Assembly (NCBI GenBank): GCA_016839365.1
Contig: JAEOUH010000031.1
Span: forward strand, 1 to 30,832
Length of the DNA: 30,832 bases
Origin: Candidatus Hermodarchaeota archaeon
Lineage (GTDB): Archaea; Asgardarchaeota; Hermodarchaeia; Hermodarchaeales; Hermodarchaeaceae
Direction: 5' to 3'
Translations under genes and position numbers: made by a program
Part shown: positions 1 through 30,832 of the stretch, piece after piece
Layout: each line of letters starts with the position of its first letter
Numbering within the stretch: the first letter of the stretch is position 1
The notes under the pieces: generated by a model
What the model saw: only the letters and a program-made list of their open reading frames with translations
Databases searched by the model: none
Told to the model about the DNA's origin: nothing

Positions 1-1054
1 CGGCCAAGTAGATGATATAGAACACAATCATGGCCCCATAAACGGTCATGAGGTTCGGGAAAAAGACTAGCGTTAGACCTAACTCGGTGAGAACCTGCAG
101 GGTAATGAGTCCGCTAGCGATGATCAGATAGCCGATGAATCCAGGAAGGAGGACGATTCGAGACTTAATCCGACTGATCTCTACCCATCGTGGTGGAGGG
201 TCACGGAAGTACCAGACTAGAGCGAGAACACCGAAGATGATTCCAATGAGTATCAGAACCATCAGAATTCCTGCATAAATCAGGAGTAGATTGAAATCGT
301 CGAGACTAATGAGGATAAGTTCAATGAAAGCGATGCCATTGATGAATCCGTGGATAATCATTGGGTAGATGACATTCCGGGTAAATACATAGACAAAGCC
401 CAGAAATAGGCCAGTGGTGAAGGTTGTGATGAAGTGAGTCAAGAAGAAGCCAAAACCACCGTTGATTAGATCGTTGGGGACATGGATGAGGGAGAACCCG
501 AGGCTTGAAGCAATAACCGCTGCAGTAGGTGCCATGCCTCGGAGTTCAAGGGCGGGGATGAGCATCCGTCGAAAGAGGAGTTCTTCGTAGATCGCGGCGC
601 CAAACACTGCGAAGGCGAATAAGAGGACGAGATTCCAGGGGTTAGATAGGTGTTCGGGGCCAAGGATGAAACCTGTGTATGAACTATCAACTGGTATGCC
701 AAAGGCGGTTAACAGGAAAAACAGAGCTAGCGCTAGTCCCATGGATGCCGTTAAGGCTAGGCAAGCAATGCCTAGGACTTTGATGGTTCGGGATATGGTG
801 GGGGTTTGGGTTTCAACTTGTTTCAGTTTAAAGAGGGGAATGAGGACAACAAATATGATGATGATACCGATGATTTGGCCAACCAGGTTAATTTGGACAT
901 TCGCCATGATTTGATCCGGTATAAGAACGGGGACAAAATAATGAAGTACAACAAGACTCAATGCTCCAATCGAAAGGACAAGGATTCCAATCATAACCAA
1001 GATTGCGGGGCTGAGAAAGTTAAGGAAGCCTTCGTCACGTTCAACGATTTCCAA
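1..1054 (-). CDS. CPBP (CAAX/Rce1-like, Abi) family intramembrane metalloprotease; 3' end runs off the window
   Basis: Not in the ORF track. Manual translation from TTG at 1054 (AGGTGAG RBS just upstream; in-frame TGA at 1061-1063 bounds it) gives a multi-TM protein with the CPBP motifs YEELLFRR, FSLIH and IIHGFIN. Confidence 0.9.
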   Translation of the reverse strand, partial: MEIVERDEGFLNFLSPAILVMIGILVLSIGALSLVVLHYFVPVLIPDQIMANVQINLVGQIIGIIIIFVVLIPLFKLKQVETQTPTISRTIKVLGIACLALTASMGLALALFFLLTAFGIPVDSSYTGFILGPEHLSNPWNLVLLFAFAVFGAAIYEELLFRRMLIPALELRGMAPTAAVIASSLGFSLIHVPNDLINGGFGFFLTHFITTFTTGLFLGFVYVFTRNVIYPMIIHGFINGIAFIELILISLDDFNLLLIYAGILMVLILIGIIFGVLALVWYFRDPPPRWVEISRIKSRIVLLPGFIGYLIIASGLITLQVLTELGLTLVFFPNLMTVYGAMIVFYIIYLA

Positions 1055-1206
1055 ATCAACTCACCTACATACAGCGAATGTTAATTCTGGCTTAAAAGAG
1101 GAGCTAACGTTTTAATTAATATGTTTAAGGCAGCATCGCCTCTCCAGAAAATCGCAACTCATGGATTCAATTCTCTCATTTCATCCAATGGTCTCAACCG
1201 AACCGG

Positions 1207-2778
1207 CTACTTAATCTGCATCCAGAACCGTGTAATATCATCAGCAAGATGAGTAGATAGAAGACCTCGAAAGGAGAGTTCTTTCACACCTTCGAGAAAT
1301 AGGTCAATTCGTTTCTTGTGTTTTAGCTTGTTATTCCGGAACGCCTGTCGATCCAAACGTTCTCGAAATCCGTTGTTTCTAAGCATCTCAAAGCGTATCA
1401 AATCCTCTAGTGCTCCACAGAAGGTATCATTGTAGAGTTCTACGTTGAAGGCTTTCACCGGAGGAACATTCTTAATTTGTTTCCAATGAATGGGAGATTC
1501 TGGATGTAGAAGTTTCAAAGGTGGGATAATCCCATAATGGGTTGGATTGATTGACTTGACGATAAAGACGGGTATCATAATTTCTACTACTTCATTGTTC
1601 CCTCGCAAACCATTGGTCTTTGCAGTGATTTCCATAAATTGATTGAACTGCTTTTCCAATGTAGAACTGATGTCGTGAAGAGTCTGAATAAGTTCGGGAT
1701 AACTCCCCAAAATTCGCTGCCGCAGGCTTACAAGAATGCTTAGCTTGGAATCGGCCACGGGAATACTGCTCTTGTATACAGGTAATGTAGGATATTCTGA
1801 CGCTGAGCTCAACAACCCATTATGGTGAAGGCCCTTTTGTTCTTGTTCATGGATTGATAACCAGCGACGTTCCGCTTCCTCGAGTTGGGAGAACGCAACA
1901 TCTAACTCTATTGATGTCTGTTGTAGTGATTTACGAAAATCTTGTGCGAGGATTTTTGGCTGGATTAAGTCGTTCGGATTTTCTTGAAAAATTAAGTCAG
2001 TCTTAGTGGGACTTGCATCCATTTGTAGAATATATTGTCGACATTGACTAGTAGCGAACTTCAAGATATTCTCCAGACGATTTAGAAGCTGTGACATGTC
2101 CAATTCTGCAGCCGTACTTTGGTGAATTTTCAACCGTTCTTCGTTAATGTATTGCAACTGGACTTCGATGTACTTGTTAATAGCATCCAACATATGCACT
2201 AAATGCTCATGACAATGTTCAAGTCGTTGGATCTCTTCACGGACTGTCTCTCCGAGGATTCTTACAACCTCTGAATCGAGGTTTGTCTCCATAATTCGTT
2301 TCTTCGAGGGGGGTGGTAATGAAGAATCAATGAGTTGACAAATGGGGTGAATCATTGAAGGTTTCATAAGATTGGGCAGACTAAGGCTAGTCGGATCCAG
2401 ATTCTTAACTAACTTCTCTAAATTAGCAATCAAGCGGGGTACTTGCTCTACATTATCAACATGACTCAAGAGATTTTCAAAGGCTTCTGGAGGCAGCACT
2501 GTTACATTCTTGATTCTCGTCGTCGAATTCCCAACCCCACTAACAAGAAGACTCTGAGTGGCATTGATCCCAACAACATAGATTGGCACATACAGCTTCG
2601 AAATATAGGCTAATCGTAAAGGCGCTCGAGTTTGCTTTCGCAAGTATGTCACTGCAACAACCAAATCAGCTTCTGAGGTGACACCCTGCTTCGTTTTTCC
2701 TGGTTCCCACACCCATCGCGTTTTCGGTTCTTGGCTTAAAGTGGAATGAAAAAATTTCGCCACTTTAACCTCAGTCAA
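1207..2778 (-). CDS. Hypothetical protein with long central coiled coil (about 523 aa)
   Basis: The long ORF is 1207..2823. TTG at 2778 is the preferred start because it follows GGAGGT and overlaps the upstream stop (2771-2773). The centre is helical and rich in Q/E/L, flanked by globular ends. Confidence 0.8.
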   Translation of the reverse strand: MTEVKVAKFFHSTLSQEPKTRWVWEPGKTKQGVTSEADLVVAVTYLRKQTRAPLRLAYISKLYVPIYVVGINATQSLLVSGVGNSTTRIKNVTVLPPEAFENLLSHVDNVEQVPRLIANLEKLVKNLDPTSLSLPNLMKPSMIHPICQLIDSSLPPPSKKRIMETNLDSEVVRILGETVREEIQRLEHCHEHLVHMLDAINKYIEVQLQYINEERLKIHQSTAAELDMSQLLNRLENILKFATSQCRQYILQMDASPTKTDLIFQENPNDLIQPKILAQDFRKSLQQTSIELDVAFSQLEEAERRWLSIHEQEQKGLHHNGLLSSASEYPTLPVYKSSIPVADSKLSILVSLRQRILGSYPELIQTLHDISSTLEKQFNQFMEITAKTNGLRGNNEVVEIMIPVFIVKSINPTHYGIIPPLKLLHPESPIHWKQIKNVPPVKAFNVELYNDTFCGALEDLIRFEMLRNNGFRERLDRQAFRNNKLKHKKRIDLFLEGVKELSFRGLLSTHLADDITRFWMQIK

Positions 2779-3331
2779 CGGGGAACCTCCCCAAGGGATA
2801 AGTCGTCGGATATGGAGAGCCATTTAGAGATAAAGAAAAAAGAAAAGCCTTGTCTCCACCTTTCGGCATAAGGTAGTCGCAGTAGTAGTCCTTACAGCAT
2901 GTAATTCTGTCTTGGTCACTCCATTGCATACAGGTCGTTTCAGTGGTTCCAGTGTCCTTTACCCATGTAAATGAGTATTGGCCAATTGGTCCACATAGGT
3001 TGATCTCGCCCAGACAGGAAGTCAGGTACCACCCGACTGGAATCCAATGCGCTGTGCCACATTCATAGCTGAGGTATTCTACATAAATCCACGCATCTAC
3101 AAGTGGCTCATAATAGGTGTCAGGATATGCGTTCCAGCAGTCGATTTCCCAAGCGAAAGCTTTAGTGAATTGTTTACCGGGTGGAGACGAGCATTTTTGA
3201 ACAGATTCTAAGGGGGTTGTGGAATTTATGGAGTGAATATTTGCCGATTTAGAGGGACTGAGTGATAGGACTAGGCAGAAGAGAATAAAAGCAGAGACAA
3301 GGATAACTAAAGTAACTTTGTTTCTCTCCAT
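2771..3331 (-). CDS. Secreted/membrane-anchored Cys-rich beta-rich protein
   Basis: N-terminal basic plus hydrophobic signal/anchor, a Ser/Thr linker, then an aromatic beta-strand pattern with 9 Cys in the mature part. Confidence 0.75.
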   Translation of the reverse strand: MERNKVTLVILVSAFILFCLVLSLSPSKSANIHSINSTTPLESVQKCSSPPGKQFTKAFAWEIDCWNAYPDTYYEPLVDAWIYVEYLSYECGTAHWIPVGWYLTSCLGEINLCGPIGQYSFTWVKDTGTTETTCMQWSDQDRITCCKDYYCDYLMPKGGDKAFLFSLSLNGSPYPTTYPLGRFPVD

Positions 3332-3368
3332 TTATTTTTTCATTTTATTGACTGGGTTTTTTGTTTTA

Positions 3369-3480
3369 GGTGGAGACTATGTAGGCGGCAAGCCTACTCC
3401 CTACTCCACTGGTAAGGCCCTTGGTCCCGCCCTACGTAACTGATGCCTAGAATCTTGCCTCGATCCAGTACCTCACTGGC
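3369..3480. other. GC-rich structured element upstream of the 3331 start (possible cis-regulatory RNA)
   Basis: Nested stems GTGGAG(3370-3375)/CTCCAC(3404-3409) and GTAGGC(3381-3386)/GCCTAC(3392-3397); second hairpin CCAGT(3465-3469)/ACTGG(3475-3479). Flanks are very AT-rich. Confidence 0.4.
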
Positions 3481-4127
3481 ATTTAGAGCTGTTGTTTTAA
3501 AAAAATATATTGGTTGCCTGGAAATCTAGTCTTTAATGCCTTTATAGTAAAGATTCAGCTATTCCTTTTGATTTAATGCGTCATTATCTTTTATTACATA
3601 TAATGAATATTTTTAATAGAAATATACGGTTATACACGTTAATTAGTACCACTCTTCTCCGATAAGAAATGATTATTATCTAATAGTTATACTACTTTTA
3701 AAAACGATTAATAATATCTATCGTAATTTTCGTATATTTTAACAAAAACTACTAATCTGGAACTTAATAGATTCACAGAAGATATGATATTATAAAAGTA
3801 TGAATGTAAATAATAAAAATTAATTCTTATTAAGACCTATATTATTAACATCATAATAACATAAATAACGCATTAAAGAAAATATAAAAGACTAATTAAA
3901 AAATTAACTGCATCAAACACAACATTTTTACTGCCCTAAAGCGCGTTCAAGTATGTAAGCTTTATATTTGCTTACTTTGGTTGCTACGAGGTAACGAATG
4001 ATCTGGCTCTTCATATCAGCGAAAACCAGTACCTCTCCCCCAACAAGGGGACGTGTTTTCAGAAGTGTCAAATCCGTTAAAACCGCAGCAACTCCTTCCT
4101 TCTACGTTTCTTCTCAATAGTGGCACA

Positions 4128-4595
4128 TCATGTCCCTTTTCGTTCACTAACAGGAATTTTCAATCGATAGGGATCTGAGCGAAGGTAGAAATTATTCTCT
4201 TCGTTTTGAGCTTCGATATGATATTGGAGAACCAAATAAGGACGCAAGGGTCGAGCTAAATGGGGCCGAAATATCGCTGAGAACAGATATCGCTTTTTTC
4301 CTTGGCTAGGAATATGGTGTTTAGCTATTCGGAATGTCGAATCAACGACTGAGGTTAAACGGCTTCCTCTCATCATTTTAGCCGTTTTTTCTCTGAAGAC
4401 CATTACCTCAGAGGGCGACTCAACACGAACAGCAAGTTCAACTGGATGGTCGTATTGGTTCCAGATTTCAAATTGGAAACGATAAGGTACGGTTCGACTT
4501 CGAGGAAGACTCGCCAAAGATTTAACCGAAGTGATATTCCAACTGATTTTTTGAAGCCCTGATTGATCCAAGATAAGCTGGGAGGATTTCCTCAT
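4128..4595 (-). CDS. Hypothetical cytoplasmic protein, probable Ig-like beta-sandwich
   Basis: 155-aa ORF with alternating hydrophobic strands (YRFQFEIWN, VELAVRVE, YLFSAIF, LVLQYHI); no signal peptide. Confidence 0.65.
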   Translation of the reverse strand: MRKSSQLILDQSGLQKISWNITSVKSLASLPRSRTVPYRFQFEIWNQYDHPVELAVRVESPSEVMVFREKTAKMMRGSRLTSVVDSTFRIAKHHIPSQGKKRYLFSAIFRPHLARPLRPYLVLQYHIEAQNEENNFYLRSDPYRLKIPVSERKGT

Positions 4596-4698
4596 TTCAA
4601 CTCCACAATCCCGGTCAGTTCAGCAAAAGACCTAACACGAAGCAGATATGTAGTATAAGATATGGGTAGCTTTTGAGTGCTTTTATTGAAAACATTCA

Positions 4699-5244
4699 TC
4701 ATGCGATACTTTCGAGGATAAGTGGAGCCAGAAAGAAAAAGGGCTTAACGACGTTCATCCCGGTTTTCGCACTCGTTTCCACATAGGTGATTTCATTTGC
4801 AGTTGCAAAATCTTGGATTTGTTCTGCCGTAACAGCTGAGTGAAGATCAGCCTTGTTACCCACAAACACCATCGGAATGTCACCACAGGCTTGTTTTACT
4901 TCATTCATCCAGAAGTTCAACCGCTCAAAACTTTCAGTGTTTGTCAAATCGAAAACGAGGACCGCACCCCGAGCACCTAGATAATATTTCTTCCGCACAG
5001 GGCCAAATCGTTCTTGCCCCGCTGTGTCCCATACAGTGAACCGTAGGGTCGTATTTCTAACATTGATGTCCTGGACAAAGAAATTTACTCCTAAGGTGAT
5101 GATATAGCTAGGGTTGAACACACCTTTGACAAAGCGAACAATCAGGCTGGTTTTCCCCACTGCCGCATCCCCCACTACCACGATTTTCGCTCGGTAGGAA
5201 TAATCGCGTTTCTCCGAATGGTATTCAGAAGGGTGAGAAGTCAT
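4699..5244 (-). CDS. Rab-like small GTPase (Ras superfamily)
   Basis: G1 GDAAVGKTS, G2 ITLGVNF, G3 WDTAGQERF, G4 GNKAD, G5 ETSAK; RabF-like YYLGA and LVFDLT; no C-terminal Cys motif. Confidence 0.96.
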   Translation of the reverse strand: MTSHPSEYHSEKRDYSYRAKIVVVGDAAVGKTSLIVRFVKGVFNPSYIITLGVNFFVQDINVRNTTLRFTVWDTAGQERFGPVRKKYYLGARGAVLVFDLTNTESFERLNFWMNEVKQACGDIPMVFVGNKADLHSAVTAEQIQDFATANEITYVETSAKTGMNVVKPFFFLAPLILESIA

Positions 5245-6059
5245 AGAAGTTCCATCACCAGCTTTTGTTGCAAACCATACTCCTCAATACGTTTTTGCTC
5301 CGCTTTTATCAAAGGCACATAATATTCGAAGAAGAGGGCTTCATAACTTTCTCGACGTCGTGTCCGTCGAGCAATAGCAACCAACTCCTTCAAGATGACA
5401 CTCAAGATATCATCCAGACCTTGTAAATTAACCCTATCAGGATCAACTTGGTCAAAGGAAATGCCACTATATTTGTCAAGGGTAACTGGCTGTAGCGCTC
5501 GATCTGCTTTGAGATGGGTGGAAAGGATGCGTTGGATATCAGTAAAATGCATTTCAAGGGAACGTTCAGAAATCACTTTCTGTAAGGTGATGTTATAAAA
5601 TTGGGTGAATATATCGAAGAGGTCCACGACCTTAGCAGTCCGAAGAGAGGCCTCGCCGGTTTCCCAGTGGGAGATAAGACTGTCCACTAATTCATCAAAC
5701 ACTTTTGTCCGTTGTGGATCACGTTGATAAACCGGGATATGTGAGGAGGCATCTGAGAAGTTTTCGAGGAACCGGATGTGCAACATATCTAAGTATTCCC
5801 CAAATCGTGTGGGATCATCAATTAAATCGGTGATAAACACAAGCAATATGCTGTTTTCATTATCGACTTTGAAGAAAAACCGAGAATCTTTCATAGTCAC
5901 CATATCAACGTGCTGCTCAGTCACCTTCATTGCCAACAGTTCCACACTAGCAAGTAATCCTGATAACAAAGTGGGGTTTTCGGTGACTTCGACCCAGGTC
6001 CGACTATAGAGGGGTTGTCCGGAATCCCATGCAATGACGTAGAAACTATGAATAGCCAT
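5241..6059 (-). CDS. Longin-domain protein with C-terminal helical extension
   Basis: N-terminal pattern IHSFYVI..SGQPLYSR..NPTLLSGLLASV..VDMVTM..ILLVFITD..RFLENF is typical of longin folds. Stop overlaps the GTPase start (ATGA). Confidence 0.8.
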   Translation of the reverse strand: MAIHSFYVIAWDSGQPLYSRTWVEVTENPTLLSGLLASVELLAMKVTEQHVDMVTMKDSRFFFKVDNENSILLVFITDLIDDPTRFGEYLDMLHIRFLENFSDASSHIPVYQRDPQRTKVFDELVDSLISHWETGEASLRTAKVVDLFDIFTQFYNITLQKVISERSLEMHFTDIQRILSTHLKADRALQPVTLDKYSGISFDQVDPDRVNLQGLDDILSVILKELVAIARRTRRRESYEALFFEYYVPLIKAEQKRIEEYGLQQKLVMELL

Positions 6060-6353
6060 TACACTCTACCCAACACAGTAAAGTCGTTGTCCAAATCCTG
6101 CCTAAGCTACCTTTGTTCTTCCTAAATAAACTGTACCCCTCTTAACAATTCCTTTCCTTGTGCATTTTGAAATGCTTAATACTTGTTAGGAGTTGAAAAG
6201 CAATAAGATAACTCAATGAAATTAATGAATTTAATGGGTTCTTTCCGGAATTGTACACGACAAAAAGCGGAAAATCGGCAAGTCCGATTAAAGTCGAGAG
6301 TATAATAAAATAAACAAGAAAAATAAAAGGAACATCCATAGAATATCAAAACC

Positions 6354-7121
6354 TTGGTGATAACCCTGCTCACTCCTAAAGAAATTAGGCTCATTGAACA
6401 TGCAGCTTGTCGTGCTTGGCCTGCTAAGCACACCAAAGAGTATGGAGGATGGTTATTCCGAGCAACTGACGGCATCACCCGTCGTGCTAACAGTGTATTG
6501 CCACTTGGATCCCCGGAAGGTCAAAACCTCGAAGCGTCCCTAGAAGCCACTCGTAAGTTCTACCGGCAACATCGTTTACCCGTCCGGTTTCAAATGACCG
6601 TCGCCAGCCAACCCCCCGAGCTGGAGCCATTCCTTGAAAGAGCGGGACTAATCATTGATATGCGCGTCAAAGTTTTAACCGCCCCTTTGGCGGAGATCTT
6701 TATCCATGATCCCCAAATAGGTATTGTCGTCTTTGGGTCCCCCTGGAAGGATTGGTTTGCTGCATATCGTGATGCTTCAGGTTTCAGTAAGGAACAGATG
6801 ACTGTACGTGAGGGGATCATTGAACGAATCACCACTGAGAAGGCCTGTGCAGCTGCCATCATGGATGACCAAGTTGTTGGTATTGGACTCGCCGTATTAG
6901 ACCAAGAATGGTTGGGGCTATTTTCATTAATTACTAAGGAACGGTATCGGAAACGAGGTGTGGCTTCGACCATTACACAAAGTCTGATCAGTTGGGGACT
7001 CGTTCGAGGTGCGAAGTGGGGGTATTTACAAGTTGAAGAGGAAAATATTCCCGCTCAAAAACTGTACTATGGCCTGGGATTCACAGATGCTTATTCGTAT
7101 TGGTATCGAGTCGAAACGTAA
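6354..7121 (+). CDS. GNAT family N-acetyltransferase
   Basis: Acetyl-CoA motif RYRKRGVAS, plus YLQVEEEN.PA..LY..LGF; N-terminal AWPA..GGW..TRRANS block. Confidence 0.92.
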   Translation: MVITLLTPKEIRLIEHAACRAWPAKHTKEYGGWLFRATDGITRRANSVLPLGSPEGQNLEASLEATRKFYRQHRLPVRFQMTVASQPPELEPFLERAGLIIDMRVKVLTAPLAEIFIHDPQIGIVVFGSPWKDWFAAYRDASGFSKEQMTVREGIIERITTEKACAAAIMDDQVVGIGLAVLDQEWLGLFSLITKERYRKRGVASTITQSLISWGLVRGAKWGYLQVEEENIPAQKLYYGLGFTDAYSYWYRVET

Positions 7122-7312
7122 TTGAACCATTTGTACCAACTTTTCTGTTTCACATCAAAACCTTGCGGAAGAAAACATTCGTGTTATTGTCTGTTTTTCA
7201 CGAAGAATCACAACCTTAAGCGTATTTTGGTCATTCTCGACACACAATTCTGTCGAAATCGAAACACTCAAAGCGCACCATCAGGAAATTACTCGTATTG
7301 GAGGATGTTGCG

Positions 7313-7717
7313 TTGAATATTGAGCAGCGCATCGAGGAGCTAATTAAAGAACTGGGCAATCCTGGTCGAGAAGCCCTTCAAGCCAGTACCGCCTTATCAG
7401 AAATTGGAGCCCTTGCTGTAATGCGCTTGGTTCGTGTCATCAAGGAAGAAGACGATGATTATGCACGAAAGCTGGCAGCACTTTCATTGGGACGAATTGG
7501 ACAACCAGCCATGGAACCCCTCTTGGAGTCCATTCAAAGCAATGACCCGGAGGAACGACGCTACGCAGTAGAAGCATTAAGTCATATGCGGTCTGAACCT
7601 CGGGTCCTGGGAGCCATCTTCCAAGCCCGTAAGGACCCAGATGATCAAGTGCGGCAAGCGGCATGGCGCGCCCTAGAAAGATACCCCCCTCAATACATGG
7701 AAAGACGCGATGCTTAA
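7313..7717 (+). CDS. HEAT (PBS lyase-like) repeat protein
   Basis: Repeats RKLAALSLGRIG, RRYAVEALS and DPDDQVRQAAWRAL; TTG at 7313 follows GGAGG (7300-7304). Confidence 0.88.
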   Translation: MNIEQRIEELIKELGNPGREALQASTALSEIGALAVMRLVRVIKEEDDDYARKLAALSLGRIGQPAMEPLLESIQSNDPEERRYAVEALSHMRSEPRVLGAIFQARKDPDDQVRQAAWRALERYPPQYMERRDA

Positions 7718-7893
7718 CTGTATTGAAAAAGGTGCTTAGATCCTAGCCCACCCAAGTGAATGGCATCTGCATTCATTTCGTTTTCTGCAGCCTTTTAAAC
7801 CCATTATACAAGGCCTGAATAAATATGACGTTAAACACATAAAAGTAAGGTCCCCTTCTAGGTGCACTAATACAAATCCTTGAGGGATAGGTA

Positions 7894-10470
7894 TTGGCTA
7901 CACCTAAACACATGAAAGCCATTTTCATCACGTTAATTCTCCTTACGGTGATTCCTATTGCAGCAATGAACCCTGGGATCTACTTCACTCCTTTCGACTA
8001 CGCAGACTCCACTTCAAACATGACAAACCTCTTAACAAATCCTGTTCGAGCATCTTTAATTGCTCCTGGACCAAATTTGGGAATCACGAATTGGACGCAC
8101 AACCATCTCACAAATCCGGCATTCGAAACATGGTCAACCCCCAACATTCCAACAGATTGGGGGGTTTGGCGAACAGTTGACCGGTATGCTTGGTTTGCGA
8201 CACAACCTCCGGATCATGTAAGTGAAGGCACCTATTCGGCTGGACAAACGACACGTTCCAGTTCTAGTGAACGTGGTTATTCTTACTGGTACCAATCAGG
8301 ATTCAATGCAGATATGCACAACCTGACTTTGGACTTCGATTGGTATGTGGCTACACTCCCCGACAGTAACTGGGATACTTTCTTCGTGTATCTTCGAACA
8401 AGCGATGCCAAGTATTTGTATTACTACCTTACCGGGGGCACAAGTATTCCAATTTTCAACGCAACATGGCAAGTCTATTACAGGCTTGGAGAACCACAAA
8501 ATAGTTGGAATAATTTCTACCGAAATGTTACTGCTGACTATTTGGCAGCACCCGATTTTCCGTCTAGTATTTCACCAGGACTAGTAGTTACGAACATCTA
8601 CTTCTATCTCCAATCTGGCACTTCGACGTATACATTCATTGAATCCTTTTTTGATGATGTTAAACTCATAAATGAAACCATCACCTACATTGGAGGTTCC
8701 ACTCGAGACGGAAATCTAGAAACAGGAACTGTAGATCCCTGGTACAATACTGGAAACAACAACGAAGCATACATAACACAGAGCTCCTCATCTCATTCTG
8801 GAGTATATAGCGCGAATCTTACAGCATTATCCAATGGTAACTCCAGCTTCGGTCAGCTTTATCAATGGCCAGAAGTTCGAATCACAAACGAGAATCAAGG
8901 CAGCTTCGGGTTTTGGTGGCAGCTTAACCAGGACAACACTGATACCGGTGATTGGGCTATGGTGAACTTCCAATTTTATGATTTCACCAACTGGTTCCGA
9001 ATATGGTACATAATTGGCTATAGTGGGTTAACTCCATTCAGCAACGGCACCTGGGATAAATATCTACTGATTGATAACTTCAATACAACAGGTTCTTGGC
9101 AGTACTTCCAATGCAATATTTGGCAGGAAATGTCAGCTTTATTCAGTTCTAGTGACCCAATTCTTGATACGATTTACTTCTCGGCAAGCACAAGAAATCC
9201 TCAGGCAAAAATTGAACTCCTGGTTGACGATGTACAAATCAAAGCACGAGCCATCAACGCCGCTGATTTTGAGGACCAGAGAAATCTAGGATCACCGATT
9301 TATGGCTGGGGTACCGCATATTCCAACTACGTCACTGTCACCGATCAAGCCTACAGCGGAGGAAAAGCAGCGAATTGCTCCTTCTCCACCTTTGACAGCG
9401 CTTATCTTTACCAGAATCTGCATGAACGGCCACTTAATAGTACACGTGAAACCTATTTGGATGCTATGTGGCGAATCGAAGACTTTGCCCTTGGTCGGAT
9501 TATGTTTCAAATTCAATTCACAGATAGCAAAATCCTATCTTACCAACTTGGAATATCTGATTGGGGTGCACTTTCAAATAGCAGCATGACTGCCTATTAC
9601 AATGTAACAGGTAGTGGAACCATCGGTTCATGGATCCAAATGCATCGAGACCTCGTCCATGATTATGAATCTGCATTTGGTAGCCTCCCCGATGTGGGAA
9701 TTTGGGTTATTGAGTTCTATGCATACTCGGAAAATGCTCCCCTAGAAATTCTTCTCGACGATATCTACCTCTACGATGACCCAGCACCACGACTCACCAA
9801 CCCCATGATGCCTGCCACACCCCCCCTCCATAACGATCCTGTCCCCCTAGATGTGAACGCAGAGGACCAAGACCTAGACACCGTCATGCTCATCTACCGC
9901 ATCAACTCCGGAGTCTACAACTTTCTACCCATGGCCCACCTAACAGGAACCACCTATCGTGCAACAATCCCCGGGCAGCCCTGGGATACCCTTGTAGAGT
10001 ACTTCTTCCAAGCCAACGATACCTGGGGCATGACAACAACTCTACAGAATGGACCAGACCCCTACCAATACACGGTTGACGAAAACATTAGTCCAGACCT
10101 TACTATCGACGCACCATCAGACGGAGTCACTGTTACTGGGACGGTCACTATTGAGGTGACTGCCACTGATGCCGAAAGCGGCATGGCCATGGTGGAGTTT
10201 GCTGTCGACGGCACCAACCTTCACACTGATATGAGCGCCCCCTACAGTTACAGCTGGGATTCGACCACCATTACCGACGGAACCCATTCTATTGACATCA
10301 CCGCTACCGACAACGCAGGGAACGAGGCTACCGACTCAGTATCCATCACTGTCAGTAACGTCGTACTCCCGCCACCACCCGTAATCCCCGGATTCCCCCT
10401 GGGATCCATCCTACTTGGCCTCACGGTTGCATTAATGATGATCGTTATCATTCGACGCCGAAAACCATAA
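7894..10470 (+). CDS. Large surface glycoprotein: signal peptide, three repeated carbohydrate-binding-like beta domains, Ig-like domains, C-terminal IPGFP-TM-basic sorting signal
   Basis: Signal peptide; many N-x-S/T sequons; repeated domain ends FDDVKL/VDDVQI/LDDIYL; Ig-like end (PYSYSWDST..DGTH..ATDNAGN); tail PPPPVIPGFP-TM-RRRKP. Confidence 0.85.
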   Translation: MATPKHMKAIFITLILLTVIPIAAMNPGIYFTPFDYADSTSNMTNLLTNPVRASLIAPGPNLGITNWTHNHLTNPAFETWSTPNIPTDWGVWRTVDRYAWFATQPPDHVSEGTYSAGQTTRSSSSERGYSYWYQSGFNADMHNLTLDFDWYVATLPDSNWDTFFVYLRTSDAKYLYYYLTGGTSIPIFNATWQVYYRLGEPQNSWNNFYRNVTADYLAAPDFPSSISPGLVVTNIYFYLQSGTSTYTFIESFFDDVKLINETITYIGGSTRDGNLETGTVDPWYNTGNNNEAYITQSSSSHSGVYSANLTALSNGNSSFGQLYQWPEVRITNENQGSFGFWWQLNQDNTDTGDWAMVNFQFYDFTNWFRIWYIIGYSGLTPFSNGTWDKYLLIDNFNTTGSWQYFQCNIWQEMSALFSSSDPILDTIYFSASTRNPQAKIELLVDDVQIKARAINAADFEDQRNLGSPIYGWGTAYSNYVTVTDQAYSGGKAANCSFSTFDSAYLYQNLHERPLNSTRETYLDAMWRIEDFALGRIMFQIQFTDSKILSYQLGISDWGALSNSSMTAYYNVTGSGTIGSWIQMHRDLVHDYESAFGSLPDVGIWVIEFYAYSENAPLEILLDDIYLYDDPAPRLTNPMMPATPPLHNDPVPLDVNAEDQDLDTVMLIYRINSGVYNFLPMAHLTGTTYRATIPGQPWDTLVEYFFQANDTWGMTTTLQNGPDPYQYTVDENISPDLTIDAPSDGVTVTGTVTIEVTATDAESGMAMVEFAVDGTNLHTDMSAPYSYSWDSTTITDGTHSIDITATDNAGNEATDSVSITVSNVVLPPPPVIPGFPLGSILLGLTVALMMIVIIRRRKP

Positions 10471-10486
10471 CCACTTAACCCGTCCT

Positions 10487-10520
10487 GCCCAGCACCCTGC
10501 TGGGCTTCCATACTTTTTTT
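10487..10520 (+). terminator. Hairpin plus T tract after the surface protein gene
   Basis: GCCCAGCA-ccc-TGCTGGGC (10487-10505), followed by T7 at 10514-10520. Confidence 0.6.
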
Positions 10521-10524
10521 CTGT

Positions 10525-10766
10525 GATGTGAAACGTTTTATCTTTCGATGGGTCGAAAACTGAGAGAACAACATACAAATCAAAAAAATCGTTAAAAAAT
10601 ACGTCACAACATTGTATGTATAAAAAAACATTAGATAAAAAAATTATGTTATACTATCAACATTACATCGAAACAATTCGACCCACCGAACACCAATCAA
10701 CCCCCACCAAAGACAAAAACCCTTCAGCCAAGATCACAGTACTCCTAAACAAACGATGTGAAACGT
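10525..10766. repeat. Direct and inverted repeats around an A-rich spacer
   Basis: GATGTGAAACGT at 10525-10536 and 10755-10766; TTCGATGGGTCGAA (10544-10557) is inverted at 10677-10690 with 13/14 match. Confidence 0.6.
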
Positions 10767-10859
10767 CTGTTTAACTTCATTAAGCCTAATACTAACCTAA
10801 TTGAACGACTTGAACTCCCTAGAACTGTGTTCTTGAACGAAATTTATTAAAAACATTCT

Positions 10860-11573
10860 TCAAGAAATTGCCTCCCTCTGCAAAGAACCAATAACACGCC
10901 CAATTTTTTTTATTTCGTCCATGTTGAAGCATTTACCCTTAACCATATTGCAAATAAAACATAGCAGCTGTAAATTCTCTAATGCGTATCCCTTATTGCT
11001 ATCTATTCTGTCAACAGTAAAACCACACAGTCTTTTTTTTCCTCGTTTCTTCTGAAATGTCTTTGATTCAGCAATTGTGCAGCCACAAGAAGGACATTTT
11101 CGATTCTCAATTGGTCCATGTTTTTTATCCCAAGCAAAGAAGTCTTCAAATGTGATGTGAAAAGGAATTTTCGTTTTTTGTGCCCGTCTTTTGATAACCC
11201 CAAATAGAATGCGTAAACGTCGTTTTCCAGAATAATAAGGTTTGGCACGCTTTATCGCGCAACCTTTGCAATAGGAACTCAACCCATCTTTTCTCATTCT
11301 GTTTAAATAAAATTCCGTTTTTGGTTTTGTTTCATCACAAGAAGGACAACTTTTGAAGCCTTTTCTTGAAGGTTCTCTTGTTCCCCATGCTTCCCGAATT
11401 TTCCTTGTTCGTTCACGTCGATGAAGGTTTAAGCATGCTTTACACCAGTTATATAGACCATCTTTTGATTTTTTGTCCTTGGTAAATTCACTTTTTTGTT
11501 TGAATTTTCTGCATTTAGCACATCTTTTTATTGGATCTCTGCTTGCAATCGGGTTTTGGTATTCATTATCCAT
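10860..11573 (-). CDS. Phage-type HNH endonuclease with two N-terminal zinc-ribbon repeats
   Basis: Two repeats of CxxC..EF..KDGL..CKxC, then CPSC and TVDRIDSNKGY..N..LC..CN..K; AT-rich codon usage. Confidence 0.85.
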   Translation of the reverse strand: MDNEYQNPIASRDPIKRCAKCRKFKQKSEFTKDKKSKDGLYNWCKACLNLHRRERTRKIREAWGTREPSRKGFKSCPSCDETKPKTEFYLNRMRKDGLSSYCKGCAIKRAKPYYSGKRRLRILFGVIKRRAQKTKIPFHITFEDFFAWDKKHGPIENRKCPSCGCTIAESKTFQKKRGKKRLCGFTVDRIDSNKGYALENLQLLCFICNMVKGKCFNMDEIKKIGRVIGSLQREAIS

Positions 11574-11754
11574 TCAATATCCTCTACACCTAATAGTAAT
11601 CAAAAATCCATTAAACCCATCAAAGTAAGGTTAATAGAAATTGTGTGCAAGTAACCCTTGAAAGGGGTATTGGGGCAGGATTTTTGGTGGATTTTGGGGG
11701 GAAAAGTGAAGTTTTAGAAGACCGATTCAGGCTAGTGGACCTTGGGTATGGTAT

Positions 11755-11967
11755 GTGTCGAACGAGTATTCTGATTTTTGGTGTTTGGTGGCATGGGTGT
11801 GTTTGGGGCTACTCTGTGGGGTGTTGGTGGGTGTTCCGCTCTGGATAGCCACAGGGGTTCAGCAGTATGTGCGGTGGCTCTTTTTTCTTGGTATTACCAT
11901 TGGTGGGGTTATTGGGTCGATGCTGACGACCGATAAAAGGCGGCGACGCAAGAAAAGGTCAAGTTGA
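11755..11967 (+). CDS. Small two-TM membrane protein with basic tail
   Basis: Two hydrophobic helices followed by KRRRRKKR; fills the gap between neighbouring genes. Confidence 0.6.
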   Translation: MSNEYSDFWCLVAWVCLGLLCGVLVGVPLWIATGVQQYVRWLFFLGITIGGVIGSMLTTDKRRRRKKRSS

Positions 11968-11979
11968 TAAGGGGTTAGT

Positions 11980-12501
11980 CTATCGGGGAATCCATTTGGG
12001 TACTCGTTTTTTATATTCGAGATATTCGTTACCGAATTTTGCTTCAAGGATATGTTCTTCACCTATGGCTAGGTAGTTATAGCCAATGATGACGGTGAGG
12101 AGTGGAATAAGGGTGAGAATGGAGAGGGTGATGATCCAAAAGCCTAGGTAGAGGAGAATTGAGCCCAGATACATGGGGTGTCGAACCCGGGCATAGAGCC
12201 CATAATCGACGACCGTGGGTTCTGTGACATCGAAAACGATGTGTGATCGGGACATAAGGTATATCCCAGCAATGATGACGAAGAGGCCCGGTATGATTGG
12301 GAGTAAGAAGGAGAGGAGGTAAATAAGATCATAGAAGCCAATGATTATTGCGATATACACCGGTATTGACCACAAGTAGCTTGTGAGCCGGAAGACAAAG
12401 GAATCAAGGATCCATACAATTATGAAGAAGAGGAAGAGACTGATTTGGATGATGTGGCTGCGACGGGCTTCGCCGGCCATTTGGGTATGTTCATGAGGCA
12501 T
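11980..12501 (-). CDS. Isoprenylcysteine carboxyl methyltransferase (ICMT/PEMT) family protein
   Basis: YARVRHPMYLG and EE..L..KFG.EY.EYK.RVP.WIP motifs; multi-TM; GGTGA RBS. Confidence 0.9.
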   Translation of the reverse strand: MPHEHTQMAGEARRSHIIQISLFLFFIIVWILDSFVFRLTSYLWSIPVYIAIIIGFYDLIYLLSFLLPIIPGLFVIIAGIYLMSRSHIVFDVTEPTVVDYGLYARVRHPMYLGSILLYLGFWIITLSILTLIPLLTVIIGYNYLAIGEEHILEAKFGNEYLEYKKRVPKWIPR

Positions 12502-12596
12502 GATTGTTCACCTAATTATTTTAGGTTCACCTAAATCATTTATTTAAAGTTTCACTTTACCCTTTATATCAATCGGCTTATTCTGTGAGGAGAGTG

Positions 12597-13070
12597 CTAG
12601 AAACTTGCTGAGGTACTGGTGGTAAAGATCAGGAGTAAGCCCAGGATAAAGCCAAGGATAAAGAAGCCTACAGAGAGGACACTTCCCCAGGCCATGAAAA
12701 ACAGGACGAGCCCCATGAACAGGTTCATCAAATATTCAGGGAGCAAGACATAGTTGGCAACGACGAAGAAGGGAATCGACCAGAATGCGATGCCAAAACA
12801 AATCCCAAGGACTACAGCAGTGACTGGGCGACGAATACGCACCTCAAACTTATTCCAGATGTTGTAAATTTGTCCAATGAGATAGATCCCCCCAATCAGA
12901 AAGAGTACTCCAACAATGGCAATTACAGCCGCCAAGGTGGAAAAAGCGTCCACGGGGAGTGTGGAAGTGAGGATTATATATGCTGCTACTGGAAACGACA
13001 CTATCATAATGACGATTCCGATGACCATCAGGATCGCTGCGATTAGGTAATCCCTTTTCACCATGGACAT
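12597..13070 (-). CDS. Hypothetical four-TM membrane protein
   Basis: Four hydrophobic segments. Start moved to ATG 13070 (or 13064), about 30 nt downstream of a TTTTATAA box at 13100-13107. Confidence 0.7.
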   Translation of the reverse strand: MSMVKRDYLIAAILMVIGIVIMIVSFPVAAYIILTSTLPVDAFSTLAAVIAIVGVLFLIGGIYLIGQIYNIWNKFEVRIRRPVTAVVLGICFGIAFWSIPFFVVANYVLLPEYLMNLFMGLVLFFMAWGSVLSVGFFILGFILGLLLIFTTSTSASF

Positions 13071-13123
13071 CACATCTTGGATATGCTTGTTCTGATGGAT
13101 TATAAAAAGATTCATCCTTCCGC

Positions 13124-13145
13124 AACCTTTGCATGTGCAAAGGTT
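13124..13145. promoter_or_regulatory. Perfect 10-2-10 palindrome (operator or hairpin)
   Basis: AACCTTTGCA-tg-TGCAAAGGTT, just upstream of a minus-strand TATA-like box. Confidence 0.5.
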
Positions 13146-13207
13146 AGTTGAATATCTTCATTTAGCCTAGAAAAAGGAGCAGCGGAGGAGTAACTTGCAC
13201 ACCCAAT

Positions 13208-13390
13208 TCATTTCTGTTTTTCTTCGGGGAGTTCAGATGCACTCTTACAAAAGAGACTGAAGATGAAACATACTCCAATCATTAGGGGCAACCAGAGCCA
13301 ATGGACAAAGACAAGACTCAAGATAATACCGAGTACTATTCCGACGATGATGGCGAGAATGATCCGTTGATACTGTGATACACGTTTCAT
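13208..13390 (-). CDS. Small two-TM membrane protein (60 aa)
   Basis: ATG 13390 preceded by GGAGG; MKRVSQYQR followed by two hydrophobic helices. Confidence 0.65.
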   Translation of the reverse strand: MKRVSQYQRIILAIIVGIVLGIILSLVFVHWLWLPLMIGVCFIFSLFCKSASELPEEKQK

Positions 13391-13511
13391 GAAGTAACCT
13401 CCAATGTTTGCTGGTATGTATTTTATAATTTTATACAGGTTTCTCATGGATGGCAAAGATGCGTAGGATAGAATATTATCTGACCTTGTTAGTATTTTCA
13501 ATTGATTTGTC

Positions 13512-14198
13512 ATGAGTAGGAAAAATTACACTCTCATTTTACGAGAGGAACTCATTGATCGGGGAGCTTCACTAATTGGAGTGGCGCATCTTGAAGGGTG
13601 TTTGCCCCCCTCATTCAATCAATTTTCACGAGGAGTGAGTATTGGAGTCCGATTATCTGATAGCATTCTAGATGAGTTGCGTACAGGTCCAACAAAGGCA
13701 TACGCTTATCATTATCACGCTATGAATCGATTCCTTGATGATTTAGCAATTTTTACTACCAATCTATTTCAGGAGTGGGACTTTAGGGCATTTCCGATTC
13801 CAACCTCTCAAACTGTAGATCTGAAACTGCACAAAGCGCATCTTTCACATAAGATGGTTGCAACACGAGCCGGACTAGGATGGATCGGGAAAAACGCTCT
13901 CCTCATTACTCCCGAATATGGACCTAGAATTCGATTAACCACCGTGTTAACCGATGCCCCACTCCGACCAGGAAAACCCATTACCGAGAGCCTTTGTGAG
14001 AAGTGTCAAGAATGTACGAAGGCCTGTCCTGTGGGTGCGATTCATGGTACACTATGGACAGTAAAAAGCGAGCGAGTTGATCTTCTTGATGTGGATCTTT
14101 GCGCAGCAATAATCGATCAGGGAAAAACCGAGTTAGGTGCTCCTGTGTGTGGTTTATGCGTCCGAGCATGTCCCAAAGGTGGAAGTCGCCCAGGTTAG
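13512..14198 (+). CDS. Epoxyqueuosine reductase (QueG)/reductive dehalogenase-like 4Fe-4S protein
   Basis: SHK..A.RAGLGWIGKN.LLITPEYGPRIRL..VLTD, CxxCxxCxxxCP and a second CxxCxxxCP. Confidence 0.88.
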   Translation: MSRKNYTLILREELIDRGASLIGVAHLEGCLPPSFNQFSRGVSIGVRLSDSILDELRTGPTKAYAYHYHAMNRFLDDLAIFTTNLFQEWDFRAFPIPTSQTVDLKLHKAHLSHKMVATRAGLGWIGKNALLITPEYGPRIRLTTVLTDAPLRPGKPITESLCEKCQECTKACPVGAIHGTLWTVKSERVDLLDVDLCAAIIDQGKTELGAPVCGLCVRACPKGGSRPG

Positions 14199-14407
14199 TT
14201 ACTGGTTAACAGGATAACTTCTAAGGCAAAGAGATACAGAAAGCAGATGATGAGCACCCAGCTGATTGTTGGAAAAATGAGAGCACTAATTATACAACCT
14301 GCTCCGAGAGCGACTAACACAACAATAAGGACCCGGATTAGGGTTTGCTGCTCCTTATACTGATATGTTTCGTCTTGCTCTACAGTTTTCATGAAGGTAT
14401 CCCTCAT
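14195..14407 (-). CDS. Small two-TM membrane protein
   Basis: Two hydrophobic helices; stop overlaps that of the convergent gene; start uncertain. Confidence 0.55.
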   Translation of the reverse strand: MRDTFMKTVEQDETYQYKEQQTLIRVLIVVLVALGAGCIISALIFPTISWVLIICFLYLFALEVILLTSN

Positions 14408-14487
14408 GGAATTCTGGAAAATGAGGGATTATAAAATTAACTGGGATTGAAACCCTATTCTTTGAGAGGTAGAGGGCGTCTGCTGGT

Positions 14488-14670
14488 TTACTTACGTTTT
14501 TCATCAGCACTATTGATCGAGGCACTGAGCTTGACTGTTCCATCTTTTTCGTCGAGTTCGACAGTGATTTGGGCTTCAACCCTTTTGGCCTGACCAGTCT
14601 GGATGGGCAGGAGCATGAGCTCGGCGATGCCGTCTAATAGTGCGTTGTCTTCTGATTCAGAACTCATCAC
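14488..14670 (-). CDS. Small hypothetical protein (about 60 aa)
   Basis: GGTGA RBS immediately upstream; helix plus beta-hairpin pattern. Confidence 0.6.
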   Translation of the reverse strand: MMSSESEDNALLDGIAELMLLPIQTGQAKRVEAQITVELDEKDGTVKLSASINSADEKRK

Positions 14671-15004
14671 ATCACCCGCTGGAGATAATGTGTCTATTCT
14701 GTGTCTTGTGTGATAATTTCCCTAAGAAGGCTGGTATTACCTCGTATTTATACCAGAAAGGCTTGAGGAATACTTGAGCGTTAGTTGGGACACTAAGTAC
14801 TTGGCTTAAGTAATAGAGAAAAGTGCTTCTGAGATTCAAAGTTTGTTTTTACGTCATTCAACCGGAAACACCCCGCTAAATGCTCCAAATGATGAGAAAG
14901 AAACGGAAAATCCTGCTCCATAACACAAGCTCTGGTATTACCAGCGGTTAAATCAGCTCAGCAAAACACTAGTCAAGTCACGTGATTCCTAGGTGGACAA
15001 AGTC

Positions 15005-15934
15005 ATGGAATATGAAGGTATGAGTGTGGAGTTCACTCCTATTCAAAAACTCGTGAATGAAGCGATTGATCGTTTCACCGAGCATGTTGCCATTGAACGC
15101 GGGGGAAGCTACCAAACTTCCCGTGTTTATCGTTATGATCTCGAGATGTTTTTCCAATTTATCGGTGTGCCACCTCAACAGGTGCAACCTCAACATGTGC
15201 GGATGTTTCTTGCCCATCTGAAAACCGATAAAGGATACGCTAATGCCTCTTTAAGGCGTAAGCTTGCCTGTCTGCGATCCTTTTTCCGGTTCCTGGTTCA
15301 GCAGGAGCTATCACCTGCTGATCCCACAACAGGGCTGCTGACACCTAAGCTAGGTCAAAGTCTTCCCCGGACTATTCCCTCGGAGGATGTTAATCGCCTG
15401 CTATGGGCTGCACGCAATGTTGAGAAGGAGCCGGTCCGTACCCATACCATCTTTCAAATCCTGTACAGCACTGGAGTTCGTGTTTCAGAACTCTGTGACA
15501 TTAATATTGAAGACATCGATTTCGCAGATGGAACTATCCGTGTCCGTGGAAAAGGTAACAAAGAACGGATCGTTTTCTTAGCGGTTCCTGCCATGAATGC
15601 AATTGTTGAATACCTTCAGTTCCGCCCTGCCACAGGGCCCCTCTTTTTAAATCGCCGAGGCCAGCGCCTCTCCCCATTAACTGTTCAACGAACGGTGCGT
15701 GCCGTTGCCCAACATGCAGGAGTCACTGCGAAAGTTACACCCCACGCATTACGTCATTCTTTTGCCACCCATATGCTTGAACGAGGAGCGGATGTACGGG
15801 TTCTCCAGGAACTCCTAGGACACTCGAATCTAGCGACCACCCAGATTTACACTCACGTCTCGTTAGCCCATGAACGAGCTGTATTCCAACGTACACATCC
15901 ATTAGCTGAATCCGATCCTGAGGGAGCCTACTAA
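15005..15934 (+). CDS. xerA: XerC/XerD-type site-specific tyrosine recombinase (archaeal XerA-like)
   Basis: Catalytic set GVRVSE (R), GKGNKER (K), HALRH, LLGH and TQIY; N-terminal core-binding domain; ATG 15005 follows AGGTGG. Confidence 0.9.
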   Translation: MEYEGMSVEFTPIQKLVNEAIDRFTEHVAIERGGSYQTSRVYRYDLEMFFQFIGVPPQQVQPQHVRMFLAHLKTDKGYANASLRRKLACLRSFFRFLVQQELSPADPTTGLLTPKLGQSLPRTIPSEDVNRLLWAARNVEKEPVRTHTIFQILYSTGVRVSELCDINIEDIDFADGTIRVRGKGNKERIVFLAVPAMNAIVEYLQFRPATGPLFLNRRGQRLSPLTVQRTVRAVAQHAGVTAKVTPHALRHSFATHMLERGADVRVLQELLGHSNLATTQIYTHVSLAHERAVFQRTHPLAESDPEGAY

Positions 15935-15945
15935 CCTTGTGCCAC

Positions 15946-15979
15946 GGAGAGCTAGGGGATCACCAGACTCTAGCTCTCC
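15946..15979 (+). terminator. Stem-loop after the recombinase gene
   Basis: GGAGAGCTAG(15946-15955)/CTAGCTCTCC(15970-15979), a perfect 10-bp stem starting 12 nt after the stop. Confidence 0.55.
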
Positions 15980-16413
15980 ATAATTTCTTGTACCAAGTTC
16001 CCTGTTAATGGTTTAGTGCCTGATGGTGGTATTGATGTAAAATATGTTTAGTAATTGCCAATATATTACACTAAACATTTTATATTTTCTTTGTGTAGAA
16101 AATGAGTGATACAAGAATTATATATGCTAAATTACGAATACTTCAAACTACAACTAAATTAAATAAAAGTATATAATATAATATATTTATATTAAAGCAT
16201 AATGAACATATTCGATATGAAGAAAATTGATGAGATTGTAGGGGTTGTTCAATATATTATCATGTTGTTATAGTATTAACTTAAAATAATAAAAACATCA
16301 ATATCTAATTGAACAATTAGGCTATTGCTAATCTAACTCAAGTTATTACAGCAAAATCTGAGCTTTTAAGAGGATGCGATACTTAGCATTGGACAGAAAG
16401 TCGTGTGACCTCG

Positions 16414-16995
16414 ATGTCAGAAATCGTCAGTTTAAATCAGCTCATTCGTACAATGAAGAAGAGCCAAAACCCAATGGAACGGGCACAGGCGGCTCGTGGC
16501 ATCGGACACCTAAAGGACCCAGAGGCCGTCGAGGCCCTCTTAGAGGCCCTAGCAGATTCTGATTATGAAGTGCGTCAAGCAGCAATTTGGGCGCTGGAGC
16601 AGATTCGGGATGAGCACCTAGTCGATGAGCTAATCAATGATCTTAACCATGAAGACCCAGAGGTCCGTCGAGGCGTAGCTTACGTGCTGGGGGAAATTGG
16701 TGACAGAGAAGCGATAGATCCACTCTGTAATGCCCTCATTGATGACAATCTCTACGTCCGGAAAACCGCCATTGAAGCCTTAGCCTCAATAGGTGATTGG
16801 AAGGCAGTAGACCCCATAATTGCGCGTTTAGAAGATGAAGACCTATATGTGCGACAAGCAGCGGCCACTGCTCTAGGAGAAATGGGGGAGATGCGAGCAG
16901 AAGAAGCCCTTCAGCGCGTGCTAAGAACGGAGCAGGAACTCATTGTTCGCCATGCAATCAGGGTTGCTTTAGCACGACTTGCTGGCGGTGACTAG
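16414..16995 (+). CDS. HEAT (PBS lyase-like) repeat protein
   Basis: About six repeats of D.D..VR..A..ALG.IGD..A..PL. Confidence 0.93.
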   Translation: MSEIVSLNQLIRTMKKSQNPMERAQAARGIGHLKDPEAVEALLEALADSDYEVRQAAIWALEQIRDEHLVDELINDLNHEDPEVRRGVAYVLGEIGDREAIDPLCNALIDDNLYVRKTAIEALASIGDWKAVDPIIARLEDEDLYVRQAAATALGEMGEMRAEEALQRVLRTEQELIVRHAIRVALARLAGGD

Positions 16996-17500
16996 ATAAA
17001 TCCATTGTGTGGAAGCACACCAATTTTAATTCATCTCAGCATAGAAGAGAAACAAGCCTTCCATGTTTATTTCTCCAAATACCTATTATTTCAAATAAAC
17101 ATAAAAGTTTTTCTTTGATAAGAAAATAAGTGACATAAAAAATATGGTTAAGAAATTAACTATAATTTATAACATATGGTGATTATATTCGACTGGTAGA
17201 AAATTAGTGATAGTTAAAGCATTGTTAGACATACAGCGAATAATATAAATAATTAATAAAATAATCTAATGAATTACACATTAAAAAAGTAGCTCTTTCT
17301 TTTTCCAGAATTTAAGCAGAACCCTACTGAGGTCATCCTCGAATTTGGATTCCTTTTGTGTGAAGTAATGCAAACAAACTCAAACATAGGTAATGGGAAA
17401 AAAATAGAACTTGACCAAGAATGTTTAGAAAAAAAGGGGAGGAACAGGTGATTGGGGAGCATCACCTATTCTTAGTTCTTCATCAATCGTGTGGATGAGT

Positions 17501-19348
17501 TTAGATCTTAGCTCCACAGGCAGGGCAGAAGCTGACCCCGGGAGGGATCGGTGATCCACAGTTGATGCAAGTATCCTCAGCAGAGGATTTATCTGGATAG
17601 TCGAATTCGTCTGGAGGCGGAGGCAGTGATGTGTCTTCCGTTGGTGGAGGCGGAGCTGTAGGACTTGTAGTCTTGGAGGGGCGGCGGCGGAAAATCCCCA
17701 GCAAGAGTTTTATGAGCCAAATGATTGCGTAGATTGTAACGAGGAGGATGATGAGAATGACTGGGATAGACCAGGGGATGTCGCGCATGATGGTGATAAT
17801 GAAGTCGAGGATGTTACCATAGACGACAGTTAGTAAGGCCTCGTTACTGGATTTGACCCAGACTCTGGCTGAGGCATCTTCGAAGGTGACGTTGGCACGT
17901 TGGGCAATATAACTGCCTTCACCAAAGACGGTGATTTGGTAGGTATGGACCTCTGTTACGCCAGGTGCTATAGAGGTCCAATTGGCGGTTAAGCTGCCAT
18001 CAATTCCCATAAGTCCAGTGGTAAAGCCTCCATAGATATACCAGCTTTCAGTGTCGTCAAGATCGACGTTGTAGACTGTTTCGGTGGGATCGATGTTTTC
18101 AAGAGTAATTGTAACAATTGCTGTGCCACCTTTCGTAATGAGAGGTGTAACTGTTTTAGTAATGCTTAGCCCAGGAGGAAAGTCACCTTCAAAAGTGACG
18201 ATGATATTGGGAACACTTGGAGCAGCTATCCAGAGAGCGGTTGAACGAGCAACTATTACTCCTTCGGGGCCGGTGGTATTAACCATGTCAGCCGGTGAAT
18301 AGGAGGTAATGTTGACTCCAGCAGGAAAATGCATGGTGAATTCAAAAGCATCCAACGTAGAACCCATTTCGATATTGCCTGTGTGACCGCAGAAGTCATT
18401 GACATCGAACGTCTGCTCGGTGGTGCCAAAGAATTTGTCCTTATGTTGGCTGCCCCAAGCGGCAAAAGTGATAGGTTCGAGAGTTTGCATTGCTGCCTTA
18501 GAAGGGGTGGACAAGAAACTACCTTCCATCACAGCTAGGTTGATGAACCCGGATAATCCAATGCCGCCAATAGCATCTTCAGCCAAGGTGGAGGTTACAA
18601 GTTCAGTACCACCATCTCTTACGGAACCGAGGTCCTCCATATAGGCTTGGAATTGGTTGCGTCCTTGGATTTCCACAGGATCAGGACCAGGGATTCCATA
18701 GAACCCATAAGCTTCTATTCCAACTGTAATATTGGGAAGCGGAAGAGCGGTTCCAAAAATCCGTTCGAATGGGGTTGCCAGGACAGTTTCGAATTCTAGG
18801 TGAATCGCATTCCCCCATCCTTGGATTTCAGCGGGGGAACCACCCATGAAAATCATGAGTATGGCGTTGGGTGGTAGAAGGTCCAGGATTTCATACAACA
18901 TGTCCATTTCAGATCCACCACCCCCATCAGTATCATTGGTGAGAATGGACAAGATTCCATCGAACACAGTTTCGTACTCACCCCACCGGAAGATGGAAAC
19001 GGCCATCATACATTCTTGATAGGGAGGAGTACTAGTGCTATAGGCCCCAACATTGCCAACGGCCATCACGGTAGAGGTCATTGATCCATCTGGATTCACG
19101 ACAAAAGCGGTTAAATCAGCTTCACCCTCCAGTGTGAAATTCTGTGCCCGCATGGCTGTGGGTATCGGTGAGGTTTGAAGCTCAAAGGTGTCGCTAGGCC
19201 CAAGGTGTGGAGGCTTGCTTGGGGTGGTGTAACCGAATGGAATAAAGAATCCGCTAAGAATGAACAGGAAACTAATCGTGATGACGAGAAGCGTGAGAGG
19301 GAGTTGATGATTAAGCTTGCGTGTGTGAGTGATACGTGTACGTTTCAT
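17501..19348 (-). CDS. Membrane-anchored surface protein with DUF11/BatD-like Ig domain, C-terminal TM, Pro-rich linker and zinc ribbon
   Basis: N-terminal anchor; LSITKTV..GGTAIVTITLEN Ig-like domain; TM; PPPP linker; CINCG..FCPACG. Confidence 0.8.
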   Translation of the reverse strand: MKRTRITHTRKLNHQLPLTLLVITISFLFILSGFFIPFGYTTPSKPPHLGPSDTFELQTSPIPTAMRAQNFTLEGEADLTAFVVNPDGSMTSTVMAVGNVGAYSTSTPPYQECMMAVSIFRWGEYETVFDGILSILTNDTDGGGGSEMDMLYEILDLLPPNAILMIFMGGSPAEIQGWGNAIHLEFETVLATPFERIFGTALPLPNITVGIEAYGFYGIPGPDPVEIQGRNQFQAYMEDLGSVRDGGTELVTSTLAEDAIGGIGLSGFINLAVMEGSFLSTPSKAAMQTLEPITFAAWGSQHKDKFFGTTEQTFDVNDFCGHTGNIEMGSTLDAFEFTMHFPAGVNITSYSPADMVNTTGPEGVIVARSTALWIAAPSVPNIIVTFEGDFPPGLSITKTVTPLITKGGTAIVTITLENIDPTETVYNVDLDDTESWYIYGGFTTGLMGIDGSLTANWTSIAPGVTEVHTYQITVFGEGSYIAQRANVTFEDASARVWVKSSNEALLTVVYGNILDFIITIMRDIPWSIPVILIILLVTIYAIIWLIKLLLGIFRRRPSKTTSPTAPPPPTEDTSLPPPPDEFDYPDKSSAEDTCINCGSPIPPGVSFCPACGAKI

Positions 19349-19370
19349 TACATGTCACATCCTTAGAAGT

Positions 19371-20006
19371 CTAATCTCGGACGGGGAAAAGTAAACGCCC
19401 GATAAAACCTCCAATCATCATTGTTACCACCAAGATGATGAAATTAATCACTGCTGGGAGGATAATTATATTCATCAGAATTGATTGCAAGAGTGCAAGT
19501 AGATTACCGGGATCAGGTATACCACCTCCGATTAAGTCCCCAATTCCTCCAGTAATGGCGTTGATGATTGGGCCAATTACTGGAGCATCTAGAACATCAA
19601 ACAGCGATGTGTTAGGGGGAATATTTGACAGCATCGCCAGAGGGTCGATGCCCGCACCTCCTGCAAGTAGAAGCGGAACAATCATGGCAATGAGGCCAAC
19701 GATGAGCATCAAGAAGGTAAGAGTGAAGATGACCATTGCTACTGGAATAGCGCCCCAAATACTGCGAACGAACAGCCCAGTGATAAATCCGATTGCGGCC
19801 CAAATGCCAATGATCGGAAGAAAAGTCATAGGCGAGGCGAAGATGAGGAATAGATACATGAGAAAAAAACGCAGCCACGGTCCGAAGAAGGGAGCAAGCC
19901 ATAAGATGATGCTATTGTACTCAGTGGGTATCATGAAGAATGCAATAGTGATGGTGAGGAGAAAGCCAAGAGAGAGCCCGATAAGTTTTCGTCCCATAAG
20001 TCTCAT
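19371..20006 (-). CDS. Multi-TM membrane protein, co-transcribed with the downstream surface protein
   Basis: Highly hydrophobic 211-aa ORF; 22-bp gap to the next gene on the same strand. Confidence 0.8.
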   Translation of the reverse strand: MRLMGRKLIGLSLGFLLTITIAFFMIPTEYNSIILWLAPFFGPWLRFFLMYLFLIFASPMTFLPIIGIWAAIGFITGLFVRSIWGAIPVAMVIFTLTFLMLIVGLIAMIVPLLLAGGAGIDPLAMLSNIPPNTSLFDVLDAPVIGPIINAITGGIGDLIGGGIPDPGNLLALLQSILMNIIILPAVINFIILVVTMMIGGFIGRLLFPVRD

Positions 20007-20132
20007 TCCTTACAAGTTAATGGTTACGTTTGTCTCTCCAAAACCACACCTTTAAGGTTTCTTGCCGACAAAAAGCCTCAGGGAATCTCATACGTTAATC
20101 TCAACAAAATCATGTGATGGATAGTAGAGGAG

Positions 20133-20204
20133 CTATTTCCTTTGCTTCTTTCGGCGTCTGCGTCGAATCTTACGAGCACGTTTCTTTTTCCATTTATTCC
20201 GCAT
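20133..20204 (-). CDS. rpl41e: Ribosomal protein eL41 (L41e/eS32), 23 aa
   Basis: Manual translation MRNKWKKKRARKIRRRRRKKQRK*, colinear with eukaryotic eL41 [25 protein letters not shown]; too short for the ORF track. Confidence 0.88.
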   Translation of the reverse strand: MRNKWKKKRARKIRRRRRKKQRK

Positions 20205-20494
20205 GAGTCGCCCATCCACTATCGGATTATGCCACGCATATTAGGTGTATAGTCATAAAAATTATGTTTACTAGGCTCTTCTTTCTTGTGGAGTGGAGTT
20301 AAGAGGGGTTGATAGAACCCCCAAATGTTGTCTCAAATTGCTGTTAACTCAGTGGAAAAATCTGATTAGGTAAATCACAACAACGAAGAGAATGCCAATA
20401 ACACACCCATTATAGTAAGCATGGCCTCTAACTTAATATTAGGTCGTGGGAGCCTCTCAGGTATCAATATTTTTTAAGTCTCCAATTTTTGAAC

Positions 20495-23164
20495 TTAGCG
20501 TGTGCTTTGAATAAATGACCGAGTTTTTTTCTGTTCCTGTTCCCATTTCTTTCGTTCAGATCGAAGCTTGAAGAGATCAATGTCTTTATAGACGAGTCCT
20601 TCACGTCCCTTGGGCATTATTCGTTCTTCTCGGTCTTTTTCGGGAGAATAAATGAGGGAATCGCCAAATTCAGCGACGTTGATGAAGAAACTGTAAGCAT
20701 AGATGGACCGTCGGGCGTCAAAGTGGATAGCTTTGAAATCTTCGGTGACAGGGGTAAATGCAGGATTGATAATAATATCAATGGGTGGCTCGAAGTTCTT
20801 CAACTCAACACGAAGGTCCATATCCAAAAAGTCACGGCAGATGATTACAGCTATACGCCCATATTTTGTATTGGCAACCATAACTTGAGCATCAGAAGGG
20901 CTTGTGGTGATACCTTCAGTGATACGTTGCTTCTGGTAATGGATGATGGCTGGGATGTGTTTTGCTTGTTCCCAGAGGATTCCTTCAGGGGAAATGATTG
21001 TACTGATGTTCTGTCGTGTATCGGTCTTATGATATGAACCAGGAATAATATACATATCATAGGTTTTTGCGAGGGAAATCACTTCATCGAATAAAATCTT
21101 CGAGTTGAGATCGATTGTCAGTTCGGGGAAGGCGAGAATCTTGATCTTGTCTTTTGCAGCAGCTTCAATCAGTCTATGGACCGTTTTTTGGACTTCTTTG
21201 ATTTTGATTTTGCGAATCCTAAATAGACCAGAGCCATCTTCTTGGTAGTATTCGTGGAGAATGTCTCCTGATTGTGATAATCCGATTTGGGCTATACCGA
21301 CTCTGAACTGTGTTTTCTCATACTCCTGGTGGTCTTTTAGTAAATCCAGATACACTAGATGATATTTCCGTCTAGGAGCTGAATCTATTCCAGTCCGTTG
21401 GTCTACGATGTTGGTAACCGTTTCTTTAATCATCCGCTCAATAAGTGCATCAAGCTTACTCAGTTCAATCATTTCTTGTTTAGAAGGTGCATCCTTCACT
21501 ATGAGGTCCCATTTTTTCATGTGGGAATCGAGGAGTTTTCTTTCGTTGGAAAGAACCTCTTCAAGTCTTTTTAATCTCATTTCCTCTGCAATCGCCTGAG
21601 CTTGGGTTAGTAGTTTGTTTGCACGGCCTATATTCATTTCAACTAGGGCAAGTTTGGATTGCAAGAGATAGGTTTCCGCGAGTAAGTACGGAGAAGATTG
21701 AAGCTTGGCGATTTCTAGCAGTTGCTTTGTTAACTGAGAGATATCAGCGATGAGCTCATCTTCGCCAGTTAGTTTCAATTCTGCTAATAGTAGGTCACAA
21801 AGATGAATCATCGCAGTTTCTTTCAATGAATGATCTACAACCTCTTCTGAAATGACTTCTTCGAGAATCTCACTTGCCTTTAGCTTTTGACGTGTTCGCT
21901 TACTGGTTTTGAGGATGAGCGCTTTTGCTACCCGATAACGCTGATCGAGAATACGATTATCTCTACGAGCATTAATCACGCCAAGTTGTTCCAGAGAGTT
22001 TTCTATGAGGACAGAGTCTTGTGTTTCGATGCCCACCCTAACCAATTCAAATAAAACAACGCCTGCTAAAAAGTCATTAGCGAATTCGTTAGACAAAGCT
22101 AAACTCTTTTCGTAGCAGTCTTGCGCCTTCTGATACTCTGCTTTCTTCTGATAGACACTTCCAATGTTAGATAGCAATAGGGCAATTTGGTCACTTAACT
22201 CCAATTCTTCGTAGATTTTTAGACTTCTCTGATAGTAGTTGAGAGCTTCCTCGAAATCTCCTTTAAGTTCATAGATGTTACCGATGTTATTAACAGCTAA
22301 TGCGATATCGGTCTGGATATTGAGCTCTTCACCCAGCGCTAAGCTCCGTTGATAGTATTCTTGCGCCTGGTTGAGATCACCCTTAAATTGAAATACCACC
22401 CCTAGGTTCAGAAGGGACAAGGCGATATCATGTTTATTCCCAAGTTCTTCTTTGATTTTGAGACTCCGTTGTTGGTAGTCTAAGGCTTTATCAAGTTCAC
22501 CAATTCTAACATAACAATTCCCCAAATTAGTCAAGGTCACACCGATGTTTCGTCGATCTACCAATTCCTCATTGACCTCTAAAGCCCGATGATAAAATGT
22601 GAGTGCCTGATCGATGTCTCCTTTTGACCAGTAGACTAGCCCTAGATTATTCAAGCTGCGGGCAACACCTCGCTTATCATTCAATGTCTGTTTGATTGCG
22701 AGGCTTTTTTGGTGGTGGTCTAATGCTGTATCGTATTTTCCTTTATACCAGTATGCAATCCCCGTTTGGTTGAGTAATGCGGCTTTACGTTGATTAATTT
22801 CAGTCTCTTGTTTCGAATCAATTCCGTTGAGGAGGTCTAGCCCCTTTTGAGCAGCTTCCAAGCCTTTTGTGATTTCACCTGAGCGCCAGTAAAGTTCAGC
22901 CTGTACAACCATCGCATCGATCATCAACAAGGGATCTATCTGAGGAGGAGAGGATTGTAAAAGATCAAATACCAGCCTTCGAGCTATCTCAATTTCATCG
23001 AGATTGAATAAGAGTTGGCTTTCTAGAAGTTTATACGAGAATTGATCCTCAGGTGTCAATTCTTCGAAGGATAGACTCCTTAACTTTGTAAGGGCTTGTT
23101 CATATTCGCCCTCATCTTTTAACTGAGTTATTATTGCGAATGTAGTCCGAATGACTTTAGCCAA
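20495..23164 (-). CDS. TPR-repeat protein fused to a C-terminal carbon-nitrogen hydrolase (nitrilase-fold) domain
   Basis: Six or more long TPR units (A.SLNNLG.VY..KG....AL.YY.RSL). C-terminal domain from about 21310 has VGIAQ, FPE (E), QAKH (K) and ICRDF (C). Confidence 0.88.
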   Translation of the reverse strand: MAKVIRTTFAIITQLKDEGEYEQALTKLRSLSFEELTPEDQFSYKLLESQLLFNLDEIEIARRLVFDLLQSSPPQIDPLLMIDAMVVQAELYWRSGEITKGLEAAQKGLDLLNGIDSKQETEINQRKAALLNQTGIAYWYKGKYDTALDHHQKSLAIKQTLNDKRGVARSLNNLGLVYWSKGDIDQALTFYHRALEVNEELVDRRNIGVTLTNLGNCYVRIGELDKALDYQQRSLKIKEELGNKHDIALSLLNLGVVFQFKGDLNQAQEYYQRSLALGEELNIQTDIALAVNNIGNIYELKGDFEEALNYYQRSLKIYEELELSDQIALLLSNIGSVYQKKAEYQKAQDCYEKSLALSNEFANDFLAGVVLFELVRVGIETQDSVLIENSLEQLGVINARRDNRILDQRYRVAKALILKTSKRTRQKLKASEILEEVISEEVVDHSLKETAMIHLCDLLLAELKLTGEDELIADISQLTKQLLEIAKLQSSPYLLAETYLLQSKLALVEMNIGRANKLLTQAQAIAEEMRLKRLEEVLSNERKLLDSHMKKWDLIVKDAPSKQEMIELSKLDALIERMIKETVTNIVDQRTGIDSAPRRKYHLVYLDLLKDHQEYEKTQFRVGIAQIGLSQSGDILHEYYQEDGSGLFRIRKIKIKEVQKTVHRLIEAAAKDKIKILAFPELTIDLNSKILFDEVISLAKTYDMYIIPGSYHKTDTRQNISTIISPEGILWEQAKHIPAIIHYQKQRITEGITTSPSDAQVMVANTKYGRIAVIICRDFLDMDLRVELKNFEPPIDIIINPAFTPVTEDFKAIHFDARRSIYAYSFFINVAEFGDSLIYSPEKDREERIMPKGREGLVYKDIDLFKLRSERKKWEQEQKKTRSFIQSTR

Positions 23165-23482
23165 GATTGAGTCCTCATCAAAGGCGAACTATTTCATTCT
23201 ATTCATAACGAATCTTATAATTGTTTGAATATGGACCGTATAAGAACCAGAATTGAAGGAATGACTGAATTTCAACGAAACTAGTTGGCTATTCGTAAAC
23301 TCGTCACCTTCATAGAACTATTATGAATCCACTAGCTCAAGTTAGTCAGGAAACGCCAGTCTCGAGGTTGTTAGAAACCTTTCAGAGATTGGGGCTGTTC
23401 AAGTGTAATGAGGTATTCACTGTTGAGGAAAACCAGTAAAGACCACACATTTTAACCAGATGGGCACCTTTTTCCCAACTGT

Positions 23483-24268
23483 ATGGATTCTGTAGCTCTA
23501 GTCAATTTTGATCAAGATATTTCGCAAACGCTTGAACAAGGTCTCAAGTTAATCGACGGATTTTGTTCACTTGCTTCTCCAGTGATAATAAAACCCAATA
23601 TTTGTACTATTAATGATAATACTGGTTATTCAGTAACCCATGCTCTGGTCGTTGAGGCAATTGTTGACTTGCTTTTCCAGCACGACTCTAGCCTGTCAAT
23701 AAAAATCGTTGAATCGGACTCTCAAAGCAAATGGGCTAATGAAGCATTCACCAAGTTCGGATATTCCGATCTTGTAAAAAGATTCCAAAATAGGAATAAT
23801 GATATCGAATTGGTTAACCTCAGCGATTGTAAAACAGAAAAATTTCAATTCCAAGGCGAATACTTTATCGATCCTGAATTGCCAGAGATGCTACAGAAAA
23901 TTGGATATATCATTTCTGTGGCACAAGCAAAAACTCACTACTTAACCGTGATTACGGGGGTTTTGAAGAACCTCTTTGGTTTCCTTCCACGGAAGCAGCA
24001 GGGATTCTATCACCCGAATATCAACGAAGTTATTGTCGATTTGAACCGGCTGTTTCCCATCAATCTAAGCATCATTGATGCACGAGTAGGTGTACACGGA
24101 TGGAACGGCCCCAAGACAACACCGTTAGGCAAGTTTATTCTGGGCCACAAACCTGTGTCAGTTGATGCGATACTCGCCCAACTAATGAACCTAGAACCGA
24201 ATCAAATACAACATCTAGTCCAAAGTCAAAAATATGATTTAGGTACAATAGACCCAAAGGTAATTTGA
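23483..24268 (+). CDS. DUF362 family protein
   Basis: IKPN, TH..VV, KTH....TG.LKNLFG, IIDA and DA motifs. Confidence 0.85.
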   Translation: MDSVALVNFDQDISQTLEQGLKLIDGFCSLASPVIIKPNICTINDNTGYSVTHALVVEAIVDLLFQHDSSLSIKIVESDSQSKWANEAFTKFGYSDLVKRFQNRNNDIELVNLSDCKTEKFQFQGEYFIDPELPEMLQKIGYIISVAQAKTHYLTVITGVLKNLFGFLPRKQQGFYHPNINEVIVDLNRLFPINLSIIDARVGVHGWNGPKTTPLGKFILGHKPVSVDAILAQLMNLEPNQIQHLVQSQKYDLGTIDPKVI

Positions 24269-24287
24269 GATTCTGAGAGGAATTTTT

Positions 24288-24767
24288 ATGGTTGAAAGAA
24301 GTGTGCAGGCGATTTTTACTGACCTTGAGTTATATCTTTGGCGATTCCGCTATTTGCCTAGCGAGGAATGGCGTCCAGAAATCATGTTGAGAGGTTCACC
24401 CAAAGCACTTACCGTCATGCGAGACGCGATTCGTTTGATGCAGGAAGAGTTCAAAGTGCATGGTAAGAGCACGCGCAAGTTTTTGTGTAATCCTCCAGAG
24501 GATGTTGATGTGCATCGCTATGCTAAGCTTCGAGACGCAGAAATTGAATGGCTTATCTGGCTAGTCCTGAGAATGCAAAAAGACTCACCAATACTTGCCG
24601 AGAATGAAATTAACAACAAGGCTGTAACTATAACTCTGGACGAAAAGAAAGTAGAACAGTTACTTGAAATTATTGAAAATGAACTTGATCCTAGTAAGAA
24701 ATTCCCAAGTGGCCATCAAGCGCCTGGAAATCTGTTTTTCGCTCCTGACTGGCTTGGAGTTGAATAA
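24288..24767 (+). CDS. Hypothetical protein
   Basis: 159-aa ORF with GAGG RBS, 19 bp after DUF362. Confidence 0.75.
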   Translation: MVERSVQAIFTDLELYLWRFRYLPSEEWRPEIMLRGSPKALTVMRDAIRLMQEEFKVHGKSTRKFLCNPPEDVDVHRYAKLRDAEIEWLIWLVLRMQKDSPILAENEINNKAVTITLDEKKVEQLLEIIENELDPSKKFPSGHQAPGNLFFAPDWLGVE

Positions 24768-24790
24768 AAAAGTCAAAGACGAGAAGGCTG

Positions 24791-24868
24791 TTACCAGTCC
24801 TCCTCGTCGTCGTATTCTTCATCCCAATCTTCTTCGTCGTCTTCGGGACCAATAACATATGGGAGCAT
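24791..24868 (-). CDS. 25-aa acidic Trp-repeat peptide MLPYVIGPEDDEEDWDEEYDDEEDW
   Basis: AGGTGA RBS at 24877-24882; the two DDEEDW copies differ only at three synonymous third positions. Confidence 0.65.
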   Translation of the reverse strand: MLPYVIGPEDDEEDWDEEYDDEEDW

Positions 24869-25225
24869 TGTTTCTTTCACCTTTGAGATTTCAGATTTTT
24901 TTACAGTTTTAGACTCAACCTTTATCCAAAGAGCAGAAATGGTAGAACATTCCTGCTCTTTGAGTAGGGGTCGAGACAAAGGAGCTGAGGCCCACCTAGA
25001 AAAAGGATTATTCTTTACCCTTCTTCCCGGCGGGTATAGTTGCCCTTAAGTAGAGTTGCAAATCTAAATTATTCAGTGATAAAAAACTGATTTTAAAGGA
25101 CTTTTTTTCAAAAAGAAGCGTAATTTACTCCTCTTTTATGACAGATATGGATAATTTTACATTTTAAGGCGAATCAAGCCCTAATTACCTGTTTAAATAC
25201 GAAAAAAGGTAAAAAATCCCGGAAT

Positions 25226-26116
25226 TTAGACGTCACATATATGCAACCTATTTCTCACTCGAGTCACCGCTGATGCCACTCGATTAACAAATGGAGTAAG
25301 ATCTATTCCAAACTCATTATTGAAGAACTGAGCCTGCTTTCTCAGCAGCCGAAGCTGAGTACGTAACCGTTGAAATGACTTCTTGAAATGTGGTGATTTA
25401 CAGGCATCACTATTTACCGATTTCAGTTCTTGAAACAGACCACGACAACTACAAATAATCCGTTTTGCACGATTCTCAAACTGTGATTGCACTAGGTGAG
25501 AAATTAATCGGTGAGTGTCAGAACCTATTAATTCAAGACGTGGAGCGTACTCAACAGACCCACTTAGTTCCACGAGCCGGGAAAGGAACTCACTCGGACG
25601 AAACAGAGCCGGGACATATTGACGGACTCGCTTTGTCCGAATCTGAGGTAGCAGGACGATTCCCGGTTTTATTCGAATCAATGGTGTGCGATGGAAAAGA
25701 CGTGAAAGGGTTCTTCGCTGGAACTCATGCTTCACAGGGTCATAGACTACAAGTATGTATCTCCTTAGCTTCTCCTTTGTCACAGTTACTTCTGTTCTCT
25801 TTGTTTTCGTGATATCACGTCTTGGGATGAACGTCATTACATCGGAGGAACCCGGCACTGGAGTGAAGCGTGTTGCATTCTTTGACCGGATTCGTGCATA
25901 TACTCTGGGGCGTATCCGAATAATTCCAAGCCGATCCTTAAAGGCAGAACCGTGATTTTTCAGTAGGATGAAGATTCGAGAATAACCTTTAAGCTGTTTA
26001 GCAACCGTTACCCCTTGCTCCGCTAGACGCTCAGAAGTGGAGTAAATCACACCATCATTAGGGACTGATGTCATCTTCTCGAAAAGGGTATAAAATGTTG
26101 ATATTTTTGTCCCCAT
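25226..26116 (-). CDS. Basic protein with ChrB-N/PaaX-like (Cas2-like fold) domain and helical C-terminus
   Basis: YILVVYD..QRRTLSRLF..IVLLP, followed by F..R..I..C..LF.EL helices; family call by eye only. Confidence 0.5.
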   Translation of the reverse strand: MGTKISTFYTLFEKMTSVPNDGVIYSTSERLAEQGVTVAKQLKGYSRIFILLKNHGSAFKDRLGIIRIRPRVYARIRSKNATRFTPVPGSSDVMTFIPRRDITKTKRTEVTVTKEKLRRYILVVYDPVKHEFQRRTLSRLFHRTPLIRIKPGIVLLPQIRTKRVRQYVPALFRPSEFLSRLVELSGSVEYAPRLELIGSDTHRLISHLVQSQFENRAKRIICSCRGLFQELKSVNSDACKSPHFKKSFQRLRTQLRLLRKQAQFFNNEFGIDLTPFVNRVASAVTRVRNRLHICDV

Positions 26117-26184
26117 AGCTTCTGCTATATTACCTTTTCTAAATTGGTTGGTGGACGAACGTCATTTTGGATTTTCTAAGACGT

Positions 26185-29112
26185 CTAGGTCGACCGTACC
26201 GTCAGATAGAAGTATTCTGTTTCTGTGTGCACACCATCAACGACGATGCGTAACTCGATGATAAATGTTGTCAGCAGGACTCCTGGTTCAAGGTTCTTCG
26301 CGTGAATGGTAATGGATCCACCCATCAGGTCCATGGGATACATAGTAGACAAGCCTACATTATAGAGGTAGACACCACCAGAATAGGATGGGGTCACATT
26401 GGCACCATGATAATAGATGTCAAAGTTTGACCCATAGGTGGCGAGTTGAATGACCACATCGTTTGTCGTCGTATTCCCGTTCTTGACAAGATAGCTTAGT
26501 GTCGAGTTTTCCCCCACATCGATATCAAAGGGATCAAGAGTTGTTTCTACAAAATTAACCCCAGTCACGGTTTGGTTGTACCCAAAGAAGAATTGTGCAT
26601 AAGCTTCCGCTGCTGTTGTTCCATAGGCGACACGATTGATATCCTCCGCATCCACCATGCCAATAAACACCAATGTTTCGACAAGGGATTCCCCTTGCGC
26701 TTGTTCTGCGTACACAGGAAACAGGTACACTAGAGTGCCACTGAGTGTCATCAGTAGTCGATTGCCGATACGGTAGGGCTGAATCAACACAAGGTCTGAT
26801 CGCGCTTGCTGTTCAAAGCTGTCAACAGCAGGGTCCACACCGAATACAGGGCTTATTGGTACTGCTGTATTAGGGTCTATTGAGCCCGTTCGTGCAAATA
26901 CTCCCGTTCCTACATCCGGTCCATTCTTGAAGAGGTAGAAGCCGGCCATTTTCTGTGCTTCGTGGCGAATGTATCGCACGGCTTGATAACCGACCCAATG
27001 AAGGCTACCATTGAAAGGATACAGTACATAGTGTACATCGGGTTGGCTATTGGGCTTTTCAAAGAAGTCGGAGTAGTTCCGCCAGACCCAAGGTTCGGTG
27101 ACATGGTAATAGAAATCCACTGCTAGTTGGAAATCGATTAGGTTTTCAGGGTACCGAAGTTGATCTTCCAGCCAAACTGGGACATCTTCCCAGGGATACC
27201 AGTTCTCATATAGTGACTCTATGAAGAAATTACCTGGATCAGCATTAGGGTTCCGTACCCAGGTGATGTCTCCGGTGCCACAGTTAATAACAGCGAACCC
27301 TAGCAGCCGCAGATACGAGGATTGAGCGTATTGGAGTTGCAAGGGATAGCCACTAAAGATTGGTACACAGTAATAGGCTTCTCGGTCAAGGCGATTGAAT
27401 ACTAGATACGGGTCATAATCGGTGTACATGAATGGCAATAGGATTGCCCGAGTCCTTTCTTGAATATCACGATGCATAAGCAGTTTAGCCGATGGTTCGC
27501 TGAAGGCTAGCCATGTAAAGCTAAAATCTTCGATACTCCAGACAAGCTTTTTGAGAGCCAGTTCTGGACCCGTCAGGATATAATCTGGGTTCCCTTCAAA
27601 GCTATACACACCTGTTTCAGGAGCGATAGTGGTGTCAACCAAAACAAAGCCCTCAAAACCATTGTTAAACTGGCTTGGTGGGCCCTCGCCATAATATATT
27701 GGCATATTAGCGTTGACACCGAAAATGCTGAAGAACTGGCCTGGAGTGAGAAATTCACCGGTGGCGCTGCTGGCATCGAGGGCTGAAGCGCCTTCAGCGT
27801 GGGTGTAGAGGATGTATTCCTTGTGAAAGTCATCGCGGCTGGGTGGGGTAAGAGAGTAGGGGGTTATCCAATATTCGCGACCCCCAACATAGACAATGTC
27901 GCTGTCCGCTAGTGACATCCAGTTGGCGATGGTTTGACTACGCATCTTGTTCCGGCTAGCTTCAAAGTCCCACAGTCTTGCATGTCCAAGGACTTCGCCA
28001 TCCGAGACCCCAGAATTAGTAACAAGTTGTTCGTAGGGAAGTTCACGGACACCTGGTCCACCAGCCCAATTGGTGAATTGTATTTCTTTGGTCACAAGTG
28101 GGTCCCAATGCCAAGGTTCCCACATTTGCCCTTGGATGGGGCCTGCGACAAGATATCCTGTGTAGAGAGCGGGTCCGACAACTAAGGCGATGGTGATTAT
28201 GCCTAAGCCTACGATCACGCGGCGGTTCATCCGGGGTACTTCACCGGCACGACCGTATTTTCCAAAGATGGTGAGACCGAAGGAGATGCCACAGATAACG
28301 GCAAAAAAGATGAAGAGAATGAGGATTTGAATGACGAAGAATTGGGTGCCAACATCTACTTCGATATATGGAACACCGAGAAGAATCCAAAGTAGACCTA
28401 ATACAACGACGAAGCTAATTGATGTGAGAACTCGGACTTCTGGGTACTCGGTGGAGCGTCCGATACGCCCGAAATAGTGAATGAGGTCAAAAATAACTCG
28501 CACTCCAATGATAACGAGAAGTAATGTCATAAAGGTGAAGAAGATCGTGTATTGCACTTCAATCGTTGAGATAAGTCCTGCAACCACTTCAGCGGGAACC
28601 ATGGGATTGAAAATGAGTTGAAAAACCTGAGAAACTTGGCTCCAATCACCTACTCCGGAGGCTGAGCTTTGAAAGAGTAAGGCTAGGTACCGCATGTTCT
28701 CAGTAAAGATGAAGGTTAACAGCAAATAGGAGCCGACAAAGAGTAGGGCTTTCCATGCCACAACCATATACCGGGAAGGAACTCGTCGGCTACTGATGCG
28801 GTCACTCATGTAGATGAGATTTAATGTTTTAGATTCCCAAGGCAAGCCAACAAAAGTAATGATTAATGCCATGGGGACACCAACGAAGAAGAGTAAGCCG
28901 TTTAAGGAGTAGGTTGCCCACCAGGACACTCCTGCTTTGTTCAGATACATGACGTCCAGCATTTTCCAATCTAGCAAGATGTTCTGTATGCCAAAGGCTG
29001 CAACTGCAATCACGCCAATGATGATGAACAGAACAATGAGTATAACAAGAATTTTGCGTCGAGATGTTCCGATTGTTATCATACGTCGTCTTTCATAGTC
29101 CAAATCCAACAC
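26185..29112 (-). CDS. UPF0182 family membrane protein
   Basis: About 7 N-terminal TMs, then RLWD, YTH, IYYGE, DPYLV, RYPE and YHVT motifs; alternative start ATG 29082. Confidence 0.9.
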   Translation of the reverse strand: MLDLDYERRRMITIGTSRRKILVILIVLFIIIGVIAVAAFGIQNILLDWKMLDVMYLNKAGVSWWATYSLNGLLFFVGVPMALIITFVGLPWESKTLNLIYMSDRISSRRVPSRYMVVAWKALLFVGSYLLLTFIFTENMRYLALLFQSSASGVGDWSQVSQVFQLIFNPMVPAEVVAGLISTIEVQYTIFFTFMTLLLVIIGVRVIFDLIHYFGRIGRSTEYPEVRVLTSISFVVVLGLLWILLGVPYIEVDVGTQFFVIQILILFIFFAVICGISFGLTIFGKYGRAGEVPRMNRRVIVGLGIITIALVVGPALYTGYLVAGPIQGQMWEPWHWDPLVTKEIQFTNWAGGPGVRELPYEQLVTNSGVSDGEVLGHARLWDFEASRNKMRSQTIANWMSLADSDIVYVGGREYWITPYSLTPPSRDDFHKEYILYTHAEGASALDASSATGEFLTPGQFFSIFGVNANMPIYYGEGPPSQFNNGFEGFVLVDTTIAPETGVYSFEGNPDYILTGPELALKKLVWSIEDFSFTWLAFSEPSAKLLMHRDIQERTRAILLPFMYTDYDPYLVFNRLDREAYYCVPIFSGYPLQLQYAQSSYLRLLGFAVINCGTGDITWVRNPNADPGNFFIESLYENWYPWEDVPVWLEDQLRYPENLIDFQLAVDFYYHVTEPWVWRNYSDFFEKPNSQPDVHYVLYPFNGSLHWVGYQAVRYIRHEAQKMAGFYLFKNGPDVGTGVFARTGSIDPNTAVPISPVFGVDPAVDSFEQQARSDLVLIQPYRIGNRLLMTLSGTLVYLFPVYAEQAQGESLVETLVFIGMVDAEDINRVAYGTTAAEAYAQFFFGYNQTVTGVNFVETTLDPFDIDVGENSTLSYLVKNGNTTTNDVVIQLATYGSNFDIYYHGANVTPSYSGGVYLYNVGLSTMYPMDLMGGSITIHAKNLEPGVLLTTFIIELRIVVDGVHTETEYFYLTVRST

Positions 29113-29253
29113 CGTTCAAGAAATTTTTTATTTTAGTTTACCCTGCGAATAAAATGGAGGTTCAGGTTTAAGACTTTTGAGTAGCCACTAGGGAGATAAG
29201 AGTTGCAAAAGGGTTAAGTTCATCAATTTCAAAAGGCTGCCTGAAGCAGTGGA

Positions 29254-30078
29254 ATGAATATGAGGCAAAAACTAGTCGTCTCGGTTTCAGGTAAGGGCGG
29301 TGTTGGTAAAACCACCATCACAACCCTCCTTCTGCGTACATTACTTACTCATACCAAACACCAACTCCTGGTTGTCGATGCGGATCCAGTGATGAATCTG
29401 CCTGCAATGCTCAATATTCCAGTTGAGATGAGCGTGGGGGAAGCTGCTACTCAGCTTCGTGTTGATATTGATGCTGGGACCATCCCAGCAGCTGCTTCAA
29501 AGCAGGACCGTTTGGAGGGTGAGGTGTACGAAGCATTAATCGAAGGCGATCGATTCGATTTTCTAGCCATGGGGCGCACTGAAGGTGAAGGATGCTATTG
29601 TTTTGTTAATCGGGTTCTCACCCAGATCCTTGATACCATTACAGCGAACTATGATGTTACACTTCTAGATATGTCTGCAGGCCTTGAGCATCTGAGTCGG
29701 CGGACAGACCGCAACGTCGACGTCCTCTTGATCGTCATTGATTCATCGAAAATGGCGTTTGATGCGGCGGTGCGTATTAAAGAGTTAGCAAAAGAAGTCC
29801 ACATCGAGTTTAAACGCATCTGGGTAATTGCTAACCGCTTTCCCCCTGCTAAGATTGAGGAACTAGCCAAAGACCTTGAAAAACGGTTAAACAATGAGGA
29901 ACTTGAATTGGCAGGAATCGTGCCTGCAAATGATCAGATCGCTGAGTTCAACCTGAAGGGAGAATCACTTCTAGAACTGCCCAATGATAATCCTGCAGTG
30001 CTTGCAGTCGATAAGATTGCTAGACGTATTGGGCTGCTAAGTGAAGAACTGCTATTGGAATTACTGGGTCGCTCCTAA
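29254..30078 (+). CDS. cooC: CooC/AcsF-type nickel-insertion ATPase
   Basis: SGKGGVGKTT, DADP, GEGCYC and D..AGLEHLSR. Confidence 0.9.
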   Translation: MNMRQKLVVSVSGKGGVGKTTITTLLLRTLLTHTKHQLLVVDADPVMNLPAMLNIPVEMSVGEAATQLRVDIDAGTIPAAASKQDRLEGEVYEALIEGDRFDFLAMGRTEGEGCYCFVNRVLTQILDTITANYDVTLLDMSAGLEHLSRRTDRNVDVLLIVIDSSKMAFDAAVRIKELAKEVHIEFKRIWVIANRFPPAKIEELAKDLEKRLNNEELELAGIVPANDQIAEFNLKGESLLELPNDNPAVLAVDKIARRIGLLSEELLLELLGRS

Positions 30079-30198
30079 TAGCTTTAGCAGCAGCCCTCAA
30101 GATAAATGCCTGACAAACCGGGTAATCACAAGTCTTTTCTAAAGGGACAACAAGGAAAAACAGGACATTGAGGGTATTAAGCAAAGTAGTTGGTGATT

Positions 30199-30832
30199 AT
30201 GCCTTCTGAGATTTTTCTTGTTCAAGGAGATAATCGAGCTAAAGCAATCTCCCAATTGTTTGATCAATTTAACTTGAAACAATTTTCTAAGAAACAGATT
30301 GCCTTAAAGGCCAACTACAACAGCGCTGACCCCTTTCCTGCCCAAACCCATCCTGAAACCCTGAAGTTACTTGTGAAGGGACTACAGGATGCGGGAGCGA
30401 AGGAAATCGTGATGGGAGAACGAAGCGGAATGGGAGACACAAGAAAAATCCTCGAGAAAAGCGGGATAATAGACCTTGCTAAGAAACTGAAATTTACAGT
30501 TACCGTACTAAACGACTTACCCTTTTCTGGTTGGTTGCACTTCGACTTAGAGAACTCACATTGGAACCGAGGATTCCTGTTTGCCCGATTGTTCATCGAT
30601 GCCGATGCGATTATTCAAACCTGTTGTTTAAAGACCCACCAATTCGGTGGCCATTTCACACTTTCCTTAAAGAATTCCGTTGGAATGGTGGCACACTACA
30701 ACCCCCAAGATGGCTACGATTATATGAATGAACTGCACGGCTCCCCACACCAACGAGAAATGATAGCGGAAATCAACACCGCTTATGAACCTGCCCTTGT
30801 GCTCATGGATGGAACAACCGCTTTTGTGAAAG
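30199..30832 (+). CDS. DUF362 family protein, partial
   Basis: Not in the ORF track. ATG 30199 follows GGTGA; IALKANYNSADPFPAQTHP, GERSG and LKTH..GHFTLSLKN; open to the window end. Confidence 0.88.
   Translation, partial: MPSEIFLVQGDNRAKAISQLFDQFNLKQFSKKQIALKANYNSADPFPAQTHPETLKLLVKGLQDAGAKEIVMGERSGMGDTRKILEKSGIIDLAKKLKFTVTVLNDLPFSGWLHFDLENSHWNRGFLFARLFIDADAIIQTCCLKTHQFGGHFTLSLKNSVGMVAHYNPQDGYDYMNELHGSPHQREMIAEINTAYEPALVLMDGTTAFVK

Follow-up and report, generated by a model that had tools for sequence, protein, structure and literature searches.

A TPR-solenoid/nitrilase fusion of Hermodarchaeota: a possible sensor-effector amidase with affinity to reverse transcriptase-associated nitrilases

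The gene and its product

The window, by which we mean the whole 30,832-nucleotide stretch of Candidatus Hermodarchaeota DNA analysed here, contains a reverse-strand gene whose product joins a TPR solenoid to a C-terminal nitrilase-fold module (Table 1). The identical called protein of 889 aa is database entry P0002. A single homologue search returned 875 matches at E ≤ 1e-3, so that the fusion is an observation far beyond chance. Pfam places TPR_12 (E = 4.8e-46) and many further TPR models at residues ~86–360, and CN_hydrolase (PF00795) at residues 657–864 with E = 5e-5 and 23.2 bits, exactly the curated gathering threshold of that family, 23.2 bits. The gene scored 25.7 bits in the genome scan, a marginal pass of that threshold, and its relatives scored 31–42 bits.

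The full-length AlphaFold2 model (pLDDT 81.5) has helix hairpins spanning residues 3–557, a low-confidence connector at 559–597 and an alpha/beta nitrilase fold at 601–881; residues 590–889 modelled alone (pLDDT 83.6) form an alpha-beta-beta-alpha sandwich. The combination of a TPR array and a nitrilase fold, as read in the initial annotation, is thus borne out by both the Pfam TPR models and the predicted fold. The long array stands as well. The separate helical linker described with it does not, since the hairpins run unbroken to residue 557 and the supposed linker (residues 401–557) is the distal end of one continuous solenoid. The catalytic triad had been called complete, and E681, K735 and C776 are indeed unchanged in 30 full-length relatives, with their codon positions verified. 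The motif ICRDFLD...FGDS.IYSP is present in the C-terminal tail region of the translation, as had been read. Neither Pfam nor PADLOC detected a P-loop NTPase (NACHT, NB-ARC or nSTAND) in the protein, and no other known switch domain was found in it.

Table 1. Coordinates in the window of the gene and of the parts of its product
Feature	Residues	Positions	Strand	Remarks
Whole gene, TPR-solenoid/nitrilase fusion	889 aa	20495..23164	(-)	TTG start; stop codon 20495-20497
N-terminal solenoid cap	1-130	22775..23164	(-)	fastest-evolving part; median identity 31% vs 29 relatives
Canonical TPR core	131-400	21965..22774	(-)	TPR_12/TPR_1/TPR_10 repeats; median identity 47%
Distal solenoid	401-557	21494..21964	(-)	MalT-like TPR; median identity 60%
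Connector, low-confidence, probably flexible	558-600	21365..21493	(-)	pLDDT <50 across aa 559-597
Nitrilase-fold (CN hydrolase) module	601-889	20498..21364	(-)	58-89% identity within family; probably of the DRT/CARF-associated clade
Glu681 codon, catalytic residue, PELT motif	681	21122..21124	(-)	invariant
Lys735 codon, catalytic residue, KHIPA motif	735	20960..20962	(-)	invariant; aligned to K833 of DRT11
Cys776 codon, catalytic residue, CRDF motif	776	20837..20839	(-)	invariant; aligned to C876 of DRT11
Two invariant helices, LDMDLRVELKN and ..DFKAxHFDARRSI	780-790 and 808-821	20702..20827	(-)	predicted homodimer interface
Extreme C-terminal tail FIQSTR		20498..20515	(-)	invariant

A homodimer was predicted with an ipSAE of 0.67 (best of three controls, 0.00), a mark passed by 20 of the 30 proteins whose solved structure is a same-chain pair and by 1 of the 23 whose structure is a single chain. 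Contacts agreed between runs to at least 49%, with a partner pLDDT of at least 86. Nitrilase dimers have already been solved structurally, and the homodimer pass may therefore reflect likeness to these rather than the behaviour of this copy.

Affiliation of the nitrilase module

DRT1 (UG1) and UG5-large/DRT11 are class 3 UG/Abi defence reverse transcriptases, comprising a reverse transcriptase, alpha-helical repeats and a C-terminal nitrilase (PDB 9yfd; PMC13275509, PMC13436386, PMC9226505). The PADLOC profiles for CARF-, RT-associated and UG5 nitrilases score the module in the window at 42–50 bits, against 23 for Pfam CN_hydrolase, with E-values of 3.1e-14 (CARF_nitrilase), 1.3e-12 (RTasNitrilase) and 1.1e-11 (RT_UG5-nitrilase). 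The CARF_nitrilase match pairs residues 652–845 with profile positions 210–392 of 457, which is the nitrilase half alone. The RT_UG5-nitrilase match is longer, pairing residues 421–875 with positions 468–880 of 907; since hhalign to DRT11 is confined to the nitrilase (~23% identity across 193 columns), the helical-repeat part of this likeness may be compositional. Among the NCBIfam metabolic families no model passes, the best score being 18.9 bits where the cut-off is 410.

The closest relatives outside the family, 74 out of 1.84 billion representatives, point the same way: they match RTasNitrilase (56/74), RT_UG5-nitrilase (51/74), CARF_nitrilase (49/74) and Drt1a (26/74), and Pfam CN_hydrolase in only 24/74. 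Their fusion partners include LRR, HEAT, nSTAND3 and CARF. In a quick tree, whose relatives had been picked for their likeness to the query and whose metabolic references were drawn solely from Asgard genomes, the family, its close relatives and the antiphage DRT11 are united by a branch of SH-aLRT 98, which excludes the 17 housekeeping CN hydrolases of Asgard archaea. Pfam scores are likewise bimodal, with housekeeping CN hydrolases at 72–239 bits in 26/26 genomes and the TPR-nitrilase family at 22–40 bits; the source genome's own canonical CN hydrolases score 174–205 bits in the genome scan.

Comparisons of structures and remote profiles are less discriminating. Foldseek gave 213 PDB matches at E ≤ 0.001, and those listed are all nitrilase-superfamily enzymes; the best are Nit2, beta-ureidopropionase and archaeal amidases (TM 0.55–0.64, ~16% identity), with mouse Nit2 at the top (TM 0.64). 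No DRT1 chain was listed from this PDB set, which ran to 2026-04-08, and the ranking of folds thus leaves DRT1 out. Sequence and profile searches of the PDB returned weak, near-equal E-values for 7elf (4.8e-5), 2vhh (8.9e-4), Nit2 (3e-3) and DRT1 (9yfd, 7.5e-3). With hhalign the N-terminal half of the nitrilase aligned to CN hydrolases of its own genome (E 1.2e-6 and 2.2e-5) and the C-terminal two thirds to DRT11, with similar E-values. DRT11 and the family have in common the motif pair yGDSrIrgP / FGDSLIYSP, a basic C-terminal helix and the aligned catalytic Lys and Cys (K833 and C876 in the naming of PMC13436386).

The sequence comparisons support placing the nitrilase module in a UG/CARF-associated radiation rather than in the metabolic branch. 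The earlier suggestion that its affinity is with RT-associated nitrilases more than with metabolic ones is upheld by the PADLOC scores set against Pfam and NCBIfam, by the nearest relatives, by the tree with DRT11 and by the FGDSLIYSP motif. In the phylogeny that had been proposed as a check, the module groups with DRT11 and is not nested among Asgard housekeeping CN hydrolases.

Distribution, divergence and synteny

Median identity to relatives rises along the protein from the N-terminal cap (31%) through the TPR core (47%) and the distal solenoid (60%) to the nitrilase (63%), a sensor-like gradient, and the gene as a whole diverges faster than its core neighbours (62% vs 85–86% identity). 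The family is patchy, being present in 55 of 201 Asgard genomes and in 10 of the 59 genera sampled. There are up to eight matches per genome, with tandem arrays and fragments carrying stop codons, and one copy lies on a WOR-3 bacterial chromosome. Within the genus of the source organism the picture is different: 12 of 14 genomes have the gene, each in a single copy, and its neighbourhood is shared by three species; in the two genomes that gave no match, contigs end at the syntenic site, beside a UPF0182 gene. Within its own genus the gene is vertically inherited and fixed in single copy; outside it the family has the behaviour of accessory genes that expand and shuffle. The initial annotation had named a core, syntenic gene in relatives among the observations that would speak against its reading, and this applies in part, within the genus. 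Viral contigs in IMG/VR, and PLSDB plasmids searched by tblastn, gave no family matches. A nearby Xer-type integrase is itself syntenic across species, and a reading of the gene as mobile-element cargo was dropped for this reason.

A modular scaffold

The nitrilase module is carried on at least three unrelated N-termini: TPR, a helical region of ~975 aa and a GTPase-like domain. Conversely, the TPR scaffold carries other ends. A survey of such ends, suggested at the outset, found them to be widespread: the distal solenoid (residues 380–592) matches 112 of 201 Asgard genomes, several with at least 15 matches, mostly in ORFs of 580–800 aa that lack a nitrilase and make up a very large Asgard paralogue family. 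The usual end is a domain of ~140 aa, common to 26 of 31 scaffold ORFs examined, and a tandem paralogue of the gene has a Cys-rich end in place of the nitrilase. The ~140-aa domain has no match in Pfam or the PDB. In the Atlas, a Roadblock/LAMTOR2 cluster lies near it with scores of 0.88 and 0.86, which are no more than leads, and hhalign weakly matches it to the N-terminus of the 272-aa protein encoded at 5241–6059 of the window (E 2.4e-4, probability 44%). On these two pieces of evidence a Roadblock/longin-like identity is a lead only.

Genomic context

Is the gene part of a defence island? In a comparison by PADLOC at E ≤ 1e-8, the 18 loci showed no enrichment of classical defence systems in their 131 neighbour ORFs relative to 126 control ORFs; the sample was small and made up of non-independent kin, and the models are mainly bacterial. 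The enrichment that had been put forward as a check is thus negative for the TPR form. The control ORFs included restriction-modification, methyltransferase, pVip and ZorA matches. The sole recurrent neighbour match was E1-like and limited to the GTPase-nitrilase form in five related genomes; this form adjoins E1 (ThiF-like) and RING-type genes in five loci. No conserved partner gene of the TPR-nitrilase was found, and Pfam and PADLOC detected no reverse transcriptase in the protein or in the six flanking genes scanned. The near-universal, syntenic single copy in the genus, lack of island enrichment and lack of viral or plasmid copies count against a plain defence gene.

Comparison with known systems

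DRT1 and DRT11 resemble the TPR-nitrilase in being single large polypeptides with a helical-repeat region ahead of a nitrilase that falls in the same clade by the PADLOC models and the tree with DRT11. An oligomeric nitrilase, predicted here, is required in DRT1 together with a conserved C-terminal lid (PMC13275509). By analogy with that C-terminus, the FIQSTR tail is a candidate lid or trans-acting tail. Unlike the DRT proteins, the TPR-nitrilase has a TPR solenoid in place of the reverse transcriptase, so that gating of the enzyme by a protein-primed DNA adduct does not come into play; its host is archaeal, no defence-island context was found, and the likeness is remote (with DRT11, ~23% identity in 193 columns; with 9yfd, E 0.0075).

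CARF_m7-nitrilase fusions (PADLOC PDLC01989) are predicted type III CRISPR ancillary effectors. They supply the best-scoring PADLOC model (3.1e-14) and likewise fuse a sensor domain to a nitrilase output, but the TPR-nitrilase lacks a CARF domain and CRISPR context, and its presumed input is a TPR-bound protein or peptide rather than cyclic oligoadenylate. Fusions of HEAT or LRR solenoids to a C-terminal nitrilase (e.g. P0183, P0233, P0242) are closer in layout and are among the nearest tree groups to the family (support 80–91, branching order not settled). They differ in repeat type and in their nitrilase, which scores at most 91 bits against the family profile compared with more than 215 within the family. 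At least two lie in archaeal-type contexts, one, an LRR-nitrilase, adjoining an NB-ARC STAND gene and the other near an MmeI-type restriction-modification gene. These fusions are equally uncharacterised and add no functional information.

Avs/STAND and TPR-CHAT proteins have, like the TPR-nitrilase, a TPR array that is variable at one end and is joined to an effector enzyme within a single polypeptide. STAND proteins are defined by an ATP-driven oligomerisation switch, and such a switch is absent from the TPR-nitrilase, in which no P-loop NTPase was detected. The Avs-type sensor analogy first drawn for the protein is accordingly loose, and a STAND/Avs reading was dropped: Pfam and PADLOC gave no NTPase and the model is all helical repeats to residue 557. 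Finally, housekeeping nitrilases (Nit2/omega-amidase, beta-ureidopropionase, N-carbamoylputrescine amidase and archaeal amidases) have the same fold and E-K-C chemistry and give the best Foldseek matches and weak profile matches. The family nevertheless fails all curated metabolic cut-offs (NCBIfam, e.g. the AguB equivalog), forms a separate clade, is fused to a sensor-like scaffold and is patchily distributed.

Proposed mechanism and alternatives

The protein looks like a one-protein sensor plus enzyme that has not been described; a literature search turned up no description of the TPR-nitrilase family, in agreement with the initial annotation. Our best reading, for which the chances fall somewhat short of even, is a ligand-gated, single-polypeptide sensor-effector amidase of an immune-like kind. 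The solenoid of ~560 residues, with its fast-evolving N-terminal end, would bind a protein or peptide cue, and the connector would tether it flexibly to a conserved, triad-intact amidase of the nitrilase superfamily. Binding of the cue may shift the assembly state of nitrilase dimers that are built through the invariant helices at residues 780–821, or lift their autoinhibition, and the invariant FIQSTR tail may act as a lid. The activated enzyme would then hydrolyse an amide-bearing essential metabolite or protein side chain, with growth arrest or a stress output of the immune-like (conflict) type as the presumed outcome.

The main rival to an immune-like amidase is an enzyme of cellular signalling or regulation: the scaffold would be an Asgard signalling platform whose usual end is a Roadblock/longin-like GTPase-interaction domain, and the nitrilase a protein- or metabolite-modifying output (e.g. 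protein deamidase, amidase or acyl-transferase) in small-GTPase or ubiquitin-like pathways. Such a role, which we hold to be rather doubtful, would agree with the wide spread of the distal solenoid (112/201 genomes, mostly without nitrilase), with the usual ~140-aa end (26/31 ORFs), Roadblock/longin-like as a lead only, and with the weak match of that end to the 272-aa protein at 5241–6059. It would also agree with the same nitrilase module on a small-GTPase-like N-terminus, with the near-universal, syntenic gene in its own genus and with the absence of a defence-island signal (131 neighbour vs 126 control ORFs). The E1/RING island of the GTPase-nitrilase form, found at five loci, would fit too, although E1/E2/RING modules also serve in bacterial defence and this context is therefore ambiguous. 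Against signalling, the only characterised members of the nitrilase clade are antiphage effectors, the Roadblock assignment is without Pfam or PDB confirmation, and the patchiness of the family, its tandem amplification, its fragments and its transfer between domains are better suited to accessory conflict genes than to core signalling.

Two further explanations concern the enzyme itself. That it is a scaffolded housekeeping amidase, performing ordinary small-molecule C-N hydrolysis while the TPR part only localises or complexes it, is suggested by the nearest PDB folds (Nit2, beta-ureidopropionase and archaeal amidases, TM 0.55–0.64), by the alignment of its N-terminal half to CN hydrolases of its own genome (E 1.2e-6 and 2.2e-5) and by the fixed, syntenic gene in its genus. 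We judge this quite improbable, given a best NCBIfam score of 18.9 bits (cut-off 410), the canonical CN hydrolases (174–205 bits) already in the genome, a tree that sets the family apart from Asgard CN hydrolases, occurrence in only 10/59 sampled Asgard genera, and multi-copy arrays and swapped N-termini that would be unexpected for a metabolic enzyme. A role in structure or assembly, with a nitrilase fold kept purely for oligomerisation and no catalysis, would agree with the fact that invariance is strongest in the predicted dimer-interface helices; yet E681, K735, C776 and the active-site motifs are invariant in all sampled forms, which a dead enzyme would not be expected to show and which leaves this explanation hardly any weight.

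A bolder extension of the sensor-effector amidase reading, and an unlikely one, is that solenoid receptors lacking an NTPase (TPR, SNAP-like, GTPase-linked) form a large and so far unpublished class in Asgard archaea, fitted with interchangeable outputs (DRT-type nitrilase, Roadblock/longin-like, Cys-rich/RING-like). The TPR-nitrilase would then be a virus- or stress-triggered suicide amidase, and the scaffolds would link immunity to small-GTPase and ubiquitin machinery later inherited by eukaryotes.

Significance

We know of no account of the substrate or the logic of antiviral nitrilase effectors, DRT1 included. A family in which a plain TPR receptor controls this effector clade, with no reverse transcriptase, would offer an easier route to both the substrate and the rule of activation. 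It would also extend the nitrilase effector class to archaea, in the lineage closest to eukaryotes, where the same scaffolds bear Roadblock/longin-like (a lead only) and RING-like ends and lie near GTPase and ubiquitin-like genes. If immune, the TPR-nitrilase would be a new archaeal type of single-gene defence; if signalling, it would be a new enzyme output in the GTPase or ubiquitin networks of Asgard archaea.

Architecture of the TPR-nitrilase protein

The product of the TPR-nitrilase gene (see table) is identical to an already recorded called gene product (P0002, 889 aa). The source names of its homologues indicate an Asgard archaeon (Promethearchaeota). By Pfam, the protein has a strong TPR array (TPR_12, 4.8e-46, together with TPR_1, TPR_7, TPR_10 and MalT-like TPR) and a CN_hydrolase match at residues 657–864 that, at 23.2 bits, is exactly the gathering score. 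In an AlphaFold2 model of the full-length protein, built on 30 relatives (pLDDT 81.5), helix hairpins run unbroken over residues 3–557, residues 559–597 are a low-confidence connector and residues 601–881 adopt the alpha/beta nitrilase fold. E681, K735 and C776 do not vary in any alignment, and their codons were verified. The reading frame, Pfam, the model and these invariant residues confirm the initial annotation of a TPR array joined to a nitrilase with a complete E-K-C triad. The "helical linker" described there is helical, but since the hairpins are uninterrupted it belongs to the solenoid, as its distal part, rather than being a separate linker. The gene is single-copy in the source genome (2.2 Mb, 84% complete), which also carries two canonical CN hydrolases (174–205 Pfam bits) and a third protein that matches weakly.

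Features of the window discussed in the text
Feature	Position	Strand	Remarks
TPR-nitrilase gene	20495-23164	-	Single 889-codon ORF, TTG start
211-aa protein	19371-20006	-	No family match; downstream of TPR-nitrilase gene
615-aa protein	17501-19348	-	C-terminal zinc ribbon; downstream of TPR-nitrilase gene
Tyrosine recombinase	14993-15934	+	Phage_integrase, 2.3e-49; same position, 92% identity, in related species
272-aa protein	5241-6059		N-terminus weakly resembled by the ~140-aa scaffold domain

Placement of the nitrilase domain

Curated models, a library search and a tree agree in pointing to a defence-associated (RT/CARF-type) clade for the nitrilase. The PADLOC models CARF_m7-nitrilase (3.1e-14), RT-associated nitrilase (1.3e-12) and RT_UG5-nitrilase (1.1e-11) score 42–50 bits, against 23 bits for the general Pfam model; the best NCBIfam family, whose cut-off is 410, reaches 18.9 bits. 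When a profile of 20 family modules (alignment A1) was searched against 1.84 billion representatives, 807 proteins matched at E≤1e-3, with a gap between the family (>215 bits) and the next relatives (≤91 bits). The 74 closest proteins outside the family include 56 with a match to RTasNitrilase, 51 to RT_UG5-nitrilase, 49 to CARF_nitrilase and 26 to Drt1a, while just 24 match Pfam CN_hydrolase at 1e-5; the domains fused to them are LRR, HEAT, nSTAND3, CARF/Csx1 and PUA. Ordinary metabolic CN hydrolases are far commoner in nature, and their absence from this list is therefore informative.

The tree, made by a quick maximum-likelihood method, covers 96 nitrilase domains, the relatives being picked by similarity to the query. 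The family is monophyletic (support 100), and a branch with SH-aLRT 98 groups it and its nearest relatives with S. meliloti DRT11 (UG5-large), which is antiphage by experiment (PMC13436386), to the exclusion of 17 housekeeping CN hydrolases from Asgard genomes. Such housekeeping enzymes occur in 26/26 Asgard genomes and score 72–239 bits with Pfam CN_hydrolase; family members score 22–40 bits. By hhalign, K735 and C776 align with K833 and C876 of DRT11, and yGDSrIrgP of DRT11 corresponds to FGDSLIYSP of the window protein. Scores to single housekeeping enzymes are of similar size to the DRT11 score, but there the N-terminal half alone is covered; the profile match to the defence reverse transcriptase DRT1 (PDB 9yfd) spans the C-terminal half, reaching eight residues from its end. 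Foldseek gave generic superfamily matches (best, mouse Nit2, TM 0.64) in a PDB copy older than the DRT1 paper, with no DRT1 chain listed. The suggestion that the GDS.I..P pattern lies closer to RT-associated than to metabolic nitrilases, for which a phylogeny had been proposed, is upheld by the shared motif, the PADLOC scores, the nearest relatives and the tree.

Seven proteins of 600–645 aa (P0184, P0187, P0188, P0189, P0193-P0195) have two tandem nitrilase domains, both of which fit the RT-associated and CARF nitrilase models, a duplicated layout that is not known to have been described. Among more distant relatives, the LRR-nitrilase gene at L059:816-6219 immediately follows an AlbA_2/NB-ARC/TPR STAND gene, with a PNP_UDP_1 and UQ_con fusion gene close by, a context that looks defence-like. 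A HEAT-nitrilase, likewise more distant, is near an MmeI-type restriction-modification gene.

Exchange of modules and scaffolds

The final ~297 residues are 58–89% identical across the family and always end in FIQSTR. This module is found on at least three unrelated N-termini: a ~590-residue TPR solenoid (proteins of ~890 aa, the window protein included), a ~975-residue SNAP/TPR-like helical scaffold (~1277 aa) and a small-GTPase-like region (873 aa). Longer proteins of 1396–1800 aa also belong to the family. In P0125 (1090 aa) the module is near the N-terminus (residues 128–419) and is followed by ~670 more residues; a gene-call fusion or a reversed architecture could account for this. Among TPR-form proteins, the median identity with the window protein is 31% in the N-cap, 47% in the TPR core, 60% in the distal solenoid and 63% in the nitrilase.

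The scaffolds also occur with other ends. One genome has a tandem row of four ~1278-aa paralogues (48–57% identical), followed by a fifth (1070 aa, L022:4705-7917, +) that keeps the scaffold (41–47% over ~970 aa), the nitrilase being replaced by a Cys-rich end (C-x2-H ... CPNC..CYC..C ... CWTC). This end is probably zinc-binding; no Pfam zinc-finger family was detected in it. Residues 380–592 of the window protein, in its distal solenoid, match 112/201 Asgard genomes, several with at least 15 matches, mostly in 580–800-aa ORFs that lack a nitrilase. Genes for ~735-aa TPR scaffolds that end in a ~140-aa domain stand in tandem arrays of up to seven, at L071 (G030:C3:18000-37000), L067, L076, L077 and L078. 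The survey of other effectors on this scaffold that had been proposed yielded several ends. The ~140-aa C-terminal domain is common to 26 of 31 scaffold ORFs examined; other ORFs on the scaffold carry a winged-helix-like or a longer beta-rich segment, as judged by eye from the alignment. The ~140-aa domain has no match in Pfam or PDB. A Roadblock/LAMTOR2 cluster is among its Atlas neighbours (scores 0.88 and 0.86), and it weakly resembles the N-terminus of the 272-aa window protein; these are leads that it is possibly Roadblock/longin-like.

Distribution and genomic context

Nitrilase-module matches were present in 55/201 Asgard genomes and 10/59 genera. They cluster in four families; a genome can have as many as eight, and tandem arrays occur. 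Short module fragments also exist, one with stop codons. When one genome was scanned for each prokaryotic species, 269 relatives emerged; among the best 80, the sole labels other than Asgard belong to two WOR-3 bacteria, two Bathyarchaeia and one Pacearchaeota. No relatives were found in IMG/VR contigs or PLSDB plasmids. A full-length TPR-nitrilase is on two WOR-3 chromosomes, L020 (CP070686.1:852579-875266) and L158 (CP070705.1), with ~58–61% identity in the nitrilase module. CP070686.1, the record checked, has bL19 and lacks eL31; runs of N are absent around the gene, and the G+C of the gene equals that of its flanks. This record is genuinely bacterial, which points to transfer of the complete TPR form between domains (~58% identity), from Asgard to bacterium or the reverse.

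This patchy, multi-copy pattern contrasts with the fixed, syntenic state of the gene in its own genus. There it is present in 12/14 genomes, and in the other two the contigs end at the syntenic UPF0182 gene. Three species share the order ParA, UPF0182, DUF362, TPR-nitrilase, ~210-aa ORF, 615-aa zinc-ribbon, HEAT, Xer-type integrase. The initial annotation had held that a core, syntenic gene would count against its defence reading, and within the genus the gene is of that kind. The TPR-nitrilase is 62% identical where UPF0182 and ParA are 85–86%, the TPR part being 51.5% and the nitrilase 73%. Across the genus, at least the 211-aa gene stays adjacent (96% and 81% identity); neither it nor the 615-aa neighbour recurs next to TPR forms in other Asgard families. 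The recombinase is probably a housekeeping Xer-type enzyme and not the edge of a mobile element. No recurrent neighbour was found among 13 TPR-form loci, and the TPR form therefore behaves as a single-gene unit.

Are family genes enriched in defence islands, a check that had been proposed? The 131 ORFs within ~4 kb of 18 family genes showed no excess of classical defence genes over 126 ORFs drawn from 18 control regions in those genomes (PADLOC, E≤1e-8). Matches near family genes were E1-E2 (5 ORFs), mad3 (3) and mad8 (2); those in control regions were type IIG restriction-modification, methyltransferases, mad3, pVip and ZorA. The five E1-like matches all come from five related loci with the GTPase-nitrilase form (L085, L086, L087, L090, L091; family f9). 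There the GTPase-like/nitrilase ORFs (791–871 aa, 63–70% identical to P0118) sit in a conserved locus and neighbour RING-type proteins (~350 aa), a ~167-aa ORF, an E1/ThiF-like protein (~295 aa) and a ~190-aa ORF; in two of the five loci the GTPase-like region is also present as a separate copy. This locus looks like a ubiquitin-like conjugation island.

Possible function

The protein combines a strongly constrained amidase of the defence-associated clade, its triad intact, with a fast-evolving repeat solenoid on a probably flexible tether, and both halves have been exchanged modularly. We tentatively favour an immune-like gated amidase, at somewhat short of even probability. A cellular signalling output tied to GTPase or ubiquitin-like pathways, to which the f9 loci are relevant, is less likely; a scaffolded metabolic amidase is improbable given the clade assignment, and a non-catalytic role, set beside the invariant triad, very improbable.

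A homodimer model of the nitrilase module gave an ipSAE of 0.67 against 0.00 for the best of three controls. Of proteins with solved structures, 20 of 30 homodimeric pairs and 1 of 23 single chains reached that mark. Across three runs at least 49% of contacts agreed, with partner pLDDT of at least 86, and the predicted interface (residues 780–790 and 808–821) comprises the most invariant blocks of the family. The model suggests that the module homodimerises, though it may just reflect likeness to solved nitrilase dimers.

The gene falls outside the DRT, CARF and STAND families, since it lacks the sensor or switch domain that defines each; it nevertheless uses their effector clade and the same sensor-plus-effector logic. 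Our literature search found no published description of the TPR-nitrilase family, and to that extent "undescribed" still applies. The DRT1 nitrilase is active solely as an oligomer and is kept inactive by a conserved C-terminal lid (PMC13275509). By analogy, binding of a cue by the solenoid would alter assembly or lift autoinhibition, with FIQSTR, the invariant tail, as a possible lid, and the gated amidase would then destroy an essential amide-bearing molecule.
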